A stretch of 64,000 bases of DNA from Candidatus Saccharimonadota bacterium (GTDB lineage Bacteria; Patescibacteriota; Saccharimonadia; Saccharimonadales; JAGQNJ01). Positions 1-64,000 of this stretch are shown here, in pieces. The notes beneath the pieces were generated by a model. The model was given only the letters and a program-made list of their open reading frames with translations, was not told the DNA's origin and did no database searches. Positions within the stretch are counted from its first letter, which is position 1; the number at the start of each line of letters is the position of its first letter. The stretch is from NCBI GenBank assembly GCA_020428405.1, contig JAGQMZ010000002.1, positions 33-64,032 of the forward strand, given 5' to 3'. A program made the translations under genes and the position numbers.

Positions 1-291
1 GGGCCAATGGAGTACAACCTTGATAGTGGCTTTGCACTGCCAGTTGTTGATGACTGGGGTACCCTAGCTTACATTAATCCGGCTGTACACAACCCATCAG
101 CTGCTGCTTGGGGTGTGGCTGACCAGGTCGGCTTCCTCTTTTCGGACTTCTCGGCTGGGTCACCTGGCGTGGTGGCGTTCAGTCGGGGTGGCCCTTGGGT
201 CAATGGCCCTTATTCGGGGCTGTTTACGCTTGGTCTTGTTTATACGCCGTCCGACTTCTCTCCGTCTGTCGGGTTCCGGGCTGCCCTGTGA
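1..291 (+). CDS. C-terminal part of a DGR-type variable (target) protein with C-type-lectin/FGE-like fold; 5' end lies outside the window
   Basis: Frame is open from base 1. The tail AAAWGVADQVGFLFSDF...FSRGGPW...SVGFRAAL* resembles the WG..D..GN..EW / RGGSW / GFR C-terminus of FGE/CLec DGR targets. The last ~170 nt are GC-rich and A-poor, and an Avd-like gene follows. Confidence 0.55.
   Translation, partial: GPMEYNLDSGFALPVVDDWGTLAYINPAVHNPSAAAWGVADQVGFLFSDFSAGSPGVVAFSRGGPWVNGPYSGLFTLGLVYTPSDFSPSVGFRAAL
110..291 (+). other. Putative DGR variable region (VR)
   Basis: Only 14 A in 171 nt (121-291) by my count, in an otherwise A/T-rich window. It sits at the extreme 3' end of the CLec-like ORF, as in known DGR targets. 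The 5' boundary is approximate because no TR copy is available to align. Confidence 0.45.
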
Positions 292-352
292 ATACCTTGT
301 CGCTTGATGCTTATTGCTTGACTGCTTAGGGCTTAACTTCTTGTCTTTTATT

Positions 353-382
353 GTCCGATTCCTGCCCCGCAGGACATCGGAC
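353..382. promoter_or_regulatory. GC-rich hairpin/cruciform downstream of the VR
   Basis: GTCCGATTCCTGC-ccc-GCAGGA(c)ATCGGAC gives a 13-bp stem with one bulge, about 60 nt after the stop codon. Its position matches the hairpin that supports target recognition in the Bordetella phage DGR. Confidence 0.35.
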
Positions 383-418
383 CATTCATATATCATGTAA
401 CTATAGGTTCTATTTGTA

Positions 419-793
419 ATGACACGCATTAAACCAAAATCTATGACCGCACCAGATGACCTGATTTTGTATACCAAAATGGTTGATTTCTTGAGCTGGT
501 TATTCCCAATTCTTAATACCTTTCCAAAAAACCAGCGTCTAGTGTTGCAGCAGCAACTGGGTAATAGCGCCCTGGATTGTCTGCGTCTGATTATTAGTGC
601 CCGTAACGCCCGCTTGCCAAGACGCAAGGCCAGTTTGTTGTTTGAGCTTAATGTTGAGTTTGAAGTTCTACGTAAACTTTTAACAGTTGCTCATACCATC
701 GGCTTCTTAAATGCCAAACGCACTGAAAATGGCATGGGACAGCTATTAGAACTTGGCAAGATGACCGGTGGCTGGCTAAAACGCTACGAGTAA
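419..793 (+). CDS. avd: Avd-like four-helix-bundle protein (DGR accessory variability determinant / 23S rRNA IVS protein family)
   Basis: 124 aa and basic. DLILYTKMVDFLSWLFPILNTFPKNQRLVLQQQLGNSALDCLRLI matches the ..Y.....L......FPK.E...L..Q..R.. pattern of the family. Located immediately downstream of the VR-like gene end. Confidence 0.6.
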   Translation: MTRIKPKSMTAPDDLILYTKMVDFLSWLFPILNTFPKNQRLVLQQQLGNSALDCLRLIISARNARLPRRKASLLFELNVEFEVLRKLLTVAHTIGFLNAKRTENGMGQLLELGKMTGGWLKRYE

Positions 794-797
794 TACC

Positions 798-834
798 TTG
801 ACACATAATTAATACTTACATACAATTAGTATTA
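798..834 (+). promoter_or_regulatory. Promoter plus inverted-repeat operator of the toxin-antitoxin pair
   Basis: TTGACA (798-803), N17, TACAAT (821-826). The 7-bp inverted repeat TAATACT (810-816) / AGTATTA (828-834) brackets the -10 box just before the antitoxin ATG. Confidence 0.45.
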
Positions 835-836
835 CT

Positions 837-1076
837 ATGATGTATACAAATTCAATTACCCCAAAAGGTCAAGTTACGATCCCAAAGGCTCTTAGAGATA
901 AGATTGGCTTAAAGCCTGGACAGTCGGCTCGGTTTGAGTTGCTTGATGAGCGTACTATTGTTATTCGTAAGCCATTGACCGACGAACAGGTTCGCCGTGT
1001 TGTTGGACCACCACGTGGTGATCAGCCTCTTACTGATAAAGAAAAAGCTCGCCTTAAAGCCCGAGGGCTGCTTTAA
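837..1076 (+). CDS. AbrB/MazE/SpoVT-family antitoxin
   Basis: ITPKGQVTIPKALRDKIGLKPGQSARFELLDERTIVI is a typical SpoVT/AbrB swapped-hairpin motif. It lies 2 nt upstream of the PIN gene. Confidence 0.8.
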   Translation: MMYTNSITPKGQVTIPKALRDKIGLKPGQSARFELLDERTIVIRKPLTDEQVRRVVGPPRGDQPLTDKEKARLKARGLL

Positions 1077-1078
1077 CT

Positions 1079-1456
1079 ATGACCTTACTTGACGCAAACT
1101 ACTTTTTGCGTTGGTTTTTAAATGATGTACCGAGTCAAAATAAAATCGTAAAGCAAACACTCGCCCAGGCTGAGCCAGACAGTCTCATGATGGATAGAAT
1201 TACATTAGCTGAAGTTACCTATGTTCTTAGGAGTCTTGGTTACAATCATCAGCAAGTGGTGATGGCTATAAAAGAATTCTACCTTGTTGCTTCAGTAAAA
1301 CCATTGGACAAGACCCTGAGCTTGGCTCTGGATATTTTTGAAGGCACTAGTCTTGATTTTGAAGATTGTTGGTTGGCCGCAAAAGTAAAAGATGCGGATA
1401 TGTCGTTAGCGTCGTTTGATAAGCAATTGCAAAGATTTGTCAGTAGTCTTGCTTAG
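1079..1456 (+). CDS. vapC: PIN-domain toxin (VapC-like ribonuclease)
   Basis: LLDANYFL (N-terminal Asp), LAEV, DFEDCWLAA and SFDKQL give the acidic residue spacing of a PIN domain. Paired with an AbrB-type antitoxin. Confidence 0.7.
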   Translation: MTLLDANYFLRWFLNDVPSQNKIVKQTLAQAEPDSLMMDRITLAEVTYVLRSLGYNHQQVVMAIKEFYLVASVKPLDKTLSLALDIFEGTSLDFEDCWLAAKVKDADMSLASFDKQLQRFVSSLA

Positions 1457-1460
1457 CTAC

Positions 1461-2312
1461 TTAGGCTTGTTCCCAGATTTCTTTAGTCAGCACGTTATAA
1501 CGCCTGAGCTTGTCTATAGTCGTAAACCGTACATCTGGTCGGTCTTTATCATCTCGATCCCAGTCCTCGCTAATTAACCCTCTGGTTCGCTGTTTGGCGT
1601 ATATTAAGTCTGTTAGCGTTGCACATACAAGTAGCATCGTCGGTCGTGGATTACCGGTTCGTTCGTTCCACTCATCAATTTCATCTTCAAAGTACTGGAC
1701 GTAGTTCTTTAGTCGCTTACGTAAACGGTAGTGCGGTAGGGTTGCCTCAAAGATTTCTAGTATGTAGCTACTTTGAACTGAATTTGGGTCGGCAAGTTCG
1801 TCAGTCTCACATTTATGGAAGCAGAGGTCAGGATTAATGAGTTCGCTGTCATTCATGAGGTCGTAATACCGTTCATCCTGATAATCCGCTCGAGTCTCGT
1901 AGTAATAACAGGTCGTGTGGTGGTAGCTGGCGTGTCGTGTATCATCAAGCTCAATGCAGCAGTTCGCTATATCTAAACAACTGTCAATAAAGCTCTGGCT
2001 GCGTTCATTATCGCGGTAGCGTATAGCAAGTCCATCTTCTGGGGCAAACGGTAGGTTTCGCAGGTGTCGGATACCATTAATCCCCATATAATAAATGGCT
2101 GGCTTAGTTTTATCCGCAAAGTGGTCTTTGTTATAAATCCAACATATGTAGTCTTTAGAGCGTAGGTCTTTAAGCCATAGGTTTATTGTTTTCTTATCTT
2201 TATGCTTCATCATTGTTTGTATTTGAATTCTTGTTAAGAAACGAAAGCTGTATAGTAAATTAATAATTTGTTTTTGTTTAGGTGTTATTTTTGGCAGCGA
2301 TTCTATTTTCAT
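1461..2312 (-). CDS. Replication-relaxation (Replic_Relax) family protein, plasmid/mobile-element associated
   Basis: The N-terminal wHTH-like ITPKQKQIINLLYSFRFLTRIQIQTMM...WLKDLRSKDYI resembles the L..RD..IL..L...R.LT..Q pattern of that family. Assigned from memory of the family, not from a search. Confidence 0.45.
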   Translation of the reverse strand: MKIESLPKITPKQKQIINLLYSFRFLTRIQIQTMMKHKDKKTINLWLKDLRSKDYICWIYNKDHFADKTKPAIYYMGINGIRHLRNLPFAPEDGLAIRYRDNERSQSFIDSCLDIANCCIELDDTRHASYHHTTCYYYETRADYQDERYYDLMNDSELINPDLCFHKCETDELADPNSVQSSYILEIFEATLPHYRLRKRLKNYVQYFEDEIDEWNERTGNPRPTMLLVCATLTDLIYAKQRTRGLISEDWDRDDKDRPDVRFTTIDKLRRYNVLTKEIWEQA

Positions 2313-2435
2313 ATGCCAAACCCTCCTACTCCGTTATATATAAAAGTAGGTACCACTATATTCCTAAACTAACAGATTGACACAAGCGTTATTCTGCCAT
2401 CGCCCATGGGGGCAAAATACATAGGCAATTTTGTA

Positions 2436-2524
2436 TTGACATGAGCATTATTGTAGCGTAGTATGTTTCATGAAGACCTTCGGCACCGTAGTTTATAAGC
2501 TACCCAGCGGAAGGCCTTTTTTAT
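2436..2524 (+). ncRNA. Candidate small RNA (promoter-hairpin-U tract unit) or 26-aa mini-ORF
   Basis: TTGACA (2436-2441), N17, TAGTAT (2459-2464). About 55 nt follow, with nested stems GACCTTCGGC...GCGGAAGGCC and GTAG...CTAC, then TTTTTTATTT. Confidence 0.2.
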
Positions 2525-2563
2525 TTGAGCTTATCTATCGAAAAGACTGACATAAAATATTTC

Positions 2564-2758
2564 CTATCGCTTTTGTTTTACATGATCCCAGAAAATATTT
2601 ATAAATATCTTATCTTTTTTAAAATAAGCAGAGCGAATATAGGCTTGGAGTCTTGGTGAACGTTTCTGAATAGCATGGTATTCTTTACGTGCTGCTTTCA
2701 TTACTTCTTTATGTGAAGTGCCTGGAAGCTTTCCGTATTTTGATTTATGTACTCTCAT
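2564..2758 (-). CDS. Hypothetical basic 64-aa protein
   Basis: ORF only, with no family recognised. Lies just downstream of the IS1595 transposase on the same strand. Confidence 0.3.
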   Translation of the reverse strand: MRVHKSKYGKLPGTSHKEVMKAARKEYHAIQKRSPRLQAYIRSAYFKKDKIFINIFWDHVKQKR

Positions 2759-2790
2759 TATTACCTACTACCTTAGCATAATGTTACTAT

Positions 2791-3749
2791 TAAATTATGG
2801 GTAAAAAGAAGTTCCTAGATCTTATTAAGCTCGCGGCGCAGCCTTTGCCAAAAGGAGCGAAAACACGTTTTGATGACGATGATTATAACGAAAGGCAAAC
2901 TCTGAAACGTACGAATGAAGCCAGTAAGGCGAAACAGAATGGTAAGTCCCATTCACAGAACGCTTCAACTGACCGAAAAAGCCCTCGACGTGGTTCGTCG
3001 TAACACCATTCTTTACGAACTCTTTTGCAATATGCCTGACTGACTCATGTTCAAATACAACTCGTACACGTAAATGCTTATAGATCTTGCTTTCATCAGT
3101 GTGAAGCATAGAACCAGGTCTTACATTTGATTCCAAGAACGGTACGGCTGTGTCTGAGTTGGCTTTCGGTACCACGGCTGTTCTAACATGTCCACCAACT
3201 TCCAGAGCTGCTAAAACTGGTGTTTTGTTGTCACCTTTCTTACTTTGTTTACTCTTACCGCCAATATATGCCTCATCTACTTCAATTGGGGTGCCTAAAA
3301 AACCAAGTTTGCCACTTTCATTCATGAGTATGCGTATCATCTTGGCCATACGGTGGGCTGTTTTATAACTGACGCGTACTTGTCGTTCTATTTCCTTAGC
3401 GCTGACCCCATTCTTGGATACAGAGAACAGGTACAATGCATGGAACCAGTCTGTGAGTGGTGTAGTAGATTTTTCAAAAATAGTGCCAGCTAGCGGATAT
3501 ATCTGATGTCTACATTCCTTACAGACAAAAGACATGCGTTGTTTAACTCTGTAATACTTTGGACTAACGATACCGCAGTGCGGACAGGCCTTCATGCCAC
3601 CGTAGCGTGCATCAAAAAGATATTGCAGGCATGCATCATCATCCGTAAATTGTGCTTGCATATCTTTTAGCGTATATCTCATAGTGTTGCTCTACTTGTC
3701 TACAAGTACATTATAACACTTAAGAACGTGTACATATTGTTGTAAAATA
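2791..3749 (-). mobile_element. IS1595-family insertion sequence (ends approximate)
   Basis: An 8-bp direct repeat GTTACTAT at 2783-2790 and 3750-3757 flanks the transposase gene, and IS1595 elements typically make 8-bp duplications. I could not identify convincing terminal inverted repeats. Confidence 0.4.
2825..3682 (-). CDS. IS1595-family (ISXO2-like) DDE transposase
   Basis: N-terminal zinc ribbon CPHCG...CKECRH, then VEVDEAYIGG...HTDE...TNHVEGFFGQLKR...YVSEFAFRYNHR, the characteristic IS1595 transposase layout. Confidence 0.9.
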   Translation of the reverse strand: MRYTLKDMQAQFTDDDACLQYLFDARYGGMKACPHCGIVSPKYYRVKQRMSFVCKECRHQIYPLAGTIFEKSTTPLTDWFHALYLFSVSKNGVSAKEIERQVRVSYKTAHRMAKMIRILMNESGKLGFLGTPIEVDEAYIGGKSKQSKKGDNKTPVLAALEVGGHVRTAVVPKANSDTAVPFLESNVRPGSMLHTDESKIYKHLRVRVVFEHESVRHIAKEFVKNGVTTNHVEGFFGQLKRSVNGTYHSVSPYWLHSYVSEFAFRYNHRHQNVFSLLLAKAAPRA

Positions 3750-3825
3750 GTTACTATGTGTATAAGTGAATAATGAGCAAAATCAGCCCATCTGTTTACT
3801 TGTTCTGACTACACACTCCTCGGAT

Positions 3826-3860
3826 AAATAAAAAGCTGCTCCTATTTCAGAGCAGCTTTT
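3826..3860 (-). terminator. Intrinsic terminator after rplL
   Basis: Perfect 10-bp stem AAAAGCTGCT / AGCAGCTTTT with a 10-nt loop, followed on the minus strand by a T-rich run, 24 nt after the rplL stop. Confidence 0.7.
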
Positions 3861-3883
3861 AGTTATTGGGCAACGTAGACTAT

Positions 3884-4270
3884 TTAAGCAAGCTCTACAG
3901 TTGCACCAGCCTCTTCTAGAGACTTCTTAGCAGCTTCTGCATCTTCTTTGCTAGCTTTTTCTACAACTGGCTTTGGTGCGCCATCAACGATAGCTTTTGC
4001 TTCACCCAGTCCAAGACCAGTAATTTCTTTAACAGCTTTAATAACTGCTACTTTTTGTGCACCAGCATCTTTAAGGACAACATCAAATTCGCTCTTTTCT
4101 TCTGCTGCACCAGCGTCGTCACCACCAGCGGCTGGGCCAGCGACCGCTACTGCAGCTGCTGCCGCAGGCTCAATGCCGTACTCGTCTTTTAGGATAGTTT
4201 TTAGTTCGTTTACCTCTAGAACAGTTAAGCTTGTTAGCTCTTCTGCTAGTTTTTTAAGATCTTTTGCCAT
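3884..4270 (-). CDS. rplL: 50S ribosomal protein L7/L12 (bL12)
   Basis: Ala/Glu-rich hinge followed by [41 protein letters not shown]. Confidence 0.97.
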
Positions 4271-4292
4271 CTTCTTCTGCGCCTAAGGGCTT

Positions 4293-4370
4293 ATGAGACA
4301 AACCTACGGTTTTTCTCATCGTGCCGGGCAAAAAATGTGATTTTTGCTCAGGCTGCTCTTTTCCCTTAAG
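4293..4370. repeat. Copy A of a ~78-nt structured intergenic repeat (rplJ-rplL spacer)
   Basis: About 68 of 78 aligned positions are identical to 12617-12691 by eye. Hairpins are ATGAGAcAAACC-tac-GGTTTtTCTCAT and GCAAAAA-n5/6-TTTTTGC. A diverged third copy lies at 58801-58880. Confidence 0.6.
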
Positions 4371-4396
4371 CTCTCCTTTCTTAATCGTTAGTATTA

Positions 4397-4921
4397 TTAG
4401 GCTGTTGCCTTTGTTTCTACACCATCAAGTAGTGCGTGTAAGTTGCCAGAAAGTGCATTTGTAACATCGTTAAGTGGCGATGCTAGAGTTGCAATTACTT
4501 GAGCAATTAGCTCATTCTTACTTGGCAAGTCTGCTAGTGCCTTGACATCGTCTGCGCCAAGGAACTGACCATCTGCAGTAATAGCTCCAACAAATTGTAT
4601 GCTGGGATTCTTTTTTGCAAATGTTGATAGGTTTTGGGCTGGAGCAACTTCGTCATCGCCATTAAAGGCATACAAAAGCTGTCCTTTTAATTCGCTTAAA
4701 TCAACGTTTTTTAAGTTTTCGTTGTTTTGAACGGCCTTAATTATAAGACGGTTCTTAACAACCTTAATCTTCGTTCCGCTTAATTTAGCGTTTCTGCGGA
4801 GCTCTTGAAGTGCTTTTACGCCTGTTCCTTGATATGACGCCACAACCGTAAGTTTTGACTCGCTTAGTAAGGTAGTAATTTCATCGACAACTGATTGCTT
4901 TTGTTCTTTGGTTAAAGCCAT
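4397..4921 (-). CDS. rplJ: 50S ribosomal protein L10 (uL10)
   Basis: MALTKEQKQSVVDEI...VASYQGTGVKALQELRR is typical of L10, and the gene sits upstream of rplL. Confidence 0.95.
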   Translation of the reverse strand: MALTKEQKQSVVDEITTLLSESKLTVVASYQGTGVKALQELRRNAKLSGTKIKVVKNRLIIKAVQNNENLKNVDLSELKGQLLYAFNGDDEVAPAQNLSTFAKKNPSIQFVGAITADGQFLGADDVKALADLPSKNELIAQVIATLASPLNDVTNALSGNLHALLDGVETKATA

Positions 4922-5143
4922 AGTTTTATGAATCCTTTACCTTAAATTTATATCGACCTGAGTGTTAATGTTCTTCTACCAAAAAAGCCTTTGGTTGGCC
5001 AAAGACTTCTTAATATACGATTTTGCTTTTATCTTTTATAAATAACGGCTTCTCGTACCTCGGTAGCATTCTTAAGTGGTTACACCGCTACTGTCTTTGG
5101 TAAAATGTACCTGAATTATATCAATTCTTTAGGGTAATATCAA
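4922..5143 (-). promoter_or_regulatory. rplJ promoter and L10-leader-like structured 5' UTR with attenuator hairpin
   Basis: TTGATA (5138-5143), N17, TATAAT (5115-5120) on the minus strand. The ~190-nt leader contains GUCUUUGG-ccaa-CCAAAGGC plus UUUUUU (4981-5007). This hairpin's G-U pair works only in minus sense. SD is AAGGTAAAGGA. Confidence 0.5.
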
Positions 5144-5595
5144 GCAATATGATTATTTTCTAAATGTTCTAACTTTTTTCTTAAAACTGGGTTTAGGCCA
5201 GTTTGGCGAGATCGAAAAAGCACTTCCTGAAATTTTCCATTATCTGGATTTTCGGTGTTGGCCACTGCTTTATTAGCAACATCTAATATATCATCAACAT
5301 CTACAACTGCAAGAATACCTTCATATGTATTGATACTTAAAGAAGCGTACAGTCTGTTGAATCTGGCTGCAATCTCAAGCGAATCTCCATCTTCAAAACT
5401 TGCAGTTGTAGCCATTGCTAAGTGTCCTGCAAATTGTTCTCGCTCAGCTCCTTCCATTCGGCTAAACTCGGCTACAATTTGCCTATCCGTTATAGTTTGC
5501 TCCCGTTGCATCCTTAACTTATCCGCAATGCTCGCTTGCAAATCTACTACCGGGTCTCGTTGTATTACTTGATAGCTTTCTACTTCGGTTAACAT
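5140..5595 (-). CDS. Hypothetical acidic protein (151 aa)
   Basis: ORF with SD-like GAAAGGAA upstream. No family recognised. Preceded by the Ile-rich leader unit. Confidence 0.5.
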   Translation of the reverse strand: MLTEVESYQVIQRDPVVDLQASIADKLRMQREQTITDRQIVAEFSRMEGAEREQFAGHLAMATTASFEDGDSLEIAARFNRLYASLSINTYEGILAVVDVDDILDVANKAVANTENPDNGKFQEVLFRSRQTGLNPVLRKKLEHLENNHIA

Positions 5596-5610
5596 ATATT
5601 CCTTTCAATT

Positions 5611-5746
5611 TAAAAACCCCGCTGTTGCGGGGTTTGGGTTACTTTAACAATAACATTAATCCCGCGGTGGCGAGTTCTTAATAATTGCAATAATTATTGA
5701 TTGTGTCATCGGTAAAGTTTATACTCCTTACACAATTATCTGTCAA
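5611..5746 (-). promoter_or_regulatory. Candidate leader-peptide transcription attenuator (Ile type)
   Basis: TTGACA (5741-5746), N17, TATAAA (5718-5723). The ATG lies 8 nt after the -10. The 17-codon ORF is followed by the terminator AACCCCGC-aaca-GCGGGGTT plus TTTTT (5611-5634). GCGGG in the last codons can pair with the terminator 5' arm CCCGC. Confidence 0.45.
5656..5709 (-). CDS. 17-codon Ile-rich leader peptide candidate (MTQSIIIAIIKNSPPRD)
   Basis: 5 of 17 codons are Ile (ATA/ATT). Leaderless spacing from the -10 box. The stop lies about 20 nt before the terminator stem. Confidence 0.4.
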   Translation of the reverse strand: MTQSIIIAIIKNSPPRD

Positions 5747-5961
5747 GCTGGCAAATGGGCTCGATTAGGTGGAGTTACATGCGTAATGACTTCTGGAATG
5801 TCTACTTCCCCAGCTGCACTTAGTACAACCCCACCTACGACTTTAGCTGAATCAACTTCGTATGATTCCTGTTCTTTGTTGGCAGAGCCTATCATTGTCT
5901 GTACATCTTTTTTGCACACCTCAGCCCATCTTGAATCCATAGGGTCTTTAATTTCTTCCAT
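5743..5961 (-). CDS. Hypothetical acidic protein (72 aa)
   Basis: ORF with SD GAGAGGAAA upstream and a structured leader at 5962-6110. No family recognised. Confidence 0.4.
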   Translation of the reverse strand: MEEIKDPMDSRWAEVCKKDVQTMIGSANKEQESYEVDSAKVVGGVVLSAAGEVDIPEVITHVTPPNRAHLPA

Positions 5962-6126
5962 TTTTTTCCTCTCAAAGTTAAATAACTCTAAACTTACTTA
6001 AGGCTGTTTAGCTTTGACTTACGGTTTAGTTTGCACAAGCAAAGCACAGCCTGTTCAGGCTAAGGAGTGTTAGTGGTTGCCGTGCTTTATTTATCATTAC
6101 ATATAAATTATCAAATAATATTCTAC

Positions 6127-6310
6127 TTGACAACAAGCTTTAACAGCAGTAATTTAATATATGTGAGCTATTTCAACACAGTTATTGCCAAGATTTGCAT
6201 GAGCCACCGATATGGCTTTGTGCTCGTCATGCAATAAGGTGTTGGATTTGGTTCAGTAAAGCGACAATTTAGAAAAATGAAGCCGAATCCAAACAAGGGT
6301 TCGGCTTTTT
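6127..6310 (+). promoter_or_regulatory. Promoter plus structured leader ending in an intrinsic terminator, upstream of a hypothetical gene
   Basis: TTGACA (6127-6132), N17, TAATTT (6150-6155). The ~150-nt leader ends with GCCGAAUCC-aaacaa-GGGUUCGGC (6282-6305) plus TTTTT. Confidence 0.4.
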
Positions 6311-6329
6311 AATGAAAGGTATACAGATA

Positions 6330-6755
6330 ATGACATTACTAGAGACGGATTTAACACCCGAAATAATGAAGCTTGATACTGACGCATTGATTGGCTATGA
6401 AATGACTACTTCTAGGGAAAGGCTTAGAGATTTTTTCAATAACCCAAAAAGGAATACAATTGACTCAGATGTAGGCTATGCGGTTGTTATGTCTGATTAT
6501 TTGAACACTATTCAGAAGTACTGGTATGAACAAGATGCAGCTACGAAATATGAAGTAATAGAAGAATTGCCAAGGAGAATTAAAGCAGAGGCTCAAATGT
6601 TTTTTGAGAGTGTTGAGCCAATTGATGAAATTGCTAATAGAGTTAACACTTATCTAAATGATCAGACTGCTAATAGTCTTAAACAAAGAGGGATTTCTCA
6701 GTATCCTAGAGCAACAACCATGACTTTACTTGATATATTTGACGATTATCGTTAG
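6330..6755 (+). CDS. Hypothetical acidic protein (141 aa; track start 6312 is less likely)
   Basis: The second ATG (6330) has AAAGG 9-14 nt upstream. The first ATG abuts the terminator U-tract. Confidence 0.5.
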   Translation: MTLLETDLTPEIMKLDTDALIGYEMTTSRERLRDFFNNPKRNTIDSDVGYAVVMSDYLNTIQKYWYEQDAATKYEVIEELPRRIKAEAQMFFESVEPIDEIANRVNTYLNDQTANSLKQRGISQYPRATTMTLLDIFDDYR

Positions 6756-6765
6756 TTCAATTATT

Positions 6766-9060
6766 TTATATACTATTAAGTTTGAACTGAGTATATCGTT
6801 CGGCTGCTAAACGAGTTAATTCTGGATCTTCATCTTTGTTTACAAATATCATTGCATCAGCAATAACTGGGTGGACTTCTGCAAGCTTATCGTGCATCTG
6901 TTTAACTAGTTTTCTGTAACCAGGATGGCCTTGTGGAGTTGTTCTTAGTTCGTGCAAGTGAAAAGCTTCTCTTGCGTTATATGTAACTTTCCAGCGCATT
7001 TTATGGCCAAGTAAGGTTGCATACTGGGCTTCTAAATCATAACCAGCTTTTTGTAAGTCACTATACAACGACAGACTAATTTCAAAACATTGCTCAAATT
7101 CATCTGTTAGATTAGCTTGCTCAACTAAATCAGGGACATCAAAGCCTAGCCTTGGCGAAAGATACTGCCATTCAAGGTCATCGACAATTCGATGACGTTG
7201 TAAATCTCTAAAAATACCGTAGTCACAAACAAGATCCCAAGAATAATGCGCTTTTTCTAATGCTCTGCCAGGACGGTGCCTTCTGTTTAGTCTTTCTCCC
7301 ATATAGCTGTTAAATATTTCTAAGCGTTTTTGATAGGGCATTTCATTAACTTGTTGCTGAATTTCTTCAAGCGGTGCATTTGAATGCTCGTATACCATAT
7401 CTGCAACTAGGTCTAGCTCATTTCGTGGCCAGTAGCTGGAGAGTGTAACTTCAGATGTTTTGTCCGAAATGCCGTATGATTGAGAGACAAGTTCGTTAGC
7501 TAATTTACTTACTGCTTTATAAGTATTTGCCCTATATGCAATAGTGGCACCGCCACGCTCAGGCTTATCTGCTCTTTCAAGAAATGTCGGAATAACTTTT
7601 CTTAACTCATCAAGCAACTGTTTACCTACTTTTTGGGCTTCTGGCAATTTGTCTGACATAAGGTGCATTATTAAACTTTCTAGAGCCTGACCTGAAGCGT
7701 AAATACCTACAGTTGATGTGGTTGCAACGGGCAAAAGTGGTCTTGCGGCGTCGCAAGCTTGTGCCCGGGTTGCGCTCTTCCAAGCTGTGTCTTGCTGATT
7801 TTTTGATACGCTAGAATTTGATCTCACGTATGCGGTCAGTTTGTGTACAATATCCGAGTATATATCAAAAATTTTATCGATTTTGGCTATGTATTTATCT
7901 TTGGTTTCAGTGTCTAAATATTTAGGTATATGGTACCTATATTTACCTTGACTATCTTTTTGGTCAAAATATATGTACCGAGTTGACTGCTCTAGGTATG
8001 ATGCCAATCTACCCCACTCAAGCTTTTTTGTAAGCAGATTAGAAGCGTTTTCTACTACAACATGTTGGCCAACTAGCTGTTGTACAGAATCATCGCCATA
8101 TGCTGTAATGACACGTTTTAGTAAGTTCTCATCTTTGCCGGCTTTTTCTATAAATTCGTCCAAAATCGTTATCCGCATATCATCACCGCGTCGGCTAAGC
8201 CTTGCCATTGCTGCGGCTATTGTTACCGGGCTTAGTTCTTCGTTAAAGGCATAAACACTGCTGTTGGTGTTAGTGACTACATTGGAAAGATATTGTTTGC
8301 CGGCATCGGTTATTTTATAGCCGTCATCATCTTTTATTAGTAATTCTTCGTTTAATGTATTTACTGGTTTAAGCATTGGCTGAACTTTCTCCCATATCAT
8401 TTTATGTACTGTATCAATATCAAGTAATTGACCATCTCTTACGCAATCTATTCGTTCAAAATCCTTAGGGAATAACTCGCACAAATCATCGTATACTTCT
8501 ACAGCTGTTTGTAAATGTTTTAAGTCAGCTTCATGGATATCTCGTTTTTTATCCGTATAAGTTCGCTCTTCTTTTTGGTCTACCAGCTTTTGAGCTATCT
8601 CGGCCGGAACTCTAAGCACAAAGTTTTTATCTGGCCTGGGTATTCCAAGCATTTCAAATTCTAAGTTATCAAGCCAAATAAAATAGCCACGTCTTTCCTC
8701 TGGATGACTAAATTTTGTTCCTTGGTGGCCCATGTTAGAGCCTGTAAATCTGTTGCACAGTACAATTTTACCGGCCTTCAGTGCTTTTTTTATGTCAGAA
8801 GATGCCTGGTATCTATCTAGGGCATAAAATAGCGAACCAGTATATGGACCTACCTGCTCGGCTGTGCCGTATTTGCCATTCAAGTATTCCTTGACAAAAA
8901 AGCTTGAATTTTCTTCGTATTGAGGAAAGTCAAAAGTTGCAACATCATGGCCTTCGCGCTCCAACCGTTGTTTTAGTAATTTAAATTGTGTACCTTTACC
9001 TGAACCGTCGGTACCTTCGATTACTATAAAAAGACCTTCCCCACCCGTTTTGCTGGGCAT
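6766..9060 (-). CDS. tmk-thyX: Fusion protein: thymidylate kinase (N-terminal) plus tandem-type FAD-dependent thymidylate synthase ThyX (C-terminal)
   Basis: The N-terminus has the FIVIEGTDGSGKGTQ P-loop and an ALDRY motif. The C-terminal ~530 aa carries ASYLEQSTRY and LQRHR...AREAFHLHELRTTPQGHPGYR, which are ThyX signatures in a duplicated arrangement. An alternative GTG start at 9075 would overlap dcd. Confidence 0.8.
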   Translation of the reverse strand: MPSKTGGEGLFIVIEGTDGSGKGTQFKLLKQRLEREGHDVATFDFPQYEENSSFFVKEYLNGKYGTAEQVGPYTGSLFYALDRYQASSDIKKALKAGKIVLCNRFTGSNMGHQGTKFSHPEERRGYFIWLDNLEFEMLGIPRPDKNFVLRVPAEIAQKLVDQKEERTYTDKKRDIHEADLKHLQTAVEVYDDLCELFPKDFERIDCVRDGQLLDIDTVHKMIWEKVQPMLKPVNTLNEELLIKDDDGYKITDAGKQYLSNVVTNTNSSVYAFNEELSPVTIAAAMARLSRRGDDMRITILDEFIEKAGKDENLLKRVITAYGDDSVQQLVGQHVVVENASNLLTKKLEWGRLASYLEQSTRYIYFDQKDSQGKYRYHIPKYLDTETKDKYIAKIDKIFDIYSDIVHKLTAYVRSNSSVSKNQQDTAWKSATRAQACDAARPLLPVATTSTVGIYASGQALESLIMHLMSDKLPEAQKVGKQLLDELRKVIPTFLERADKPERGGATIAYRANTYKAVSKLANELVSQSYGISDKTSEVTLSSYWPRNELDLVADMVYEHSNAPLEEIQQQVNEMPYQKRLEIFNSYMGERLNRRHRPGRALEKAHYSWDLVCDYGIFRDLQRHRIVDDLEWQYLSPRLGFDVPDLVEQANLTDEFEQCFEISLSLYSDLQKAGYDLEAQYATLLGHKMRWKVTYNAREAFHLHELRTTPQGHPGYRKLVKQMHDKLAEVHPVIADAMIFVNKDEDPELTRLAAERYTQFKLNSI

Positions 9061-9067
9061 GGAAGTA

Positions 9068-9781
9068 TCAGTCACCTTTTAAACCTGCAATTCCTTTCGG
9101 TAAAATTCTTTTATCCTTATATGCTTTTGGCAGCATCTGGTCAGGAGTCCAATTTTTAATTAATGTATCAAGATCTGTTCCTGACTGATATTTGCCGCTA
9201 AACCCGCTATTTCTTCCTTGGCCGTAGTTACCTTCAACCTGGCCTGTTTCTAAAAATATTGCTTGTGCGATCCGTTCACCAACTGGCAAAAGCACGATTT
9301 CTTTGTGATTTAAGTTATAAATTTCTAGTGTTAGCCGGTTTATATATCCGGGGTCAACCCAGCCGGCATCAAAACACACTGCTACACCATTTCGTCCCCA
9401 ACTTGAACGAGCCTTTATTTCATATGCTCCAGGTGGTTTTATGCCAAAAAATTCGTGTGTATGAGCTAAAATTCGTTCGCCAGGCTTTAATGGTATGATG
9501 GGGTGTTTTGGCGGTATGTTCTTAAGAAGCTTAACACCGTTAATATCGCACCATTCCTTATGGGGTAATGCGGTTTGTGGTTTACCAAAGTATCTTTGAA
9601 CGTCAGACTCATCAAATGGATTATAGATTGTATTATCACCGGCTCGTTCAGTTCTATAATAGTTTGCTCCTAAAGTTACATCTAGACTAGCATGAGATAT
9701 ATGCTTGGGACTAAACGGCCGACAGACTATGTGCCCGTCATCTAAAGCCTTTTTAATTTGAATATTACTATATACTCCCAT
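9068..9781 (-). CDS. dcd: dCTP deaminase / dUTPase-superfamily protein
   Basis: IQIKKALDDGHIV..PF, then KARSSWGRNGV...DAGWVDPGY.NRLTLEIYN, typical of Dcd. The ATG at 9781 is preferred over the track's TTG at 9802. Confidence 0.8.
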   Translation of the reverse strand: MGVYSNIQIKKALDDGHIVCRPFSPKHISHASLDVTLGANYYRTERAGDNTIYNPFDESDVQRYFGKPQTALPHKEWCDINGVKLLKNIPPKHPIIPLKPGERILAHTHEFFGIKPPGAYEIKARSSWGRNGVAVCFDAGWVDPGYINRLTLEIYNLNHKEIVLLPVGERIAQAIFLETGQVEGNYGQGRNSGFSGKYQSGTDLDTLIKNWTPDQMLPKAYKDKRILPKGIAGLKGD

Positions 9782-9847
9782 GTTTGTAAGATATTGTAGC
9801 AATTTTTATAAGTCTTTTGCTAGACAAGATACCATATTACAACAGAC

Positions 9848-10498
9848 TTATAAGTTTAATGCTTTAGCAATAGTCGCCCCTACTTGATCAATACTGCCGT
9901 TGGCGTTAATAACATGAAGATTAGTTGGTAAACCGGCTAAGTCATTAACAAATTCATAAGCCTTAACATAACCATTACGCATACGTCTTTTATATTCATT
10001 ATTTTGCATTTCAAAATAATTCGTTGTTTGTTCGGGTTGGATTTTTAATCTTTCTTGTTGTCTTGTAAATAGTTCGTTATCGTTTATAGAAAAGAGCAAT
10101 AAATCATCAATGTCCCATAATCGCAGCATGCGCTCGCAGGCATCGTAAGCATGGCTAACATCTTTTAGCTGAGACCCAAATGCATTGTAGGCCAATATTG
10201 CTAAAGGGCTTCGATCTATAATAATGACATCGTAGTTTTCGGCTTTTTGCTTCATATCTTGGCCTAGAGCGGTATGCATAGCCAATGAAATGTATAAATC
10301 AACCTCGGGCGTTCTTTCAATATTTGATAACGAAACTTTTCGTAGCAGTTCACCAATTGGTGTTCCGCCGCTAGCTCGTGTCCGAAGAACTTTTAAGCCC
10401 TTATCTTCAAGTTTTTTAACTAACCCATCGACTTGAGTTGTTTTGCCACTGCCATCAGGGCCGTCAATAGCAATAATACGCGCTTTTTGATTAGTCAC
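9848..10498 (-). CDS. tmk: Thymidylate kinase (stand-alone copy)
   Basis: IIAIDGPDGSGKTTQ P-loop, IIDRSPLA motif, GTG start. Confidence 0.8.
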   Translation of the reverse strand: MTNQKARIIAIDGPDGSGKTTQVDGLVKKLEDKGLKVLRTRASGGTPIGELLRKVSLSNIERTPEVDLYISLAMHTALGQDMKQKAENYDVIIIDRSPLAILAYNAFGSQLKDVSHAYDACERMLRLWDIDDLLLFSINDNELFTRQQERLKIQPEQTTNYFEMQNNEYKRRMRNGYVKAYEFVNDLAGLPTNLHVINANGSIDQVGATIAKALNL

Positions 10499-10531
10499 GT
10501 ATGTTATTGTACGCTTTAGAAATATTATTTA

Positions 10532-11494
10532 CTAGACTTCAGATACGGCAACTCTAATACTGGGCCCCATAGTGGTTGTAATATGAACGGATTGAACGTA
10601 GGAATTTTTTAAGCTAGCTGGCTTAGCGGATTTTAGTGCGGCTACCAAGACATCTAGGTTTTTTTTCAAATCTTCGGCTGAAAAGTTAGTTTTGCCAATG
10701 TTCACATGAACAATCCCGTTACTATCTACACGGTACTCGATACGTCCTGACTTAGCTTGCTTTACAGCAGAAGCAATATCTTTAGTTACCGTACCACTCT
10801 TAGGATTAGGCATAAGACCTTTGGGCCCTAATACTCGAGCAAATTTACTAAGTTTTGCCATCATCATCGGAGTAGATACCAGAACGTCAAAGTCTATGTC
10901 TTCTTTTTCTAATCTTTGTAAAAATTCATCGCTTTCAGCAATATCAGCACCAGCTGCCTTTGCTTTCTTAAGGTCATCAATATCCGCAAAAACGGCAACT
11001 TTAACTTCTTTACCGGTACCAGCTGGCAAGCTAACAGTACCGCGAATATTTTGATCAGCCTGTCTTGGGTCAACACCCAGTCTTACGTGTAGTTCCACGC
11101 TGGCATCAAATTTTGCAGGATTTGTTTTTAGTGCTAGATCCAAAGCCTCTGTAAAAGTATATTGCTTGGTTTTATCAATAAGCTCGTATGCTTTACGGTA
11201 GTTTTTCCCTCTTCTTTCGGCTAGTGGGCGTGGTGGTTTAACTTGTTTAACAGGTTTCTTTGGCTCTTCTTCTTTTTCTTCTTGTGGTCCTGACTTTTGG
11301 CGCTCAATCTTAGCCTGTTTCTCTTCGGTTGCTTTTATACCTTTTGCACTATGCTTACCAGCTTTAGCAATTTTTGCATCGTCTTTTTTAAGCAAACCTT
11401 TAATTGCAGCTTCAAGTTCTGCAATCGTGTTCTTTTCTGTTACTTCTAGTCCAAGTTCTTTAGCCTGTTCTAGTAATTCGGCTTTCTTTGCCAT
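10532..11494 (-). CDS. rplA: 50S ribosomal protein L1 (uL1) with a ~95-aa N-terminal extension
   Basis: The C-terminal ~225 aa (YTFTEALDLAL...FDASVELHVRLGVDPRQADQNIRGTV) is canonical L1. The N-terminus adds a helix-extended-helix-like AELLEQAKELGLEVTEKNTIAELEAAI plus a K/E-rich linker. Confidence 0.93.
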   Translation of the reverse strand: MAKKAELLEQAKELGLEVTEKNTIAELEAAIKGLLKKDDAKIAKAGKHSAKGIKATEEKQAKIERQKSGPQEEKEEEPKKPVKQVKPPRPLAERRGKNYRKAYELIDKTKQYTFTEALDLALKTNPAKFDASVELHVRLGVDPRQADQNIRGTVSLPAGTGKEVKVAVFADIDDLKKAKAAGADIAESDEFLQRLEKEDIDFDVLVSTPMMMAKLSKFARVLGPKGLMPNPKSGTVTKDIASAVKQAKSGRIEYRVDSNGIVHVNIGKTNFSAEDLKKNLDVLVAALKSAKPASLKNSYVQSVHITTTMGPSIRVAVSEV

Positions 11495-11551
11495 TGTTGT
11501 CTCCTTTCGTGGTTCAGTCGTTCATAAAATGAACTCCCACAAAGTTATTAT

Positions 11552-11797
11552 TTACTCGTCTTCTACTGCACCATATGGATCATCTACGCCTCCCTCACGT
11601 AAATCTGAAATTGTATCTTCAATATGCGGAGTTATATCTTCTGTTGAGGGTAACTTAATCCTGTTTTTTTCTGCAAACTGTTGCATTCTTTCATTATATG
11701 CGTCATTGTCCGGAAATCCTGGGCCAGCAGATCCGCGTTTAGGCGTTACTTTACCTGGATAGGTCTCTGGGTTGTAAAGATTTTTCTCACCTTCCAT
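11552..11797 (-). CDS. Hypothetical small acidic protein (81 aa) between rplK and rplA
   Basis: SD GAGGAGATAG about 12 nt upstream. Starts 2 nt after the preceding ORF's stop. No family recognised. Confidence 0.5.
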   Translation of the reverse strand: MEGEKNLYNPETYPGKVTPKRGSAGPGFPDNDAYNERMQQFAEKNRIKLPSTEDITPHIEDTISDLREGGVDDPYGAVEDE

Positions 11798-11799
11798 AA

Positions 11800-12048
11800 T
11801 TATTCTATCTCCTCTAGAACACCTAACTTGTCTAAGAAATATTTCGCCTGAACACTATTATTCGCTCTGTAAACTTGCTGCAAACGGTCAATAACTTTTT
11901 GCGACTTATCATTTTCTATTGGCAATTCGTCATTTACTAGCATATATGCCGAACGTCTATCGTGTTCAGAAAATAATAAAGATGGATCAGAATCTTCGTT
12001 ATGTATGGGTAGTGAGCCAGAGTTATTTTGCCCTGTATAAAGTGTCAT
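11800..12048 (-). CDS. Hypothetical small acidic protein (82 aa) between rplK and rplA
   Basis: Starts 2 nt after the rplK stop, with GGAGATAG in the rplK 3' end as SD. No family recognised. Confidence 0.5.
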   Translation of the reverse strand: MTLYTGQNNSGSLPIHNEDSDPSLLFSEHDRRSAYMLVNDELPIENDKSQKVIDRLQQVYRANNSVQAKYFLDKLGVLEEIE

Positions 12049-12050
12049 GG

Positions 12051-12479
12051 TTAGTTAGCTATCTCCACACCCATACTACGTGCTGTACCGGCAACCATCT
12101 TTTTAACTGCTTCTACGTTATCAGCATTCATATCTTTAGCTTTTTCTTCGGCAATCTCTGTTAGCTGAGCGTCAGTTAACTTTTTATCAAGTTTTTCTGT
12201 ATTTGGGCGGCCAGAGCCTTTTTGGATGCCAAGTTTTTGGCGGATTAAATCATCAGTTGGCTGTGATACAACCCTAAAATCCATTGAACGGTCATCAAAA
12301 ATTGTAATATGAGCTGTGACTGTACCTTTCATGTCTTTGGTCGCCTCGTTAAAAGGCGTCACAAAGTCCATCATATTAACACCATACTGACCAAGTGTTG
12401 AACCCACAGGAGGGCCAGCACTGGCTTTGCCGGCTGGAATCTTCATTTTTAGATTTGCTTTAACTTCTTTTTTAGCCAC
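12051..12479 (-). CDS. rplK: 50S ribosomal protein L11 (uL11)
   Basis: KMKIPAGKASAGPPVGSTLGQYGVNMMDFVTPFN is a canonical L11 N-terminal domain. GTG start. Confidence 0.95.
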   Translation of the reverse strand: MAKKEVKANLKMKIPAGKASAGPPVGSTLGQYGVNMMDFVTPFNEATKDMKGTVTAHITIFDDRSMDFRVVSQPTDDLIRQKLGIQKGSGRPNTEKLDKKLTDAQLTEIAEEKAKDMNADNVEAVKKMVAGTARSMGVEIAN

Positions 12480-12494
12480 GTTTATACCTACTCT

Positions 12495-12578
12495 TTACGT
12501 AATTTAATCTGTTATTTAGTGTCATTTACGTAATCGTTTACGTAAACGATTACGTAACTATCTAAAAAAGTGCGTAAC
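12495..12578. promoter_or_regulatory. Array of TTACGTAA palindromes (candidate operator) just upstream of rplK
   Basis: Exact TTACGTAA at 12495, 12526, 12538 and 12550, plus a half-site TGCGTAAC at 12571. The three central boxes are 12 bp apart and lie within a perfect 30-bp palindrome (12527-12556). The box at 12495 is 16 nt from the GTG start. Confidence 0.5.
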
Positions 12579-12616
12579 TCGTTTATTCTACTACAAATCA
12601 CCCCTGTTGTCTACCC

Positions 12617-12691
12617 ATGAGACAAACCTACGGTTTTTCTCATCGCACCAGGCAAAAATGCGATTTTTGCTTGAGCTGCTCTTTTCCCTAA
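12617..12691. repeat. Copy B of the structured intergenic repeat (nusG-rplK spacer)
   Basis: See copy A. The first 29 nt are identical. One substitution pair keeps a stem base pair (G:C in A, A:U in B). Confidence 0.6.
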
Positions 12692-12951
12692 TTTCGGTTA
12701 TGATTTTTTCTTCTGTAATTGGTATAGAACTTCACTACATCTAGTGCTATCTCCTACACGCGTCTGGATAGGGAATACTCCCTGATCGGGGTTTTTGATA
12801 AATGTGTCACTAAACCCACAAGCTTCTACATTACAACCAAATGTTACTTGACTGACAGCTGAACTAGCAAGTGCTATTTCTAGCTTAACCTCTTAACTAA
12901 ATAAAACGAGGTATCTCCACGGATTAACCAAAGGCTCTTGTTGGGCCACAA

Positions 12952-13494
12952 CTAGACTCGTTTGACTTGTAGTGAGTCTAGTTCTACGGGTGTTTCACGA
13001 CCAAACATGTTAACGAGTACTTTAAGTTTGCCCTTTTGAGCGTCAATTTCATTAATAGTGCCGTCAAAGCCTTTGAATGGTCCATCAACAATGTTAACAA
13101 CTTCGCCTTCTTTGTAATCAATCTTATGTTTTGGCTCAGCACGGCCCATACGCTTCATGATTTTTTCAATTTCTGCATTGCTGACAGGGCTTGGGTCGGT
13201 TCCTGTACCAACAAAACCGGTAACGCTTGGAGTGTTTCTAACAATGTACCAGGCGTCTTCCGTAAGTTTCATTTCTACCAATACATAACCCTGAAAAATC
13301 CGTTTTTCTACAACTTTACGCTTACCATTTTTTACCTCTATCATTTTTTCTTTCGGTACTAGAACCTGAAAAATTTTATCTTTCATATCAAGACTGTCGG
13401 CGCGCTGTCTGATACTCTCTGCCACCTTTTCTTCATAGCCACTATAGGTATGGATTGCATACCAGCTTTTATGTGTGTCATAACGTTTGTTCAT
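12952..13494 (-). CDS. nusG: Transcription termination/antitermination factor NusG
   Basis: WYAIHTYSGYEEKV NGN domain and a KOW motif GEVVNIVDGPFKGFDGTINEID. Confidence 0.95.
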   Translation of the reverse strand: MNKRYDTHKSWYAIHTYSGYEEKVAESIRQRADSLDMKDKIFQVLVPKEKMIEVKNGKRKVVEKRIFQGYVLVEMKLTEDAWYIVRNTPSVTGFVGTGTDPSPVSNAEIEKIMKRMGRAEPKHKIDYKEGEVVNIVDGPFKGFDGTINEIDAQKGKLKVLVNMFGRETPVELDSLQVKRV

Positions 13495-13865
13495 TATAAG
13501 ATTACCTCTTTAAATAATTTATCTAACCCATAATCAATGATTGAAACAAAAAATCCAAACACTATGGCAAAAATAAATACCGCCGTAGTTAATTTAATGG
13601 TTTCTTTGCGGCTAGGCCACTCAACCATCTTTACTTCTTGCCAGCTATACATAAAGTAGTCAATTAATAAAATTTTTCTAAAAAATCGGCCGATTGATCT
13701 AAATACTTTATTTTGAAATGGCTTTAATACAAATTTAAACGGTCTTAAAACTGTTAATATTAGTTTTTTTATTGCTGAAAAAAACTTAGTAACAGGAGTT
13801 AGCTTTCGGCGTGTTTTACGCTGTCTCTTGGTCTTTTTTACCGGTTCTTTTCTGACTCTCGCCAT
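13494..13865 (-). CDS. secE: Preprotein translocase subunit SecE with a basic N-terminal extension
   Basis: The C-terminus SWQEVKMVEWPSRKETIKLTTAVFIFAIVFGFFVSIIDYGL is the SecE core. Located upstream of nusG. Confidence 0.85.
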   Translation of the reverse strand: MARVRKEPVKKTKRQRKTRRKLTPVTKFFSAIKKLILTVLRPFKFVLKPFQNKVFRSIGRFFRKILLIDYFMYSWQEVKMVEWPSRKETIKLTTAVFIFAIVFGFFVSIIDYGLDKLFKEVIL

Positions 13866-13893
13866 TGATTCTCCCTAGAATTAAAAATAGTCC

Positions 13894-13951
13894 ACCATAT
13901 AAATAGTAGACCGGACTTGTCAATAGTACTTCTTATGTACCGTATTGTCAA
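13894..13951 (-). promoter_or_regulatory. Tandem sigma70-like promoters for secE-nusG
   Basis: TTGACA (13946-13951, overlapping the kinase TGA stop), N17, TACTAT (13923-13928). A second one: TTGACA (13918-13923), N18, TATGGT (13894-13899). Confidence 0.4.
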
Positions 13952-15057
13952 TGGTAACTTTGCTTTAAGTTTGGAATTTTGATTGTAAAGACAGAGCCTT
14001 TATTGAGCTCGCTATTGACTGATATTTCGGCATGAATAAGTCTAGCTAATTTCAAGGTTACATATAAGCCTAAACCAGTACCGTTATTTTGTCTTGTTCG
14101 ATAATCTTCTGAGCGAAAAAACTTATTAAAAATCTTTGCTTGGTCGTTTCTGCTAATACCAATGCCGGTATCTTGAACGATAAATTCAATTGCATTATTT
14201 ATTTGTTTAGCTGAGATTGTTACTGACCCTTTTTGGGTATATTTTATAGCATTTGTAATAAAGTTTTGTAAAATCTCATTAACGTACATTCGGCTGGAAT
14301 TTAATAGCTCTACGTTGGCATCCGGGCTTATTTTTAGTTGTAAACCCTTGGCTTGGGCTTCCGGTGTATATGCTTTTTGAAACTCTGACAAAAGATTATA
14401 TACGTTGATTGATTCTACCTGTACTTCTAGCTTCTCTTTCTCTGCCCTAGATAAAGTAGAGAGATCATTAACCAGATCACTTAAAAACACTATTTGTTCA
14501 TGAGCAAGTTTTAATGCCTCTGTGGTTTTGCTTATATCACCACCTTTTTGAGCAATTAACAGTGCGTTACTTATGTTTCCTTCAGAAATTGTAATTGGAG
14601 TTCTGAGTTCGTGGCTGACTACACTTATAAATTCATCTCTTTCTTCTTCTAGGGATTTTTCATGAGTTATATCACGCAATAGTATAACGTGACCTCTTGT
14701 ACCTGTAACACCGTAACCAAGTCTAACTGGTGCGATACTAATGTAAACATTTATAGTGCTATTATCTTTATAAGTAATAATGTAGTCGCGTGATGAATAT
14801 TGTCTTTTAGTGTTTCTAATTAAAGTAGGAATGTGAATAGTTTGGTTTGTGTGAGGGTCGGTTAAAGTTAAAACGGCAGAAAGCTGCTTATCAGTTATAG
14901 CGGTGTTTATATCTAAAATATTAAGCGCTGCGCCATTGTAAACGGCAATTTTTTGTTCTTCATCAATTGCAATAACCCCGTCAGCCATGCTGTTAATTAG
15001 ACTATTAAGACGTTCATGTTCAATATTTACAGGTGGTTTTTGAGGATTTTCGTTCAC
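13948..15057 (-). CDS. Cytoplasmic PAS-domain sensor histidine kinase
   Basis: H-box SHELRTPIT, and N/G boxes NAIKYT, DTGIGI, GTGLGLY. No transmembrane segment, and no response regulator in the window. Confidence 0.85.
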   Translation of the reverse strand: MNENPQKPPVNIEHERLNSLINSMADGVIAIDEEQKIAVYNGAALNILDINTAITDKQLSAVLTLTDPHTNQTIHIPTLIRNTKRQYSSRDYIITYKDNSTINVYISIAPVRLGYGVTGTRGHVILLRDITHEKSLEEERDEFISVVSHELRTPITISEGNISNALLIAQKGGDISKTTEALKLAHEQIVFLSDLVNDLSTLSRAEKEKLEVQVESINVYNLLSEFQKAYTPEAQAKGLQLKISPDANVELLNSSRMYVNEILQNFITNAIKYTQKGSVTISAKQINNAIEFIVQDTGIGISRNDQAKIFNKFFRSEDYRTRQNNGTGLGLYVTLKLARLIHAEISVNSELNKGSVFTIKIPNLKQSYH

Positions 15058-15081
15058 AATGTAAATATTATGGCATACTTC

Positions 15082-15786
15082 TTATGGTCTAGAAACGACT
15101 ATATCTGGAGAGTGGCTTTTTATTTCCTTTTTTATTGTCATATAATCCGGCACAAATTTTTCTACTAAACTCCAAAATTCTTTGCTGTGATTTAAATGTA
15201 CTGTGTGAGCAAGTTCGTGAAAAATAACATACTTAATATGAGTATCGGGAAGTTGTATCAAATATAAATTTAACACAACATCTTTTTTGTTGTTGCAGCT
15301 CCCCCAGCGGCTTTTTAATTTTTTTATTTCCAAGCTGCTAAGATTAAAATTATTTTCATTGGCTAGCTGTCTGGCCATAGGAATCAAGATATTTTCTGCA
15401 TCACGTTTTAAAATATTTGTAATATATTTTTCTATCCTATTTTGCCCTGCTTCTGATTCTGAAGTTTGATCTAAAGGAACGGCTATCGTTATTATGCTAC
15501 CTTCTTCCTGGATACTAAAATTACTTGAATTACTTGATATTAATCTTAAACGATAGTTATTACCAATGATTGACCCATCGATGAATGGTAATCTTTGTGC
15601 TTGGTTATTTGCTATCCACTGCTTTCTTTTCTTAACAAACTCAACAGCAGTTTTATAAGGTAACCAACTCGGTAATGTAACTTTAACCGTGCCTCCGTTT
15701 AGTTTAATTCTTATGGTTTTTGAGGCTCGATGTTTGTAAAAGGTAACTTTACCAATATCATCAATTTGGTAAGTTTTCTGTGCCAT
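15082..15786 (-). CDS. YgjP-like (DUF45/M48-type) metal-dependent hydrolase
   Basis: SRWGSCN...YVIFHELAHTVHLNHSKEFW is the WGSC plus HExxH signature of the family. Confidence 0.75.
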   Translation of the reverse strand: MAQKTYQIDDIGKVTFYKHRASKTIRIKLNGGTVKVTLPSWLPYKTAVEFVKKRKQWIANNQAQRLPFIDGSIIGNNYRLRLISSNSSNFSIQEEGSIITIAVPLDQTSESEAGQNRIEKYITNILKRDAENILIPMARQLANENNFNLSSLEIKKLKSRWGSCNNKKDVVLNLYLIQLPDTHIKYVIFHELAHTVHLNHSKEFWSLVEKFVPDYMTIKKEIKSHSPDIVVSRP

Positions 15787-15792
15787 TTAATT

Positions 15793-16449
15793 TTAGCGTA
15801 TTGTGATATTTCTGCGTGACATATCAACTCTACCAGAAGCCGGGACCAAGTTGATTAAACCAGGCTTTACAACACCAGACGATAAATTGCTTGGATCTAT
15901 TAACCTTAAACTGTACAATTTTTTTAGAATCGCTGTACGCTGCATAGGAAACGAGTGTTTTCCACTTAGTACAATAAAATCCTCGTCATGTGCCGGTCTT
16001 TGCATTTTACCAATTATTTCGTTAAATTTTGGCCTGTCTAAAGGTTGTGCGTGTCTGTCTTCTGCTCGTCGTCTATCTCTATGAGACACTCTTGCAAATG
16101 CACTATCAGCATCGATTTGAAACCAAATTAAAACATGTTCGGACTTCTTTTTTCTAGCTATTTCTCTAAGCCGTCTTCTTTGTCTTTTGTTAATAGCATT
16201 TGTGTCATAAATTACTGAAACACCAGAATCCAAAAACTCCTCTGTCATGTATTCCATAAGGTGTTCGACAATCTCATTTTCTGTCTTATCGTAACGAGGC
16301 TCTTCAAATAGCTGATACCTAATTTTGTCACCTTGAACATGGGCTGACCGGATTGTTTCTGCTATGTGGTTTGCAAAGTATGTTTTTCCGGCACCAGGAA
16401 AACCATAAAGCATAATAAGTGTAGGTTTTGTCAACTCAAGCTTCGCCAT
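15793..16449 (-). CDS. P-loop kinase-like ATPase (AAA_33-type)
   Basis: Walker A GFPGAGKT near the N-terminus in a ~200-aa architecture. The ATG lies 7 nt after TACAAT, so the mRNA is probably leaderless. Confidence 0.55.
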   Translation of the reverse strand: MAKLELTKPTLIMLYGFPGAGKTYFANHIAETIRSAHVQGDKIRYQLFEEPRYDKTENEIVEHLMEYMTEEFLDSGVSVIYDTNAINKRQRRRLREIARKKKSEHVLIWFQIDADSAFARVSHRDRRRAEDRHAQPLDRPKFNEIIGKMQRPAHDEDFIVLSGKHSFPMQRTAILKKLYSLRLIDPSNLSSGVVKPGLINLVPASGRVDMSRRNITIR

Positions 16450-16543
16450 GTACTATATTGTATAACAGATGTGCGATAAATTAAAAAATGTATATAGCTT
16501 GATGACTTATTAATGTAATTAATGTATTATTACAGGGGTGTAT

Positions 16544-16620
16544 AGGGGTGTAGCTCAGTTGGCTAGAGCGTCGGTCTCCAAAACCGAAGGCCTCGGGTTC
16601 GAGTCCCGCCACCCCTGCCA
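16544..16620 (+). tRNA. trnW: tRNA-Trp (anticodon CCA), CCA end encoded
   Basis: Acceptor AGGGGTG/CACCCCT, anticodon loop CU-CCA-AA, T-loop GGTTCGAGTCC, discriminator G, 3' CCA. Confidence 0.9.
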
Positions 16621-16632
16621 GCAAATTTTAAA

Positions 16633-16664
16633 CCCTGGCGTGAGGATGCCAGGGCTATTTTTTT
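16633..16664 (+). terminator. Intrinsic terminator after tRNA-Trp
   Basis: CCCTGGC-gtgaggat-GCCAGGG followed by CTATTTTTTT. Confidence 0.75.
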
Positions 16665-16680
16665 ATAGTATTTCGAATTT

Positions 16681-17340
16681 TTAGCGTAAACCAAGTTTGC
16701 TTGAACAGTGTGGCCATTGTCCCCAGCCACTTCTAGCTTGCAGAATCTCGGCACGCTTAATTTGCTCAGCTTTACTATTTTGGTGAGGTAAGCCAGTACC
16801 ACCAACTGAACGCCAGGTTGCAGCGCTAAACTGGACGCCGCCATAGTAACCATTGCCAGTGTTGATAGACCAGTTACCTCCAGATTCACAAGCCGCTAAT
16901 CTATCCCAAACTCCGCCATCAACATTTGCGGCAGGTGCTTGAGCAACGTTTTGCTTTCTAGATGAAACTTTCTTGCTTGAACTAACCTTCGGCTTAATGC
17001 TACTTACTCGAGCAACCTTTTCAGGCATTGGTCGCTCTGCTAGTTCTTCATCTGAAGATGGTATTCTAATTTGTTCGCCTGGATGTATTACATCTGGGTG
17101 AGCAATAAATACATTCGCGTAAAACAGTCTTTGGTATGTACTATCATTTGCTTTTGCAATTTTTGAAAGGCTATCGCCTTTCTGGACCTCAACAACTACC
17201 TGCGCTGGTTGTTGAGCTTCCGGTTGGCTAGCTTCTTGAGCATAAGCCTTTGATCCTGCAATGCCAAAAAATAGCACGGCAGAAATTATTCCCGCAGTAA
17301 GTACGGTTTTATTCATATTCTTGTTCCTCCTTATACCCAC
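16681..17340 (-). CDS. Secreted LysM plus Rpf-like (resuscitation-promoting-factor type) transglycosylase
   Basis: N-terminal signal/TM segment, LysM VQKGDSLSKIAK...GEQIRIP, and C-terminal WDRLAACESGGNWSINTGNGYYGGVQFSAATW. Confidence 0.8.
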   Translation of the reverse strand: MGIRRNKNMNKTVLTAGIISAVLFFGIAGSKAYAQEASQPEAQQPAQVVVEVQKGDSLSKIAKANDSTYQRLFYANVFIAHPDVIHPGEQIRIPSSDEELAERPMPEKVARVSSIKPKVSSSKKVSSRKQNVAQAPAANVDGGVWDRLAACESGGNWSINTGNGYYGGVQFSAATWRSVGGTGLPHQNSKAEQIKRAEILQARSGWGQWPHCSSKLGLR

Positions 17341-17499
17341 AGTAGCCCCTACTTACATTTTTAATTTATATGGGGACTGTTAGGTTTATAGTCACTCTTC
17401 CCTCACAAAAAAATGACACAAAGACCATCATACTGTTAATCAAATAAATGTCAAATAAACACTTTAAAAACAATGTTGTAATAATAACCTAAGTATTGT

Positions 17500-17706
17500 T
17501 TAGTGCTTTTTGGCTTTTACTTCATTTCGTCCAAGATTTTTTTTGGTTTCAGTAAAAGTTACATGTTTTCTTAAGCGCGGGTCGTATTTACGAAGACTTA
17601 GTTTGTCTGGCGTATTTTGGTTATTTTTAATAGTATAATAACTTCTTATTCCAGATTCTTCAGAAACAAGTCCTATAATTTTACGTTTGCTTGATTTTTT
17701 TGCCAT
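17500..17706 (-). CDS. rpmG: 50S ribosomal protein L33 (bL33)
   Basis: [55 protein letters not shown]. The internal ATG at 17706 is preferred to the track start at 17721. Confidence 0.9.
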
Positions 17707-17908
17707 CGTTTTTAACCTCACTTTTAGTTGGAATAATAACTGCCAGTATCAAATATGCGATAACTCCTGGTAAAAGACCAGAAATGATTGTAATTAGTAT
17801 ATAGCCGGCACGTATGATGTTTGGATCAATATCAAAGTACTCGCCAATTCCACCACAAACGCCTGCAATCTGCTTATCACTATTCGATCTTAGTAATTTT
17901 TTCATCAT
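17681..17908 (-). CDS. PspC-domain membrane protein
   Basis: [34 protein letters not shown] followed by a transmembrane helix. Confidence 0.7.
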
Positions 17909-17942
17909 TAAAAATGATAACAGATTATTGTAATAAATTCAA

Positions 17943-18017
<75 letters not shown>

Positions 18018-18050
18018 ACTAACATAGTACAAATTTTAAATATTTTATTT

Positions 18051-18136
18051 TGGTGCAGGGAGAGGGATTCGAACCCCCGAAGGCATAAGCCAGCAGATTT
18101 ACAGTCTGCCGTGTTTGACCGCTTCACTATCCCTGC
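18051..18136 (-). tRNA. trnY: tRNA-Tyr (anticodon GUA), long variable arm
   Basis: Acceptor GCAGGGA/TCCCTGC, anticodon loop CU-GUA-AA, extra arm, GGTTCGAATCC, encoded CCA. Confidence 0.9.
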
Positions 18137-18213
18137 CCAAGTAGCCACATTGTAGCTACTGAACACTTTCCTGACTCTCCTCATGGTTTAGATGTTCTCG
18201 CATTACATCTAAA

Positions 18214-18290
18214 TGGAGCCGGCAGAGGGATTCGAACCCACGACCTACGGTTTACAAAACCGCCGCTCTAACCAACTGAGCTATGCCGGC
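18214..18290 (-). tRNA. trnT: tRNA-Thr (anticodon UGU)
   Basis: Acceptor GCCGGCA/TGCCGGC, anticodon loop UU-UGU-AA, GGTTCGAATCC, encoded CCA. Confidence 0.9.
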
Positions 18291-18469
18291 ACATCAGAAC
18301 CGACGGCCAGCTGATATCTATAAGTTTGCGTACTTCAGCTTCTGTCGCTTCTTTCTTTTAATCTTTTATCCAGCTGAACGGACAAAGTCGTTACTTGGGA
18401 TAAAAAATTGTAGGATTTTTGTTTTAATGCACGTGCAACTGCACTCGCATGATTTTATCAGAACAGGGG

Positions 18470-19123
18470 TTAAATAACAACCCTGCGCTTAGGTCGTGCG
18501 ATTCTTTTTGGCTTACTGTCTGGAACGACCATTTTCTTCATTTTATGTTCAATAATCTTTGCTTGCTCTTCATGGTTACGACTTTCGTATGCTTTATGTA
18601 GTAGGGACAATGATTCTTTATTTGGCTCAAGCTCAACAGCTTTCTCTAATTCTTTAAACATCAGTTTATCATTACCTAGCTTTTCTTGAACTTTTGCATA
18701 CGCAATGTGACGAGCAGCCATAGAATCTTCTAATTTTAGAGCTTGCTCAAAGGCGGTTGATGCTTTGTCATAATTTTCTGTTTCATAATAAATTAAACCT
18801 AGGTTATGAAGACTCGAGGCATTAGTTTCAATACTTGAAGCTATTTCAAAACAGTCGATAGCATCTTTGTATTCCTTCTGCTTGGCGTATAGAATGCCTA
18901 GGCGGTTGTATGCAGCTGCGTTTTTTTCGTCAATTTTTAGAATCGTAAGTAAAGCTTTCTCGGCACGTAAAAATCGATTTTCACGCATACCTTGGTGTGC
19001 AATATCCCACAATTTACCTAGTCTGCCCGTTAGCTTGTTAGGTAGTATCATTACTTCATCATGATGTACAAAACTCCTAATAGTAAAAATTGCAAAAACA
19101 CAGAGAATAAAAATCGCTAGCAT
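18470..19123 (-). CDS. Membrane-anchored TPR-repeat protein
   Basis: N-terminal transmembrane helix, then repeated A..YN.LG..Y......Y..A...FE.A TPR units. Confidence 0.7.
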   Translation of the reverse strand: MLAIFILCVFAIFTIRSFVHHDEVMILPNKLTGRLGKLWDIAHQGMRENRFLRAEKALLTILKIDEKNAAAYNRLGILYAKQKEYKDAIDCFEIASSIETNASSLHNLGLIYYETENYDKASTAFEQALKLEDSMAARHIAYAKVQEKLGNDKLMFKELEKAVELEPNKESLSLLHKAYESRNHEEQAKIIEHKMKKMVVPDSKPKRIARPKRRVVI

Positions 19124-19143
19124 ACTTTAAGCATTATACCCCA

Positions 19144-19983
19144 TTATATTCTTAACATTAAGTCCGTTAGTAGTAACCTATAATTCGGTGTAGTCTGTAA
19201 TTTTTGCATAGACTTAAAAACTGCTTTTCGTACTTCTGCAAGTTTTGTAACTTTTTTACTTTGCCCATTATTAATAGCAGACACAAATGCAGCTTTGCTT
19301 ACAATTAATAAAGAATCTAAAAGCAATGCTACCTCCGATTTTGACAACGACTCAATCATACATATTCTATCAAACGAAGAGCTTGACAGTATCTGTTTTG
19401 ATAGTGATATATTTTTTATAACATCGTGTTGTTCTTGCTTAAGCAACGCTGTCATCAAACCAATTCTGTAGTTAGATATTTTATATGCCTTAATTATTTG
19501 TTCATCAGAGTATTGGTTATTAAAAAAATCAATAGTTGTATTAATTGTAGGCGGTGTAATTTTTATAAAATTCAGTCTTGAGGATATAGTAGGTAATATT
19601 GATGCTAAATTTGGAAACGTCAAAATTATTGTAGTATTATTAGGCAATTCTTCAATATTTTTTAGAATTGCATTTTGTGCTTCCACCGTCATCTTATCTG
19701 CATCTTCAATAATGATGATTCGTTCTGATTTACTGTCTGCTGTTTTAAGTTGGATAAATTTTGGTAATTGCCTTGCTTGTTCTACTGTAATCTTACCCTT
19801 ATCGTTGGGTCGCACAACAAGAATATTTTCGTTTTTTACTTGGTTAGTAATCTTATCCTTCAAGTATTGGGCTAGATAGGCTTTGCCAGATCCTTCTGGC
19901 CCATAAATACCAATAGCGTGGGGCTTTCTGTTTAGTACGCTTAATATCTGCGCTTCGCTAGTTTTACTTAATAGAACTTTCAT
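19144..19983 (-). CDS. holB: DNA polymerase III delta' subunit-like clamp-loader protein
   Basis: HAIGIYGPEGSGK Walker A, IIIIEDADKMTVEAQNAILKNIEE, and SRL in TISSRL. Confidence 0.65.
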   Translation of the reverse strand: MKVLLSKTSEAQILSVLNRKPHAIGIYGPEGSGKAYLAQYLKDKITNQVKNENILVVRPNDKGKITVEQARQLPKFIQLKTADSKSERIIIIEDADKMTVEAQNAILKNIEELPNNTTIILTFPNLASILPTISSRLNFIKITPPTINTTIDFFNNQYSDEQIIKAYKISNYRIGLMTALLKQEQHDVIKNISLSKQILSSSSFDRICMIESLSKSEVALLLDSLLIVSKAAFVSAINNGQSKKVTKLAEVRKAVFKSMQKLQTTPNYRLLLTDLMLRI

Positions 19984-20846
19984 TCTTTTATTTTCTCATG
20001 AAATTCTTTTGGCAGGTTTGATTTATAATTTTTCTTCTCACCGTTTGGAAGTTTAATTTCTAGTGAAACTGCATGCAAAAATAGCCGCTTATCTGGTTTG
20101 CCACCATAAAATTCGTCTCCAAGTATTGGATAGCCTAGGTACTTTAAATGAATTCGTAGTTGGTGGGTCCTACCTGTGCGTGGTTTTAGTTCAACTAGGC
20201 AATAATCCGAGCCTTCATCTATTACTTTGTATTCCGTTTGAGCTGATTTTCCACTTGATGTAGCCTCAAATAATTTGGGGTTTGAAGTACTTCTGCCTAT
20301 CGGAATATCAATGACGGCTTGTTTTGGGCTAATGCCTGATTTTGCAACGGCAATATATTTTTTTGAAACTTTTCGTTCAGAAAACTGTTTTTGTAGAAGT
20401 TTAAGAGTCTTTTCATTTTTAGCGCAAATAATAACACCAGAAGTAGCTCTATCAAGCCGATGTACAATTCCACCTCGGTTTCCAGATAGTCCATCAAGTT
20501 TGTTTGCAATAAAGGTTGCTACAGTCGGCTCATCATTAATTTCACCCTTGCTATGAGTTAAGACTCCTTCAGGCTTATCTATGACAATACAATCATTATC
20601 TTCATATAGGATAGGAAGAGTAATAAATTTTGGATGTACTAACTGATCCATATTTATGTCAATAATTACTTGATCGCCTTCTCGAACTTTATAACCGGAT
20701 TTTACTGACATAATGCCATTGACATGAATTTTTTTACCATCAATAAGTTTTTTTATATAGCTCCTGCTCATCTTCTCATGTTTTTTCAGCAGATAGTTAT
20801 CAAGTCTTATTCCTGAATCAATTTTTTTTATTTGATGTTTGGTCAT
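19980..20846 (-). CDS. rluD: RluA-family 23S rRNA pseudouridine synthase (RluD-like) with S4 domain
   Basis: S4-like RLDNYLLKK, catalytic HRLDRATSGVIICAKN, and GRTHQLRIHL. Confidence 0.85.
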   Translation of the reverse strand: MTKHQIKKIDSGIRLDNYLLKKHEKMSRSYIKKLIDGKKIHVNGIMSVKSGYKVREGDQVIIDINMDQLVHPKFITLPILYEDNDCIVIDKPEGVLTHSKGEINDEPTVATFIANKLDGLSGNRGGIVHRLDRATSGVIICAKNEKTLKLLQKQFSERKVSKKYIAVAKSGISPKQAVIDIPIGRSTSNPKLFEATSSGKSAQTEYKVIDEGSDYCLVELKPRTGRTHQLRIHLKYLGYPILGDEFYGGKPDKRLFLHAVSLEIKLPNGEKKNYKSNLPKEFHEKIKE

Positions 20847-21018
20847 CTCTTAATCTCTTCCATTCTGCTTTTTCCTCAGGATCTATAGGAGGTAAAAGAT
20901 AATCCTCTAAAGGTATAGGAACTGCTCGCATCATCCCCCTAATACTAACAGTTTCTGAAATATTACTACTACCACCATCAACTCCATCCTCAATATGGTA
21001 AACTTTAATTTCTTCCAT
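20818..21018 (-). CDS. Hypothetical small acidic protein (66 aa) between trpS and rluD
   Basis: AAAGGAA SD about 9 nt upstream, inside the trpS 3' end. Overlaps the rluD start by 29 nt. Confidence 0.4.
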   Translation of the reverse strand: MEEIKVYHIEDGVDGGSSNISETVSIRGMMRAVPIPLEDYLLPPIDPEEKAEWKRLRDDQTSNKKN

Positions 21019-21024
21019 GTATTT

Positions 21025-22053
21025 TTATTCCTTTCGTAAGCCGACTGCATTTTGGACATTTAATAATGTATGGTTGGCTGTATGGTTCATGGTTTTTTCT
21101 GAATATTCAAGTTTGCTCAGTAATGCAGACTCATCTACTGAATTTAGTTTTGATTGAAAATTACTTAAAAATTTACTTACTACTTCTGCAACGTCTTTTT
21201 TAAGTTGTCCGTATTGCGACTGCCCTTTGTATTTACTAATAACAGATTCAATGCTTTCACCTGAAAGCGCAGCAAATATATCTAGCAAGTTACTAATACC
21301 AGGCTGTTTTTCATAATCGTAGTTTACAGAGCCAATACTATCAGTTGTTGAGCCCACAATTTTTTTAGAAGCAATTTCTGGACTGTCTCCTAAAAATATG
21401 ACACCCTTACCTGTTTCATCAGATTTACTCATTTTCTTTTCTGGGTTAACTAAATCACGAATTCTCAGACGTTGTTGTTTGTTGGCAAACTCTATTTGAG
21501 CGTTTTCTGGCTCTGGTGGTGTAAATAATTCACCGAACTTATTATTCACCCTTATGGCAATATCTCTTGCTAGCTCAACATGCTGGGTTTGATCAGCACC
21601 TACCGGCACGTATTTGGCCCCGTAGAGTAATATATCGGCAGCCATCAACACTGGATAATCAAATAGTCCTGCGCTTATGCCTTGTTTGCCTTGACCCTTT
21701 TCTTTGAATTGAGTCATTCTGCTTAGTTCACCCATGTAGGTAAAGCAATTTAGGATTACTGTAAGTTCGCTATGGGCAGGAATATAACTCTGACGATAAA
21801 TGTATGAATCCTTATCGTCCAAGTTAAGGCCTGTTGCAACAAATATTTTAAGGTTATGCATGGTTTGATCATATAGCTTGCTGTGGTCTATAGGTGTAGT
21901 AAAGCTGTGAAGATCTGGCACAAATAAGTTTACTTGATATTCGCCCGCATAAGCCTTTTGAAGCTCGACAATAGGAAGCAAAGCACCTAAATAGTTGCCC
22001 AGGTGTAAATCATTATTTGCTCTTAGACCGGTTAGTATAACTGGCTTACTCAT
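21025..22053 (-). CDS. trpS: Tryptophan--tRNA ligase
   Basis: ILTGLRANNDLHLGNYLGA (HIGH-type) and KMSKS present. About 340 aa, class Ic architecture. Confidence 0.93.
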   Translation of the reverse strand: MSKPVILTGLRANNDLHLGNYLGALLPIVELQKAYAGEYQVNLFVPDLHSFTTPIDHSKLYDQTMHNLKIFVATGLNLDDKDSYIYRQSYIPAHSELTVILNCFTYMGELSRMTQFKEKGQGKQGISAGLFDYPVLMAADILLYGAKYVPVGADQTQHVELARDIAIRVNNKFGELFTPPEPENAQIEFANKQQRLRIRDLVNPEKKMSKSDETGKGVIFLGDSPEIASKKIVGSTTDSIGSVNYDYEKQPGISNLLDIFAALSGESIESVISKYKGQSQYGQLKKDVAEVVSKFLSNFQSKLNSVDESALLSKLEYSEKTMNHTANHTLLNVQNAVGLRKE

Positions 22054-22080
22054 TGTTTTGTATATTATACCTTATTTTCA

Positions 22081-22140
22081 TTAACTTAATTTCATTGTTT
22101 GATATAGCTCTGCTGTTTTTTGGCTTACTAAAGTTTCCAT
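22081..22140 (-). CDS. Possible 19-aa mini-ORF (METLVSQKTAELYQTMKLS) between attenuator and trpS
   Basis: Good SD GGAAGGA 4-5 nt before the ATG, directly after the terminator U-tract. No conservation evidence available. Confidence 0.2.
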   Translation of the reverse strand: METLVSQKTAELYQTMKLS

Positions 22141-22154
22141 AATTTCCTTCCGTT

Positions 22155-22320
22155 AAAAAAGACCGCCGATGTGGCGGTCTTTTGGTTTACTTATATAAAT
22201 TTATTTAACAATATGAAATAGAACGCCACTGGTGTGGTTTTGTAAACCAAAAGTAATATTGATTTATAGCTCTACTTAACATAACAAAACTAAAATATAC
22301 CATGCCCTAGTAATTGTCAA
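22155..22320 (-). promoter_or_regulatory. Candidate ribosome-mediated attenuator (Trp type) upstream of trpS
   Basis: TTGACA (22315-22320, overlapping the M20 TGA stop) with TATATT/TATTTT as -10. Contains the 25-codon ORF. The box AGUGGCGUUCUA (22219-22230) is complementary to the terminator 5' arm CGCCAC. Terminator is GACCGCC-acat-GGCGGTC (22161-22179) plus TTTTTT. Confidence 0.5.
22205..22282 (-). CDS. 25-codon Trp/Tyr-rich leader or arrest peptide candidate (MLSRAINQYYFWFTKPHQWRSISYC)
   Basis: Leaderless spacing from the -10. Same length as the ORF at 24526-24603, with shared M1, R/K4, I/V6, Y9, W12, P16, W19-R20-S21 and Y24. Confidence 0.5.
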   Translation of the reverse strand: MLSRAINQYYFWFTKPHQWRSISYC

Positions 22321-23393
22321 CTATTAACTCTACTGAATTTGGTTACAAATTTTTTAAGGAGTTTATAAAATTTTTCTATACTTTCTTTTGAAATCCACTC
22401 TTCATCTCCATGGGCCCCGCCACCATCTGGACGAAGCATTATAACGGGTATATTTTTTTCTGCAAAAAATCTTGCATCCGATGAACCGTGCGCTCGTGTA
22501 AAATTAATAATACCATTGTTTTCTTTTTTATAAATTTTTATGAATTGTTGCACGTATGGATTTAATTTATCAAGCACATAATCCTGGCCATTTTTTTCAT
22601 TTTTTATAGATACATCATACTTTAGAAATAGTGAGTTAAGATGTTTGTATATTCTTGTTAGGTCATCCTGTGATTTATAGCGAATGTCTAGTGTACAATC
22701 AGCAGTTGCTGGGCCTTTGTTTTCAGAATCCCCAGAGTTTATTTTCGCAATTGTGACTGTCGAGTTAACTGTATTTGACATGTCAAACAGTTCTTCAACT
22801 TCAGATAAAAATTTAACCATTTTTGAAGCCGCACCATCACCCTCCCATGGACGTGAACCATGGTGGGCTTTACCTTGAACAGTTAACTCTAAAATAAGGA
22901 TGCCTTTGGCTCCTATATTTAGACTACCAAAACCCTCTCCGGCGTCTGGGAGTATACATAAGTCTGCAGAGTACCCTTTATCAAGCAAGCTTTTTACTCC
23001 ATTAAAGCCACCAAGTTCTTCATCTCCTGTAAGCATAATACCCAAATTATAATTCTTAAGATTAGGTTTCAGCTCATTTATAAGCTTAATGAAGCATGCC
23101 GTGGCAAAAAGCATGTCATATACTCCTCTTCCAAAGTACTTATTGTCAGTTTGTCTAAATCCTTGACCCTCTCCGGGGACAACATCAATGTGAGCCTGAA
23201 GCAAGAGTTTGGTTTTTTTGGTTCCTTTGGTGCCTGCATATAAACTATAAACCCCGTCATTTTTAAAAATTGAGGTGAATAGTCCAGCATTTTTCAAACT
23301 TTTTTCTACGTATTTACATAGCTGTTTAACGTTTTCTTGTTTTTCAGACTGAGGGTAAAATTCTACTAGTTCTTTGAGTGTTTTTTCTAACAT
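22317..23393 (-). CDS. M20-family metallopeptidase (ArgE/DapE/CPG2-like)
   Basis: LQAHIDVVP, GRGVYDM, GDEELGG and GKAHHGSRPWEGDGA are M20 metal-binding and catalytic motifs. Confidence 0.85.
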   Translation of the reverse strand: MLEKTLKELVEFYPQSEKQENVKQLCKYVEKSLKNAGLFTSIFKNDGVYSLYAGTKGTKKTKLLLQAHIDVVPGEGQGFRQTDNKYFGRGVYDMLFATACFIKLINELKPNLKNYNLGIMLTGDEELGGFNGVKSLLDKGYSADLCILPDAGEGFGSLNIGAKGILILELTVQGKAHHGSRPWEGDGAASKMVKFLSEVEELFDMSNTVNSTVTIAKINSGDSENKGPATADCTLDIRYKSQDDLTRIYKHLNSLFLKYDVSIKNEKNGQDYVLDKLNPYVQQFIKIYKKENNGIINFTRAHGSSDARFFAEKNIPVIMLRPDGGGAHGDEEWISKESIEKFYKLLKKFVTKFSRVNS

Positions 23394-23400
23394 GAGTTAA

Positions 23401-24447
23401 CTATACCAGAACGGCTCCGCTTACAGCATTACTTGCACCGTGCAGTAAAACTTCATTTCTTGCCACGTAACATCCTCCAACTGCTTCTGCACTTACTACT
23501 CCACTCTCACTACTTAGTAAAGTAAACACTCTTAGGATTGCATTAGTGCGATCCTCACTATTGACAATCTGAAAAGGAGGGAGGAACTCTTGAACAAGTG
23601 CTCCCTTATTTTGTTCGCAGTACTTACTAAGGTCACGTTTTAATCTGCTTGCAGTTACTGTCCTGGCCTTACCGTACCTCTCTCGGTCGCTTCTTGATAA
23701 ATATATACTAATACCCATTGCCATAGACCCAAGGCGTGACTTTACTACTTGTGATGAAAGATCTCCATTGAGATCAACAAGTAAATCATCTTCACTTTTT
23801 ACAGCCGTAAGTATACCTACTTTCTCAGCATACGTTTTGTCTCCTTCGGTAACAAGTGGTGCTACAGCTTGTTGCTGAAACTGTAAGTAGGGATCTCTTG
23901 ATGTTTTACTTCCAGGTATAGCTTTAACAATAACTGGTCCGTTAATTCTGAGATCTTCTGGAACATTGCCAATATTGATATATTTCGAGTCACCAACTAT
24001 TAAGCCATCATCAGTGCCGTGACCACGTTCATTAGAAATAATAACAGTGGGAGGAGAGTTCAGTAGCTCTTCATAGTGACCAAGTATCACATCTTTTATT
24101 CCTGCTCTTCCAATGCTTTTATGGATTATGTCGGTAATGCCCTGTCCTGAAGGACTATCTTCCATCTCATAGGGCAGCATTACTCCATTTTTTCCAATTG
24201 TGCAGTCTACCCTGGCAACCAGTGTGGGTATACCAAACATATTATATGCTTGTGTGTCTTCTGTTGTGTAATTTTCTGCAGCGCCAGACGCAAAGTCTTC
24301 AATTTGTTGCTTGTGTTCTTCGCTAAGTACAATTACATCGTTTGAAAATGGTGTTGACAGACCATCGTATAAATAAAGCTCACCATTTTGTGAGGCAAAG
24401 CTTATCGGGCCAGTTTCATTTAATCGTTGACTACTTATTTCTCTCAT
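23401..24447 (-). CDS. Hypothetical protein, possibly ATP-grasp-like ligase
   Basis: PVIVKAIPGSK..., ALVQEFLPP and a C-terminal GGCYVARNEVLLHGASNAVSG loosely resemble ATP-grasp strand motifs. Weak assignment. Ends 7 nt upstream of the M20 gene. Confidence 0.5.
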   Translation of the reverse strand: MREISSQRLNETGPISFASQNGELYLYDGLSTPFSNDVIVLSEEHKQQIEDFASGAAENYTTEDTQAYNMFGIPTLVARVDCTIGKNGVMLPYEMEDSPSGQGITDIIHKSIGRAGIKDVILGHYEELLNSPPTVIISNERGHGTDDGLIVGDSKYINIGNVPEDLRINGPVIVKAIPGSKTSRDPYLQFQQQAVAPLVTEGDKTYAEKVGILTAVKSEDDLLVDLNGDLSSQVVKSRLGSMAMGISIYLSRSDRERYGKARTVTASRLKRDLSKYCEQNKGALVQEFLPPFQIVNSEDRTNAILRVFTLLSSESGVVSAEAVGGCYVARNEVLLHGASNAVSGAVLV

Positions 24448-24470
24448 ATCTCTTTCTCGTTTCTTTAGGT

Positions 24471-24642
24471 AAAATTATAAAAACCGCCTAGTGGCGGTTA
24501 TGTATATTTATATCTTATAGAAAAACTAGGAATACAAAGTAGAACGCCACTTTCGCGGGTTATTATGCCAATGCCGATAATATGTGACTGTTTTATTTAC
24601 CATATCTGCACCAATATACACTTTAGATACTCTAGTTGTCAA
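24471..24642 (-). promoter_or_regulatory. Paralogous attenuator unit upstream of the ATP-grasp-like/M20 pair
   Basis: TTGACA (24637-24642), N18, TATATT (24613-24618), 25-codon ORF, identical box TAGAACGCCACT (24540-24551, plus strand). The box is exactly 57 nt from ACCGCC of the terminator, as in the trpS unit. Terminator is AACCGCC-acta-GGCGGTT (24482-24499) plus TTTTTAT. Confidence 0.5.
24526..24603 (-). CDS. 25-codon Trp/Tyr-rich leader or arrest peptide candidate (MVNKTVTYYRHWHNNPRKWRSTLYS)
   Basis: The ATG lies 9 nt after the -10. Paralog of 22205-22282, with mostly conservative replacements (L/V, R/K, I/V, F/H) and a synonymous Pro codon. Confidence 0.5.
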   Translation of the reverse strand: MVNKTVTYYRHWHNNPRKWRSTLYS

Positions 24643-24824
24643 CCTAATATCAAATTACCATCTTTATAAGTAGCTTTTTCAGCCTCTTCAATTTTACTAA
24701 GTTCACCCTGAAAGTAAACTTCTTCTAGTTCTGAAGGTTCGGGATCTGCAATAGTGGCGTCAACCTCAACACCCTGCAAAGTCATATCATAGATAGGGCC
24801 TTCAGTACTGTTTAATTGCTCCAT
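24639..24824 (-). CDS. Hypothetical small acidic protein (61 aa from the internal ATG)
   Basis: The track ORF 24639-24938 overlaps the rpsI 3' end, so the internal Met at 24824 is used. No SD and no family, so this is a weak call. Confidence 0.3.
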   Translation of the reverse strand: MEQLNSTEGPIYDMTLQGVEVDATIADPEPSELEEVYFQGELSKIEEAEKATYKDGNLILG

Positions 24825-24861
24825 AATATTAATAATATCATGGAAACTAATTGCAAAGATT

Positions 24862-25260
24862 TTAACGCTTTGTAAACTGTCGTTGCTTACGAGCACCCTT
24901 AAGGCCGAACTTCTTGCGTTCTTTCTCACGAGGGTCACGGCTAAGTAGATCAGCTCGTTTAAGAGTACTCTTGAGATCTGGATTCATAGCTGCTAGAGCT
25001 CTTGTAATGCCTAATCTAATAGCATCAACTTGGCTAGCATGACCACCACCGCTGACTTTTGCGCTAACATCGAATTTATTCACTTGGTCTAAAATTACAA
25101 AGGGTTGGTTTAATTCGTAAATAAATGTTTTACTTTCAGCAAAGTATTCTCCTACAGACTTATCATTAATTGTAATTTTGCCAGAACCAGACATTAATCT
25201 TACTCTTGCAGTTGAGCTTTTTCGTCTGCCTAGTGCGTAAAAATACTTATCTTTGGCCAT
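24862..25260 (-). CDS. rpsI: 30S ribosomal protein S9 (uS9)
   Basis: GRRKSSTARVRL...GGGHASQVDAIRLGITRAL...RDPREKERKK.GLKGARK.RQFTKR. Confidence 0.96.
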   Translation of the reverse strand: MAKDKYFYALGRRKSSTARVRLMSGSGKITINDKSVGEYFAESKTFIYELNQPFVILDQVNKFDVSAKVSGGGHASQVDAIRLGITRALAAMNPDLKSTLKRADLLSRDPREKERKKFGLKGARKQRQFTKR

Positions 25261-25697
25261 TATTTAATATCCTTTATTGAAATTGCATTAGGTTGCTGAG
25301 CATTATGATTATGATTTTCATCAGTATAAACTTTTAGTCTTTTCATGCGATCGGCACGTAGTTTATTTGGCGGAATCATTCCGTACACAGCTTTTTCTAT
25401 AACACGCGTGGAGTCTTTTTCAATCTGTTCCTTGTTAGTTGTCTGTTTGATTCCACCTGGGTAGCCAGTGTGTCTGTAATTTGGCTTCTCTAGTTTATTT
25501 CCGGTAAGAACAAGCTTATCGCTATTAATTACTACTACGTAGTCACCACAATCTATATGGTGGGTAAACATAGGCTTCTTTTTACCAGTAAGTAAATTAG
25601 CTACAACCGTAGAAATTCTGCCTAGAGAAGCTTCAGAAGCATCAATTACATACCATACGCGTTTAACGTCTGTTGGTTTTGCGCTGTAAGTACTCAT
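25260..25697 (-). CDS. rplM: 50S ribosomal protein L13 (uL13)
   Basis: VWYVIDASEASLGRISTVVANLLTGKKKPMFTHHIDCGDYVVVIN. Confidence 0.96.
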   Translation of the reverse strand: MSTYSAKPTDVKRVWYVIDASEASLGRISTVVANLLTGKKKPMFTHHIDCGDYVVVINSDKLVLTGNKLEKPNYRHTGYPGGIKQTTNKEQIEKDSTRVIEKAVYGMIPPNKLRADRMKRLKVYTDENHNHNAQQPNAISIKDIK

Positions 25698-26128
25698 TAT
25701 GCTTTCTCCTTAGCTTTCGGTGCTTGCTTTTCAGTAACTATAGATTTTACTTTCTGAGCTGGTTTTTTATCTGCATCTACAAATTCAATCTTAGAAAGCT
25801 GTGTATTATCGCCTCTACGCAGTTTTGTGTTTGTAATTCTTACGTAGCCACCGTTACGTAGTTGATATCTTTTGGCAATATCATCAAAAAGCTTATGCGC
25901 CGACTCTAAGGTGCTAAGACTACTTATAACTTGTCGTCTACTGTGTAGGTCACCTTTTTTAGCTTTGGTTATTAGTTTTTCAATAGCTGGTCTAACTTCC
26001 TTAGCTTTAGCTTGAGTCGTTTCTATTGATTCATTAATAATTAACGCCTCAAGAAGACTTTTTATTAAAGCAGAGCGTTGATCGCGTTCTCTTCCCAGTT
26101 TTCTTCCCTGGTAACCATGACGGTGCAT
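25697..26128 (-). CDS. rplQ: 50S ribosomal protein L17 (bL17)
   Basis: MHRHGYQGRKLGRERDQRSALIKSL...IETTQAKAKEVRP.IEKLIT. Confidence 0.95.
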   Translation of the reverse strand: MHRHGYQGRKLGRERDQRSALIKSLLEALIINESIETTQAKAKEVRPAIEKLITKAKKGDLHSRRQVISSLSTLESAHKLFDDIAKRYQLRNGGYVRITNTKLRRGDNTQLSKIEFVDADKKPAQKVKSIVTEKQAPKAKEKA

Positions 26129-26131
26129 TAT

Positions 26132-27067
26132 TTAAAGCTCCATCTCCGCCATTTTATCTTTAACTTCGTCTAAGGCTTTGGCGCCAAAACCTTTTAGGTC
26201 TCTGAGTTCTGCATCGTTTAAGCTAACTAAATCATGCAATGTGTGAATTTCATTATTTACTAAGGCATTCGTTGTACGTGCTGAGAAGTTTAAATCCTCT
26301 ACAGGAGTCATTAGTTCCGCAGTATCGTCTTCTGTCTCATCTTCGGCTCCTTCAGCGGATATACTGTCTGTATGTTCGATTCTTGTTTGGCCGGCAAGTG
26401 CTGTATATTGATTTATCAATATTGCAGATGCTTCTTCAAATGCCTCACGCGGCGTTATTGTGCCATCTGTGCTAATTGACAGAACCAATTTATCTAAATC
26501 TGTAATTTGCCCAACACGGGTATTTTCTACCTTGTACCGTACTCGTTTAACGGGGCTGAAGATTGCGTCGACTGCGATCATATCATTTGATTTTCTATGA
26601 GCAGTTTCGTCGACTGGCCTGTAGCCACGACCTGTTTCAACAGTTAATTCAATTTTTATGACACCTTTTGCATCATCAAGTGTAGCAATGACATGTTCTT
26701 TATTTACAACTTCTACGTCGGCAGTTGTTTCAATATCACCGGCAGTAACTTTTCCCTTACCTTTTTTATTTAATACAAGGGTCTGTGGCTCATCTGAGTA
26801 AACTTTAAACCTAATGCCTTTTAGTGCTAGCATGATATCAACAACGTCTTCTTTAACACCCGTAACAGTTGTAAATTCATGTGTTGCACCTTCTATCCTA
26901 AAAGCGGTCACAGCAGCACCAGCTATACTAGAAAGTAATACTCTTCTAAAACTATTGCCAAGTGTCATTCCATAACCAGTGTGAAGTGGCTCAATAGTAA
27001 GTGTAGCACTGTTGTCTGAGTGATCTTTGACACTTACTACACCTGGGGTATAAATATTTTTTGACAT
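26132..27067 (-). CDS. rpoA: DNA-directed RNA polymerase subunit alpha
   Basis: LTIEPLHTGYGMTLGNSFRRVLLSSI NTD, and a C-terminal HhH LNFSARTTNAL...LKGFGAKALDEV. Confidence 0.96.
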   Translation of the reverse strand: MSKNIYTPGVVSVKDHSDNSATLTIEPLHTGYGMTLGNSFRRVLLSSIAGAAVTAFRIEGATHEFTTVTGVKEDVVDIMLALKGIRFKVYSDEPQTLVLNKKGKGKVTAGDIETTADVEVVNKEHVIATLDDAKGVIKIELTVETGRGYRPVDETAHRKSNDMIAVDAIFSPVKRVRYKVENTRVGQITDLDKLVLSISTDGTITPREAFEEASAILINQYTALAGQTRIEHTDSISAEGAEDETEDDTAELMTPVEDLNFSARTTNALVNNEIHTLHDLVSLNDAELRDLKGFGAKALDEVKDKMAEMEL

Positions 27068-27082
27068 ACTCTTCTTGCCTCC

Positions 27083-27700
27083 TTAGCGTGAATAATACTC
27101 TATAATTAATTGTTCATTGATATCTGGCTCAACATCGTCGCGCGTTGGTAACGCCTTCACATCTATGACAAGTTTTTTACGATCGACTTTAAGCCATGTT
27201 GCCTCATTCTCCTGACCGCCCGGACTAACATCGTCAAGATTTGTGAAATAATGTGTTTTTTTACTGGATTCACGAACTGTTATATTATCGCCTTGGCTAA
27301 CTCTAATCGAAGGTATATCGACACGTCGGCCGTTAAGGTTAAAGTGGCCATGAGAAACTAACTGTCTTGCAGCACGCCTGCTAACAGCAAAGCCGCTCCT
27401 GTAAACTACATTATCAAGTCTTTGCTCCAAAAATAGAAGTAACTGAGTACCAGACTGACCTTTCTTTCGGCTAGCTTCCTGCATAAGCTTGCTAAACTGT
27501 CTTTCTAGTAGCCCGTATATTCTTTTAACTTTTTGTTTTTCTCTAAGTTGAATTGCGTACTGGCTTGCTTTGCTTCTGGAATTTCGCCCACCTTTCGTAG
27601 CAGGTGCTGCTTTTTTTGCGAGCGCTTTATGTGCTTTTGGATGAAGCGCATAACCTTCCCGTTTACTAAGCTTTACGACTGGTTGCAAATCTCTTGCCAC
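27083..27700 (-). CDS. rpsD: 30S ribosomal protein S4 (uS4)
   Basis: YAIQLREKQKVKRIYG..ERQF and the S4 domain RLDNVVYRSGFAVSRRAARQLVSHGH. Confidence 0.96.
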   Translation of the reverse strand: MARDLQPVVKLSKREGYALHPKAHKALAKKAAPATKGGRNSRSKASQYAIQLREKQKVKRIYGLLERQFSKLMQEASRKKGQSGTQLLLFLEQRLDNVVYRSGFAVSRRAARQLVSHGHFNLNGRRVDIPSIRVSQGDNITVRESSKKTHYFTNLDDVSPGGQENEATWLKVDRKKLVIDVKALPTRDDVEPDINEQLIIEYYSR

Positions 27701-27703
27701 GAT

Positions 27704-28114
27704 TTATACCCTTCTTGCCTTTCTGGGTCTTACTCCACCATGAGGTACACCTGTAACATCAATAATTTTATCAATAGATATATCTGAACTACCAACAGTT
27801 CTGATTACAGATTCTCGGCCTTGACCAATACCTTTCACATATATATCAACCTTTTTAATGCCAAATTGTTGTTTGGCTGTCTGAGTCGCTTTCTCTGCTG
27901 CGACCTGTGCTGCGTATGCCGTACCCTTTTTTGAGCCTCTAAAACCGCAGCTACCAGCACTAGCAAATGTTAAAACTGCACCTTTACTGTCAGCAAAGGT
28001 GACAATAGTATTATTAAATGATGCCAAAATATGAACTTGGCCATAAGGCACACTTCTCTTTGCTTTCTTCTTTTTTGATACTGGTTTTGTAACTAATGAT
28101 TCTACTTCTGCCAT
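27704..28114 (-). CDS. rpsK: 30S ribosomal protein S11 (uS11)
   Basis: GQVHILASFNNTIVTFADSKG...GFRGSKKGTAYAAQ...DVTGVPHGGVRPRKARR. Confidence 0.96.
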   Translation of the reverse strand: MAEVESLVTKPVSKKKKAKRSVPYGQVHILASFNNTIVTFADSKGAVLTFASAGSCGFRGSKKGTAYAAQVAAEKATQTAKQQFGIKKVDIYVKGIGQGRESVIRTVGSSDISIDKIIDVTGVPHGGVRPRKARRV

Positions 28115-28123
28115 AATTTAATC

Positions 28124-28510
28124 CTAGGTCTTAGCTGGAGCCTTCTTCTTGGTTCCCCCAACAGTAACTTTTTTACCACGTCTGGTTCTAGCATTTGTAC
28201 GAGTTCGCTGACCGCGAGAAGGTAAACTGCTTTTATGCCTGAAACCTCGGTAAGAGTTTATATCCTTTAGACGTTTAATATTAGCTGTTACTATTCTTTG
28301 AAGCTCGCCTTCAACTATATATTTGGAATTGATAACATCCTGAATTTTTGAAATCTCAGAATCTGTTAAGTCTTTTACGCGAGTTACTGGATCAATATTT
28401 GACTTTGTTAAAATATCCTTACTAGATGTCAAGCCAATACCATATACGTATGTAAGTGCTGTTTCAATCTGTTTATCATTAGGAATTGTAACGCCGGAAA
28501 TTCTTGCCAT
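28124..28510 (-). CDS. rpsM: 30S ribosomal protein S13 (uS13)
   Basis: [26 protein letters not shown]...[26 protein letters not shown]. Confidence 0.96.
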
Positions 28511-28514
28511 CTAA

Positions 28515-28631
28515 CTAACCTTGTCTCTGCTTATGCTTTGGTTTAGATTTATTTATAACGTATATACGGCCCTTGCGACGCACAATCTTGTCGTCGGGGC
28601 TAATCTTTTTTACACTTGCACGCACTTTCAT
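28515..28631 (-). CDS. rpmJ: 50S ribosomal protein L36 (bL36); not in the ORF track (38 aa)
   Basis: My translation is [38 protein letters not shown]. Lies between infA and rpsM, the canonical position. Confidence 0.85.
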
Positions 28632-28714
28632 CCCGTTTATTCTCCTTATAACAGGGTGGCCTATATAGCCTTAATGCGGATTACTAGCTGGAGCTAATAA
28701 CACACTGCTTATAT

Positions 28715-28936
28715 TTAAGTCTTGCGATACGTGATTCTGCCCTTAGTAAGGTCGTAAGGTGTCAACTCAACCGTAACGCTGTCGCCGGGCACAATTTTTA
28801 TATAATGCTTTCGCATTTTGCCAGCAACGTGAGCTATAATTTGATGGCCATTTTCGAGCTCGACTTTGAATTGTGTTCCCGGTAAGGTCTCAACAATTTT
28901 TCCACTTAACTCGATTACTTCTTTATTACCTGCCAT
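28715..28936 (-). CDS. infA: Translation initiation factor IF-1
   Basis: [64 protein letters not shown]. Confidence 0.97.
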
Positions 28937-28996
28937 AAATATATAACAATATCAAATTGTATCAGATAACAACTACGCTGTAAAGTATATTATAGA

Positions 28997-30487
28997 TTAT
29001 TTTTGCTTTTTTCTTCGTCCAATTCTTAGTCGCCTACCACCAGTAGCGGCTTCTGCGGCATCAGATGACTCATATAAGTAGTCTGGTTGCTCGTAGGCAT
29101 CATAAGTTAACATCAATGCTTGAGATTCAATTTTTCTAAGAGTTTCAAGTGCTACAGCTACTAATATTAAGATACTTGTTCCCCCAATAGTAATATTTAT
29201 ATCGAGAAATGCTTGGCCAATTATTGGCATGATTGCAAGCAAGCCTAACGATAATGCACCAAATAGAGTTAATCTATTTACGGTTCTAGTTAGATATTTC
29301 TCAGTTTGTTTACCTGATCTAACACCTTCAAGAAATCCACCTTGCTTTTGAAGGTTCTCAGCAATTTCGTGTGAATCAAATTGGATATTTGTATAGAAGA
29401 ATGTAAACATGAATACTAACAAAAAATATACTATAGGGTAAATATAAGGTTGCCAACCACCTATTGAGAACGTTTGAGCGGTAGGTGTTTGAAACCACTG
29501 TACTAGTTGTCCACCAATTTCTTGTAGTCTCATACTGTCAGTTCCTTGTAAAATTTGTCCAATAAATTGTGGTGCACTCAAAAATGCTACCGCGAATATG
29601 ATCGGAATAACTCCAGCTGTTATAAGTTTAATCGGCAGTGTGGTTGTTACGCCGCCGTATAACCTATTACCTTTGACCCGTTTTGCATAATTAACTGTCA
29701 AGTTTCTGGAAGCTTCATTTAGTTTTACGACTAACACTGTAGTTAGCGTTACAATACCAAGTATTAAAAATGAATACCAAAACGCTTTTTCGTTTATTGG
29801 CAGTTCAAAACCAAATATTGTCCACCTTCCTTCTCCATCAAAAATACTATTTAACAGATTGCTTATAGTTGAAGGAAGTTGGCTGATAATGCCAATAGTA
29901 ATAATCAATGATATACCATTACCGATATTTTGCTCAGTTATAATTTCGCCTAGCCACATCAGAAGCATTGCTCCACCAGTTAAGGCACTAACCATTAGAA
30001 CCCATTGTGAAATTGATGCTGTGGCGGTTATATCCCCTAAGCCACCAATACTTGAAGCTACCTGTCTGACAAGATAGATTGAACCAATTGACTGAATGAT
30101 GGCTAGTGGCAGGGCAAGAATACGTGTATATTGATTGATCTTTTTTCTTCCAAATTCACCTTCTTTATTTAGTGCTTCAAGTTTCGGGATAGCTCTGGTT
30201 AATAGCTGCATTATGATAGAAGCATTAATATAGGGCCCCATACCGACTAGCATAATCGAAAAGTTAGCTAATGCGCCGCCTGATAGAATATCAACAAAAC
30301 CAAGTAGCTGGGAACTTTGTGCCGAATTAAAGAGTGTTTCAAGGATTTGTTTTAATGTTTCCCCGTTAGCAATTGGAATTGGGATATGAGCTAAAATTCT
30401 AAAAACTATAATAATTCCAAGAACCGCAAGAATTTTCTTACGCATTTCGGCATTCGATAGTGATTTAGCGATAGTCTTCCAACTCAT
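28997..30487 (-). CDS. secY: Preprotein translocase subunit SecY
   Basis: Ten-TM layout with [13 protein letters not shown] and [10 protein letters not shown] motifs. Located after rplO. Confidence 0.95.
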
Positions 30488-30536
30488 AAATACTTAATCA
30501 TTGTACCTTAGCTATAGTTAATAGACTAGTTCAGTC

Positions 30537-31004
30537 TTAATTTTTAGTGTTGTCTTTTTTTGTTCGTTTTGGAATATCAACTTTAATGAACGTACCACCG
30601 GCTTTTTCAATTGCCGAAATAGCAGATGCCGAAGCTGCTTGAAGTTTAATATTCAGTGCTTTTGAGACATTTCCGGTGTTGATAATTTTAACCTTAACGA
30701 ATTCTGTTGGAATAAGATTTGCTTCTGCAAGAATTTTATTATCAACATTTTTAGAGCTTGTAGGTAGTTCACTTAGCTTAACCTCATATATAGTTGGTCG
30801 GTGTGAAGTAAAGCCACGAAGCTTAGGCATACGTTGATTTAATGGGTTCTGGCCACCCTCAAAACCAATACGAACACCACCACCAGTTCTAGAATTCTGA
30901 CCTTTTGTACCACGGCCTGCTGTTTTACCTTTGCCAGCAGAAATTCCTCTACCAGCTCTAGTTCTATTCTTGTTTTTTACTACAGATAGTTCATTGTATT
31001 TCAT
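30537..31004 (-). CDS. rplO: 50S ribosomal protein L15 (uL15)
   Basis: RAGRGISAGKGKTAGRGTKGQNSRTGGGVRIGFEGGQNPL.QRMPKLRGF. Confidence 0.95.
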   Translation of the reverse strand: MKYNELSVVKNKNRTRAGRGISAGKGKTAGRGTKGQNSRTGGGVRIGFEGGQNPLNQRMPKLRGFTSHRPTIYEVKLSELPTSSKNVDNKILAEANLIPTEFVKVKIINTGNVSKALNIKLQAASASAISAIEKAGGTFIKVDIPKRTKKDNTKN

Positions 31005-31006
31005 AG

Positions 31007-31531
31007 TTAAGCCTTCTTAGCTTTCTTTGATTTTTTTGCGCCAACCCATTTACTTTGAGGTTGTAGCTGTTTTAAAGCCTCTACAGTAGCGTAAGCAATG
31101 TTAATTTTATTGCTTGAGCCTAAAGATTTAGATAGTGCATTTTTTACACCTGCAACTTCTAGTAGAATTCTAACTACACCACCAGCAATAAGACCAGTAC
31201 CTGAGCTTGCTGGTTTAATTAGAACATTAGCACCAGAAACTTTTGCTTGTACATCATGTGGAATTGTATCTTTATAGAGGCTTACCTTGACCATATTCTT
31301 TTTAGCTACGTCAGTCGCCTTAGAGATTGCCCCGGTTACATCTTGAGCTTTTGCAACACCAACACCAATGCTACCCTTGTGATCACCTACAACTACTAAA
31401 GCCCTAAATCTAAAGCGTCGACCGCCCTTAACAACTCTGGCTACACGGTCAATATGTACCATGCGTTCATCTAGAGTATTTTCTTTCTCTACATTCTTTT
31501 CTGCTTCTAGTTGTACTTTATCTAGTGCCAT
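31007..31531 (-). CDS. rpsE: 30S ribosomal protein S5 (uS5)
   Basis: VHIDRVARVVKGGRRFRFRALVVVGDHKGSIGVGVAKA. Confidence 0.96.
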   Translation of the reverse strand: MALDKVQLEAEKNVEKENTLDERMVHIDRVARVVKGGRRFRFRALVVVGDHKGSIGVGVAKAQDVTGAISKATDVAKKNMVKVSLYKDTIPHDVQAKVSGANVLIKPASSGTGLIAGGVVRILLEVAGVKNALSKSLGSSNKINIAYATVEALKQLQPQSKWVGAKKSKKAKKA

Positions 31532-31533
31532 AG

Positions 31534-31890
31534 TTAGAACTCCAATCCTGCTTTACGAGCTTCATCTGCAAAAGCTTTAATACGACCGTGGTAAAGCTTT
31601 CCGTTTCTGTCAAGAACAACTTGCTTAACTTTGGCTTTCTTAGCCTTCTCTGCAATGTCTTTTCCAACCAAAGCTGCGATTTCTGTCATATTCTTATCTT
31701 TTGATGAAAGTTTTTGTGAACTTGCACTAATGATTGTTGCATGGGTTTCATCATTAATAATCTGAGCTGATACATTTCTATTACTAATTGTCACCGTCAT
31801 GCGTGGACGTTCAGATGTACCCTTAACTACGTTACGAATACGAGTCTTTCGCCTTTGTTTGCTATCAACTTTTTTAATCAATCTATTCAT
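31534..31890 (-). CDS. rplR: 50S ribosomal protein L18 (uL18)
   Basis: RPRMTVTISNRNVSAQIIND...VVLDRNGKLYHGRIKAFADEARKAGLEF. Confidence 0.95.
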   Translation of the reverse strand: MNRLIKKVDSKQRRKTRIRNVVKGTSERPRMTVTISNRNVSAQIINDETHATIISASSQKLSSKDKNMTEIAALVGKDIAEKAKKAKVKQVVLDRNGKLYHGRIKAFADEARKAGLEF

Positions 31891-31892
31891 GT

Positions 31893-32432
31893 TTATTTAT
31901 CCTTTCCAGACTTACCGCTTTTTCGGATAATTCTTTCACCTTCATAGCGAATACCTTTGCCTTTATAGGGTTCTGGCTTTTTTAGGGCTCTAATTTCAGC
32001 TGCAACATGACCGACTAACTGTTTATCAATACCCGTAATAGTAATCGTATTCTGTTCAACAGTAGCAGTTATACCCTGAGGTAGCTCATAAATAACATCA
32101 TGAGATAAGCCTAAGTTCATTTTAAGTTGACTGCCTCCAAGAGAAACCCTGTAACCTACACCATGAAGTTCAAGTTTTTTTGAAAAACCATCTGTAACGC
32201 CAGTAACCATATTCTGAATTAACGTACGCATTAAACCATGGTTAGCTCGGTGTACGGGCTGATCATCTATACGTGCAACTTTTATCTCGCCTTCATTTTG
32301 CTCAATTTGAACGCCTAAAAGAATAGGTTCACTAAGATTACCCTTAGAACCTGCAACATTAACAGTAGTATCGTCTACAGTAATTGTCACACCACTTGGA
32401 ATTTTGATTGGTAGTTTTCCTATACGACTCAT
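31893..32432 (-). CDS. rplF: 50S ribosomal protein L6 (uL6)
   Basis: MSRIGKLPIKIPSGVTI...LELHGVGYRV...KKPEPYKGKGIRYEGE. Confidence 0.96.
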   Translation of the reverse strand: MSRIGKLPIKIPSGVTITVDDTTVNVAGSKGNLSEPILLGVQIEQNEGEIKVARIDDQPVHRANHGLMRTLIQNMVTGVTDGFSKKLELHGVGYRVSLGGSQLKMNLGLSHDVIYELPQGITATVEQNTITITGIDKQLVGHVAAEIRALKKPEPYKGKGIRYEGERIIRKSGKSGKDK

Positions 32433-32440
32433 ATTCTTCC

Positions 32441-32836
32441 TTAATAAACCTTACAAATTAATTCACCACCAACCCGTTTAGCTCTGGCTTCATCGCCAGT
32501 CATTACGCCTTGAGAGGTAGAAATTATTACAATTCCACGACCACGCTTAACAGTTGGAATACCTCTAACATTTACATATTGACGTCGGCCCGGTTTACTT
32601 AAACGCTTAATCTCGGTGATGCTAGGATTTTCTGATTCGCTACTTACTGTTAGAACAAGATGTTTTTCAATACCTTTACCATCTGTTTTCACAGATTTAA
32701 TATAATCATTTTGCTGAAGTAATTTTGCAACTGATTCCTTCATTTTTGAATAAGGAACAGACACTTCAGGCTTACGAACTAGGTTCGCATTTCTGATTCT
32801 TGTTAGCATATCTGAAATTGGATCTGTTGATACCAT
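32441..32836 (-). CDS. rpsH: 30S ribosomal protein S8 (uS8)
   Basis: DPISDMLTRIRNANLVRK...GIVIISTSQGVMTGDEARAKRVGGELICKV. Confidence 0.96.
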   Translation of the reverse strand: MVSTDPISDMLTRIRNANLVRKPEVSVPYSKMKESVAKLLQQNDYIKSVKTDGKGIEKHLVLTVSSESENPSITEIKRLSKPGRRQYVNVRGIPTVKRGRGIVIISTSQGVMTGDEARAKRVGGELICKVY

Positions 32837-32845
32837 AATTACTCC

Positions 32846-33115
32846 TTACCAGCTGGCCTTTGTTACACCAGGAATTTCACCCTTTGAGGCATGTTCCCTA
32901 AACGAAATTCGGCTTAAGCCAAATGTTCTCATGTAAGCGCGAGGTCGACCAGTCTCGACGCAACGGTTCTTCCATCTAGTCGGAGAAGAATTTCTTGGCA
33001 GTTTGTGAAGTGCATCGTAATCACCTGCAGCCTTCAATTCTGCACGCTTATCTGCATACTTCTTAATCATTTCTTGTCGTTTTTTGTCTCTTGCAACGAT
33101 TGATTTCTTAGCCAT
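32846..33115 (-). CDS. rpsN: 30S ribosomal protein S14 (uS14), long form
   Basis: [14 protein letters not shown]...[40 protein letters not shown]. Confidence 0.95.
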
Positions 33116-33687
33116 TACTTATTCTCCTTTTCAAACGGCATTCCGAGCTTTGTTAGTAGTTCTTTAGAGCCTTCTTTACTGCCAGATTGAACAACAAACA
33201 CTATTTGCATGCCATGTGTTATTGATGAATCTTCAAATGTAATTTCTGGAAACACAGTCTGGTCATTTAAACCAAGACTGTAGTTGCCCTGAGCATCAAA
33301 AGCATTATTGCTAACACCGTGAAAGTCACGTAGTCGTGGTAACACGATGTTTACTAGCCTATCCATAAACTCGTACATTTTTTGCCCGCGTAGCGTAACT
33401 TTTAGGCCAATTTTGTTGCCTTCACGTAGCTTAAAGCTCGCAATTGACTGTTTAGCAACAGTTTGGATTGGTTGTTGACCGGTGATTTTTCTCAGCGTGT
33501 TAGTGGCAACTTCCATAAGCCGCTTATCATCTTTTGCTCGGCCTAGACCAATATTTAACACAATTTTTTCAAGTCGCGGAACTTGATTAATATTATCAAG
33601 TTTTAGCTCGCTCTTAAGCTCTTTTATAATCTGATCATTGTACTGCATTAGCAAGCGTGGTTTTAGAGATTTAGTTTTTTCAGCCAT
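33115..33687 (-). CDS. rplE: 50S ribosomal protein L5 (uL5)
   Basis: [13 protein letters not shown]...[41 protein letters not shown]. Confidence 0.96.
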
Positions 33688-34016
33688 TATTTAATCTCCT
33701 TTCCGCTTTTCTTTGCGATTCTAACTTTCTTGCTGTCTGTAACTTTAATGCCAACTTTCGTAGCCGTCTTTTTAGCCTGGTCATAGTAAGCAACGTTAGA
33801 AATATCAATTGGCTTAGTTAGCTCAACAATTCCACCTTGTGGGTGTTTCTGATTAGGCTTAATATGTCGTTTTACGACGTTAACTTTATCTACCGTTACT
33901 GAATGTGACTTAGGGTAAACACTCACGATTTTGCCGGTTTTACCTTTGCCTTTGCCAGTTGTAACAATAACTGTGTCACCTTTTTGTAGTCTAGTTTTGA
34001 ATACTCGATCACTCAT
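33687..34016 (-). CDS. rplX: 50S ribosomal protein L24 (uL24)
   Basis: KOW motif LQKGDTVIVTTGKGKGKTGKIV...VNVVKRHIKPNQKHPQGGI. Confidence 0.95.
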   Translation of the reverse strand: MSDRVFKTRLQKGDTVIVTTGKGKGKTGKIVSVYPKSHSVTVDKVNVVKRHIKPNQKHPQGGIVELTKPIDISNVAYYDQAKKTATKVGIKVTDSKKVRIAKKSGKEIK

Positions 34017-34384
34017 TATAGTACCTCCGGTGCAAGGCTGATAATCTTAGCGTAGCCTTTGTCTCTTAGTTCACGTGGAACTGGGCCAAAGATACGTGTA
34101 GCCTTTGGTAGTTTATCTTCACCAATAATTACAGCTGCATTGTCATCAAAAGAAATTGTAGAACCGTCTTTTCGCTTGATAGTTTGTTTGGTTCTAACAA
34201 TAACTGCACGAACAACTGTCTTCTTCTTAACGTTTCCACTTGGAGCGGCATCTTTTACGGACGCAACAATTACGTCACCAACTCTTGCATAGCGGCGTCC
34301 ACTGCCTCCTAGTACACGAATACAAAGCAGTTCTTTCGCACCGCTGTTATCACATACTTTTACTCTTGATTCTTGTTGAATCAT
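34016..34384 (-). CDS. rplN: 50S ribosomal protein L14 (uL14)
   Basis: [44 protein letters not shown]. Confidence 0.97.
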
Positions 34385-34677
34385 ACAACGTCCTCTTCAG
34401 CCTTTTTGGCATCTTCTTTAACATCACTCTCACTAATTGTTGGTCGTTCAACAATCTTATCTAGCTTGTAGCGCTTACTTGCACTTAGCGGGCGAGTTTC
34501 AGAAATAACAACTACGTCACCTTCTTTAGCTTCATTCTTTTCATCATGAGCCATTACTTTTTGGCTATCAATATAGCGCTTCTTGTAAATTGGGTGAGTC
34601 TTGTGCGTAACAATAGTTACCACGATAGATTTATCTGGCTTATCAGACGTAACTTTTCCTTGTAATACTTTAGCCAT
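34381..34677 (-). CDS. rpsQ: 30S ribosomal protein S17 (uS17)
   Basis: [30 protein letters not shown]...[26 protein letters not shown]. Confidence 0.95.
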
Positions 34678-34877
34678 TACATTTGCTCCTTTATCAGCTG
34701 TTCACTAAGTACGGTTAGCATTCGTGCTAGGTCGCGCCTTTTATTACGGATTACGCGAGAATTAGTAGTCTCGCCTAGTACCATTTGACGTCTTAGTTCA
34801 GTAATTTCTTCTCTAAGCTTAGTGCTCTGCTTGGTAAGCTCTTTTGTATCTAGTTTGCGTATTTCGACCATCTTCAT
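34677..34877 (-). CDS. rpmC: 50S ribosomal protein L29 (uL29)
   Basis: 66 aa, ELTKQSTKLREEITELRRQ...NSRVIRNKRRDLARMLTV. Lies between rplP and rpsQ. Confidence 0.93.
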   Translation of the reverse strand: MKMVEIRKLDTKELTKQSTKLREEITELRRQMVLGETTNSRVIRNKRRDLARMLTVLSEQLIKEQM

Positions 34878-35290
34878 TACGCTTCCTCCCTTGAGATAAA
34901 CTTAGTCTTAACAGGTAGTTTGTGTGCCGCAAGACGCATAGCCTCTCTAGCAACTTCTTCACTAACACCTTGCATTTCAAACAAAACGGTTCCTGGACGC
35001 ACTTTTGCAACAAAGAACTCCGGGCTCCCTTTTCCGCTACCCATCTTTGTTCCAACGGCTTTACGAGTTACAGGAGTATGGGGGAAGATTCTAATCCATA
35101 TCTTTCCACCACGCTTAATGTATCGTGTCATAGCCTGACGTGCGGCCTCGATTTGTCTAGAGGTAATGCGATCCATGCCTTGAGACTGCAGTGCATACTG
35201 GCCAAAAGCAATGTGGTTGCCAGATGTTGCAACGCCTTTCATGCGACCAACGCGAACTCGGCGGTATTTAGTTTTCTTAGGAAGCAACAT
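34877..35290 (-). CDS. rplP: 50S ribosomal protein L16 (uL16)
   Basis: [17 protein letters not shown]...[29 protein letters not shown]. Confidence 0.97.
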
Positions 35291-35291
35291 C

Positions 35292-35921
35292 TTAGTTTAC
35301 CTCTCCTTTGTAAATCCAAACCTTTACACCAATAATGCCAGCCTGAGTTTTAGCAGGAACAAATGCGTAATCAATGTCTGCGCGCAAAGTATGTAGTGGT
35401 ACGCTTCCGGCAGTTTCTTTCTCTCTTCGAGCCATTTCTGCACCATTTAGACGGCCAGAAACCTCAATACGAACACCTTTAGCGCCTGCACGCATTACTG
35501 CTGCAGCTGTAGATTTGATTGCACGGCGGAACGAAATACGTCGTTGAAGTTGGAAAGCAATGTTTTCTGCAACCAATTTTGCGTGAAGATCAGCTTTTTT
35601 AACTTCTTCAATGTTTACACGAACAGGAATGTTATAAATCTTTTCAATGTTCTCTTTAAGTTCTTGTACGCCAGAACCACCACGGCCAATAACTACACCA
35701 GCTTTAGCAGTTGCAAGTGTAACTGTAACTAGATTTGGTGAGCGCTCAATGTCAACCTTGTTGATTGCGCCACGGGTACCAATTTTATCTTCAATCAATT
35801 TACGAACAGCAAGGTCTTGGGTTAGGAACTTAGCGTATTCACGCTTGTTAGCAAACCACTTACTGCGCCAATCTTTGTTGACTTGTAGTCTCATACTAAT
35901 TGGATTTACTTTTTGTCCCAT
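35292..35921 (-). CDS. rpsC: 30S ribosomal protein S3 (uS3)
   Basis: [12 protein letters not shown]....WRSKWFA and KH domain [15 protein letters not shown]. Confidence 0.97.
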
Positions 35922-36310
35922 TACGCCTTCTCCTCACTCTTTTTAGTGCTTTTAGCTGCTGGTTTTTTAGCTACACGCTTTTCTCCGTCAACAACAACTT
36001 TAATGTGTGATGACTTCTTCTGGTATGGTAATGCTCGGCCTCTTGCAGCAGGGCGGTAACGTTTTAGCCTTGGTCCTGGTGTTACGGTAATTTCTGTAAT
36101 CTTCAGAGTGCCAGGCTTTAGGTTGTGATTGTGTTCTGCATTTGCTTTAGCAGACTTAATTACTCTAGCAACTACATCGCTAGCGCGTCTTGGAGTGTTT
36201 TCTAAGATAACCAAAGCGTCTTCTACAGTTCTATTACGAACAAGAGCAGCTACCACGCCAGTTTTACGTGGGCTCATTCTTACTCCTTTAGCAACTGCTT
36301 GAACACTCAT
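35921..36310 (-). CDS. rplV: 50S ribosomal protein L22 (uL22)
   Basis: AKGVRMSPRKTGVVAALVRNRTVEDALVILENTPRRAS..V..VIKSAKANAEHN. Confidence 0.95.
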   Translation of the reverse strand: MSVQAVAKGVRMSPRKTGVVAALVRNRTVEDALVILENTPRRASDVVARVIKSAKANAEHNHNLKPGTLKITEITVTPGPRLKRYRPAARGRALPYQKKSSHIKVVVDGEKRVAKKPAAKSTKKSEEKA

Positions 36311-36585
36311 TATTTAGCTCCCTTTGCTAGCTTTCCGCCGTGGCTTCTAAATTTACGTGTTGGTGCGAATTCACCAAGTTTGTGCCCAACCATGTTTTCT
36401 GTAACAAATACTGGAACGTGAACTTTGCCATTGTGAACAGCAATAGTTTTACCAACAAATTCAGGCGCAATAGTACATGCACGAGCCCATGTTTTAATAA
36501 TGGTTCGGTCTTCTTTTGCTAATGCGTTAACTTTTTTAGCAAGTTTTGGATCTACAAATGGTCCTTTTTTCAAACTTCTACTCAT
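36310..36585 (-). CDS. rpsS: 30S ribosomal protein S19 (uS19)
   Basis: [15 protein letters not shown]...[39 protein letters not shown]. Confidence 0.97.
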
Positions 36586-36590
36586 ACTAA

Positions 36591-37445
36591 TTACCTTCTT
36601 TTACCTTCATGTCGTGAACGGACAATAAACTTATTAGTCTTTCTGCGAGAACGTGTTTTATAGCCAAGTGTCTTTTGACCCCAAGGTGTACGTGGAGCAG
36701 CACCGTGGTTCTTACCACCACCAATACCGTGTCTACCACCATCACCACCACCATGGGGGTGGTCAGCTGCGTTCATAACAACTCCTCTAACGGATGGGCG
36801 GATACCCATGTGGCGTTTTCTCCCGGCTGAGCCATACTTAACGTTCTGATGACCTTCATTACCAACAGCACCAATAGAAGCAGTGGCATTAATGTTAACC
36901 ATGCGAACTTCGCCACTTGGTAGCTTAACTTGAGCATAATCACCTTCTTTTGCTGTCAGTTGAGCCCTGGCACCAGCGCTTCGCACCATTTGCGCACCTT
37001 TGCCCGGCTGAAGCTCAATAGAATGAATTGTTGAACCAACTGGAATATTCACTAGTGGCAGGCGATTTCCAACTTCAATAGATGCTTCTGCATCAGAAGC
37101 AATCTTTTGACCAACTTTCATACCTCCAGCTGCAATGACATAGTGGTACTTACTACTAGAATCTTTAATTCTAGCAATGTGCGCTGATCGGTTTGGATCA
37201 TATTCAATAGCCTCAATTACTGCAGATGTGCCAGGTGCAAGCTTAAAATCAATAATCCGATAGAATTTCTTTGCACCGCCACCTTTGTGACGCACTGTGA
37301 TTCGGCCCTGGTTGTTACGGCCATTGCCACGACGCTTAACCTGAGTAAGTGATTTTACAGGGCGCTTTGCAGTAATTTCTGTAAAATCTCGGTTTGTCAT
37401 ACCGCGACGAGCAGGAGTAGTAGGCTTATACATTTTTATAGCCAT
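36591..37445 (-). CDS. rplB: 50S ribosomal protein L2 (uL2)
   Basis: [22 protein letters not shown] and [14 protein letters not shown]. Confidence 0.97.
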
Positions 37446-37789
37446 TATTTCTTCTCCTTTTTGTCAGACTTTTTGTCTGATTTCTTTTCTTCTTCTGGGA
37501 CTTCAAAGAACGGTAGTTTATCACCATCTTTAAGCTGAACATATGCTCGCTTAACATCAGCACGTTTGCCGTGAACTGGGCGGTTTCGCTTTTGATATGA
37601 AAGCTTAACTTTACCTTTAGCACGTGCCGTTCGCACGTTAGTAACAGTAACCTTAAACTGACTCTCAACAGCGTCGGCAATTGTGTTCTTGTTTGCAGAA
37701 GTAGGCACATCAAATACGTAAGTACCACTAATCAAGCTTAGTGCGTAAGCCTTTTCACTCATTCGTGGTTTTAAGATTAGAGTACTCAT
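37445..37789 (-). CDS. rplW: 50S ribosomal protein L23 (uL23)
   Basis: LKPRMSEKAYALS..GTYVFDVPTSANKNTIADAVESQFKVTVTNVRT. Has a K/E-rich C-terminal tail. Confidence 0.94.
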   Translation of the reverse strand: MSTLILKPRMSEKAYALSLISGTYVFDVPTSANKNTIADAVESQFKVTVTNVRTARAKGKVKLSYQKRNRPVHGKRADVKRAYVQLKDGDKLPFFEVPEEEKKSDKKSDKKEKK

Positions 37790-38421
37790 TATTTAGCTCT
37801 CCCTAGTCTTGCATTTAATACTTCTAGGCCAGGTTTAGTAATAACCACTGTGTAAGCGTTCATAACGTCATTAGTGTTTACGTAGTTAGCAGATACTAAT
37901 GCAACGTTTGCAATGTTATTAGTTGCACGTGTGATTTCTTCTGTCTTTTCACTAACAACTAATAGAGTGTTTCGCTCAGCGCCAATCTTGGTAAGTAGCT
38001 TAACAACATCTGCAGTTTTGCCAGATTTAATCTTTAAGTCTTCAATGATGATAATATTCTTCTTTTGTAGTGATAATGCCTGTTTTAGAGCAGTCTGGCG
38101 TTCTCTTTTTGTAAGAGACATAACGTGGTTTTCTTTGCCAGTTGGGCCAAATGTAATACCACCGCCAGTCCAGATTGGGTTTCTAATAGATCCAAAACGT
38201 GCTCGGCCCGTGCCTTTTTGACGCCATGGCTTACGGCCACCACCACGTACAAGACCCCTGGTCTTTACATTGGGGTGAGCGTTTCTAGCCTCGCCAAGGT
38301 AGCCAAGATAAACCCGTTTAATTAAATCGTGATTTTCAACAGTTAAGTCAAAGATATCTTTGCTAAGTTTTGCTGGTGTACTAGCTTTTGAGCCGGCACT
38401 CGTAAATGTAGGGGTAGCCAT
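37789..38421 (-). CDS. rplD: 50S ribosomal protein L4 (uL4)
   Basis: KTRGLVRGGGRKPWRQKGTGRARFGSIRNPIWTGGGITFGP. Confidence 0.96.
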   Translation of the reverse strand: MATPTFTSAGSKASTPAKLSKDIFDLTVENHDLIKRVYLGYLGEARNAHPNVKTRGLVRGGGRKPWRQKGTGRARFGSIRNPIWTGGGITFGPTGKENHVMSLTKRERQTALKQALSLQKKNIIIIEDLKIKSGKTADVVKLLTKIGAERNTLLVVSEKTEEITRATNNIANVALVSANYVNTNDVMNAYTVVITKPGLEVLNARLGRAK

Positions 38422-39032
38422 TATTTAGCCTCCTTAATCATTACAATGCCTTTGCGAGGACCAGGTACTGCACCAGATACGCCAATAACGTTTAGGTCTG
38501 TATCAATAAGTTCAATTTTAAGGTTCTTTACTGTTACACGTTCGTGACCCATTTGGCCGGCCATCTTTTTGCCTTTAAAAATCTTTTGTGGGTACATAGA
38601 GCCAATTGAACCTGGGCGACGATAGCTGCGACCACCATGAGTCTTGCGTCCTCTATGAAAGTTATGACGTTTAATTGTTCCTGCAAAACCCTTACCTTTG
38701 CTTAGGCCAGTTGCATCAACTATGTCGCCAACACTAAAAGAGTCGGCAGATAGTTTATCGCCGACCTTTAGTTCTTTATCTAATTCTTCTACACGGAACT
38801 CACGAATAATCTTTGAGTTTGTTTTTGCTCCTTTTAGGTGCCCCGCAAGTGATTTGTTTAGGTTTTTCTTTTCTTCAAAGCCTAGTTGCACTGCCTTATA
38901 ACCATCTTTTTCGATGTCTTTGACTTGAGTAACAGTATTTGGGGTAGCAGAAAGAAGGGTTACAGCAGTAACCACGCCATCTTCATTGATGGTGCTAGTC
39001 ATACCAACTTTTCTTGTAATGAAAGTTTTCAT
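38421..39032 (-). CDS. rplC: 50S ribosomal protein L3 (uL3)
   Basis: MKTFITRKVGMTSTINEDG..TAVT...FKGKKMAGQMGHERVTVKNL. The ATG at 39032 with SD AAGGAG is preferred over the track start at 39113. Confidence 0.95.
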   Translation of the reverse strand: MKTFITRKVGMTSTINEDGVVTAVTLLSATPNTVTQVKDIEKDGYKAVQLGFEEKKNLNKSLAGHLKGAKTNSKIIREFRVEELDKELKVGDKLSADSFSVGDIVDATGLSKGKGFAGTIKRHNFHRGRKTHGGRSYRRPGSIGSMYPQKIFKGKKMAGQMGHERVTVKNLKIELIDTDLNVIGVSGAVPGPRKGIVMIKEAK

Positions 39033-39181
39033 TCTTCTCCTTGCAAACGCTTTTACATAAAAAGTCTTGGTTACGTGTGGTTTTCGCCCAAGCGAACCTT
39101 CATCTATAACCAAGTGTCTTATTAAAAGATACCAATACAGAGTAGCAGAAAACCCTCACCTCTGTCAATACGTTGTTTATA

Positions 39182-39448
39182 TTACACGCTTATATAGATT
39201 CCAATTGGGAGCCAAAAGCCAACTAGCATTGATACTAAAAGAACAGCGTATTCTATTTTTCTATCAATTTTAAAGTGGTCATGACTTACTAAAACTAAGC
39301 CAATTAATAAGCCAACTGGTATAGGAAGTTGCCAAGACTGGCCATCTGTAGCTTTAATCCATAAAGAACCAAGTACCATGAAAAGTAATATTTTTAAGAA
39401 GTATGCACTGTCTGATTGTTTAGCTTGTTTCTGTTTTTTCTTTGCCAC
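39182..39448 (-). CDS. Hypothetical small membrane protein (88 aa, 2-3 TM) inside the S10 operon
   Basis: K/Q-rich N-terminus followed by hydrophobic helices. GTG start without a clear SD. Confidence 0.45.
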   Translation of the reverse strand: MAKKKQKQAKQSDSAYFLKILLFMVLGSLWIKATDGQSWQLPIPVGLLIGLVLVSHDHFKIDRKIEYAVLLVSMLVGFWLPIGIYISV

Positions 39449-39471
39449 TAGCAGCCATTATATCACTTATG

Positions 39472-39657
39472 CTATTTTTGCCAGTCTTTAATAGTAATAA
39501 TACCGTTCTCTTCGGTTACCACGACTTTTTGACGCTCTTGCCAGCGAAGCTTTCTAATAATACCTACCGGTATTGTTACAGAGTAGCTGCTGGTCCCAAC
39601 TTTAGTGATTTTTCTTACAGGGTTACTACTTGATTTTTCTTGAGCCGTATCTGTATT
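39472..39657 (-). CDS. AbrB/SpoVT-like DNA-binding domain ORF lacking an ATG/GTG/TTG start (not in the ORF track)
   Basis: My translation is NTDTAQEKSSSNPVRKITKVGTSSYSVTIPVGIIRKLRWQERQKVVVTEENGIITIKDWQK*. The VG.S..VTIP..I...L.W..G..V motif is typical of SpoVT/AbrB. Same frame as the 145-aa ORF, separated by TAG-TGT-TAA. A possible ATC start lies at 39609. Confidence 0.4.
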   Translation of the reverse strand, partial: NTDTAQEKSSSNPVRKITKVGTSSYSVTIPVGIIRKLRWQERQKVVVTEENGIITIKDWQK

Positions 39658-39663
39658 TTAACA

Positions 39664-40101
39664 CTATTTACGTAAACGTTTACGTAATCGATTACGTAAA
39701 TTACTATCGTCATCCGGAACCCTCGTTAAGCTACTTTTTAAAAACTTATCGTGATCAAAAATTGAGTTTTCTGGATCAAGCTTACCTATCTCCTGTACCT
39801 TTGAGTAAATTGCACAGTTACCAATTGCTTTCGCGACTTCTGTTCCATATTCTATCATGCGCCAGTCATAGCGCTTACCGTCAAAGCTAAACATACCTGT
39901 AAGAAAATCAACCTCCACACTGTCCGGAAAAATTCGTGACCGGACGCTAACCGGAGCATCACTGAGCTGTTCGCCCGGCAACCCGATAATTGATGGTGTT
40001 GGTAAATCACCTATGACAAGACCTTCTGGGGGATTATGTATGCCGATAATAGAATAATTGCCTGCAACCGCCAATCCAATTAAGTGTTCTGGCTTTGACA
40101 T
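39664..40101 (-). CDS. Hypothetical protein (145 aa) between rpsJ and rplC
   Basis: ORF starts 6 nt after the rpsJ stop. The basic C-terminal tail LRNRLRKRLRK is encoded by the TTACGTAA array, so the true 3' end is uncertain. Confidence 0.4.
   Translation of the reverse strand: MSKPEHLIGLAVAGNYSIIGIHNPPEGLVIGDLPTPSIIGLPGEQLSDAPVSVRSRIFPDSVEVDFLTGMFSFDGKRYDWRMIEYGTEVAKAIGNCAIYSKVQEIGKLDPENSIFDHDKFLKSSLTRVPDDDSNLRNRLRKRLRK
39668..39699. promoter_or_regulatory. Second TTACGTAA array (3 boxes, 12-bp phasing)
   Basis: TTACGTAA at 39668, 39680 and 39692 with palindromic 4-nt spacers ACGT/TCGA. The downstream flank (TTACGTAAAT..TAAA..ACAGAT) resembles the rplK array flank. Lies immediately upstream (minus sense) of the AbrB-like ORF. 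Confidence 0.5.
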
Positions 40102-40107
40102 GGTAGT

Positions 40108-40443
40108 TTACATCTTAATTTCGGCGTCGCAGCCGGCTGGCAAAGACAGGCTCATTAATGAGTCAATTGTCTTTGGCGTAGGCTCTAGAACGTCAATGAT
40201 ACGTTTGTGAATACGCATTTCAAACTGTTCACGGCCTTTTTTATACACGTGTGGACTTTTTACTACTGTGTACTTTGTTTTTTCTGTAGGCAAAGGAATC
40301 GGCCCGGCAATAGTTGCGCCGGTACGAATAGCGGTGTCTACAATTTGTTTTGCTGATTGATCGATCACCTTGTGATCATATGCTTTTAGTCTGATACGGA
40401 CGCGTTGTTTGCCCGTTTCATTCTTTGCGGATGCTGCACTCAT
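40108..40443 (-). CDS. rpsJ: 30S ribosomal protein S10 (uS10)
   Basis: [41 protein letters not shown]. The ATG at 40443 has SD AAAGGAA. The track start is 40467. Confidence 0.95.
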
Positions 40444-40525
40444 AAAATTCCTTTCTTTTTTGAGCACTCTAACATGTACAACCGTTAGAATTTATTATTA
40501 CTATAATATTTTACAACATTAAGTT

Positions 40526-40557
40526 AAAAAATAAAAGAGTCCGCTTTATGCGGACCC
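40526..40557 (-). terminator. Intrinsic terminator after tuf
   Basis: Minus strand reads GGGTCCGC-ataaa-GCGGACTC followed by TTTTATTTTTT. Confidence 0.7.
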
Positions 40558-40579
40558 TTTTTCGGCTTCTTGAGATTAC

Positions 40580-41761
40580 TTATTTTGTAATCTTAGTAAC
40601 AACACCAGCACCTACGGTACGGCCTCCTTCACGAATAGCGAAGCGTTGACCCTGATCCATGGCAATAGGCTGGATTAGTTTTACCTTGAAGGTTACTGTA
40701 TCACCAGGCATAACCATTTCTTTGTCAGCTGGTAGTTCAACCTCACCAGTTACATCCGTTGTTCGGAAGTAGAACTGAGGCTTATAACCCTTGAAGAATG
40801 GAGTGTGACGTCCACCCTCTTCTTTTTTAAGAACATATACTTCTGCATCAAACTCTGTGTGCGGAGTAATAGTACCTGGTTTTGCAAGCACCTGACCACG
40901 TTCGATGTCATCACGCTCAACACCACGTAGCAAAATACCTACGTTGTCGCCAGCTTGACCTTGGTCTAGGTTCTTTTTAAACATTTCAACGCCAGTTACA
41001 ACACTCTTTTGAGTATCTTTAATACCAACGATTTCAACTTCTTCGTTTACTTTTACTACACCTTGTTCAATACGGCCTGTAGCAACAGTACCACGACCCT
41101 TAATTGAGAAAACATCCTCAATTGCCATCATGAATGGTTTATCTAGGTCACGTTTTGGTTCTGGAATATATTCGTCCATAGCCTTAACAAGTTCCATAAT
41201 TGCATTTTGATCTTCTTCAGATCCTTCTAGAGCCTTTGTAGCAGAACCCTTGATGATTGGAGCGTCTTCGTCAAAGTCGTTCTTTGCTAGAAGCTCACGA
41301 ACGTCCATTTCAACTAGTTCAACTAGCTCTGGATCTGCAAGGTCCATCTTGTTTAAGAAAACGACAATCTTAGGTACGCCAACTTGCTTAGCGAGTAGGA
41401 CGTGCTCACGGGTCTGAGGCATAGGGCCATCAGCTGCTGATACAACAAGTACAGCACCGTCAACCTGCGCGGCACCAGTAATCATGTTTTTGATGTAGTC
41501 GGCGTGTCCTGGCATGTCAACATGAGCATAGTGGCGTTTTTCTGTCTCGTACTCTTGGTGAGATACAGCAATTGTAATACCACGTTGCTTTTCTTCAGGC
41601 GCGTTGTCAATTTGATCATAATTAATTGGCTTATTTACGTCACTTGGTAGCTTTTTAGAAAGCGTGTGAGTAATAGCCGCTGTTAGTGTTGTTTTACCGT
41701 GGTCAACGTGGCCCATTGTTCCTACGTTAACGTGCGGTTTACTTCTGTCGAAGTCTGCCAT
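40580..41761 (-). CDS. tuf: Elongation factor Tu
   Basis: [31 protein letters not shown]. Confidence 0.98.
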
Positions 41762-41889
41762 TATTATTAGCTCCTTTATTATCTTTTAAACTTTAAATGC
41801 ATAAGTAAATAACACCCATGCGAGTTACCAAATAATTTTATCTAATTATCAGGGGTTTGTAAAGAGATTTATTGTTTTTGCACTACAGT

Positions 41890-43980
41890 TTATTTGCTAT
41901 TTTTAGCAATAATCTCTTCTGCTACGTGGTTTGGCACGTCTGCGTAGTGGTCTAGCTCCATGCTCGAGCTTGCGCGACCTTGTGTCATAGAACGTAGGTT
42001 TGTAGTGTAGCCAAACATTTCGCCAAGTGGCACAAACGAGGTGATTTCTTTAACGCCAGCTTGCAGGTCTTCCATAGATTCAATTCGGCCACGCTTAGAG
42101 TTAAGGTCACCAATTACGTCACCCATGAACTCTTCAGGAGTAACTACTACAACCTTCATAACAGGTTCTAGAAGCACAGGGCTTGCGTTCTTAACACCTT
42201 GTTGAAGCGCCATACTGCCGGCAACTTTAAAGGCCATTTCACTAGAGTCAACATCGTGGTAGCTACCATCGTAAAGCTCTGCAGTCATGTCTACTACTGG
42301 GTATCCAGCAAGCACACCGTTAGCCATAGCTTCTTCAATTCCTGCTTGAACAGGTTTGATGTATTCAGCAGGCACAACTCCACCTTTAATCGAGTTAATG
42401 AATTCAAATCCTTTACCAGCTTCATTTTGGTTAAGACGTAGCCATACGTGACCATATTGACCACGACCACCACTTTGGCGGACAAATTTACCTTCAACTT
42501 CAACACCGTCTTTACGGATTGTTTCACGGTAGGCAACTTGTGGTTGACCAATGTTAGCCTCAACGTTAAATTCAAGCTTCATTCTGTCTACAAGAATTTC
42601 AAGGTGAAGCTCACCCATACCACTAATAATGGTTTGGCCAGTCTCGTCGTCTACATGCACACGGAAGGTCGGGTCTTCTTCCGCAAGTCTTTGAAGAGCA
42701 AGTGACATTTTTTCTTGGTCGGCTTTAGTCTTTGGCTCGATTGCAATACTCACAGGAGGTTCTGGGAAGGTTATGTTCTCAAGAACAACAGCGTTATTAG
42801 GATCGCAAAGTGTATTACCGGTTGTTGTGCCCTTAAGGCCAACTACGGCAGCAATGTCACCAGCGGCTATTTCTGTGATGTCTTCTCGCTTATCAGCTTG
42901 CATGCGCACAAGTCGGCCTATACGTTCTTTTTGGCCAGTTGAACTGTTCATAACGTAAGAGCCAGCTGTTAGTTTGCCACTGTAAACGCGGATGAAACAA
43001 AGCTTACCAACAAATGGGTCGGTGGCAATTTTAAATGCCAAAGCTGCCATAGGTTCTGAAGCTTCTGGCTTTCGCTCTACCTTTTCATCGGTCTTGGGGT
43101 GATTACCCCAAACAGAACCACGCTCTAGTGGGCTAGGTAAAAAGTCATTTACAGAATCTAGAAGTTTTTCAACAATCACACCACGGCCGTCGCCACCCGT
43201 TACAGGGAAGAATTTTCCAGTTAGTGTAGCGTATCTAATAGCGTGACGTACTTCATCTTCTGTTAAGCCTTCTTCACCAACTTCTAGGTATTTCTCTAAC
43301 ATACCCTCGTCCTCTGCTACTGCGTTTTCAATAAGTAAGCTTCTGTACTTTTTAGCTTTATCTTGCATGTCTTCAGGGATTTCGCCCTCTACAAGGTTTT
43401 TATCTGTAAATTCAGTGTAAGTGTAAGCCTTCATAGTAATAAGGTCTACAACACCGTTAATTGACTGCTCAAAGCCAATTGGCAGATGAATTGGGAACGC
43501 CGCTTTGTTTAGGCGGTTATGAATACTTTCAAGTGATTTGTAGAAGTTACCGCCAGTTTGGTTAATCTTGTTAATAAAGCAGATACGTGGAACATTGTAC
43601 TTGTCTGCCTGGCGCCATACTGTTTCTGACTGAGACTCAACGCCCATTTTACCGTCAAATACTGTTACGGCACCGTCAAGTACACGTAATGAACGTTCTA
43701 CCTCGGCAGTAAAGTCGATGTGGCCTGGAGTATCAATAATGTTGATTTTGTAATCTTTCCAAAAGCAAGTAACCGCTGCAGAGGTAATGGTAATACCACG
43801 TTCGCGTTCTTGGGTCATCCAGTCTGTTGTGGTCTCGCCTTCGTGAACTGCGCCAATTTTGTGCTTTAAGCCTGTGCGGTAAAGGATGCCCTCTGTTGTG
43901 GTAGTTTTACCGGCATCAATGTGCGCAATGATACCAATGTTTCTATACTTGTTTAAATCTGTGATCTTTTTATCTGCCAT
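41890..43980 (-). CDS. fusA: Elongation factor G
   Basis: [29 protein letters not shown]. About 700 aa with a five-domain layout. Confidence 0.98.
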
Positions 43981-44292
43981 TTATTCTCCTAAGTGACTCC
44001 CGATTAATTTTTCTCTGACTTCGCTTTGGTTTAAACCAAACCCAAGCTCACCCAACTGAGGGGCTAGTTGCTCGGCACGGTAATCTGCTAAATGTACACT
44101 CTCAATTTGGTTTGCTTCTTCAAGTGTAGCAACTTCATGGTCTAATACTCTAGCATCGCCTTCTGCTATTGCTACTTCGTCCCTGTCCCATGCCTGAGTT
44201 AAGGCTAGTAGTGATGATTCCTGCCTAAAAAGTGAGTCGCATTGTTCTTTTAACCCACCTACACAGTTATCACAGTTTTGCATTTTTTGCAT
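43981..44292 (-). CDS. Hypothetical acidic protein (103 aa) between rpsG and fusA
   Basis: SD AAGG 6-7 nt upstream. Starts 5 nt after the rpsG stop, and its TAA abuts the fusA ATG. The N-terminus has CDNC...C. Confidence 0.5.
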   Translation of the reverse strand: MQKMQNCDNCVGGLKEQCDSLFRQESSLLALTQAWDRDEVAIAEGDARVLDHEVATLEEANQIESVHLADYRAEQLAPQLGELGFGLNQSEVREKLIGSHLGE

Positions 44293-44297
44293 TATAT

Positions 44298-44774
44298 CTA
44301 CCTTGCAAAGTGAGCGAAGGCACGGTTAGCCTCGGCCATCTTATGTGCGTCTTCACGCTTCTTAACTGCTGCACCTGTGTTGTTGTATGCGTCCATAAGT
44401 TCCTGGGCAATGCGGTCTTCCATGCTCATACCTTTTCTAGCACGAGCAGCTGCTACAAACCACATAATTGTAAGGTGTTGCTGACGTTGACCTTTAACCT
44501 CAAAAGGAATCTGGTAGTTAGCACCACCAACACGCCTAGAACGAGTCTCTAACTGTGGTTGAATGTTCTTCATTGCCTGCTCAAAAACCTCTAGTGGGTT
44601 TTTAACCTTTAATTTATCGGCGGCTTTTTGCATTCCACCGTAAACTAAACGTTCTGCTATCTGTTTTTTTCCATCTAGCATTACGCGGTTAATTACTTTT
44701 TGAACTTGAACACTGTTGTATAGTCTGTCTGGTTTGATATCACGTACTAGTGATTTAGTCTTCTTCCTAGGCAT
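44298..44774 (-). CDS. rpsG: 30S ribosomal protein S7 (uS7)
   Basis: DGKKQIAERLVYG...LETRSRRVGGANYQIPFEV...NRAFAHFAR. Confidence 0.97.
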   Translation of the reverse strand: MPRKKTKSLVRDIKPDRLYNSVQVQKVINRVMLDGKKQIAERLVYGGMQKAADKLKVKNPLEVFEQAMKNIQPQLETRSRRVGGANYQIPFEVKGQRQQHLTIMWFVAAARARKGMSMEDRIAQELMDAYNNTGAAVKKREDAHKMAEANRAFAHFAR

Positions 44775-45187
44775 TATTTGCCTGCCTTTTTAGTACCGTA
44801 CTTAGAACGGCCTTGCTTGCGGTCTTGAACACCTTGAAGGTCAAGTGCACCACGAACAACGTGATAACGCACACCCGGAAGGTCTTTTACTCGTCCACCA
44901 CGAATCATTACCACAGCGTGTTCTTGTAGGTTATGGCCTTCTCCACCAATGTAAGCCCAAACTTCGTGACCGTTTTGCAAACGAACACGCGCTACTTTAC
45001 GTAGAGCAGAGTTAGGCTTTTTAGGGGTTTTGGTTGTAACCTTAACACAAACACCACGTTTAAATGGTGATGGCTTTTCATAGTTTGTAGTATTTAGATT
45101 ATTAACCACGCGGTGCAGTGCTGGAGACTTTGATTTCTTAGTCACCTTCTGGCGGGGTTTTCTAACTAACTGGTTAATAGTTGGCAT
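44774..45187 (-). CDS. rpsL: 30S ribosomal protein S12 (uS12)
   Basis: [12 protein letters not shown]...[45 protein letters not shown]. Confidence 0.98.
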
Positions 45188-45278
45188 TAAAATCCTTCTT
45201 GATTAATGATTGATTTGAGGGGAAATCCAGCACTAACTGCCCCTAATTTAAACTCGAGAATTAATTTTACCAGATATT

Positions 45279-48200
45279 TCACTTCTGTTCAACCGTTTTA
45301 GACTCCGCTTCGTCTTTTTCGTAAGCGTTATAGCCAGTACCAACCGGAATTAGACGACCAAGGATTACGTTCTCTTTAAGTCCGTAAAGATTATCCATCT
45401 TACCACTAGTTGCTGCGCCAATTAGTACACGGGTCGTATCCTGGAAGCTAGCTGCACTTAAGAATGACTCGGTAGATAGTGAAGCTTTGGTAATTCCAAG
45501 AAGTAACTGGTTGTAAGCAATCAAGTTCTTACCATCTTTCTCTAGTTTTTCGTTCTCATCTTGAACAGCCTGTTTACTAACAATGTCACCTGTTACGTAT
45601 TGGCTATCGCCTGCATCCTCAATCTGAACACGCGAGAACATTTGGCGAATTATGATCTCAAGGTGTTTATCAGCAATATTTTGTCCTTGTGAAGCAAAAA
45701 TTTTTAGAATTTCGTTCATTATATAGCGCTGAGTTGCTTCAACTCCCTGGAGCTTCATTAGTTCGTGCAGGTTAATAGAGCCATTTGTAAGTCTTTGACC
45801 CGCTACAACTTCATCTTTGTCTTTTACAGTTAACTGCTTAAAGCCAGGGATTTCATAGCGTACAGAATTTTGGCTACCAGGTGTAATGACAATTTTCTTT
45901 TTTAGAACTTTTGCTTTGCCAGCAACAGCAGCAACTATTGGGTTTGAACCTTCTTTTTCAGATGCGATTACATCACCAATGTTAACTTCGTCTCCGTCTG
46001 AGATATTTGCTTTTCTGTCTTCTAGTTGATAATCAACTTTTGCGTTGTCTTTGGCCTTAACTTCTACAATATAGCGATCGCCTTCTTCCCATACGTTTGC
46101 TATACCAGAAACTTCTGACAAGTAAGCTTGACCTTTTGGAGTTCTTACTTCGAATAACTCTTCAACACGTGGCAGACCAGTCGTAATGTCTTCACCGGCA
46201 ACACCACCAGAGTGGAATGTTCTTAAAGTTAGCTGCGTACCTGGCTCACCAATACTCTGTGCGGCAATCACACCAACTGGGTAATGATCTGCGACTAGTG
46301 CACCAGTTGCCGGGTCAATACCGTAGCTTTTCCGCGTAACACCGCGTGCATTCGTACAACTTAGCACACTCATAATTTTTACACCGTCAATATTTTTATC
46401 GGCATCAATTGCCTCTGCTATTTCCGCTGTTATTAACTCACCTTTTTTAACATATTTTTCAACATTTTGAGCCGCAAAACGACCTTCTAATCTAGAACCA
46501 TAGCTCACACCTATTTCATCGGCGTCTGAACGGAAGATAGAAAAGCCTGGATCACTATCATCGGTATCTACCGTAAATACATCTTGGCTAACATCTACCA
46601 AACGTCTAGTAAGGTAGCCTGAATCAGCAGTTTTAAGAGCCGTGTCAATCATTCCTTTTCGTGCTCCTCGAGTAGCAATAAAGTACTCAAGCGGTGTAAG
46701 CCCACGTTTGTAGCCAGACTTAATAGGTAATTCAATTGCTCTACCGGTTGCATCAGCCGTAACACCGAGCCAACCAACAGCCTGCTTAACCTGTCCAATA
46801 TTACCTCGAGCTCCAGATGTAACTGCTACTGACATCGCACTATCTTCATCTTCAAACTGTTCAGTAAGAGTTGATTGAACTTTAGAGTCTACTTCCATCC
46901 AATTTTCAACTGTCAAACGATATCGCTCTTCATCAGTTATAAAGCCTTGATCGTATTGTTCACTAATTTCTGCAGCCTTGCTTTCTCCTGCATCGATAAG
47001 ATCATCAAAGGTCTTTATTTCACTAAAGTCGTCCATGCCAAGGCTTAAACCTGAATATGTAGCATAATCAAACCCAATGTCTTTTAGCTCATCTGCAATT
47101 CTTGCAGTTTCGTCCTGACCATAACGTTGATAGGTAGCAGACATTACATTAGATAATTTCTTTTTTGTCATTGTGGCATCTTGAAACTCAAAATCTTCAG
47201 GAAATATTTCATTAAATAATATTCGTCCAAGTGTTGTTTGTCGTTGGCTACCCCTAAAAGGAAGACTTACTTTAGACTGTAAGACAATCTCTCCGGCGTC
47301 TAAAGCCATAATAGCTTCATCAAGACTAGCAAATCTGTTTATGACATCTTTTGTTTCTTTTCTTTGATATGTCAAGTAGTAACAACCTAGAACAATATCT
47401 TGGTCAATATGAAGAATAGGTGAACCGTCAGCCGGTTTTAGAAGATTCTTATTTGATGCCATTATTTCACGGGCTTCGGCTTGAGCCGCAACAGATAATG
47501 GTAAATGGACAGCCATTTGGTCGCCATCAAAATCAGCGTTAAATCCTTTACACACTAATGGATGAAGCTGGATTGCCTTACCTTCAATCAATATTGGTTG
47601 AAAAGACTGAACACTTAAACGGTGAAGTGATGGAGCACGGTTTAGAAGCACATACTTGCCTTTAATTACTTCGTCTAACGCATCCCAAACCGGTGTTTCC
47701 CCAGATTCAATCATCCTTGTAGCGGAACGAATATTGTGTGCATGATCATTTAAAATTAAATTACCAATAACAAACGGCTTAAACAACTCGAGTGCCATCA
47801 TCTTAGGTAGCCCACATTGATTAATCTTAAGCTCAGGACCAGCAACAATTACTGAGCGACCAGAGTAATCTACACGTTTACCTAGTAAATTCTGACGGAA
47901 TCGTCCCTGTTTACCCTTTAACATATCGCTTAATGATTTTAATCGTCGTCTTTGACCGGTTGCGGCAACCGCACGGCCACTTCTGGCGTTTCCGTTATCT
48001 ATTAGTGCATCGACAGCCTCTTGTAGCATACGTTGTTCATTTCTACGGATAACTTCCGGGGCATTTAGTTCAATCAGCTTCTTAAGTCGGTTATTACGAT
48101 TAATAACACGTCTGTACAGATCATTCATATCACTTGTAGCAAATCGTCCACCTGTTAACTGAACCATAGGACGTAGATCTGGAGGAATTACCGGCAAAAC

Positions 48201-49088
48201 TGAAACACACATTGAGTTTGGTTTAATGCCTGCGCGCTCCATACTTTCAAGCAATCGTAATCGTTTAAATAGTTTTTTCTTTCTTTGGCCTTTCGCTTCT
48301 TCTGCCTCGTCTGTTAGCTGCTTGATAAGCTCAGTAAGGTCAATCGTGTCTAATAATTCTTTTATAACCTCACCGCCCATACCAACTTCTACAATATCTA
48401 ATAGTTCGTCAGGCAAGTTATTGTATTCAGATTCTGATAGTAGATTGAGCTTAACAAGTGATTCAATTTGCCCTTTTACGGTCTCGAACTGTTCAGCAAC
48501 TTCGTCAAGTTCTTTAGTACGCATTTCCGCAAGCGCTTTAACATTTGCGTCTTCTGCTTCTGCCTCTTTTTCGTAACGAGCTTTTATGGCTTCTTGAGCT
48601 GCTGCAAACTCGGCTTCTTTATCAGAAAGCATCTTGTCACGTTTTGCTTCATCAACATTTTTAACTATGTAACTAGCAAAATATGCCACGCGCTCTAAAT
48701 TCTTAACAGTCATCCCAAGGAGCAGGCCAATTGCTGAAGGCATGCCCCTAAGAAACCATATGTGTGCAACTGGGCTAGCTAAACTAATATGGCCCATACG
48801 TTCACGGCGAACAATTGATTTAGTTACAATCTCACCTTTTTTATCAACTGCTGCTTCACGTGAGCGTACACCTTTGTATTTCGCATCATGTGGATTTATA
48901 TCCTTTACCGGCCCAAAAATTCGCTCACAAAATAGCCCATCACGTTCTGGTTTTTGAGTACGATAGTTAATTGTCTCTGGTTTTGTGACTTCTCCGTAAG
49001 ACCATTCGATTATGTCATCCGAACTTGCTACTGCAAGTCTTACAGCATCAAAATCAGAAATCGTAGGTCCGCCTGAATAACGTTTCAT
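45279..49088 (-). CDS. rpoC: DNA-directed RNA polymerase subunit beta'
   Basis: [16 protein letters not shown] catalytic motif. About 1270 aa. Start overlaps the rpoB stop (TAATG). Confidence 0.98.
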
Positions 49089-52000
49089 TACGCTGTCTCC
49101 TTACTTTGATTATTTTCTTGTTCGGCAGCTTCTGAAACCTTTTCGTGAATTTGATCGTCTATATCCATAATGTCAAATTCATCAATTCCCTCTTCTGCAC
49201 TCAAATCGATGTCTGATGCCTCCGGTGCCGGAACATCTACATCAGACTGGTGTTCTGCCTCGTCCTTAATAGTTTCAGCTAAGACATCTTCAGCATCTAC
49301 CGATTCATTTGAAAGAACTAAGTCGACTTTCAAGCCCAAACCTTGCAGTTCTTTAACAAGCACGTTGAAGCTCTCTGGTACCTTTGGCCCAACAATCGGC
49401 ATGCTCTTAATAATGGATTCATATGCCTTTGATCGCCCGTAAACATCGTCTGACTTAATGGTAAGCATTTCTTGCAAAGTATGAGCGGCACCATACGCTT
49501 CAAGTGCCCATACTTCCATTTCACCAAATCTTTGTCCACCATTTTGTGCTTTACCGCCTAACGGCTGCTGGGTAACCATTGTATATGGACCAGTTGACCT
49601 TGCGTGGATCTTATCGACAATCATGTGATTAAGCTTAATCATGTACATGCTTCCTACCGTTGTGCGTTCGCTAAATGCTTCACCTGTTCGGCCATCGTAT
49701 AATTGCTGTTTTCCATCTTCTGGTAAACCGGCTTCTTTTAACAGGTCCTGAATTTTTTGAATCGGAACACCCTTAAACGATGGTGAAGCAACATGAAGTC
49801 CTAACATTTTAGCTGCCATTCCAAGATGAGTCTCGAAAAGCTGACCTATGTTCATTCTTGAAGGGACACCCAAAGGGTTAAGAATAATATCTACAGGTGT
49901 TCCATCTTCCATAAACGGCATATCCTCTACAGGTAGTACGCTAGCAATTACACCTTTGTTACCATGACGTCCGCCAAGCTTATCACCAACCGCAATCTTA
50001 CGCATTTGAGCAACAAATACCTGTACCTGCATAATCACACCGGCTTTTAAGTCATGTCCATTCTCTCTGGAGAATACCTTTACACCAACAACTTTCCCAT
50101 GTTTTCCGTTACTCATGCGTTGAGATGTATCACGCACATCTTTGGCTTTTTCGCCAAAAATTGCACGCAATAGTCTTTCTTCGCTAGAAAGTTCTTGTTC
50201 ACCTTTTGGAGTAATCTTTCCAACAAGAATATCACCAGGGTGAACATCGGCGCCAATTGTTACTATTCCATCCTCATCTAAATGTCGGAGTGCTTCTTCG
50301 GAGACATTCGGGATATCGCGCGTTACAATTTCAGGGCCAAGCTTGGTTTCGCGTACCTCAGTCATATAATCAACAATATGAATAGATGAAAGCGTGTCAT
50401 CTTCCACAAGATTTCTGGATACAATAATTGCATCTTCAAAATTGTAGCCAGACCATGGCATGAATGCAGCAACCAAGTCCTTACCTAGAGCCAGCTCACC
50501 ACCATCAATAGACATACCTTCAATCAGAGCATCACCAGCTTTAACCTTATCACCCTGAGAAACGACAACTTTTTGATTAATACAAGAACCCTCGTTACTT
50601 CTTATAAAGTGATCTGGTTTGTACGTAATCTTGCCGAGTTTTTTATATTTCACCGTAACTTCATCAGCAGTTGCTACTAACACTTCGCCGGATTCTTCAG
50701 CCAGAATCAGCTGCCCAGTATTTTTAGCAACTTGAGACTCCATACCAGTTCCAACAAGTGGACGTTGGGGTTTTACAAGTGGTACGGCTTGGCGCTGCTG
50801 ATTACTACCCATTAAGCTTCTGTAAACATAATTTTTTTCTATGAAAGGAATAAGTCCAGCACTTGAACCGATAATTTGACTTTCTGATGCGTCAATATGT
50901 GTAATTTCATCGGCATCTACCTCACCAGTAGCAAGCTTAATACGGGCTGAAATTCGTTCGTTAACAAAATGGCTATCTTTTATTTCCTCGCCGGCACTAG
51001 CAATTACTGCTTTTTCTTCTTCAGCAGCATCTAAGTAAACAATTTTGTTAGTCACCGTAGCTTTAACGGGCCATGTTTTCCTGGATTTTACAGCGGCTAG
51101 CTTTTTTGCAGCAGCTTCTGTTATTTTTGTGCCAGCTTTTATTAGTAACTTACCGCTATCGTCTTCTAGGTCAACACTTGCAATATAGCCAGCAGCATCT
51201 TTAGCAGTAACGGCATTTATGACCTTTATGTAAGGTGTTTCAACAAAACCATATTCATTAATCCTAGCGTACAAGGCAAGATTCAATACTAATCCGATAT
51301 TTGCACCTTCTGGAGTTTCTACCGCACAGATTCTACCATAGTGAGTTGCGTGAGCATCACGAACTTCAAAACCGGCTCGCTCTCTAGACAACCCGCCAGG
51401 ACCCATTGAACTTAAACGTCTCTTATGAGCAAGTTCACTAAGCGGGTTAATATGATCCATAAACTGAGAAAGCTGTGAACTTGCAAAAAATTCACGAACT
51501 GCCGCTACAATTGGTCGAGCATTAATTAGCTGCCCGGGGGTAACTGTGTCTATCTCGCTCATACTCATGCGGTCTTTAGTATTTCGTTCCATGCGCAACA
51601 GGCCGATTCTAAATTGACGCTGAACTAACTCACCAACAAGCTTTACTCGACGATTAGCCAGACTATCAATATCGTCAGCATCTTCCCCCGTATTATTTAA
51701 ACGGATAACCTCTGCAATTATTGCTTGCAAATCTTCTAGACGCATAACCCTGTTCTCTATTGTGTTGGGTATATCCATATCTAGACGCTTGTTAATCTTG
51801 TATCTTCCAACTCGACTAAAATCAAAACGTTTAAAGTTGTAGAACATATTTTCAATTAGCGAGCGTGCATTATCTACAGTCGCAAGATCACCCGGACGAA
51901 GGCGCCGGTATACTTCAATTAGGGCCTCACTGTTACCTTTAGCCTGATCTTTTTCTAGCGTTGCATCAATATAGCTGTCCTTACCCTGGTCAACGTGACT

Positions 52001-52624
52001 GAATGCTCCTTTGATATCAGATTCGCTCATTCCAAGCGCTTTTAAGAGTGTGGTTATTGGAATTTTACGTTTTCTATCAATTTTTACATACATTGCCCGA
52101 TTTGGAGCTGTCTCAAATTCAAGCCAAGCCCCACGACCCGGTATAACCTTTGCTCCGAATAACTTACCAGAAGCATGTTGTTCTGCAGTAAAGAAAACGC
52201 CAGCCGATCTAATTAGCTGGCTTACAACAACTCTTTCAGCTCCATTGATAATAAATGTACCTCGAGACGTCATCCAGGGATAATCGCCAAGATATATTTC
52301 TTGGTCGCTTACCTCGCCAGTAACTTTATTTGTTAAAGTTACTGTAGCTTTAAGCGGAGCTTCATAAGACACATTATTCTCACGGGCTTCTGTCTCTGAG
52401 GTCTTTGGCTCGTCAAAATGATAATCCTTAAAGCTTAGCGTAAGTTTTGTTCCTGTATAGTCTTCAATCGGACTAATTTCAGCAAGTAACTCACCTAGCC
52501 CTTCTTCGATAAACCATTGAAACGATTTGTTTTGATGATCCACTAGGTTTGGTAGATCAAGTACGTTATCTTTTTGTGTAAAGTACGTGCGCTTACTTAG
52601 CGCAGTTGTAGACGTCTTTGCCAT
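49088..52624 (-). CDS. rpoB: DNA-directed RNA polymerase subunit beta
   Basis: Canonical beta motifs (GRHGNKGVI, FGEMEVWALEAYGAA). The ATG at 52624 with AAGGAGAG upstream is preferred to the track start at 52672. Confidence 0.98.
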   Translation of the reverse strand: MAKTSTTALSKRTYFTQKDNVLDLPNLVDHQNKSFQWFIEEGLGELLAEISPIEDYTGTKLTLSFKDYHFDEPKTSETEARENNVSYEAPLKATVTLTNKVTGEVSDQEIYLGDYPWMTSRGTFIINGAERVVVSQLIRSAGVFFTAEQHASGKLFGAKVIPGRGAWLEFETAPNRAMYVKIDRKRKIPITTLLKALGMSESDIKGAFSHVDQGKDSYIDATLEKDQAKGNSEALIEVYRRLRPGDLATVDNARSLIENMFYNFKRFDFSRVGRYKINKRLDMDIPNTIENRVMRLEDLQAIIAEVIRLNNTGEDADDIDSLANRRVKLVGELVQRQFRIGLLRMERNTKDRMSMSEIDTVTPGQLINARPIVAAVREFFASSQLSQFMDHINPLSELAHKRRLSSMGPGGLSRERAGFEVRDAHATHYGRICAVETPEGANIGLVLNLALYARINEYGFVETPYIKVINAVTAKDAAGYIASVDLEDDSGKLLIKAGTKITEAAAKKLAAVKSRKTWPVKATVTNKIVYLDAAEEEKAVIASAGEEIKDSHFVNERISARIKLATGEVDADEITHIDASESQIIGSSAGLIPFIEKNYVYRSLMGSNQQRQAVPLVKPQRPLVGTGMESQVAKNTGQLILAEESGEVLVATADEVTVKYKKLGKITYKPDHFIRSNEGSCINQKVVVSQGDKVKAGDALIEGMSIDGGELALGKDLVAAFMPWSGYNFEDAIIVSRNLVEDDTLSSIHIVDYMTEVRETKLGPEIVTRDIPNVSEEALRHLDEDGIVTIGADVHPGDILVGKITPKGEQELSSEERLLRAIFGEKAKDVRDTSQRMSNGKHGKVVGVKVFSRENGHDLKAGVIMQVQVFVAQMRKIAVGDKLGGRHGNKGVIASVLPVEDMPFMEDGTPVDIILNPLGVPSRMNIGQLFETHLGMAAKMLGLHVASPSFKGVPIQKIQDLLKEAGLPEDGKQQLYDGRTGEAFSERTTVGSMYMIKLNHMIVDKIHARSTGPYTMVTQQPLGGKAQNGGQRFGEMEVWALEAYGAAHTLQEMLTIKSDDVYGRSKAYESIIKSMPIVGPKVPESFNVLVKELQGLGLKVDLVLSNESVDAEDVLAETIKDEAEHQSDVDVPAPEASDIDLSAEEGIDEFDIMDIDDQIHEKVSEAAEQENNQSKETA

Positions 52625-52792
52625 ACTTGGTGACACTCTCCTTGAGTTGTATGCACTAATAAACTGCCGCATGTGCGTCAGATTTTACTAATGTAAACTT
52701 AAATTTTGATAATGCGCGCGAAGAACCTAAGCTTTCGGAGCCAATAATTTTTATAAATTACAGCAATGCCCGCTTACTCTACTTCTGTGATT

Positions 52793-52821
52793 ATATTACA
52801 TAATTTTCAGACTGTGTGCAA
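52793..52821 (-). promoter_or_regulatory. Candidate rpoBC promoter
   Basis: TTGCAC (52816-52821), N17, TAATAT (52793-52798) on the minus strand. Confidence 0.35.
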
Positions 52822-52837
52822 TAGTTTTTTAGTTTAT

Positions 52838-53422
52838 TTATAAAACAGAATCAACTATGCCGTACTTTTTTGCTTCTTCTGCGCTTAGCCAAAAATCCCT
52901 TTCAACATCTTTTTCAATCTTCTTTAGGGGTTGGTTAGTATTTTTTGCGAGTATTTGGTTTAACACTTTTTTAAGCCTTAAGCCTTCTTTTAAGTCAATC
53001 TCCATATCGCTAACTTTACCTTTAGTGCCAGCTGATGGCTGATGGATCATAACCGTAGCATGAGGCAATAAATGCCTTTTGTCTTTTGTTCCTGAACTTA
53101 GTAAAAAGGCCGCAGCGCTGGCTTGAACGCCAATGCCTACGGTCTGAACATCACATTTTACATAATTCATGGTGTCGTAAATTGCAAATGCATCATAAAC
53201 ACTGCCACCAGGGCTGTTTATGTAAAACTTAATATCCGCTTTTGGGTTGTCATTTTCTAAAAACAACATCTGGGCAACTATTAAGTTAGCCGTATGTTCA
53301 TTAACTTCAGTGCCTAAAAATATTATTCTGTCTTTAAGTAGCCTAGAGTATATATCGAAAGCTCTTTCATACCGGCCTTCTTGCTCAATTACTGTTGGTA
53401 CTAGCGTTGAGTTCTTTACCAT
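52838..53422 (-). CDS. clpP: ATP-dependent Clp protease proteolytic subunit
   Basis: [33 protein letters not shown] and catalytic [11 protein letters not shown]...MIHQP. Confidence 0.96.
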
Positions 53423-53439
53423 GCTTCAATATTATAAAG

Positions 53440-53466
53440 TTAGCACTCTCATGTCAAGAGTGCTAG
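53440..53466. promoter_or_regulatory. CIRCE-like inverted repeat (HrcA operator) overlapping the clpP promoter
   Basis: TTAGCACTC-N9-GAGTGCTAG compared with the consensus TTAGCACTC-N9-GAGTGCTAA. The N9 contains TTGACA (minus, 53452-53457). The -10 is TAATAT/TATAAT at 53429-53436, 6-8 nt before the clpP ATG. Confidence 0.65.
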
Positions 53467-53494
53467 TTCGTTGTCTTTATACGGTGCGGTTACG

Positions 53495-53749
53495 TTAGCT
53501 GTTAGAGTCTGCACCTAAAATTTCAAGTTGTGCAAGTTTTTCAAATTGTAATCCAGGATTAGCCAGTACCGGAAAATTAGCAAGCTGTCTTTCGTCAGGT
53601 CTAACTATTCCGTTTATTATATCTTTGTCAAAACCGGCGTTTGTTAGCATCAATGCGTACTTGCCTACACACTCTGGGGTGATTTCATTGTTATCTGGCC
53701 TAGCCTCAATTCCTATAGCTAAACTAAATGATTCTTTATTACTAGACAT
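53495..53749 (-). CDS. Hypothetical small protein (84 aa) between tig and clpP
   Basis: ORF preceded by TGGTATAAT, with 6 nt between TATAAT and the ATG (leaderless-type). No family recognised. Confidence 0.4.
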   Translation of the reverse strand: MSSNKESFSLAIGIEARPDNNEITPECVGKYALMLTNAGFDKDIINGIVRPDERQLANFPVLANPGLQFEKLAQLEILGADSNS

Positions 53750-53764
53750 ATAGGTATTATACCA

Positions 53765-55054
53765 TTATTTGTCGTTTGTCGCAATGCTTAATATGTGCTC
53801 CAAAGTCTTTTCGGTAATCATCCTTGAAGCTATGTCTTGCTTAGTCTCCGGTTTGTCAAGTTCTGCTTTCATAGCAGGGTCCGTGTACTGGCCTTTCAAT
53901 AGCTGCATCCGCATATCAACTTCTTCTGGTGTTACATCAATCTTCTCGTTGTGCGAAATCTCAGAGAGAACTAGTCCTGTCTTGACACGTTGTTCGGCTT
54001 CTGGCTTTAACTTTGCTTTATCAAATTCTTCTTCAGTCATACCCTCAAGCTCTAACATTTCTTGCCAGGTTTGATCTTTGTAGACTAAGTTTTGCTTAAC
54101 TTCAGTTTTTAGTCGCCCCAATTGTTCGTCAATAAGTGACTCTGGCAAATCTACCTTACTTTTATCAACGATCTCGTTAACTATTGAATTTTCTAGAGCT
54201 CTGGTAGCCTGCGTTTCCTTTTCTTGCTGAAGCTGAGTTTTAATATCTTTTTTTAGCGCTGCTAGGTTTTCAAAAGAACCAATCTTTTTTGCAAACTCGT
54301 CATCAAGCTTAGCTTTTTTAAGCTCCTGCACATTTTTAACAATAACTGTAAATTTAGCTTTCTTATTAGCCAGGGCCTTTACGCCGTAATCTTTAGGGAA
54401 ACTAATATCAAATACCTTGTCTTCACCGGCTTTTAGACCAACAATGTTTTCTTCAAAGCCTGGAATAAAAGTGTTGCTGCCAAGAGTTAATGGGTAATCT
54501 TTACCATCTGCACCGCTAATAGCATTGCCCTTTTCATCTTTACCAGAAAAGTCAATTGTTACTTGATTACCATTTTTTGCAGCGCGTTTTACATCAACCT
54601 TTTCAGCCCCCTTTGCCTGTAGATCTTCCAAAACTTTTTTTACATCATCTGCTGTAACTGTTGGTTTTTCTTGCTTTTTTTTGATTGATTTATAGTTTGG
54701 CAAATCAATTTTGCCAATTACTTCTGTCGCGGCATCAAACTCTAGTTCTGTATAAGGCACAAACTTTTTGAGCGTTACTTGTGGAGCACCAACTGGCCGG
54801 ATATCGCTTTTTCTTACGGCATTAACGTAAAGTTTGTTTACTGCTTTGTCAACAACCTTGGATTGCAAAACTTGGTCATCAACATTTTTTTCAACTACGG
54901 AAAGTGGAGCTTTGCCTTCTCTAAATCCAGAAACCTTAGTAGTGTTTGCAAGTTCTTTTAAAACTGCGTCTTTTACCACACTTAAGTCTTTGCTATCAGC
55001 AACGATTGTTAGTGTAATTTTAGTTGGGTTATTTTGCTTTGTCGTTATATGCAT
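53765..55054 (-). CDS. tig: Trigger factor
   Basis: N-terminal ribosome-binding GFREGKAP motif, central FKBP-like domain, ~430 aa. Located upstream of clpP. Confidence 0.93.
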   Translation of the reverse strand: MHITTKQNNPTKITLTIVADSKDLSVVKDAVLKELANTTKVSGFREGKAPLSVVEKNVDDQVLQSKVVDKAVNKLYVNAVRKSDIRPVGAPQVTLKKFVPYTELEFDAATEVIGKIDLPNYKSIKKKQEKPTVTADDVKKVLEDLQAKGAEKVDVKRAAKNGNQVTIDFSGKDEKGNAISGADGKDYPLTLGSNTFIPGFEENIVGLKAGEDKVFDISFPKDYGVKALANKKAKFTVIVKNVQELKKAKLDDEFAKKIGSFENLAALKKDIKTQLQQEKETQATRALENSIVNEIVDKSKVDLPESLIDEQLGRLKTEVKQNLVYKDQTWQEMLELEGMTEEEFDKAKLKPEAEQRVKTGLVLSEISHNEKIDVTPEEVDMRMQLLKGQYTDPAMKAELDKPETKQDIASRMITEKTLEHILSIATNDK

Positions 55055-55093
55055 AGAAAGCTACTCTAACAGAGTAATGACCGTTTGTCTAGA

Positions 55094-55555
55094 TTAGCTG
55101 AATAGTATCCGGTTTAGAATAATTGTGAAAACTACAAACCAAACCATTTCAACAATCCAACCCCAAGAACGCTCCCATTGCTGGATGGTTTTATGAAACT
55201 TTCTAATAATATCCCACTCTTTATCTGCACCAGAAAGGTCAGCTTTATAGTGGCTCAGCCACATGATATCTGGAATTGCCGCCAGCAGGCCACCCAAAGG
55301 TAACAGCCACCAATCGTAGCCAACTTTATACCCCGCAAACCCTACTATTACTAAAAATGCGGTGAGCACAATTCCATCAGTTGTCAAAATATATCTAAAC
55401 TCCTTAGATTTGACTGAAGCAACGGTATGAGCCCCAAAATGTGGTAAGGCATCAAGTGCAAAATGAGACAAAAATGCAAGTGTTAATCCTAATGCTGGAT
55501 TAACAACAGTCGCAGCAATAACCGCTCCGGTTAAAGCGTGGTTAGTTGCTGTCAT
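55094..55555 (-). CDS. Small integral membrane protein, possibly a YdjM/DUF457-like metal-dependent hydrolase
   Basis: Four hydrophobic helices with HALTG...SHFALDALPH motifs. Weak family assignment. Confidence 0.4.
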   Translation of the reverse strand: MTATNHALTGAVIAATVVNPALGLTLAFLSHFALDALPHFGAHTVASVKSKEFRYILTTDGIVLTAFLVIVGFAGYKVGYDWWLLPLGGLLAAIPDIMWLSHYKADLSGADKEWDIIRKFHKTIQQWERSWGWIVEMVWFVVFTIILNRILFS

Positions 55556-56858
55556 TATTCCTATAGTCTTTTACGATACTTACGATTCTTTGCAAGCTAT
55601 GGGCTTCTTCTTTACCTGAGCTTAAATTTTTAAGTTTAAACTGACCTGATTCAACTTCATTATCACCTACAAATAGCATGTATGGCACAGTTTTTTTTGT
55701 GGCATTTTTTATTTGCTTTTCTAACTTATTACCAGAGAAATCAGCTGCCACATTTACGCCCATTTCGCGCAACTCGTTTATTAACCGCAAAGCCTCGTTC
55801 TTATTGCCAGTAAGAACCGCTGCGTAAACCTCAACAGAGCTAGAAACCTTAGGCAATAGATTATGCAAAAACAAGAAATTATATAACGTCGCATCCCCCA
55901 TACCAAAGCCAACTGTCGGCACCGGCTCAACGCCAAATTCACCAATCAGACCATCATAACGACCTCCACCAAACATGGAGCGATTATTTTCTGGATGTGT
56001 GTCAAATACTTCAAAAACAATGTCTGTATAATAATCAAACCCGCGCATTAAGCTAAGATCAAACACCACATTATTTATTGAACTATTATTACAAAGATTG
56101 ATAAGCTCTGTGAGCTTCTGACTGCTTTCATGCTGTTTTAGTTCAATCGGTAAATCTTCTATTGTACTTATAGATAAAATGTTTAGTAGTTTACTGCCAA
56201 CATTATTTTGTCTTTGATTTTCGTCTAAAATTGTATTCAATTTTGCGCTAAATTCGCTGCCTGACATTTTATCTTTTTTGTCAATCAGCCTTATAAGAGA
56301 TTCTGACTGAACATCATTAATTTTAAGATGGTCTTCTAACAAATAATTGATAAGTTTACGGCTATTAATTTTAACTTGGTACATATTAGGCTGAGCCTCA
56401 AAAGCCGACATAATGCCAGAGCTAATTTGAATCATTTCAAATTCAGCTAAAATATTATCTACTCCAAATAAATCAACATTTAATTGCCAGAACTCTCGAA
56501 GCCGGCCTTTTTGCGGTCTTTCATAACGCCATAAGTTTGGGATTGAGTAAAGTCTTAGCGGGTAACCAAATTCTTGCCGTCTAGCAGCTACCATACGACT
56601 AACGCTAGGTGTCATTTCCGTTCGCATGGTTATGTTACGACCGCCCCTATCAGTAAAGCTATAGGTTTGTTCGTTTACAATTTCGTCGCTAGTTTTTGAG
56701 GCGTAAAGCTCAGTCGGCTCTAGTACTGGTGCGTCATATTCTTCATAGCCAAAGCTTTCAACAACATTTCGCCAAACACTAAACATCTGTTTCTGTAAGC
56801 GTTTGTCTTCTGGGTAAAAATCTCGAGCCCCTTTATAAGGTTGGGTTGATAAACTCAT
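55542..56858 (-). CDS. hisS: Histidine--tRNA ligase
   Basis: YKGARDFYPED, class II motifs RYERPQKGRLREFWQ and FGGGRYDGL, plus a C-terminal anticodon-binding domain. TATAAT lies 8 nt before the ATG. Confidence 0.93.
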   Translation of the reverse strand: MSLSTQPYKGARDFYPEDKRLQKQMFSVWRNVVESFGYEEYDAPVLEPTELYASKTSDEIVNEQTYSFTDRGGRNITMRTEMTPSVSRMVAARRQEFGYPLRLYSIPNLWRYERPQKGRLREFWQLNVDLFGVDNILAEFEMIQISSGIMSAFEAQPNMYQVKINSRKLINYLLEDHLKINDVQSESLIRLIDKKDKMSGSEFSAKLNTILDENQRQNNVGSKLLNILSISTIEDLPIELKQHESSQKLTELINLCNNSSINNVVFDLSLMRGFDYYTDIVFEVFDTHPENNRSMFGGGRYDGLIGEFGVEPVPTVGFGMGDATLYNFLFLHNLLPKVSSSVEVYAAVLTGNKNEALRLINELREMGVNVAADFSGNKLEKQIKNATKKTVPYMLFVGDNEVESGQFKLKNLSSGKEEAHSLQRIVSIVKDYRNNDSN

Positions 56859-57105
56859 TTGTATTTATTATACACATTATTTTTAAAAATCTTTATGCTT
56901 ATTTATTAGTATTATTCTAAATATATTTTTGGTAGCAGACTGGTGCCGGACTGGTACAACTTAAACTACCCCTGTTATTTTGACCAAAAGCGGATTTAAA
57001 TCCGCTTTAACTCCGCTTTTCCAGCATTCTGTGACTTCGTGCCTATAAATCAGCACATTATTTATTAATAAACTGTAAAAAAGCCTCGGATGAGACTCTC
57101 CTACT

Positions 57106-57124
57106 TTGGTGGGCGAGAAAGGAC
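57106..57124 (-). repeat. Direct repeat of the 3' end of tRNA-Leu (att-like scar)
   Basis: TTGGTGGGCGAGAAAGGAC (19 nt) is identical at 57106-57124 and 57236-57254. The second copy covers the last 18 nt of the tRNA-Leu gene plus one flanking base. Confidence 0.6.
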
Positions 57125-57202
57125 AACGCTGGGGCTACGCACCCGACTAACCTTCCCGTTCGCTTCGCTCACTTATTGAAGTTTCATGACATTTCGACGG
57201 CA

Positions 57203-57229
57203 ACAAAAAAGCAGTCCACAAGGACTGCC
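57203..57229 (-). terminator. Intrinsic terminator after tRNA-Leu
   Basis: Minus strand reads GCAGTCC-ttgt-GGACTGC followed by TTTTTTGTT. Confidence 0.7.
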
Positions 57230-57236
57230 TCTTTGT

Positions 57237-57321
57237 TGGTGGGCGAGAAAGGACTTGAACCTTCACGCCTTGCGGCACTAGTTCCTAAGACTAGCGTGTC
57301 TACCAATTCCACCACTCGCCC
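57237..57321 (-). tRNA. trnL: tRNA-Leu (anticodon UAG), long variable arm
   Basis: Acceptor GGGCGAG/CTCGCCC, anticodon loop CU-UAG-GA, extra arm, GGTTCAAGTCC, discriminator A, encoded CCA. Confidence 0.9.
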
Positions 57322-57377
57322 ACGGTGCTAATTACAAGATGTTATTTTACTTGTTTTTGACTAAAAACTCCAGTGTT

Positions 57378-57917
57378 TTATTTCTGCATTATTAATATTG
57401 ATGCGTTGGCATATTCTTTGATGGTTATTTCTTTTAGGTCCTCTAGTTTTTGAGCTACCTCTTTGACCTGCCCGGTCGGCAAAGAGCAAACCATGATTCC
57501 ACCATCAACTAAGTACTTATGCATTTGCTCAAGAACGCTTATTTTTACATCATTATATGGAGGGTCGCAAAAGATAATATCAAATATAAGATTGTTGGTT
57601 TTCAGCCATGAAGAAACGTTAGATACAGATACACTTAGTTCATTGCCCAACCGAAGCAAGTCTTTATTCTTTTGTATAGTACTAAACGCAGATTTGTCTT
57701 TTTCTACAGCATAAACTTTTTGGGCACCCCTACTTACAGCCTCAAAGGCTAATGCGCCACTACCTGAATACGCGTCAAGTACTGTTAGGCCTGATATGTC
57801 ACCCAACATATTAAAGATTGCCGAACGTATCTTTTCTGACATCGGGTGAGTCTTATGCCCCTTTGGTGCATCAAATCGTCTACCACCCAGGCTGCCACTT
57901 GTAACACGCAACTTCAC
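57378..57917 (-). CDS. rsmD: 16S rRNA (guanine966-N2)-methyltransferase RsmD-like
   Basis: HPMSEKIRSAIFNMLGD, VLDAYSGSGALAFEAVSRGA and DPPY are the RsmD family layout. Confidence 0.8.
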   Translation of the reverse strand: MKLRVTSGSLGGRRFDAPKGHKTHPMSEKIRSAIFNMLGDISGLTVLDAYSGSGALAFEAVSRGAQKVYAVEKDKSAFSTIQKNKDLLRLGNELSVSVSNVSSWLKTNNLIFDIIFCDPPYNDVKISVLEQMHKYLVDGGIMVCSLPTGQVKEVAQKLEDLKEITIKEYANASILIMQK

Positions 57918-57918
57918 A

Positions 57919-58737
57919 TTAATTTACCTCTATAATGCCAGCGTCGATAAGTGCAAGATACCAAATAAGAGTAACAGTTTTTACAATTGAGGGGGCTAGC
58001 TTATTACGAACCTCCCACATTAACTTTGTCGACCAGCCACGTTTTCTAAATCTTTCATACATATCGAGGACGGCGATTTCTCTCGCTGAGCGCTTGAAAG
58101 TATTAACTGGACCAACTTCTACGGCTTTTTTTATCTCTTCTTTTGTCGGTTTGGCACTATTAATGCTTAGTGGGGCAATAATCGTAGCAATACCGAGCTC
58201 GAACATACCATGCGTAGTCATCAACCCCTTTGGTCCGTATACTTTCCAGCTTTTTTTAAAGGTATCGCGCTTGGTTTCGCCTTTTGGTATTACTTTATCT
58301 CTAATAGTTGTTCTGGTTTCTTTTTCTTCTCCCCGTATTTCGCTTAATTTTTGTTCATACGGATAATGGTGAGCTGGCGTTAAACCATCAACTATTGCAT
58401 GGGCCAGCCAAGCAGCCTCGAATGCTGTACGTTCATTATTTTTCTTTTTTAATTCTTTTACGAGCTGGTTGTAGTGGTCTTTAATTAACTCAAGAAGTTG
58501 TGAATCGTCTTCGTCAAACGGGCTGTAATAATGCCAGGGTTCATCTTTTGCTGGACTTTTACGTTTTATTGCATCAGGGCCTTTTCTTCCTTCAAAATGA
58601 AGTATATGTCTTGACGCGGGAAACAGTTTTTTATTTGGTAATAGTTCTCCAAGCTTAGCTCTGGCAACTCGATCAAGTTTTTGGTGAGCACCAAGTACAC
58701 GCCCAGACATCGGTGTTAATGTTGTTCCTGAATACAT
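57919..58737 (-). CDS. Hypothetical protein (272 aa), His-rich motifs
   Basis: ORF with WLAHAIVDGLTPAHH-type motifs. No confident family. Confidence 0.5.
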   Translation of the reverse strand: MYSGTTLTPMSGRVLGAHQKLDRVARAKLGELLPNKKLFPASRHILHFEGRKGPDAIKRKSPAKDEPWHYYSPFDEDDSQLLELIKDHYNQLVKELKKKNNERTAFEAAWLAHAIVDGLTPAHHYPYEQKLSEIRGEEKETRTTIRDKVIPKGETKRDTFKKSWKVYGPKGLMTTHGMFELGIATIIAPLSINSAKPTKEEIKKAVEVGPVNTFKRSAREIAVLDMYERFRKRGWSTKLMWEVRNKLAPSIVKTVTLIWYLALIDAGIIEVN

Positions 58738-58738
58738 A

Positions 58739-58885
58739 TTACAATTGCTGACGTTTATAAGACAAATCTACCCTACTGCACTCTTCAAATTTTAACAAAC
58801 TTGCCAGAACCTCGATTTTTCTCATCGTGCGGTAAAAATGGTCTACGATTTGTCCAGTTAGTTTTTTTTCTCTTCTTAAAGTCAT
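58739..58885 (-). CDS. Possible 48-aa ORF (MTLRREKKLTGQIVDHFYRTMRKIEVLASLLKFEECSRVDLSYKRQQL), not in the track
   Basis: Starts 3 nt after the recG stop and ends 1 nt before the next ATG. Contains repeat copy C, so it could instead be a non-coding element. Confidence 0.3.
   Translation of the reverse strand: MTLRREKKLTGQIVDHFYRTMRKIEVLASLLKFEECSRVDLSYKRQQL
58801..58880. repeat. Copy C (diverged) of the structured intergenic repeat
   Basis: Shares TTTTTCTCATCGTGC (15 nt), plus GG.AAAAATG and TTCTCTTCTTAA blocks collinear with copies A and B. Confidence 0.4.
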
Positions 58886-58888
58886 TTT

Positions 58889-60922
58889 CTAGTTAAGATG
58901 CACAACTGATTGCAGTTGTTTAATTCGTTCTTTAATGTAAGGATATTGTACCAGATTTTTTGGATCATCCATGAATTGCTTGGCAGCCCTACTGGCAGCT
59001 GCGATTAATTTTGCATCTGAAAAATTTGCAACTCTTAAATCTAAAATTCCGTGTTGTCTTGTGCCATATATTGCCCCTGCGCCTCTTAATTCGAGGTCAA
59101 GTTCTGCCAGCTTAAAACCATCGTTTGTAGATTTGATAGCTCTGATTCTTCTAGTTGGCTCATTTTCTGTTAGCAAATAACACTCGCCTTGTTCATTTCC
59201 TCTACCAATCCGACCACGTAATTGATGGAGTTGGGCCAACCCAAATCTGTCCGCCGATTCAATTACCATGATGTTGGCATTGGGAACATTTACTCCAACT
59301 TCAATTACAGTTGTAGAAATTAAAATATCTACCTTTCCTTTTATGAACTTTTTCATTATTGCAGCTTTATCTTCTCCGGTCATCTTGCCGTGAAGAACTT
59401 CTATTTTTAACCCTTTAAGGAGAGTGCTTAATTCTTGATGAACTTTTTCAACTGATTTGATAAAAATTGTATCGCCTGGAGAAATTACTGGGCAAACTAC
59501 ATACGCTTGGCAGGTTGTAGATTTAATTTTTTTATATATATCTTGGTAAAGTTTCAGCCTATCTGTTGGCTTTATGAGCTGTGTAGTAACTTTTTTTCTA
59601 CCTTGAGGCTTTTCATTGATAATACTAACATCCAATTCTCCAAAAACAGTTAAAGCTAAGCTTCGTGGTATTGGCGTTGCCGTCATACTAAGCATATGCG
59701 GCGATATATTTGTCTTTGACAGAAGATGTCTACGTTGGTTTACTCCGAACCTATGCTGTTCATCAGTTATTACTAAGCCAATGTCTTGATACTCAATTTT
59801 ATCTTGAAGCAATGCGTGGGTTCCAATAATGAGCCTAGGTTTTAAAGCCGATTTAACATCCTTTTTAATATCTTCTTTTTGCTTTTTTGACATACTGCCA
59901 ACTAGTAAAGTTATTTGATTTTGAAAACCAACCCCATCAAGTAATTCATAAAATGTTTCAGTATGCTGCCGGGCTAATATTTCGGTGGGAGCTAAAAAAA
60001 TTACTTGATATCCTTGATTTAAAGTCAGCATTGACGCCATAGCGGCTACTACAGTTTTGCCCGAGCCAACATCACCTTCTAATAAACGATTCATGGGTTT
60101 TGATTGCGATATATCCTGATATATTTGCCAGGCAGTTTTTCTTTGCGCATTAGTAAGTTTAAATGGCAGCTGCTTGATAAACTGATCAGTTATATTTAAG
60201 TCTATCTCTATCTTAGGTGCATCAGCTCGTGCGACCTCTTTTCGTGCACTCTGACTGGCAATTGACAATTCAAAAATTTCTTCAAAGCCAAGCCGGTAGC
60301 GAGATTCGTCAATTTCGCTAATCGAACTAGGCCGGTGAAGCTGCTTATAAGCATCTGCGGAGGATATTAAATTATTCTGTTGACAAACTATATCTGGTAA
60401 AGTTTCCTTAATTTTGGGTTTTAAGGCAAATATATTTGCAAGATGTTTTCGAATTTGCTTAGACGACAAACCTTTGGTTTCAGGATATACAGGCAGTATT
60501 CGTCCGCTGTTAACTGATAAATCTGAAACTAATTCGGCAGATGGGTTTCGAAGCGACAGCCTGTTACCACCAAAGTCAAATTTTCCTGATATAAAGTATT
60601 CTACATTGTGCCGTAAAGACTTTGCTCTATATGGCTGGTTAAACCAAATAACACCTACGCTGGCCGTGTTATCACTTGCTATTGCTTCAGTAATATGTAT
60701 GCCTCCACGGCTATAACGGCTGTGAACCGAACTTATTTTAGCTTTTATTGTTACGTTGCCGGGTGTTAGTGTTGCGACTTTTTGAACATGACTATAATCT
60801 TCATACTTTCTAGGAATATGTTTTAGTAGTCCTGATACGTCATAAATGCCAAGTTTGTTATATAGCTTGCTGGTTTTTTCGCCAACTCCTTTAATACTCT
60901 CAATATTTGTTGAAAGCTCCAT
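58889..60922 (-). CDS. recG: ATP-dependent DNA helicase RecG
   Basis: Wedge/OB N-terminus, helicase motifs GDVGSGKT, DEQHRFG, TATPIPR, QLRGRIGRG. Confidence 0.93.
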   Translation of the reverse strand: MELSTNIESIKGVGEKTSKLYNKLGIYDVSGLLKHIPRKYEDYSHVQKVATLTPGNVTIKAKISSVHSRYSRGGIHITEAIASDNTASVGVIWFNQPYRAKSLRHNVEYFISGKFDFGGNRLSLRNPSAELVSDLSVNSGRILPVYPETKGLSSKQIRKHLANIFALKPKIKETLPDIVCQQNNLISSADAYKQLHRPSSISEIDESRYRLGFEEIFELSIASQSARKEVARADAPKIEIDLNITDQFIKQLPFKLTNAQRKTAWQIYQDISQSKPMNRLLEGDVGSGKTVVAAMASMLTLNQGYQVIFLAPTEILARQHTETFYELLDGVGFQNQITLLVGSMSKKQKEDIKKDVKSALKPRLIIGTHALLQDKIEYQDIGLVITDEQHRFGVNQRRHLLSKTNISPHMLSMTATPIPRSLALTVFGELDVSIINEKPQGRKKVTTQLIKPTDRLKLYQDIYKKIKSTTCQAYVVCPVISPGDTIFIKSVEKVHQELSTLLKGLKIEVLHGKMTGEDKAAIMKKFIKGKVDILISTTVIEVGVNVPNANIMVIESADRFGLAQLHQLRGRIGRGNEQGECYLLTENEPTRRIRAIKSTNDGFKLAELDLELRGAGAIYGTRQHGILDLRVANFSDAKLIAAASRAAKQFMDDPKNLVQYPYIKERIKQLQSVVHLN

Positions 60923-60939
60923 AGTTGTAAGTATAACTG

Positions 60940-61743
60940 TTATCCAGCTTTTTTTATCAAAAAGAAGACACTTGGACCAAAGTATGTTTTTGCAAGAGCT
61001 AGCTGGAGAAAGGTTTCGGCAGATAACATAATACTTTGCGGAACGACTTTTTTCAGAGTAGGTGATCTTAGGTTGGAAACTGAAAGTACTCTATCGACTT
61101 TAAGCCCCGCATGTGCAAGCTGTTTAATTACTGTTTTAGGATTATGGTTCACGAATGCCACTTCATCATCTCGCTTATTTTCGGGACTCCTAATATCAAT
61201 TGGCTCTGTCGGCATTTTTTGCATCTTGAGCATATGTTTAATACGATTTCTGCCGTGTGCATAGTTAGCGATTTCAAGAATAAAAGTTCCTGTCTCGCCA
61301 AGTGCCCTGGCTACTTCTGCAAATTCTGAGCTTGGATCTGGTAAATGATGCATAACACGAATCATTGTTATTAAATCTATCGTGCCTTTTTTAAACTTAA
61401 GGTCATCAGCCTGCATTAATTTTTGACTGATTTCAGGGTGATCTTTAAGGTAAACCTTGGCGATTTCTAACTGTTGCTTGCTGGGCTCGGCCAAAGTCAC
61501 TTTATCTGCATACTGTTCCAATAAAATGCACAGCCTCCCATAACCGCCACCAATATCTACAGCTTGCTTAAAGTGCTTGCCTTTTAAAAGACGTTTTATT
61601 GCAAGCTCTTCTGCTGCGTGTTCGTAATCTCTGCCGTCCCAGTACTCAAGATAGTTATAATTGCCAGAGTCGTATTGATCGGCTTTTTTATGTTTATCGC
61701 TACTAGAAGGCTTTTTCTGCTTATTTTTCTTATTCATACCCAA
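60940..61743 (-). CDS. Class I SAM-dependent methyltransferase
   Basis: Motif I VDIGGGYGRL and a downstream acidic loop. Substrate unknown. Confidence 0.7.
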   Translation of the reverse strand: MGMNKKNKQKKPSSSDKHKKADQYDSGNYNYLEYWDGRDYEHAAEELAIKRLLKGKHFKQAVDIGGGYGRLCILLEQYADKVTLAEPSKQQLEIAKVYLKDHPEISQKLMQADDLKFKKGTIDLITMIRVMHHLPDPSSEFAEVARALGETGTFILEIANYAHGRNRIKHMLKMQKMPTEPIDIRSPENKRDDEVAFVNHNPKTVIKQLAHAGLKVDRVLSVSNLRSPTLKKVVPQSIMLSAETFLQLALAKTYFGPSVFFLIKKAG

Positions 61744-61757
61744 AACAGTATAGCAGG

Positions 61758-63008
61758 TTAGTTTTTAATTTGAACAATGGCATTTGAGTTTTTACCACGG
61801 CGCAATACCGCGTGTTTTCCGTCAATTAAATCGTCTTTTGAAAATCTATAATCCAGGTTAATGGGATTACCGTTAACATAAACTGCATTTTGCTCTATGA
61901 ATCTTCTGGCTTGACTGTTTGATTCTGCCAAACCTGCTTCGACTAATGCGTTAATAACCGGCTCGCCAATACTAGATTCACTAAGAGGAAGTTCGGATTT
62001 AAGCTGAACTATATTATCGGCAGATATGTCTGTGTAATCTTTGTCCCCAAATAACACGTCGGTAATGTTAGCTACGGAATCTGCAGCCTGTTTTCCATGA
62101 ACTAAACTTGTAACTTCGTAAGCAAGTATTCTTTGTGCGCTTCTGGAAGATTTATCGTCGTCAAATTCTTGCATAACCTGCTCAATTTTTGATTTTTCTA
62201 ATTCTGTATATACCTTAAGATAGCCTTCGATACCCTCGTCATCGACATTAAGCCAAAATTGATAGAACTTATATGGGCTTGTCTTCTTGGGATCTAGCCA
62301 CACTGCACCGTCTTCAGACTTGCCGAATTTCTTGCCAGTAGTTTTATTAATTATTAACGGCATAGTAAGAGCATTGACTTCATCACCCGTCTCCCGGCGT
62401 ACAAGATCTACACCACTAATGCAGTTCCCCCACTGATCCGAACCGGACAGCTGTAAATTTACCCCAAATTTCTGATGTAAATGAAGAAAATCGTACCCTT
62501 GTAGTAAGGTATAACTAAACTCCGTATAACTAATACCAGAGCCGCCCTCCCCCATTCTTTTAGCGATGTAATCCCTCTGTACTAAAGGCGTCATAGAAAA
62601 ATTTTTGCCAACATCACGCAAAAATTCAATTACTGTCATATCCTTGAACCAATCAAGATTATTGACTAGTGTTATTTCATAACCCTGAAAAATACTCTCT
62701 ATTTGTTGTTTTGCAGATTCCACATTTTTTGCTACTGTTTCCTCACTTTGCAAAATACGCTCGGCATCTTTTCCGCCCGGGTCGCCTATTAAACTTGTTG
62801 CTCCACCTGCTAGTAAAATGCCCTTATGGCCATGACGCAGAAAAACCTTATCTAGCATCATGGCAGCTAAATTACCAACAGTTTGCGAGTCTGCCGAAGC
62901 ATCGAAACCATGATAAAAAATCCAATTATTGTTATCTAGTCTATTAATATCGCTTAATGTAGTTTGGTTTACAAATCCTCTCCATTTGAGTTCTTCAGAT
63001 AAAGTCAT
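61758..63008 (-). CDS. tyrS: Tyrosine--tRNA ligase
   Basis: LKWRGFVNQTT, YHGFDASADSQTVGNL (HIGH-type region), KFGKS and a C-terminal S4 domain. The ATG at 63008 is preferred to the track's TTG at 63038. Confidence 0.93.
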   Translation of the reverse strand: MTLSEELKWRGFVNQTTLSDINRLDNNNWIFYHGFDASADSQTVGNLAAMMLDKVFLRHGHKGILLAGGATSLIGDPGGKDAERILQSEETVAKNVESAKQQIESIFQGYEITLVNNLDWFKDMTVIEFLRDVGKNFSMTPLVQRDYIAKRMGEGGSGISYTEFSYTLLQGYDFLHLHQKFGVNLQLSGSDQWGNCISGVDLVRRETGDEVNALTMPLIINKTTGKKFGKSEDGAVWLDPKKTSPYKFYQFWLNVDDEGIEGYLKVYTELEKSKIEQVMQEFDDDKSSRSAQRILAYEVTSLVHGKQAADSVANITDVLFGDKDYTDISADNIVQLKSELPLSESSIGEPVINALVEAGLAESNSQARRFIEQNAVYVNGNPINLDYRFSKDDLIDGKHAVLRRGKNSNAIVQIKN

Positions 63009-63134
63009 ACTAGATATTAATATTACATACTTAGGCAAGTTAGTACAGTTTATATCAGCAAAAATTCAGCTCTTTCACGTATATGGTTATTTGGTATAAT
63101 ATCCTGGTAACTATGGAGCACACAGATTAAATAT

Positions 63135-64000
63135 ATGAAGACCTCTAAACGACGTAGTCGTGTACATAAAAATACGTTCACAACTCGCAGCGGAAAAACA
63201 GTAAAAGTAAATCGAAGTATATCGCAAAAATTAAAGAATGCCCGCGATGCAAAAGCGTTAAATAAAGCGAATAGGCTTAGTGGAATGCCGAAATCAAGGC
63301 TTAAACGAATAGCCTACAGAATGCACCCAAAGAGATTAAAAGAATACTGGTTTAGTCGCGAGGGTGGTTTAATGGCTCTTAAACTGCTGGGGGCTTCATT
63401 TATTATTGGTTTCATCATACTTGCCGGATTATTTGCATATTTCAGAAAAGATTTGCCAAATCTTCGTGATATTTCTGGAAACAACATAGGTGGAAGCATA
63501 AGGTATTATGACCGGACCGGCGAAACTCTCTTATTTGAAGATTATGATGCTGTTAAGAGAATACCAGTTAAGGATGAAGAAATTAGTCAATATGCTAAAG
63601 ATGCCACTGTAGCTATTGAAGATAAAGACTTCTTTGAACATGGTGGGTTTGATGTCAGAGGAATTATGCGAGCGGGCGTTAACAATGTCTTTGGTCTATC
63701 CGGTGGTCAACAAGGAGGCTCAACTATAACACAACAGTTAGTTAAATTGTCCCAGGACTGGACTCGTGACCAATCCTACACCAGAAAGATTAAAGAGCTA
63801 ATACTAGCTGTTGAGCTTGAAAGGACATATTCAAAACAAGAAATATTGGTAGGTTATTTAAATACTGCACCTTATGGTGGTATCGAGTACGGAATTGAAG
63901 CAGCAGCTAGAAATTATTTTGAAAAATCTGCCAAAGACCTAACACTTGATGAGGCTGTAATGTTTGCTGCCATACCAAAATCGCCGGCGTATTATTCACC
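63135..64000 (+). CDS. Penicillin-binding protein 1A-like (GT51 transglycosylase domain); 3' end outside the window
   Basis: My translation from the ATG at 63135 gives a basic N-terminus, a TM helix, then AIEDKDFFEHGGFD, GGSTITQQLVK and RKIKELILAVELE. The frame stays open to base 64000. Confidence 0.85.
   Translation, partial: MKTSKRRSRVHKNTFTTRSGKTVKVNRSISQKLKNARDAKALNKANRLSGMPKSRLKRIAYRMHPKRLKEYWFSREGGLMALKLLGASFIIGFIILAGLFAYFRKDLPNLRDISGNNIGGSIRYYDRTGETLLFEDYDAVKRIPVKDEEISQYAKDATVAIEDKDFFEHGGFDVRGIMRAGVNNVFGLSGGQQGGSTITQQLVKLSQDWTRDQSYTRKIKELILAVELERTYSKQEILVGYLNTAPYGGIEYGIEAAARNYFEKSAKDLTLDEAVMFAAIPKSPAYYS

What the first reader, a model, noticed from the sequence alone, without database searches (positions are those of the whole stretch)
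1..793. Tail of a diversity-generating retroelement: adenine-depleted VR, GC hairpin and Avd, with TR and RT missing from the window
Seen:
- The ORF running in from the left edge ends ...RGGPW...SVGFRAAL*.
- Its last ~170 nt hold only 14 A, in a window that is otherwise A/T-rich.
- A 13-bp GC hairpin lies ~60 nt past the stop.
- A 124-aa basic four-helix-bundle-type ORF with the FPK motif follows.

Established:
- DGR targets commonly end in a C-type-lectin/FGE-like fold.
- The VR sits at the extreme 3' end and is mutated at positions templated by TR adenines.
- Avd is the usual accessory gene, and a hairpin/cruciform downstream of the VR supports retrohoming in the Bordetella phage system.
- DGRs are reported to be frequent in CPR genomes.

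Inference:
- This is the target-avd end of a DGR whose TR and reverse transcriptase lie upstream of base 1 or elsewhere.
- The usual target-avd-TR-RT order is not followed, because a TA module directly follows avd.
Basis: partly seen in the sequence, partly recalled or inferred. Interest (0 to 1): 0.7.

Follow-up and report, generated by a model that had tools for sequence, protein, structure and literature searches.

The report
Active DGR tail in a Saccharibacteria genome
The left edge of the window is the target-gene end and accessory gene of a working diversity-generating retroelement in a Saccharibacteria chromosome; its template repeat and reverse transcriptase lie just left of base 1, so it is an ordinary member of a known system, though it carries a conserved CTT-repeat signal I did not find described.

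Summary

- **In the window.** Bases 1-291 are the last 96 codons of a 396-aa surface-protein gene. Bases 125-288 are its variable repeat (VR). ORF 419-793 is a true Avd.
- **Left of base 1.** Overlapping public contigs of the same strain, with exact overlaps of 170 and 197 nt, supply the missing parts. A 382-aa DGR-type reverse transcriptase lies at about -2123..-975. The 164-nt template repeat (TR) lies at about -2346..-2183 on the opposite strand.
- **TR/VR pattern.** The window VR differs from the TR at 18 of 29 TR adenines and at 1 of 135 other positions.
- **Activity.** Across five other samples the flanks carry at most one difference. The VR differs at up to 16 sites, all but two of them TR-adenine sites. 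The element was therefore recently active.
- **Gene order.** It is TR(inverted)-RT-target-avd. A TA pair, a Replic_Relax gene and IS1595 follow.
- **Less ordinary.** Between the VR and a conserved, covarying 13-bp hairpin lies an array of (G/A)CTT motifs spaced 7-8 nt apart. Chains of at least four such motifs follow 19 of 69 surveyed VRs from several phyla, and none of at least three follow a TR. I found no description of it in the papers read.

Verdict: new member of a known kind.

The parts
1..291 (+). 3' end (96 codons plus stop) of the DGR target gene. The full gene is 396 aa and starts about 899 nt left of base 1.
   Evidence: ORF. The full gene was rebuilt from L015 plus the window. The family profile A2 aligns with a relative's target that has Pfam FGE-sulfatase at 7.5e-8 (hhalign probability 100, E 8e-41). 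A2 also weakly matches the CLec-fold DGR variable protein TaqVP, PDB 5VF4 (E 0.0087).
125..288 (+). Variable repeat (VR), 164 nt, homologous to the TR at L006 152-315.
   Evidence: Ungapped alignment: 18 of 29 TR adenines are changed and 1 of 135 other positions (Fisher p 1.4e-15). All between-sample differences fall inside it.
269..288 (+). IMH-like G+C-rich 3' end of the VR (TCGGGTTCCGGGCTGCCCTG). It is identical in TR and VR, and the two sequences diverge after it.
   Evidence: The last A-site mismatch is at 268. VR and TR flanks diverge from 289.
295..347 (+). Periodic array of NCTT motifs: GCTT at 302, 309, 316, 324 and 331, flanked by CCTT at 295 and by A/TCTT at 336-344. Spacing is 7-8 nt.
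   Evidence: Unique in the window (3 overlapping pattern matches against 0.17 expected). The CTT columns are invariant in 8 relatives while the spacers vary. Chains of at least 4 follow 19 of 69 surveyed VRs, against 0.01 in shuffles; chains of at least 3 follow 0 of 69 TRs.
353..382 (.). Conserved G+C-rich inverted repeat (hairpin or cruciform): 7 + 6 bp, bulged C, 3-nt loop.
   Evidence: Folding. Across 8 relatives, 97% of cells pair and 7 of 13 pairs show changes on both sides; slid controls pair at 30-47%.
419..793 (+). avd, the DGR accessory variability determinant (124 aa, basic, four predicted helices).
   Evidence: Pfam PF22296 at 4.9e-20. NCBIfam NF033474 at 83.9 bits, above the 80-bit cut-off. 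A single-sequence AF2 model has four helices, and its top three PDB fold matches are Bordetella phage Avd, all with weak scores.
837..1456 (+). Neighbouring type II toxin-antitoxin pair: AbrB/MazE-type antitoxin at 837-1076 and PIN toxin at 1079-1456. It is not part of the DGR.
   Evidence: Pfam PF04014 at 1.2e-8 and PF01850 at 6.7e-11. The relative L007 has a different TA pair at the same place.

Best explanation
Bases 1-793 are the downstream half of a complete and recently active diversity-generating retroelement in the chromosome of a Saccharimonadales (CPR) bacterium.

**Layout.** In window numbering the cassette is:
- TR on the minus strand at about -2346..-2183;
- RT gene on the plus strand at -2123..-975;
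- target gene at -899..291, with the VR at 125-288;
- CTT array at 295-347;
- hairpin at 353-382;
- avd at 419-793.

**Inferred mechanism**, by analogy with the Bordetella phage system:
1. The TR is transcribed divergently from the RT gene, together with a conserved structured domain of about 170-230 nt on its 3' side.
2. The RT-Avd complex copies this RNA into cDNA and misincorporates opposite template adenines.
3. The cDNA replaces the VR, starting at the G+C-rich IMH-like end (269-288).
4. This recodes up to 29 positions, mostly first and second codon positions, in the C-terminal FGE/C-type-lectin-like domain of a membrane-anchored, probably extracellular protein.
5. The CTT array and the hairpin on the VR side, both absent from the TR side, most likely mark the recipient site.

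**Shown:** all parts, the A-specific TR/VR pattern, and VR-restricted variation between samples.

**Inferred:** the RNA, cDNA and homing steps, the topology of the target protein, and the roles of the array and hairpin.
For: **Accessory gene.** Avd scores above the curated cut-offs.

**TR.**
- It was found as the spurious ORF P0002 on L006.
- The register is L006 position = window position + 27.
- 18 of 29 TR adenines are changed in the window VR, against 1 of 135 other bases.

**RT (P0128).**
- It starts 59 nt from the TR on the other strand. Its first 30 residues are encoded on L006.
- It carries IPIGNLTSQ and YMDD.
- Its best solved relative is the Bordetella DGR RT 8ub7 at E 1e-43. Group II intron and retron RTs score 4e-17 or worse.

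**Physical chain.** rc(L006) overlaps L015 by 197 exact nt, and L015 overlaps window 1-170 by 170 exact nt. The 10 extra residues of the source contig's own product P0001 also match L015.

**Activity.**
- Sample SRR27686864 differs from the window/L015 reference at 16 of 164 VR positions and at 0 of 5,891 flanking positions (p 4e-26).
- There are three VR haplotypes among six assemblies.
- The part of the TR that could be compared is identical in three samples.

**Relatives.** Eight Saccharibacteria MAGs have the same cassette. L007 is syntenic from TR to IS1595.

**cis elements and RNA.**
- The hairpin covaries.
- The RNA domain 3' of the TR is conserved, with 10 of 41 pairs changed on both sides. 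A covariance model finds it only next to TRs.
Against: - The RT and TR were read from contigs of other samples (Logan and ENA), not from the window's own assembly, which stops about 30 nt left of base 1.
- Two VR differences, at 210 and 240, are at non-adenine TR positions.
- The target gives no Pfam or NCBIfam hit of its own. Its fold assignment rests on transitive homology and one marginal PDB profile hit.
- The hairpin differs from the phage-type consensus. It has a 3-nt loop rather than GRNA, and it lies 64 nt from the VR rather than 4-34 bp.
- No reads were mapped, so variation within a single sample was not measured.
Confidence: 0.93

Rival explanations
1. The locus is a decayed DGR remnant. 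VR and avd survive, but the element no longer homes, and the VR differences are old.
For: The window itself lacks RT and TR. The source contig ends inside the target gene.
Against: An intact 382-aa RT with its catalytic motifs and an intact TR sit immediately upstream on contigs that overlap exactly. Strains with at most 1 SNP in 4 kb of flank differ at 3-16 VR sites, almost all at TR adenines, which requires recent homing.
Confidence: 0.03
2. The A-poor tail is only the composition of an FGE/lectin-type domain and has nothing to do with retrohoming.
For: The RGGxW...GFR motifs are general to FGE-sulfatase-like domains.
Against: A 164-nt TR exists with A-specific mismatches (p 1.4e-15). It is flanked by a DGR-type RT and a conserved RNA domain.
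Confidence: 0.01
3. The CTT array and the hairpin are not homing signals. They would be expression signals: a 3' end or stabiliser of the target mRNA, or a leader or operator for avd.
For: Both lie in the 127-nt gap between the target stop and the avd start. The hairpin would also form in RNA. Wu et al. considered a terminator role for such repeats (PMC5758913).
Against: - No T-run follows the hairpin, and no terminator was called there.
- In DGRs with several targets (L085, L104, L067), each VR has its own array and hairpin, including VRs not followed by avd.
- Chains of at least three never follow a TR (0 of 69).
- In the Bordetella phage the equivalent hairpin acts at the DNA level in target recognition (PMC3240598).
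Confidence: 0.25
4. The CTT array is a by-product. It would be tandem 7-8-bp duplications left by imprecise cDNA integration at the 3' junction, with no function of its own.
For: The unit length is short and slightly irregular (7 or 8). The copy number differs between clades (3 to 8).
Against: Within the close clade the copy number and register are fixed. The CTT columns are invariant while the spacer bases have diverged, which points to selection on the motif.
Confidence: 0.1

Closest known systems
Bordetella phage BPP-1 DGR (mtd-avd-TR-brt)
   Same: - VR at the 3' end of the target gene.
- A-specific TR/VR differences.
- A G+C-rich IMH-like end.
- An inverted repeat downstream of the VR.
- A basic Avd.
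- An RT with IGxxxSQ and YMDD. The RT aligns with bRT (PDB 8ub7) at E 1e-43 and about 31% identity by tblastn.
   Different: - Order and strands: here TR(-)-RT-target-avd, with TR and RT divergent; BPP-1 is target-avd-TR-RT on one strand.
- BPP-1 has 30 nt between the mtd stop and avd. Its 8-bp GAAA-loop hairpin follows the stop directly, and it has a single CTTGAG rather than an array.
- Here there are 127 nt, a six-unit CTT array and a 13-bp bulged hairpin with a 3-nt loop.
- The host is a chromosomal CPR bacterium, not a phage.
DGRs of candidate phyla radiation bacteria (CPR set of Wu et al. 2018, PMC5758913; clade 2 of Roux et al. 2021, PMC8144416)
   Same: Cellular, chromosomal DGRs of Patescibacteria whose targets are hard to annotate. 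Eight Saccharibacteria MAGs carry close relatives, with Avd 76-82% and RT 66-74% identical. Wu et al. already note that TR and RT can lie on different strands.
   Different: I did not place the RT in their trees, so the clade assignment is by host taxonomy only. The CTT array and the RNA domain 3' of the TR are not mentioned in the parts of those papers that I read.
Thermus aquaticus DGR variable protein TaqVP (PDB 5VF4), C-type-lectin fold
   Same: The target-family profile matches it in three collinear motifs: hLTxxEW, DLvGNVWEW, and RGGxW...GxR. The last motif covers TaqVP's VR.
   Different: The E-value is only 0.0087, and no model of the target's fold could be made. The N-terminus here has two hydrophobic helices, and more distant relatives have a prepilin-type N_methyl motif instead.

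Membership tests
Diversity-generating retroelement (DGR) | TR/VR repeat pair whose differences fall at adenines of the TR. | tested here: met
   164-nt pair. 18 of 29 A sites are changed, against 1 of 135 non-A sites.
Diversity-generating retroelement (DGR) | DGR-clade reverse transcriptase ([ILV]GxxxSQ in motif 4, YxDD) close to the TR. | tested here: met
   P0128 has IPIGNLTSQ and YMDD. Its best PDB relative is bRT 8ub7 at 1e-43, against 4e-17 for group II intron RTs. It starts 59 nt from the TR. It lies outside the window, on a contig that overlaps exactly.
Diversity-generating retroelement (DGR) | VR at the 3' end of a protein-coding target gene. | tested here: met
   The VR (125-288) ends 3 nt before the stop of a 396-aa ORF.
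Diversity-generating retroelement (DGR) | G+C-rich IMH at the VR 3' end, with a diverging IMH* flank at the TR. | tested here: met
   Bases 269-288 are identical in TR and VR and 70% G+C. The flanks diverge from 289.
Diversity-generating retroelement (DGR) | Actual diversification of the VR in natural populations. | tested here: met
   Three haplotypes in six assemblies. 16 of 164 VR positions differ against 0 of 5,891 flank positions in one comparison. Reads were not mapped.
Diversity-generating retroelement (DGR) | RT, TR, target and avd in one genome, with linkage in the window's own assembly. | tested here: inconclusive
   Linkage rests on exact overlaps of 170 nt and 197 nt with contigs from other samples. 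The source contig ends about 30 nt left of base 1.
Phage-type DGR target hairpin (Guo et al. 2011) | 7-10 bp G+C-rich stem, 4-nt GRNA loop, 4-34 bp after the VR. | tested here: not met
   A conserved, covarying inverted repeat is present. However, it has 13 bp with a bulge, a 3-nt loop (CCC, CGT or CAT in relatives), and lies 64 nt after the VR.
Avd (PF22296 / NF033474) | Score above the curated family cut-off; small basic four-helix protein. | tested here: met
   72.5 bits against a 40-bit cut-off, and 83.9 against 80. pI is 10.2. The low-confidence model has four helices.
C-type-lectin / FGE-sulfatase-fold DGR variable protein | C-terminal CLec/FGE-like domain that carries the VR. | tested here: inconclusive
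   No direct Pfam, NCBIfam or PDB hit. The family profile hits TaqVP at E 0.0087. It is clearly homologous to a relative whose target passes the Pfam FGE-sulfatase cut-off. The fragment model was unusable, with pLDDT 35.
VapBC-like type II toxin-antitoxin | Adjacent small AbrB/MazE-fold antitoxin and PIN-domain toxin genes. | tested here: met
   PF04014 at 35.2 bits against a 24.7-bit cut-off, and PF01850 at 43.3 against 23.6. The two genes are 2 nt apart.

The most novel reading that the evidence does not exclude
The periodic CTT array (3-8 CTT motifs spaced 7-8 nt apart on the sense strand, between the IMH and the G+C hairpin) may be a previously undescribed part of the DGR recipient site. 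It would be read by the RT-Avd-RNA particle, or would act on single-stranded DNA during cDNA integration. That would explain how a sizeable subset of DGRs from several bacterial phyla, and possibly archaea, tell the VR from the TR.
Probability: 0.35. Interest if true: 0.65.

Novelty: new member of a known kind. Interest (0 to 1): 0.42.

Why it matters
Saccharibacteria live attached to host bacteria. A surface protein that is rewritten at up to 29 nucleotide positions is a plausible tool for keeping or changing that attachment.

The locus offers a compact natural case of about 3.2 kb. Every part has been identified, and there is evidence of recent activity in several public samples.

How DGR cDNA finds and enters its target is still an open question. 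A VR-side signal that is conserved and strand-specific, and that chains of three or more never show at TRs, gives a concrete element to delete or transplant in homing assays.

Tried and rejected
- **TR inside the window.** A blastn search of 1-300 against the window at word size 7 found no second copy. The TR-domain covariance model also found nothing in the window.
- **Shared 30-mer scans.** Exact scans of the 30-mer shared by TR and VR in genome contigs and metagenome contigs gave no hits. The strain is therefore not in those collections.
- **RT fragment as query.** The 30-aa RT N-terminal fragment was too short for a protein search. I reached the RT through a relative's RT instead.
- **Gene next to the TR.** A search with this gene (L006 728-973) found only relatives of 83% identity or less, and no longer contig of this strain.
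- **Target protein.** It has no Pfam or NCBIfam hit and no single-sequence PDB hit. An AF2 model of the 106-aa C-terminal fragment had pLDDT 35 and was discarded.
- **Avd.** It has no sequence hit in the PDB. Its single-sequence model is only moderately confident; its best fold matches are Bordetella Avd, at weak E-values.
- **Rfam.** No family matches the TR contigs.
- **Intrinsic terminator.** None was called at the hairpin.
- **Second A-poor stretch.** The stretch at 11157-11389 lies in a minus-strand ORF, so it is T-poor on its coding strand and not DGR-like.
- **Paul et al. 2017.** This paper on CPR DGRs could not be read.

Full report
**The observation**

The frame-1 ORF that enters at base 1 ends ...RGGPWVNGPYSGLFTLGLVYTPSDFSPSVGFRAAL* at 291. 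Bases 110-291 hold 13 A in 182 nt. The window as a whole has 26% A and 39% G+C. The 172-nt stretch with the fewest A in all 64 kb starts at base 100.

A hairpin lies at 353-382. It has stems of 7 and 6 bp, a bulged C and a CCC loop. As RNA it folds at -19.6 kcal/mol (z = -5.2).

ORF 419-793 encodes a 124-aa protein of pI 10.2. It matches Pfam bAvd at E 4.9e-20 and the NCBIfam Avd equivalog above its cut-off.

What follows avd:
- an AbrB/MazE antitoxin at 837-1076 and a PIN toxin at 1079-1456;
- on the minus strand, a Replic_Relax gene at 1461-2312 and an IS1595 transposase at 2825-3682;
- then rplL and rplJ with their L10 leader.

Nearly all other genes of the window are on the minus strand and are housekeeping genes. 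The setting is therefore chromosomal.

**Finding the missing parts**

No TR copy lies in the window.

A look-up of the exact Avd protein found nine contigs that carry it; five of them (L001-L005), each from a different sample, were read. When aligned, they match the window everywhere except at scattered positions between 181 and 268 and one single-base difference in each of two contigs' flanks.

A protein search with the 96-aa ORF fragment gave two hits:
- P0001 is the source contig's own product. That contig is 65,641 nt long, and the product runs only 10 residues beyond base 1.
- P0002 is an 83-aa 'protein' that reads ...AFNRGGTWNNGPNSGLFTLNLENTPSDFNPNIGFRAAL.... It is the target tail with asparagines where the VR varies.

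P0002 lies on the 975-nt contig L006. L006 152-315 aligns without gaps to window 125-288, in the register L006 = window + 27. Every mismatch sits at a TR adenine except window 240.

The minus strand of L006 starts an ORF, MKKINNTKDFTSLSTLEVAFKGASRGKRYR. A search with a relative's RT returned P0128 (382 aa), which has exactly this N-terminus.

The two contigs that carry P0128 (L015 and L016) come from the same samples as L001 and L002. L015 overlaps rc(L006) by 197 exact bases and window 1-170 by 170 exact bases.

Both ends of L015 fall in the stretch of about 40 nt that TR and VR share exactly. This explains why the Logan assemblies break there.

**The rebuilt cassette**

In window numbering:

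| Part | Position | Strand |
|---|---|---|
| Conserved hypothetical gene | -3006..-2759 | minus |
| Non-coding gap | about 410 nt | |
| TR | -2346..-2183 | minus |
| RT gene | -2123..-975 | plus |
| Target gene (396 aa) | -899..291 | plus |
| VR | 125-288 | plus |
| avd | 419-793 | plus |

- **RT.** It has IPIGNLTSQ and YMDD. Its best solved relative is the Bordetella DGR RT (8ub7, E 1e-43). Group II intron and retron RTs score 4e-17 or worse.
- **Target, N-terminus.** It has two hydrophobic segments separated by a basic loop, then AYA-Q. I infer from this that the C-terminal domain is outside the cell.
- **Target, family.**
  - It has no family hit of its own.
  - A profile of six homologues matches TaqVP, a C-type-lectin-fold DGR variable protein, in three collinear motifs at E 0.0087.
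  - The same profile aligns at probability 100 with a more distant target that passes the Pfam cut-offs for FGE-sulfatase and N_methyl.

**Evidence of activity**

The TR has 29 A in 164 nt. Each complete VR haplotype is changed at 18 of those sites and at 0-2 of the 135 other positions. For the window, Fisher p is 1.4e-15. The changed sites are mostly first and second codon positions.

Sample SRR27686864 differs from the reference at 16 VR positions and at none of 5,891 flanking positions (p 4e-26). The window differs from the commonest haplotype at 181, 210 and 260.

The two non-A sites (210, 240) are third-codon positions next to A sites. Wu et al. report non-A differences in 23% of DGRs.

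The part of the TR that could be compared is identical in three samples.

**Relatives and architecture**

Eight Saccharibacteria MAGs carry Avd proteins 76-82% identical to this one. They show two gene orders:
- TR(-)-RT-target-avd, as here: L007, L009, L010.
- target-avd-RT(-)-TR(+): L011, L013, L014.

TR and RT are divergent in both orders.

L007 is also syntenic downstream. It has a TA pair of another family, then Replic_Relax, then IS1595.

More distant relatives (RT about 50% identical) sit beside type IV secretion-like genes. Their targets carry a prepilin motif.

Wu et al. list 48 DGR architectures and state that TR and RT can be on different strands. Roux et al. place CPR DGRs in a clade of their own. 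The element is therefore a member of a known kind.

**The recipient-site signals**

*Hairpin.* It is conserved in eight relatives. 97% of cells pair and 7 of 13 pairs are changed on both sides; slid controls pair at 30-47%. It departs from the phage-type pattern of a 7-10 bp stem, a GRNA loop and 4-34 bp from the VR.

*CTT array.*
- Between the stop codon and the hairpin lies GCTT at 302, 309, 316, 324 and 331, with related motifs on both sides.
- The CTT columns are invariant in all relatives while the spacers vary.
- The pattern occurs nowhere else in the window.

*Survey of other DGR loci.*
- I surveyed 90 DGR loci and found 76 A-biased VR/TR pairs, giving 69 distinct VR 3' flanks.
- CTT chains at 7-8 nt spacing reach three or more motifs in 26 flanks and four or more in 19.
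- Shuffles of the same flanks give 0.21 and 0.01.
- CTT is far ahead of the other 63 trinucleotides, and 7-8 nt is the best spacing.
- No TR 3' flank has a chain of three or more, on either strand.
- The array occurs in Nitrospirales, Armatimonadetes, Bacteroidota, Desantisbacteria and Parcubacteria loci. It occurs at both VRs of two-target elements, and it usually abuts the hairpin.
- BPP-1 has only 30 nt between mtd and avd, with a single CTTGAG before its hairpin.

I found no mention of such an array in the papers I could read. Its role is inferred, not shown.

**The TR side**

The 170-230 nt on the 3' side of the TR are conserved in all close relatives, whatever the gene order. The consensus structure has 41 pairs, of which 10 are changed on both sides; 94% of cells pair, against 25-48% in slid controls.

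A covariance model built from it gave these results:
- strong matches in untrained relatives (E 1e-19 to 1e-31);
- weak matches in loci with about 50% RT identity; in every one checked against a mapped TR, the match abuts the 3' end of that TR;
- no match in the window;
- no match in BPP-1.

Rfam has no matching family. By analogy with the spacer region of the Bordetella DGR RNA (my own knowledge), this is the likely RT-Avd binding and priming domain.

**Verdict**

This is an ordinary but complete and demonstrably active DGR of a CPR bacterium. The most interesting by-product is the CTT array, a candidate recipient-site element that can be tested.

Noticed in passing
window 295-347; also L025, L027, L034, L036, L057, L085, L104, L105, L107 (VR 3' flanks): An array of 3-8 CTT motifs spaced 7-8 nt apart on the sense strand, between the VR and the G+C hairpin. 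Chains of at least 4 occur in 19 of 69 surveyed VR flanks from several phyla. Chains of at least 3 are absent from all 69 TR flanks.
   Followed up: yes
L006 316-546 (about -2347..-2577 in window numbering, minus strand): A conserved structured RNA domain directly 3' of the TR, with 41 consensus pairs and covariation. The covariance model R1 finds it next to TRs across Saccharibacteria DGRs. It is not in Rfam.
   Followed up: yes
L025, L026, L027 (JGI metagenome contigs); L013 12558-14407: More distant relatives of this DGR sit beside type IV secretion-like genes (T4SS pilin/TrbC, TrbL, TraC-like, VirB4-like, CHAP, TraG-like). L027 also has Replic_Relax and a serine recombinase. Their targets carry a prepilin N_methyl motif plus an FGE-sulfatase domain.
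   Followed up: partly
window 837-3682; L007 10371-12832: The block after avd (TA pair, Replic_Relax, IS1595 transposase) is syntenic in L007, but with a TA pair of a different family on the other strand. The DGR may travel as part of a small island inserted next to rplL.
   Followed up: partly
window 402-416 and L006 520-534: A shared CTATAGGTT(C/T)T motif lies just upstream of avd and in the variable loop of the last stem of the TR 3' domain. It could be a promoter-like element or a chance match.
   Followed up: no
window 6766-10498 (minus strand): A 769-aa ORF combines an N-terminal thymidylate kinase domain with a C-terminal ThyX domain. Next to it lie a dCTP deaminase and a second thymidylate kinase, all between rplA and rplJ.
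   Followed up: no
window 10532-11494 (minus strand); 11157-11389: The ribosomal protein L1 ORF, as listed, has about 120 extra N-terminal residues. The second-lowest A content of the plus strand falls there. It is T-poor on its coding strand, so it is not DGR-like.
   Followed up: partly
L015 and L016 ends; L001-L003 starts (window about 141-181): The Logan contigs of this strain break inside the run of about 40 nt that TR and VR share exactly. DGR loci of this kind will therefore usually be split in short-read assemblies.
   Followed up: yes

Follow-up and report, generated by a model that had tools for sequence, protein, structure and literature searches.

Phased palindrome arrays in a Saccharimonadota rplK leader and beside a small AbrB-fold gene are candidate operators of a Patescibacteria protein family

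Arrays of the 8-bp palindrome TTACGTAA, repeated with 4-nt spacers (TTACGTAA-N4), are in our judgement probably DNA operators for a 58-aa, presumably homodimeric AbrB/MazE-fold repressor, which is encoded beside the second of two such arrays in the window (the whole 64-kb stretch of DNA that was analysed). The operator reading is well supported, because gene and operator are linked throughout the protein family and residues in one loop of the protein track the type of box. The first array lies in the 5' leader of rplK and appears to have arisen by duplication of the operator module. A change from RNA-level to DNA-level control at rplK, specific to this lineage, is a live reading.

Phased arrays in the window

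The window contains eight exact copies of TTACGTAA, starting at positions 1717, 12495, 12526, 12538, 12550, 39668, 39680 and 39692, against a mean of 1.49 expected from shuffles. The shuffle maximum was five copies, and eight or more were reached in 0 of 100 shuffles, which agrees with the over-representation claimed in the initial annotation (about one copy expected per 64 kb). Seven of the eight copies fall into two clusters, each with a 12-bp-phased triplet. The annotation had counted only these seven and missed the isolated copy at 1717..1724 (no strand assigned), which has no phased partner and is probably a chance copy. One-mismatch variants are not enriched in the window (38 seen vs 39.6 expected), and a window scan for further near-box pairs at 11–13 bp spacing found none besides the two arrays. 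Both arrays are located inside ribosomal-protein operons. The features around array 1 are listed below.

12051..12479, minus strand: rplK (L11; PF03946, PF00298), GTG start
12495..12502, minus strand: fourth, isolated TTACGTAA box, 15 nt upstream of the rplK GTG
12507..12563, minus strand: module 1, AGATAG + three boxes + ATGACACTAAATAACAGAT, homologous to module 2
12526..12557, minus strand: array 1 core, three TTACGTAA boxes with a 12-bp period in the rplK 5' leader
12570..12578, minus strand: first motif of the rplK leader, GTTACGCAC, kept in 73/80 Saccharimonadales relatives
12585..12613, minus strand: sigma-70-like promoter, TAGACA-17-TAGAAT, within the conserved block from TAGACAACAGGGGT to TAGTATAAT

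The spacers of array 1 read TCGT and ACGA on the minus strand. Its three central boxes are indeed 12 bp apart, and the 30-bp palindrome described earlier (12527-12556) lies inside a perfect palindrome of 32 bp (12526-12557). The array had been said to hold four exact boxes; there are four, but the last is 31 bp (about three helical turns) from the nearest triplet box and therefore outside the 12-bp phase. This box was rightly placed at the ribosome-binding site, since it sits directly 5' of the Shine-Dalgarno-like AGAGTAGG and abuts it, although its distance from the GTG is 15 nt and not 16. The supposed half-site of the array (plus-strand GTGCGTAAC, minus-strand GTTACGCAC, 12578-12570) is instead a leader motif that 73 of the 80 Saccharimonadales relatives share, all of them without TTACGTAA boxes at that place. 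Array 1 is overlapped only by a 29-codon ORF, in another frame than the ORF over array 2, and the nusG-rplK gap holds only chance-sized small ORFs.

The second cluster comprises the following features.

39472..39648, minus strand: 58-codon AbrB/MazE-fold ORF (TAQEKSSSNPVRKITKVGTSSYSVTIPVGIIRKLRWQERQKVVVTEENGIITIKDWQK and a stop), candidate cognate repressor
39646..39648, minus strand: ACG codon at the regulator start position, ATG in all aligned homologues
39649..39708, minus strand: module 2, GATAGTAAT + three boxes + ATAGTGTTAAAATACAGAT, ending at the regulator start position
39668..39699, minus strand: array 2, three TTACGTAA boxes with a 12-bp period, spacers TCGA and ACGT (minus strand)
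39664..40101, minus strand: 145-aa ORFan directly after rpsJ

The regulator gene begins 19 nt past array 2 and is followed by a conserved 88-aa membrane ORF and then rplC. Array 2 also encodes the C-terminus (NLRNRLRKRLRK and a stop) of the 145-aa ORF, for which no homologue was found among 5.8 billion proteins. Unlike array 1, array 2 is no perfect hairpin, and both of its spacer-centred 12-mers are palindromic, whereas those of array 1 are not. The initial annotation recognized the interval 39668-39699 as a sister array with the same phasing and a similar flank, and in fact the two modules align over about 57 bp (GATAG(T), three boxes, AAT-N5-TAAA..ACAGAT). The boxes are identical at 24/24 positions, the spacers at 6/8 and the 3' flank at 12/19, so spacers and flank together differ at 9/27 positions (~33%). 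At equal substitution rates, perfect boxes would be expected with a probability of (18/27)^24, or ~6e-5 by our own arithmetic. This identity against diverged flanks, together with the perfect fourth box, argues for selection on the boxes.

The two arrays are not an assembly artefact, because both are identical in contigs of four independent activated-sludge/wastewater metagenomes. The organism is present in at least 20 public runs. The metagenome contigs are interrupted at the arrays, with a k-mer depth there that exceeds that of the flanks several-fold (up to ~10-fold); the surplus derives from separate loci with differing flanks. A metagenome scan with CG-type spacers for more sites returned 12 loci, none of them from this organism.

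Gene-operator linkage in other genomes

In a species-representative genome set, the three-box TTACGTAA-N4 pattern occurs at 99 loci, mostly in Patescibacteria, and at least 13 of these lie 0–30 bp upstream of a 58–62 aa AbrB-like homologue of the window ORF. A protein-first search found 361 loci that encode relatives of the 58-aa protein, of which the best 80 were examined. Exact TTACGTAA is present within 130 bp upstream of the family gene at 33 of these 80 loci, all in other genomes. The upstream regions of the best 80 of 361 (80 x 140 bp) hold 51 exact boxes, against 16 in the other 548 kb. Moreover, two or more phased perfect 8-bp palindromes (not A/T-only) were found in 28 of 78 upstream regions and in 4 of 1,457 random windows of the same loci. 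The core of array 1 recurs identically upstream of a family gene at locus L354, and array 2 likewise at L101, L092 and L356.

The arrays of the family contain 3–6 boxes with a strict 12-bp period, begin 2–5 nt past a -10 hexamer and end 0–30 nt ahead of the regulator start codon; the hexamer is directly 5' of the array at L013, L038, L052, L080, L114, L152, L260 and L354. Because the genes adjoin their own operator, autoregulation of the family is implied. Many other members have different 8-bp units with the same period, including ATACGTAT, GTAAGTAA, TTCATGAA, TACTGA..TCAGTA, CCTAGG and others, while L155 and L174 carry non-palindromic direct repeats (GTAAGTAAT, three to four copies). Columns 20 and 22 of the beta1-beta2 loop, which is predicted to contact DNA, flank the invariant Ser21 and track the box type, with T20 and L22 at ATACGTAT sites vs K/H and Y/I at TTACGTAA sites. 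Overall, proteins are no closer within box groups than between them (identity of 0.53 within the TTACGTAA group vs 0.54 between groups). The spacers of the 99 arrays can be divided into three types: in 35 the two spacers are reverse complements of each other (22 mirror-only, 13 repeated self-complementary), in 49 the two are unrelated and in 15 they are direct repeats. In CPR arrays they vary freely around a consensus of TTAA.

Family members often precede restriction-modification (R-M) or other defence genes, and the downstream genes include R-M subunits, methyltransferases, RadC, MazG, RNase HII, enolase, Cas12a-like, AAA_15/RloB and others. The TTACGTAA-N4 pattern alone does not name its binder, because TTACGTAA-GCGN arrays of Chloroflexi adjoin LacI-family genes (L043, L069, L071, L086, L087, L346, L349 and L350), and some Bacteroidales MAGs contain many TTACGTAA-N4 copies with no adjacent family gene noticed in an unsystematic look. 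A set of 2.9 million viral contigs gave only one match, and a phage origin was rejected on this ground.

The 58-aa protein

The window ORF matches Pfam PF04014 (MazE_antitoxin) with E=2.6e-5 and 24.5 bits, a borderline assignment on the ORF alone because the cut-off is 24.7 bits; PF04014 is precomputed for most of the homologues listed. The single-chain AF2 model (pLDDT 84) has a beta-beta-alpha-beta-beta topology with residues 14–55 as the folded domain. In Foldseek the leading matches are MazE, the AbrB N-domain, SpoVT and VapB (TM 0.65–0.72), and the best nine all belong to the SpoVT/AbrB superfamily (TMq 0.55–0.72, probability ~1.0), with weak E-values for this short chain. The model thus places the protein in the SpoVT/AbrB (swapped-hairpin) superfamily, and DNA binding by a homodimer with an interdigitated barrel is predicted. 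A PDB sequence search returned no significant relative (best E = 0.2–0.4). The family comprises at least 3,294 clusters of proteins of ~58 aa, almost all from Patescibacteria (CPR), and is essentially confined to them.

The 58-codon ORF is intact, and its ACG start is unchanged across the four independent metagenomes. In-frame TAG and TAA codons lie just upstream of the ACG, and no canonical start follows before codon 44, so that the ORF has no other usable start. Given the ACG start, this organism may produce very little of the regulator or none. A second family copy was not found in the 64-kb window.

The rplK leader and conservation among relatives

The block from TAGACAACAGGGGT to TAGTATAAT is conserved in the rplK upstream regions of Saccharimonadales. 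If transcription starts near 12578, the core of array 1 would cover about +22 to +53, and the array would also be present in the mRNA, because it is downstream of the inferred start. The predicted RNA fold of array 1 has -24.9 kcal/mol (z = -2.9). The array is not a terminator, because the region has no U-tract. A permissive Rfam scan of 12400-13000 gave no match better than E=1, and at gathering thresholds the whole window yielded only tRNAs and the L10 leader (RF00557, 67 bits, 4972-5118, before rplJ).

The initial annotation proposed aligning orthologous spacers, and named lack of conservation in relatives as a point against its own reading. In this respect the result is unfavourable to it: TTACGTAA boxes are absent upstream of rplK in all 80 closest relatives. 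The place of array 1 is taken in about 50 of the 80 by either of two conserved leader variants. The commoner variant (32/80) is a covarying NNGCUUCA-loop hairpin with compensatory changes in 5/8 predicted pairs among 19 aligned leaders; it is absent from the window, whose rplK leader does not belong to this ribosomal leader RNA. Similarly, among the ~45 closest rpsJ relatives inspected, the interval from rpsJ to rplC has neither a phased array nor a family gene and holds single, scattered boxes at most. In Saccharibacteria relatives this spacer varies (600–2300 bp) and lacks the array, the 145-aa ORFan and the AbrB-like gene.

Array loci of other genomes show no clear enrichment upstream of translation genes, which the annotation had suggested testing. 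Some arrays are near rplJ, rpsP, rpmG with tRNA-Thr, tRNA-Ser, tRNA-Arg and GreA-fusA, as well as two class-I aminoacyl-tRNA synthetase genes (probably IleS) and one of class II (probably GlyS), but others are equally near ddl, mreB, ruvA, dnaG, parB, radC, and LacI and DeoR regulators. The proposed control of ribosomal-protein operons is plausible for this lineage only and is not conserved.

Proposed mechanism

The arrays had been suggested to be operators and the AbrB-like ORF (39472-39657) their regulator, and this suggestion gains from the finding of the same family downstream of 12-bp arrays elsewhere and from the loop residues that track the box. A DNA-level mechanism is favoured, because the direct-repeat operators of the family (GTAAGTAAT) cannot form RNA hairpins. 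One dimer would bind each 8-bp palindrome, with aaTTACGTAAtt as the putative fuller unit, and the strict 12-bp period would bring neighbouring dimers into contact and make their occupancy cooperative. Since arrays lie just past the -10 hexamer and before the start codon, bound protein would cover the transcription start and shut its own gene. Module copy 2 would thus autoregulate the regulator and would also stand in the path of rpsJ read-through toward rplC; array 2 is read here primarily as the regulator's own operator and not as one dedicated to the S10 operon.

Module copy 1 is in the rplK leader, ~20–50 nt downstream of the conserved promoter, with the fourth box at the ribosome-binding site. 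Protein bound to this array would be an obstacle to RNA polymerase, acting as a roadblock or impeding its escape from the promoter, and rplK would come under the control of the same regulator, probably along with rplA and the small ORFs downstream. The RNA leader at rplK may have been exchanged for a DNA operator. Binding, cooperativity, repression, the transcription start and production of an ACG-initiated regulator are all predictions. A wider reading is conceivable, though we think it distinctly less than an even bet: Patescibacteria would possess a very large, undescribed family of 58-aa AbrB-fold repressors with a simple, legible 8-bp/12-bp code and two to three specificity residues, and rplK would here have been rewired from RNA to DNA control by a factor encoded in the S10 operon from an ACG start, possibly used via re-initiation after the upstream ORF.

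Alternative explanations

The arrays could be idle if the copy in the rplK leader were an illegitimate, near-neutral duplicate and the regulator had lost its start (ATG to ACG). The ACG fixed in four metagenomes would fit this explanation, and so would the absence of the rplK array in 80 relatives and of the AbrB-like gene, the ORFan and the array from the variable rpsJ-rplC spacer (600–2300 bp) of relatives. We consider it unlikely, as all seven clustered boxes are perfect against ~33% divergence of the spacers and flanks common to both modules, the ORF of 58 codons has stayed intact, and swapping the conserved covarying hairpin of relatives for a useless insert would be expected to be costly. 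It is also improbable, more so than decay, that the element acts as RNA, with the 32-nt palindrome forming a hairpin in the rplK 5' UTR and the SD-proximal box able to pair with any other box, a structure that would tune translation or mRNA stability in place of the ancestral leader hairpin. Its position downstream of the inferred transcription start, the stable predicted fold, the reverse-complement second spacer in 35/99 arrays and the conserved leader variants at this site (~50/80 relatives, 32/80 with the covarying hairpin) speak for such a role. Against it, array 2 is imperfect as a hairpin, 49/99 arrays have unrelated spacers and 15/99 direct-repeat ones, the non-palindromic operators of the family cannot fold, the box sequence follows the loop residues of the protein, and the rplK leader matches no Rfam family.

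That another protein binds the arrays, whether a LacI-type regulator on spacer-centred 12-bp palindromes (GTAAACGTTTAC, GTAATCGATTAC) or MraZ, appears very improbable. The eight Chloroflexi arrays beside LacI-family genes and the two palindromic spacer-centred 12-mers of array 2 point toward LacI, and one Saccharibacteria array (L055) is 340 bp from mraZ. However, the window has no LacI homologue, CPR spacers vary freely and the corresponding 12-mers of array 1 are non-palindromic, while MraZ boxes are GTG(G/T) at a 10-bp period (PMC12957436). We give hardly any credence to a mobile (MITE-like) repeat or to plain protein-coding sequence. Two copies share common flanks, contigs break at the arrays with up to ~10-fold higher k-mer depth, and array 2 can be read as the C-terminus of the 145-aa ORF. 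Yet there are just two copies in 64 kb, inspection by eye revealed neither terminal inverted repeats at the module ends nor a target-site duplication in the flanks, the additional depth stems from separate loci whose flanks differ, and only one match was found in 2.9 million viral contigs. The coding explanation was rejected, because the 145-aa ORF is an ORFan and array 1 has a 29-codon ORF in a different frame.

Significance

Patescibacteria (CPR) make up a large part of bacterial diversity, and to our knowledge their transcriptional regulation is very poorly understood. Full-text literature searches returned nothing on the TTACGTAA motif in bacteria or on AbrB-type regulators in Patescibacteria, and nothing on transcription-factor binding motifs or promoters in Saccharibacteria; the searchable literature yielded no description of the 58-aa family or of its operator. 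The present data offer a concrete candidate regulator-operator pair, recurrent in many examined CPR loci and belonging to a family with thousands of clusters, with predicted specificity residues and a small candidate target set per genome. It could yield a compact, programmable repressor/operator system, and the rplK site bears on the speed at which ribosomal-protein regulation is rewired.

Comparison with known systems

The family shares the beta-beta-alpha-beta-beta fold of AbrB, SpoVT and MazE (PF04014), which are likewise small basic proteins, but it consists of the DNA-binding domain with a basic N-terminal arm and has no C-terminal oligomerisation or toxin-binding domain. AbrB binding sites are described as highly variable (PMC4022651), in contrast to the crisp, strictly phased palindromic operator here. 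Type II antitoxins (MazE, VapB, PrlF) have the same DNA-binding fold and autoregulate at palindromic operators, and database names of family members include "antitoxin". A toxin-antitoxin reading was rejected because there is no conserved partner gene: downstream genes differ at nearly every one of ~77 loci, with no recurrent PIN/MazF-like partner. The 58-aa protein also has no C-terminal toxin-neutralising extension.

Autogenous RNA control (the L10 leader; L1 at the L11 operon) acts at the same place, the rplK 5' leader, where the window instead has a DNA-type operator module and not the hairpin of its relatives.

C-proteins of R-M systems are helix-turn-helix proteins and not of the AbrB fold. 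HsdC, an R-M controller of Mollicutes, offers a precedent for this kind of regulation: besides its own promoter it recognizes direct repeats at clpB and at a tRNA cluster, and its site consists of paired direct repeats, (GTGTTAN5)2 (PMC5282649). Like the family here, it is a small autoregulator of a genome-reduced lineage with phased repeats at its own operon and a few housekeeping promoters. Members of the CPR family are often located ahead of R-M or other defence genes, and some of the arrays precede tRNA and ribosomal-protein genes. However, the HsdC site is not a phased palindrome array. MetJ recognizes two to five identical 8-bp palindromes, each read by a dimer through a beta-sheet, with cooperativity between neighbours; met-boxes abut at an 8-bp period, and MetJ is a ribbon-helix-helix protein that depends on a co-repressor. 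The tandem identical 8-bp palindromes are thus alike, whereas the period (8 bp vs 12 bp) and the fold differ.

MraZ has an AbrB-related "cradle" fold and, like the arrays here, three to four short boxes at a fixed period. Its boxes are non-palindromic with 6-nt spacers, and binding and repression drop stepwise as they are mutated (PMC12957436). MraZ is a protein of ~150 aa with two repeats that forms 8–12-mer rings and heads the dcw cluster, whereas the family here has a single 58-aa domain, varied gene context and 8-bp palindromes at 12 bp in place of non-palindromic boxes at 10 bp. The 58-aa protein is neither a MraZ chain nor a dcw gene, and L055 has a true MraZ (PF02381) as a separate gene. 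In both systems the operator repeats an identical box several times with a constant period, here three to six boxes at 12 bp.

Distribution of the box and comparison of the two arrays

The 8-bp palindrome TTACGTAA (the box) occurs exactly eight times in the window, at 1717, 12495, 12526, 12538, 12550, 39668, 39680 and 39692, whereas 100 dinucleotide-preserving shuffles gave a mean of 1.49, a maximum of 5 and no case of eight or more. The clustering reported in the initial annotation is confirmed by this excess; of the seven copies it had counted, all in clusters, the two triplets and the box at 12495 stand, but the copy at 1717 is an eighth. One-mismatch variants were not enriched in the window (38 observed against 39.6 expected), and a search there for near-box pairs at 11–13 bp found none beyond the two triplets. 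The first triplet (array 1, in the rplK leader) is a perfect 32-bp palindrome at 12526-12557. Both it and the second (array 2, 39668-39699, minus strand) show zero differences in contigs of four independent activated-sludge or wastewater metagenomes, and are thus true sequence and not an assembly artefact. In the same metagenomes, another locus (contigs X1, X4 and X7, overlapping 39666-39701 and 12523-12557) carries a near-identical three-box array with 2 mismatches, next to which stands a terminator-like hairpin, AAATCCGC..GCGGATTT. Since the ratio of its depth to that of the window's contigs differs from sample to sample, this locus probably belongs to a different organism.

The segments around the two arrays (modules 1 and 2) align over ~57 bp, with identity at 24/24 box positions, 6/8 spacer positions and 12/19 positions of the 3' flank, which bears out the earlier description of a sister array with 12-bp phasing and a similar flank. 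Assuming that the spacer and flank divergence of ~33% is neutral, we calculated a probability of ~6e-5 for zero changes in 24 box positions. Judged from this difference, either selection acts on the boxes in this genome, or the two arrays had independent origins, which likewise implies selection. Both modules also keep a -10-like GATAGT at the position of the -10 hexamer found in the protein family treated below, and this may be a working promoter.

Arrays in other genomes

We found TTACGTAA-N4-TTACGTAA-N4-TTACGTAA at 99 loci in a genome set of 185,579 species, where the chance expectation is far below one (24 specified bases, 596 Gb). The array-bearing genomes are mostly Patescibacteria (CPR), including Saccharibacteria, Moran-, Nomura-, Pacei-, Davies-, Doudna- and Peribacteria, and some MAGs have several array loci. 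These arrays comprise 3–6 boxes, always at a period of 12 bp, with variable spacers whose consensus is TTAA, which makes aaTTACGTAAtt the complete unit.

At 13 or more loci, a gene for a 58–62 aa homologue of the window's AbrB-like ORF begins 0–30 bp downstream of the array, a placement that supports well the earlier proposal of this ORF as the regulator. In other CPR genomes, arrays adjoin tRNA-Ser(GCU) at 11–15 bp (L013, L080), tRNA-Thr and rpmG (L006), tRNA-Arg (L077), rplJ (L029), rpsP (L031), GreA-fusA (L019), the 3' end of rplA (L026), class-I aminoacyl-tRNA synthetase genes, probably IleS (L028, confirmed by Pfam tRNA-synt_1; L042, by N-terminal similarity only), and a class-II synthetase gene, probably GlyS (L044). 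They also adjoin mreB, ruvA, dnaG, parB, radC, ispH and an M16 peptidase gene (the last four named from N-terminal sequences only), and ddl in four related MAGs. Translation genes are frequent near arrays, but the enrichment that the initial annotation proposed to test for could not be demonstrated.

Up to five boxes with GCGA, GCGT or CCGG spacers adjoin LacI-family genes in Chloroflexi, often divergently (L043, L069, L071, L086, L087, L346, L349, L350). The spacer-centred reading of the TTACGTAA-GCGN arrays, GTAAGCGNTTAC, fits a LacI-type site, and these arrays are probably a separate operator system in that register. In several Bacteroidales and Rikenellaceae MAGs, each genome holds many TTACGTAA-TTAA x3–4 arrays, and no family gene was noticed in their vicinity (L003, L009, L012, L020, L025, L027, L033, L036, L046, L049-L051, L054, L057, L062, L074). 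Because of these two groups, the array pattern alone does not prove the identity of its binder. The window has no LacI gene and only one gene of the family.

The protein family and its proposed operators

The family has the consensus M..RK....NIRKLTKVGG.S.AVTLPIE.VR.LGW.ERQKVVV..G..I.IKDWKK. and a profile search returned 361 loci in the genome set, labelled almost all as Patescibacteria. A protein collection holds at least 3,294 family clusters at 90% identity, under generic names only (hypothetical, AbrB/MazE/SpoVT domain protein, "antitoxin"). AlphaFold2, run on a 70-sequence alignment, predicted a beta-beta-alpha-beta-beta structure (pLDDT 84), and Foldseek against the PDB ranked MazE, the AbrB N-domain, SpoVT and VapB highest (probability ~1 and TM-scores 0.55–0.72, with E-values weak owing to the short chain). 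A sequence search of the PDB gave no significant relative among solved structures.

We surveyed candidate operators in the best 80 of the 361 loci. In 33/80, the 130 bp preceding the gene contain an exact TTACGTAA, and the 80 upstream regions of 140 bp contain 51 boxes, against 16 in the other 548 kb. Many of the remaining loci carry a different 8-bp unit, in 2–4 copies at the same 12-bp period (ATACGTAT, GTAAGTAA, TTCATGAA, TACTGAATTAATTCAGTA, CCTAGG, ATACTAAT or ATATATAT). Under a strict control, requiring a perfect 8-bp palindrome in at least two phased copies and excluding A/T-only palindromes, 28/78 upstream regions scored, against 4 of 1,457 windows of 130 bp drawn at random from these loci; the operator interpretation first offered for the arrays is well supported by this result. 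The TTACGTAA and ATACGTAT groups are no more alike internally (identity 0.53 within the TTACGTAA group) than to each other (0.54). Yet they are told apart almost perfectly by alignment columns 20 and 22, the neighbours of the invariant Ser21 in the beta1-beta2 loop, among sequences that are not phylogenetically independent; specificity-determining contacts would look like this.

In many loci a -10 hexamer ends 2–5 nt before the first box, so that the transcription start would lie under the array, as is classical for a repressor site.

Examples of the -10 hexamer before the first box
L052: GGTAGAATAG, then TTACG
L038: GCTAGAATGA
L260: GATATAATCAA
L354: GGTATAATGGAG
L013 and L080: GCTAGAGTAG, before tRNA-Ser

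Hardly any two loci have the same downstream gene; examples are enolase, MazG, RecG, RNase HII, a type I R-M HsdM-like gene, DNA methyltransferases, RadC, a Cas12a-like gene and AAA_15/RloB. With such an inconstant partner and no C-terminal tail, the family is ruled out as the antitoxin of a toxin-antitoxin pair. The family gene often lies directly 5' of defence or mobile genes (L260, L261-L263, L136, L138, L148, L150, L159, L167, L113, L124, L146, L172), such as the last five of these examples, and the AAA_15 and RloB genes adjoin an N6-methyltransferase and an IS1595 transposase; apart from the Pfam-annotated genes of L261-L263, the defence names denote N-terminal similarity judged by eye. 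This frequent position suggests a controller-like role of the family in CPR.

The rplK leader

Features of the rplK region, in order of transcription
13494-13865, minus strand: secE
12952-13494, minus strand: nusG
12613-12608 and 12590-12585, minus strand: promoter-like TAGACA and TAGAAT, 17 nt apart, upstream of rplK
12578-12570, minus strand: GTTACGCAC, after the promoter-like element
between GTTACGCAC and array 1, minus strand: TTTTTTAGATAG
12557-12526, minus strand: three boxes of array 1, then 23 nt
12502-12495, minus strand: fourth box, then AGAGTAGGTATAAAC and the rplK start
12051-12479, minus strand: rplK, GTG start
10532-11494, minus strand: rplA, separated from rplK by two small ORFs

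We compared this region with the 80 closest rplK loci (L180-L259; RplK identity 78–91%), nearly all labelled Saccharibacteria or Saccharimonadales. Conservation of the boxes in orthologous spacers was not found, since no TTACGTAA box stands upstream of rplK in any of the 80. They share the block TAGACAACAGGGGT-N6-TAGTATAAT-N6-GTTACGCAC, whose counterpart in the window is 12570-12613; the supposed half-site near array 1 is therefore not a piece of the array, being the conserved leader motif GTTACGCAC. In 32/80 a hairpin comes after this motif; its 5-bp stem varies, its loop, NNGCUUCA, is conserved, and compensatory changes affect 5/8 predicted pairs (alignment of 19 of the 32). A further ~20 carry a variant, CUUCUGUCUU...GAAAGGGAAGGAG. 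No Rfam family matched the Saccharimonadales leader, and the block and hairpin probably represent an undescribed rplK/rplA leader. In the window, the promoter block and GTTACGCAC are retained, both the NNGCUUCA-loop hairpin and the variant are missing, and the array module takes their place.

Some further observations concern this neighbourhood. The element GGGAAAAGAGCAGC..GCGATGAGAAAAACCGTAGGTTTGTCTCATGGG (12617-12700, minus strand), upstream of the rplK promoter block, has a k-mer depth ~2- to 20-fold above its flanks in all four metagenomes; it also occurs in L185 and L209, between the rplK leader hairpin and the SD, and might mimic an L1-binding site. RplA (10532-11494) has an N-terminal extension of ~100 aa. 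The two ORFs between rplK and rplA (11552-12048) are unannotated and of 81–82 aa, and one has weak homologues at the same position in L223 and L229. A 769-aa ORF at 6766-9075 apparently fuses a thymidylate-kinase-like N-terminus to a ThyX-like C-terminus, judging by eye from sequence motifs.

Array 2 and the rpsJ-rplC spacer

Features around array 2
39699-39668, minus strand: array 2, between a 145-aa ORF (upstream) and a 58-codon ORF (downstream)
ending at 39472, minus strand: the 58-codon AbrB-like ORF, Pfam MazE_antitoxin (PF04014), E=2.6e-5

The 145-aa ORF directly follows rpsJ, its basic C-terminus is read from array 2, and it has zero homologues among 5.8 billion proteins. The 58-codon ORF has no canonical start, and in-frame TAG and TAA stops lie immediately upstream. 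An ACG (39648-39646) aligns with the ATG of every aligned homologue, the ORF is otherwise intact, and this codon is unchanged in the four metagenomes, sampled from 2015 to 2025. We speculate that low-level translation begins at the ACG, possibly by re-initiation 15 nt past the stop of the upstream ORF.

The rpsJ-rplC spacer of Saccharibacteria relatives is long (600–2300 bp) and variable, and in many it holds a homologue of the 88-aa two-helix membrane ORF found at 39182-39448 in the window. Among the ~45 closest relatives inspected (L264-L308), this spacer contains scattered single boxes only, with no family gene and no phased array, so that the 145-aa ORFan, array 2 and the regulator gene are lineage-specific insertions. 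A strong promoter-like site, TG-TATAAT (39484-39457), could independently serve the genes downstream of the regulator.

Interpretation of the arrays

The best-supported reading of these sequence patterns is that the arrays are operators, which AbrB-fold dimers would bind cooperatively, one dimer per box. Array 2 would be the autoregulatory site of the AbrB-like regulator, and array 1 a duplicated module that brought rplK under the same factor. Control of a ribosomal-protein operon is plausible in this way for this lineage only. Since array 2 lies between rpsJ and rplC, a repressor bound there could in addition hinder read-through to the later genes of the operon.

Array 1 folds well, and transcripts from the conserved promoter would include it, as would suit a role as RNA structure; against such a role, array 2 does not form a perfect hairpin, the spacers of half of all arrays are unrelated to each other, and some family members have direct-repeat operators incapable of forming hairpins. 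The perfection of the boxes likewise speaks against a remnant of a former system, to which the ACG at the regulator's start position and the lack of conservation in relatives would point. A mobile element fits the arrays poorly, and so does a protein-coding function, the 145-aa ORF being an ORFan.

Comparison with known systems

A full-text literature search found no description of the family, of the TTACGTAA motif in bacteria or of transcription-factor motifs in Saccharibacteria. By its predicted fold, the family protein belongs to the SpoVT/AbrB superfamily; membership in the MraZ, antitoxin or C-protein families was rejected. The met-box arrays of MetJ follow a similar operator logic. The nearest system in this respect is MraZ, whose binding to a set of regularly spaced boxes is stepwise and spacing-dependent (PMC12957436), and the family arrays likewise consist of several boxes at a fixed period. 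In genomic logic the family resembles HsdC, the R-M controller of Mollicutes, for which the bound repeats lie at its own operon, at clpB and at a tRNA cluster (PMC5282649).

Follow-up and report, generated by a model that had tools for sequence, protein, structure and literature searches.

The window analysed here, a 64,000-nucleotide stretch of DNA, carries on its minus strand a short leader element between the end of an M20 deacylase gene and trpS. The features of this interval, in order along the minus strand, are as follows.

22315-22320, minus strand: -35 hexamer TTGACA, within which the M20 deacylase gene lying upstream ends (TGA, 22319-22317)
22297-22292, minus strand: -10 hexamer TATTTT, with a 17-nt spacer from the -35 (alternative: TGgTATATT, 22299-22294)
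22205-22282, minus strand: leader ORF MLSRAINQYYFWFTKPHQWRSISYC, 25 codons, predicted to be leaderless, with stop TAA at 22207-22205
22269-22277, minus strand: 5'-proximal segment AAGUAGAGC, predicted partner of GUUCUAUUU (22224-22216) in the minimum free energy (MFE) structure
22244-22258, minus strand: aromatic run Tyr9-Tyr10-Phe11-Trp12-Phe13 (UAU UAC UUU UGG UUU), the proposed regulatory stall site
22249-22247 and 22228-22226, minus strand: UGG codons of the leader ORF, codons 12 and 19
22242-22253, minus strand: CUUUUGGUUUAC, with the Trp12 codon inside, a perfect 12-nt complement of 22179-22190
22234-22237, minus strand: CCAC, local partner of GUGG (22229-22226) in the MFE structure and part of the putative anti-antiterminator (region 1)
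22216-22229, minus strand: region 2, comprising GUGGCG (22229-22224) and UUCUAUUU, identified by alignment
22179-22190, minus strand: GUAAACCAAAAG, partner of 22242-22253, abutting the terminator 5' arm
22171-22176, minus strand: region 3 core CGCCAC, complement of GUGGCG, with CGCC in the terminator 5' arm and AC in its loop
22155-22183, minus strand: intrinsic terminator AAAAGACCGCC / loop ACAUC / GGCGGUCUUUU, identified by sequence, scan and folding
22081-22151, minus strand: ORF2 METLVSQKTAELYQTMKLS, 19 codons, including the Shine-Dalgarno (SD) sequence GGAAGGA (22151-22145), with ATG at 22140 and TAA at 22083-22081
22064-22069, minus strand: -10 hexamer TATAAT of trpS itself, 10 nt before the trpS ATG and with no SD, so that trpS is predicted to be leaderless
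21025-22053, minus strand: trpS, tryptophanyl-tRNA synthetase (TrpRS), 342 aa, PF00579, 72%–89% identical to Saccharibacteria TrpS

All of the features listed in an earlier, sequence-only reading of this DNA (the promoter, ATG, ORF, UGG codons, GUGGCG and CGCCAC, terminator, 19-aa ORF and trpS) were present where that reading had placed them. The leader ATG (22282-22280, minus strand) lies 9 nt after the -10 without an SD, and CCAC falls within ~12 nt 3' of the codon 12 UGG. The terminator core, GACCGCC (22179-22173) / GGCGGUC (22167-22161), extends to 11 bp with its A and U tracts and is followed by T6 (22160-22155). The leader promoter scored 10/12 in a promoter scan, and the whole leader folds with a z-score of -4.95. 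Across the window alone, the scan found no more promoters than chance (11 versus 12.1 expected), and the RNA upstream of the terminator was not significantly structured (z -1.6). What shows the element to be real beyond chance is its conservation across relatives. The mini-ORF, promoter and terminator of the window are real features.

The sequence-only reading had described a leader-peptide and antiterminator/terminator unit tied to trpS, and the same unit is shared by more than 100 genomes of Saccharibacteria. It begins with a TTGACA/-10 promoter whose -10 is followed at 7–9 nt by an ATG lacking an SD, the start of a 22–26-codon ORF. Within this ORF, aromatic codons cluster about a UGG that is almost invariant at codon 10–12. 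A GUGGCGG box comes next, then the terminator ACCGCCAC...GGCGGU(U)n and last an SD-led ORF. Both unit and conserved peptide occur in Saccharibacteria whose TrpS is only 65%–78% identical. When 185,579 species genomes were scanned for the DNA pattern alone, at least 80 loci matched. Among the 80 matches listed, trpS lay downstream on the same strand, 270–3000 nt from the UGG, in 70; the other 10 were short of downstream sequence (nine with less than 940 nt, one with 1.7 kb). The upstream gene was rpsI in 69 of the 80 listed; by label, one (L241) is Bacillota and the remaining 79 are Saccharibacteria, Patescibacteria or unclassified "bacterium". Among 80 species loci anchored on trpS, nhmmer detected the element in 33, and it detected two copies in the window. 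A query with a single TrpS protein gave four Saccharibacteria loci with short trpS upstream regions, three of which carry the element 1–2 kb upstream. Four further contigs (L081–L084) are strain-level sequences identical to the window and, having no variation, are uninformative.

No Rfam 15 family besides tRNAs reached the gathering threshold in the whole window or in eight relatives, and sub-threshold hits in 21900-22500 at E<=10 were terminator-driven. Our literature search found no paper describing a leader element upstream of trpS in Saccharibacteria, nor any description of a cis-regulatory amino-acid sensor for Patescibacteria/CPR. On the comparative sequence evidence, the element represents an undescribed family of more than 100 putative leaderless leader-peptide transcription attenuators in the rpsI-trpS interval of Saccharibacteria that probably respond to the availability of aromatic amino acids, tryptophan included.

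The start of the leader ORF is set against its promoter across the family. The -35 matches TTGACA at five or six of six positions in 45 of 83 members, and 83 of 100 elements have a TAnnnT hexamer 4–11 nt ahead of the leader start, most often at 7 nt (n=40). SD-like motifs precede only 2 of 83 leader starts. From this -10 spacing and the lack of an SD, the leader mRNA is predicted to be leaderless. The ORF is 22–26 aa long in 71 of 83 elements, carries a Trp codon at index 10–12 in 70 of 83, and in most elements stops 19–28 nt after the start of GGCGG. The frame of the UGG is open in 94 of 97 elements, whereas the two alternative frames are open in 39 and 56, and promoter-proximal ATGs are in frame with the UGG in 76 of 85 cases. 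These counts indicate that an open, in-frame, promoter-abutting leader ORF is under selection across the family.

The coding signal is broader than tryptophan. In the trpS-anchored set (n=31), Phe or Tyr directly precedes the Trp in 24 leaders and Phe directly follows it in 27; the six codons from -4 to +1 include a mean of 3.6 aromatic ones. The conserved signal, as judged from these leaders, is a Tyr/Phe-Trp-Phe codon run and not Trp alone. Each leader has only one or two Trp codons, so weak discrimination would be expected. The Trp sensing for trpS that had been proposed is upheld in its linkage to trpS and needs correction elsewhere: the conserved coding signal is an aromatic run, ORF2 or a cargo gene stands directly behind the terminator, and a second copy precedes other genes. 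Likewise, of the two tryptophans once highlighted, the Trp at 10–12 is conserved, and W19 appears only by virtue of one frame crossing an RNA-conserved box, which most members read as VAVCSV or RGGLFRV. Across the family, this box is read in two frames, giving VAVCSVR or RGGLFRVFA with the ORF still open, and because it is read in two different frames we take it to be conserved as RNA.

The flanking Phe and Tyr codons and a Thr are conserved as strongly as the Trp. Three relatives have peptides homologous to the window leader (L088, MISRNINYFGFWFTNPQEWRSA; L092, MVSHDINYFDFWFSNPQEWRSA; L099, MSRNINQFYFFWFTNPRQWRATS), and TTGAC[AT] stands at the same position in each. Within this close subfamily, an N-terminal S-R-x-I-N is conserved with synonymous changes; Arg4, for example, is AGA, CGT or CGA among close homologues. 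Together, the flanking-residue and N-terminal conservation hint at a role for the peptide itself. Such a role would be central if the leader were a nascent-peptide arrest sensor, in which [YF]-W-F-T in the exit tunnel stalls the ribosome on a small molecule, perhaps free tryptophan (cf. TnaC) or an antibiotic (cf. Erm/Cat leaders), and the stall position sets the choice between terminator and antiterminator. Conservation well beyond a single Trp codon, with N-terminal residues retained through synonymous codons, fits this reading, as do the rare Trp-less elements, in which the lost Trp is replaced by Tyr (L124) or Phe (L201) and not by a random residue. The Trp index of 10–12, with the ORF ending ~12–14 residues on, also recalls the W12...P24 spacing of TnaC. 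However, the C-terminal half exists in the two frames given above, in one relative (L003) the ORF ends before the box, and the Thr-Asp-Thr conservation can be accounted for by RNA pairing (ACCGACAC:GUGGCGGU). There are no conserved C-terminal arrest residues, no terminal Pro and no Asp at W+4, and the terminator is intrinsic, not Rho-dependent; on the same points, the TnaC-type arrest peptide suggested in the sequence-only reading falls away. The link to trpS and the aromatic pathway fits tRNA-charging control equally well. We consider an arrest sensor, with either ligand, unlikely.

Comparison of the RNA across the family supports mutually exclusive helices. The antiterminator GUGGCG:CGCCAC is paired in 79.7% of cells; slid controls gave 39%–49%, and every shuffle fell below the real figure. 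Because the sequences are phylogenetically related, these shuffle controls are too generous and overstate the significance. Covariation links the first box base to a base in the terminator loop (GC 61, CG 14, UA 8, GU 3). The family terminator is 96.4% paired, with double changes at four of eight pairs. Region 1:2, the helix ACCGACAC:GUGGCGGU, starts 6 nt past the UGG and is paired in 70.9% of cells; one pair, the closing one (CG 56, GC 10), covaries and involves the same box base as the antiterminator, a three-way covariation. ORF length, leaderless promoter and the GUGGCG:CGCCAC pairing, the last with covariation, are conserved across the family as the first reading anticipated.

The window itself holds a degenerate form of the family box, (N)GUGGCGGUUUGUUCYGUG in the alignment. 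Its only options for region 1:2 are CCAC:GUGG, retained as a CCAC-N4-GUGG hairpin in L088, L092 and L099, and the predicted 5' pairing. In an alignment-free energy test, the 5' segment was more complementary to region 2 than shuffles were (mean z -1.43, n=83); this pairing is not conserved column by column in the family alignment. A column-wise 5' stem, CAGAACAA:UUGUUCUG, was rejected, as it was 43.9% paired and no better than slid controls. A second complementarity, around the first UGG, had been noted between CUUUUGGUUU and AAACCAAAAG. It is present, and at 12 nt is two longer than described, but the pairing of CUUUUGGUUUAC is private to the window's lineage: it is absent even from L088, L092 and L099 and does not hold as a conserved antiterminator. 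Because CUUUUGGUUUAC:GUAAACCAAAAG and GUGGCG:CGCCAC cross, with only a 2-nt linker, the two pairings would be mutually exclusive.

Constraint on the RNA could also reflect a translation-independent switch, with the UAUUGGUUUACC loop and GUGGCGGUUUGUUC box binding a ligand, tRNA or protein and the ORF being incidental. The core is conserved at the nucleotide level, including wobble positions (UUU, ACC), region 2 is clearly constrained as RNA, and trpS T-boxes use UGG to specify Trp. Selection on the ORF is difficult to reconcile with this account: it is open and in frame as counted above, its start abuts the -10, and the position of its stop is constrained. A T-box Stem I would not fit into the ~30 nt that precede the UGG; the antiterminator lacks a T-box bulge; and neither T-box nor another Rfam family matched in the window or eight relatives. 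We judge a switch of this type to be very improbable.

The anatomy of the element, its conservation in more than 100 genomes, the covariation of its helices, selection on its ORF and its strict linkage to trpS are apparent from the sequence comparisons. We favour, and think probable, classical attenuation of the trp/phe type: on a leaderless mRNA, ribosomes translating the leader would govern transcription termination in response to charged tRNA-Trp or aromatic tRNAs. Transcription would start at or 1–2 nt before the AUG at 22282, and a 70S ribosome would translate the 25-codon leader. When charged tRNA-Trp (possibly tRNA-Phe or tRNA-Tyr) is scarce, the ribosome would pause on Tyr-Tyr-Phe-Trp-Phe, at UGG 22249-22247, covering ~12 nt downstream, including CCAC, and keeping the 5' segment and CUUUUGGUUUAC unpaired. 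The freed GUGGCG (22229-22224) would then pair with CGCCAC (22176-22171) upon transcription of the latter, occupying the terminator 5' arm and allowing polymerase to pass the U-tract into ORF2 and then trpS. Under adequate supply, the ribosome would reach the UAA at 22207 and cover or unwind region 2 as regions 3 and 4 emerge; with region 2 masked, the GACCGCC/GGCGGUC hairpin and U6 would form, giving a ~130-nt transcript ending near 22155. In the absence of translation, AAGUAGAGC:GUUCUAUUU and CCAC:GUGG would hold region 2, leading to termination as well. The stall, the identity of the signal and a rise in TrpRS synthesis upon read-through are what we infer from this arrangement.

Folding is consistent with this attenuator in typical family members, in which the antiterminator is the MFE structure when a ribosome is masked at the UGG (-32.0 and -27.7 kcal/mol). 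In the window, the antiterminator forms with the ribosome masked while the 3' arm is untranscribed; it comprises 6+3 bp and has an energy of -11.5 kcal/mol, versus -18.3 kcal/mol for the terminator state, and in these models it could act only kinetically. With only a 19-aa remnant for ORF2, the window copy may be undergoing decay.

In no case is trpS the first gene after the terminator; that place is taken by an SD-led ORF or a cargo gene. In most of 72 parsed loci, relatives have an SD-led ORF of 57–112 aa or a cargo gene beginning within ~40 nt of the terminator, with SD-led starts ~16–45 nt after it and a strong SD; a few are nearer or farther, and one locus has none. The ORF after the terminator is the candidate for direct control, and in the window it appears as the 19-aa remnant. 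A start only 14 nt after the U-tract leaves ORF2 no room for its own promoter. One relative (L085, TrpS 89% identical) retains the ORF2 frame with amino-acid changes, and the window ORF2 resembles the N-terminus of a 66-aa ORF in L088. Across the family ORF2 is not one protein family, as 52 sequences fell into 43 BLASTP clusters. Cargo behind the leader in relatives includes class I and class II DAHP synthase, prephenate dehydratase and small variable ORFs, along with a chorismate-mutase-like ORF recognised by eye only; DAHP synthase, prephenate dehydratase and the chorismate-mutase-like ORF all fit an aromatic-codon leader. The small ORFs are hypervariable, and leader copies also precede racemases and a ~350-aa family with an M20 deacylase.

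This last combination occurs in the window, where a second copy of the element precedes a 348-aa gene (ATG 24447) and then the M20 deacylase. The 348-aa protein had no match in Pfam, NCBIfam or PDB sequences. The features of the second copy are as follows.

24479-24642, minus strand: second copy of the element (nhmmer E 1.5e-14; sequence read and folded)
24642-24637, minus strand: -35 hexamer TTGACA, overlapping the TGA of a 61-aa gene
24618-24613, minus strand: -10 hexamer TATATT, with the leader ATG at 24603
24528-24526, minus strand: stop of the leader peptide MVNKTVTYYRHWHNNPRKWRSTLYS
24550-24545, minus strand: GUGGCG box
24499-24493 / 24488-24482, minus strand: terminator AACCGCC / GGCGGUU with U-run

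The same arrangement raises an account without any regulation, in which the hairpin before trpS is the terminator of the 348-aa/M20 operon, the mini-ORF is a micro-protein, sRNA gene or relic, and trpS is expressed from its own TATAAT. With no other terminator between the M20 stop and 22183, the window hairpin probably does also end this upstream operon. The -10 of trpS, the reduction of ORF2 to 19 aa, the weak antiterminator of the window, and a relative (L086) that lives without the element also suit this account. A chance ORF and a mere M20 operon terminator were nevertheless rejected as the sole explanation, since L088, L092 and L099 share the unit behind other upstream genes or behind the terminator of rpsI itself. 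Moreover, an ordinary terminator is not expected to covary with an upstream box via a loop base, an SD-led promoterless ORF stands at once behind the family terminator, and the C-terminal half of the peptide is not conserved as a protein. We give an unregulated locus only a slight chance.

For trpS itself, control by the leader attenuator is a prediction. Of 63 trpS-anchored Saccharibacteria loci, 57 have a TATAAT match (five or six of six positions) 4–14 nt ahead of trpS, and only 14 have an SD-like motif before the gene. The relative without a leader (L086) keeps the same trpS -10 motif. Given this separate -10 and its retention in L086, read-through may not raise TrpRS at all. Alternatively, TrpRS may increase via translational coupling from ORF2, a proposal prompted by the missing SD of trpS, whose basal expression would come from its own leaderless promoter. 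A broader possibility, which we offer tentatively and hold to be doubtful, is that Saccharibacteria carry a class-wide aromatic-starvation sensor. Leader copies would act as a portable switch preceding interchangeable cargo at a gene-insertion hotspot in the rpsI-trpS interval, and the last ORF would hand ribosomes by termination-reinitiation to the SD-less, otherwise leaderless-only trpS start. TrpRS and aromatic scavenging or biosynthesis would thereby be adjusted to host supply.

Saccharibacteria are ultra-small epibionts, generally regarded as amino-acid auxotrophs. If the attenuator model holds, these reduced cells couple transcription to translation, monitor tRNA charging, and tune expression to the host supply of aromatic amino acids, and some environmental Saccharibacteria keep DAHP synthase and prephenate dehydratase genes under putative leader control. 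The element would offer a compact, sequence-defined handle on epibiont nutrient sensing and a natural inducible control for Saccharibacteria genetic systems under development (PMC11665869), and more than 100 intergenic regions in the class can now be labelled.

In design the element is close to E. coli trpL and other classical attenuators (Rfam Trp_leader RF00513, Phe_leader RF01859). These attenuators likewise carry their regulatory codons in a short leader ORF, immediately 5' of region 1. They have an intrinsic terminator and 1:2, 2:3 and 3:4 pairings that exclude one another, of which 1:2 is a candidate in the Saccharibacteria element, and their leader stop codon is positioned for a terminating ribosome to mask region 2. 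They have no sequence or structure homology with the Saccharibacteria element: Trp_leader (22.3 bits, gathering 41) and Phe_leader (26.6 bits, gathering 55) scored below threshold, with alignments resting on the terminator hairpin. In addition, trpL-type leaders are SD-led, contain tandem Trp codons in trpL, and precede the trp biosynthesis operon, whereas the Saccharibacteria element is predicted to be leaderless, has a mixed Tyr/Phe-Trp-Phe run, and is followed by small variable ORFs, aromatic-pathway cargo and trpS.

TnaC of the E. coli tna operon is characterized by W12, D16 and a C-terminal P24, and its stalling at the stop codon blocks Rho. The Saccharibacteria leader resembles it as a ~24-residue peptide with Trp at 12 followed by Phe, but has no conserved Asp16 or C-terminal Pro, a C-terminal half in two frames, and an intrinsic terminator; the logic of TnaC is also reversed, as it induces when Trp is abundant. 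The T-box upstream of trpS in Bacillota shares the target gene, the charging of tRNA-Trp as the sensed quantity, and a terminator/antiterminator decision. The Saccharibacteria element differs in having no Stem I, specifier loop or T-box bulge, with the ribosome instead predicted to read the codon within an ORF, and the T-box model gave no hit even at E<=10 in 21900-22500 and none at the gathering threshold in eight relatives.

[quoted passage not shown] 2005, PMC1262725), and in gamma-proteobacterial pheST. These belong to different phyla and have no detectable homology to the Saccharibacteria element, which alone has an SD-led ORF or cargo between terminator and trpS, and a trpS with its own putative leaderless promoter. 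Construction on a leaderless mRNA, which the sequence-only reading had thought unusual, has precedents in Corynebacterium and Mycobacterium. Mycobacteria have leaderless polycysteine sORF attenuators with no obvious intrinsic terminator (bioRxiv 10.1101/834739), and in Corynebacterium glutamicum leader peptides upstream of aroF, trpE, leuA and ilvB are encoded on leaderless mRNA (PMC3890552). These actinobacterial leaders, outside Patescibacteria and with no sequence relationship to the element, are alike in that a leader ORF is translated from a leaderless mRNA. A further likeness is seen in C. glutamicum aroF, where, as in some Saccharibacteria relatives, a DAHP synthase gene lies behind the leader peptide.

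The sequence-only reading had described, upstream of trpS, a promoter, a mini-ORF with two UGG codons, a GUGGCG/CGCCAC pairing, a terminator and a second small ORF, and we found every one of these features in the sequence. They are listed here (copy 1) together with a second copy of the element (copy 2) and the genes between.

24642-24479 (-): copy 2, laid out as copy 1; the stop codon TGA of the 61-aa gene before it overlaps its -35 TTGACA
24447-23401 (-): gene for a 348-aa protein, directly behind copy 2
23393-22317 (-): M20-family deacylase gene, after the 348-aa gene
22320-22315 (-): perfect -35 TTGACA of copy 1
22319-22317 (-): TGA stop of the M20 gene, inside that -35
22297-22292 (-): -10 TATTTT, 17 nt past the -35 (alternative TGgTATATT)
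22282 (-): leader start ATG, 9 nt past the -10, without a Shine-Dalgarno (SD) sequence
22253-22242 with 22190-22179 (-): 12-nt complementarity around the first UGG
22249-22247 (-): UGG codon 12
22228-22226 (-): UGG codon 19
22229-22224 (-): GUGGCG, complement of CGCCAC
22207-22205 (-): TAA stop of the leader ORF MLSRAINQYYFWFTKPHQWRSISYC
22179-22173 and 22167-22161 (-): terminator GACCGCC/GGCGGUC, 11 bp with A and U tracts, then T6
22176-22171 (-): CGCCAC, complement of GUGGCG
22140 (-): start of the 19-codon ORF2, with SD GGAAGGA
22069-22064 (-): TATAAT, 10 nt before the trpS ATG
22053 (-): trpS start, without SD

Evidence for copy 1 from the window taken alone is modest. Promoter-like sites in the window are not enriched (11 seen versus 12.1 expected), and the RNA 5' of the copy 1 terminator is not unusually structured (z -1.6); the whole leader reaches z -4.95, with the terminator as chief contributor. 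Rfam gave the leader sub-threshold, terminator-driven matches only (Trp_leader, 22.3 bits versus 41; Phe_leader, 26.6 bits versus 55), and the window had no T-box match in that comparison. Elsewhere, the window holds a ribosomal protein L10 leader (RF00557, 67.1 bits) at 4972-5118 (-) and a four-tRNA-gene cluster at 16544-18290.

By its TrpS, which is 72-75% identical to those of MAGs, the window falls in Saccharibacteria. Four relatives had short regions upstream of trpS, with TATAAT and AGGAG; at locus L086 (TrpS 79% identical), only 80 nt separate a 61-aa gene from trpS. A clear homologue is present at L088 (TrpS 78%), with promoter TTGACT-17-TAGAAT, 9 nt, ATG, peptide MISRNINYFGFWFTNPQEWRSA and terminator AACCGCC-acgaa-GGCGGUU with a U-run, followed by SD, a 66-aa ORF, TATAAT and trpS. 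Peptide-motif searches added L092 (MVSHDINYFDFWFSNPQEWRSA) and L099 (MSRNINQFYFFWFTNPRQWRATS; TrpS 65% identical). Synonymous changes among these leaders (Arg4 AGA/CGT/CGA; Asn7 AAT/AAC) are a signature of selection on coding sequence. A leader profile was built from four sequences (copy 1, L088, L092 and L099), and when the 1.5 kb before trpS was searched with it in 80 species-representative loci, 33 had copies on the trpS strand.

For an unbiased test, the DNA pattern TGGTTTACCN{10,12}TGGCGGTTTNTTC, which contains no trpS information, was run over 185,579 species genomes. It matched at least 80 loci; the matches listed are all Saccharibacteria, Patescibacteria or unclassified 'bacterium' except L241, labelled Bacillota. 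Of the 80 matches listed, 70 are followed on their own strand by trpS, at a distance of 270-3000 nt from the UGG; downstream sequence in the other 10 is shorter than 940 nt in nine and 1.7 kb in one. Upstream, rpsI is present in 69 of the 80 listed. On both counts the element, which recurs before trpS in related genomes, is a fixture of the rpsI-trpS interval.

The family was characterised on 100 non-identical elements. In 83/100, an in-frame start codon follows a TAnnnT hexamer at a distance of 4-11 nt (mode 7 nt, n=40); of those 83, 45 have a -35 that agrees with TTGACA in 5 or 6 of its 6 positions, and two have SD-like motifs. Given this spacing and the scarcity of SD motifs, the leader is predicted to be leaderless throughout the family. 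ORF length and Trp position are conserved, with 22-26 codons in 71/83 and the Trp codon at index 10-12 in 70/83. The UGG frame is stop-free in 94/97, as opposed to 39 and 56 in the remaining frames, and 76/85 promoter-proximal ATGs are in frame with the UGG. In the trpS-anchored set, Phe or Tyr stands at -1 in 24/31 and Phe at +1 in 27/31; positions -3 and -4 relative to Trp are frequently aromatic, with a mean of 3.6 aromatic codons in the six around Trp. Rare Trp-less elements carry Tyr (L124, YYFT) or Phe (L201, FFFT) instead. These ORF constraints contradict a switch made of RNA only, and T-box features are absent, so we regard such a switch as very improbable.

Downstream of the UGG, the region 2 box (N)GUGGCGGUUUGUUCYGUG is read as VAVCSVR by part of the family and in the RGGLFRVFA frame by other members, and the L003 ORF ends just before it, so the box is conserved as RNA. 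In most elements the ORF stays open across the box and stops 19-28 nt past the GGCGG start, where a terminating ribosome would cover the box. The region 3/terminator consensus is GAAnAUAUnGAAnAGACCGCCAC-loop-GGCGGUUUUUU. The sequence-only reading had left the choice between a Trp attenuator and an arrest peptide; attenuation is favoured. Nascent-peptide arrest, in favour of which the motif and some N-terminal residues are conserved as protein, is unlikely. The C-terminus is read in two frames, neither Asp nor Pro stands at the TnaC positions, and the terminator is intrinsic, all of which speaks against a TnaC-like device.

Pairing counts, all from the family alignment A3, argue for alternative helices. 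The antiterminator (regions 2:3) is paired in 79.7% of cells, versus 39-49% with the partner slid, and 0/500 shuffles reached as high. Covariation links the base that precedes UGGCGG to a terminator-loop base (GC 61, CG 14, UA 8, GU 3), which only the antiterminator explains. The terminator is 96.4% paired, with double changes in 4/8 pairs. In region 1:2, the candidate anti-antiterminator, ACCGACAC starts 6 nt past the UGG. It is paired to GUGGCGGU in 70.9% of cells, and that box base covaries with the closing pair here too (CG 56, GC 10), so that regions 1 and 3 together track region 2, fitting mutually exclusive helices. A fixed-column 5' stem had no support in A3 (43.9% paired, control-like). 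In an alignment-free comparison, complementarity to region 2 exceeded that of shuffles both for the 5' segment (mean z -1.43) and for region 1 (mean z -0.87; n=83 for both). We note that shuffle statistics overstate significance because the sequences are related; more weight belongs to the slid controls and to the covarying loop base. A plain terminator with a relic ORF leaves unexplained both this covariation and the conserved architecture behind unrelated upstream genes, and it strikes us as quite unlikely, even though copy 1 may be partly decayed.

Copy 1 belongs to a subfamily with region 2 shortened to GUGGCG, and its 19-aa ORF2 is a remnant of the ~66-aa ORF of L088. With a ribosome masked at the UGG and the terminator 3' arm untranscribed, GUGGCG:CGCCAC (with UCU:AGA) forms at -11.5 kcal/mol; for the full-length RNA, the terminator state has the greater stability (-18.3 kcal/mol). 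With a masked ribosome, typical family members have the antiterminator as their minimum-energy fold (-32.0 and -27.7 kcal/mol). Without a ribosome, region 2 of copy 1 is held by AAGUAGAGC:GUUCUAUUU and CCAC:GUGG in the predicted fold, and the terminator forms. The complementarity noticed around the first UGG is real over its 12 nt but private to the window's lineage. This CUUUUGGUUUAC:GUAAACCAAAAG pairing crosses GUGGCG:CGCCAC with a linker of only 2 nt, so the two pairings can only alternate. Its role may be that of an additional anti-antiterminator, removed by a ribosome stalled on the UGG.

Strong copies in the 64-kb window number two, both in the rpsI-trpS interval (profile search); at 5593-5652 (-), nhmmer gave a weak match (E 0.0076) that covers the profile's 3' part and is probably no more than a similar terminator. 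Copy 2 (peptide MVNKTVTYYRHWHNNPRKWRSTLYS) has diverged from copy 1. Close relatives have the order rpsI, 61-aa gene, trpS, and the window has ~2.4 kb extra (22054-24650 versus L086 and L088); the 348-aa gene (no Pfam, NCBIfam or PDB match), the M20 gene and one leader copy look like an insertion. Between the M20 gene and copy 1 there is no terminator, so transcription of the upstream M20 operon probably stops at the copy 1 hairpin as well. Tandem copies with cargo (genes directly behind the terminator) between them also occur in L001, L134, L192, L201, L211 and L251, and the arrangement resembles a cassette array.

At most loci an SD-led ORF begins ~16-45 nt past the U-tract, too close for a promoter to fit between. 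About half of loci have a single ORF2 of 57-112 aa, its stop -8 to ~+60 nt of the trpS ATG and often within the trpS TATAAT. These small ORFs (L088, L092, L099, L191, L225 and ~45 others) are conserved in position and hypervariable in sequence (52 sequences, 43 BLASTP clusters); an A-R-x-I-L motif is shared by some at the N-terminus, and the C-terminus of some is (N/S)PYF-like. Other cargo includes DAHP synthase of class I (L111, L108 and a recurrent ~353-aa type) and class II (L140), prephenate dehydratase (L125 and others), Asp/Glu racemase and an unknown ~350-aa family. Aromatic-pathway, racemase or chorismate-mutase-like cargo directly behind the leader was noted in L111, L108, L140, L125, L185, L199, L163 and L218 (the last a small ORF recognised as chorismate-mutase-like by eye only). 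If the leader is an amino-acid attenuator, its aromatic codons would lead one to expect aromatic-pathway enzymes behind it. To our knowledge, Saccharibacteria are usually described as lacking amino-acid biosynthesis, and DAHP synthase, prephenate dehydratase and Asp/Glu racemase in some environmental members are unexpected for such a group.

In 57/63 Saccharibacteria loci the trpS ATG has, 4-14 nt before it, a hexamer that agrees with TATAAT in 5 or 6 of its 6 positions, and SD-like motifs occur in only 14/63; trpS thus also appears to be leaderless, with its own promoter. In many loci of the L092-L171 set the preceding small-ORF stop lies inside the TATAAT or overlaps the trpS ATG, an arrangement suggestive of translational coupling. 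For read-through to raise TrpRS, internal initiation would be needed, most plausibly by coupling to the preceding ORF. Right after the window's trpS, a 66-aa ORF (20818-21018, -; no Pfam match) overlaps the start of an RluD-like pseudouridine synthase gene, and L088 has a 67-aa ORF at that position.

Classical ribosome-mediated attenuation on a leaderless leader is, in our judgement, the probable mechanism; the signal sensed would be charged tRNA-Trp, and probably tRNA-Phe and tRNA-Tyr too. The E. coli trpL and pheST leaders are well-known devices of this kind. Attenuators have been predicted for trpS and leuS in Streptomyces (PMC1262725), and leader peptides lie upstream of aroF, trpE, leuA and ilvB in Corynebacterium (PMC3890552). 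The leaderless design, thought unusual in the sequence-only reading, is not unprecedented given such leader peptides and the leaderless Cys sORF attenuators of mycobacteria (bioRxiv 10.1101/834739). No Rfam model reaches its threshold for the element in the window or in eight relatives, and we found no description of it, or of such control in Patescibacteria, in the literature. New, compared with these attenuators, are a sequence family without an Rfam model, in Patescibacteria, with a mixed aromatic codon run, its fixed place before a seemingly leaderless trpS, and an apparently modular association with interchangeable cargo genes.
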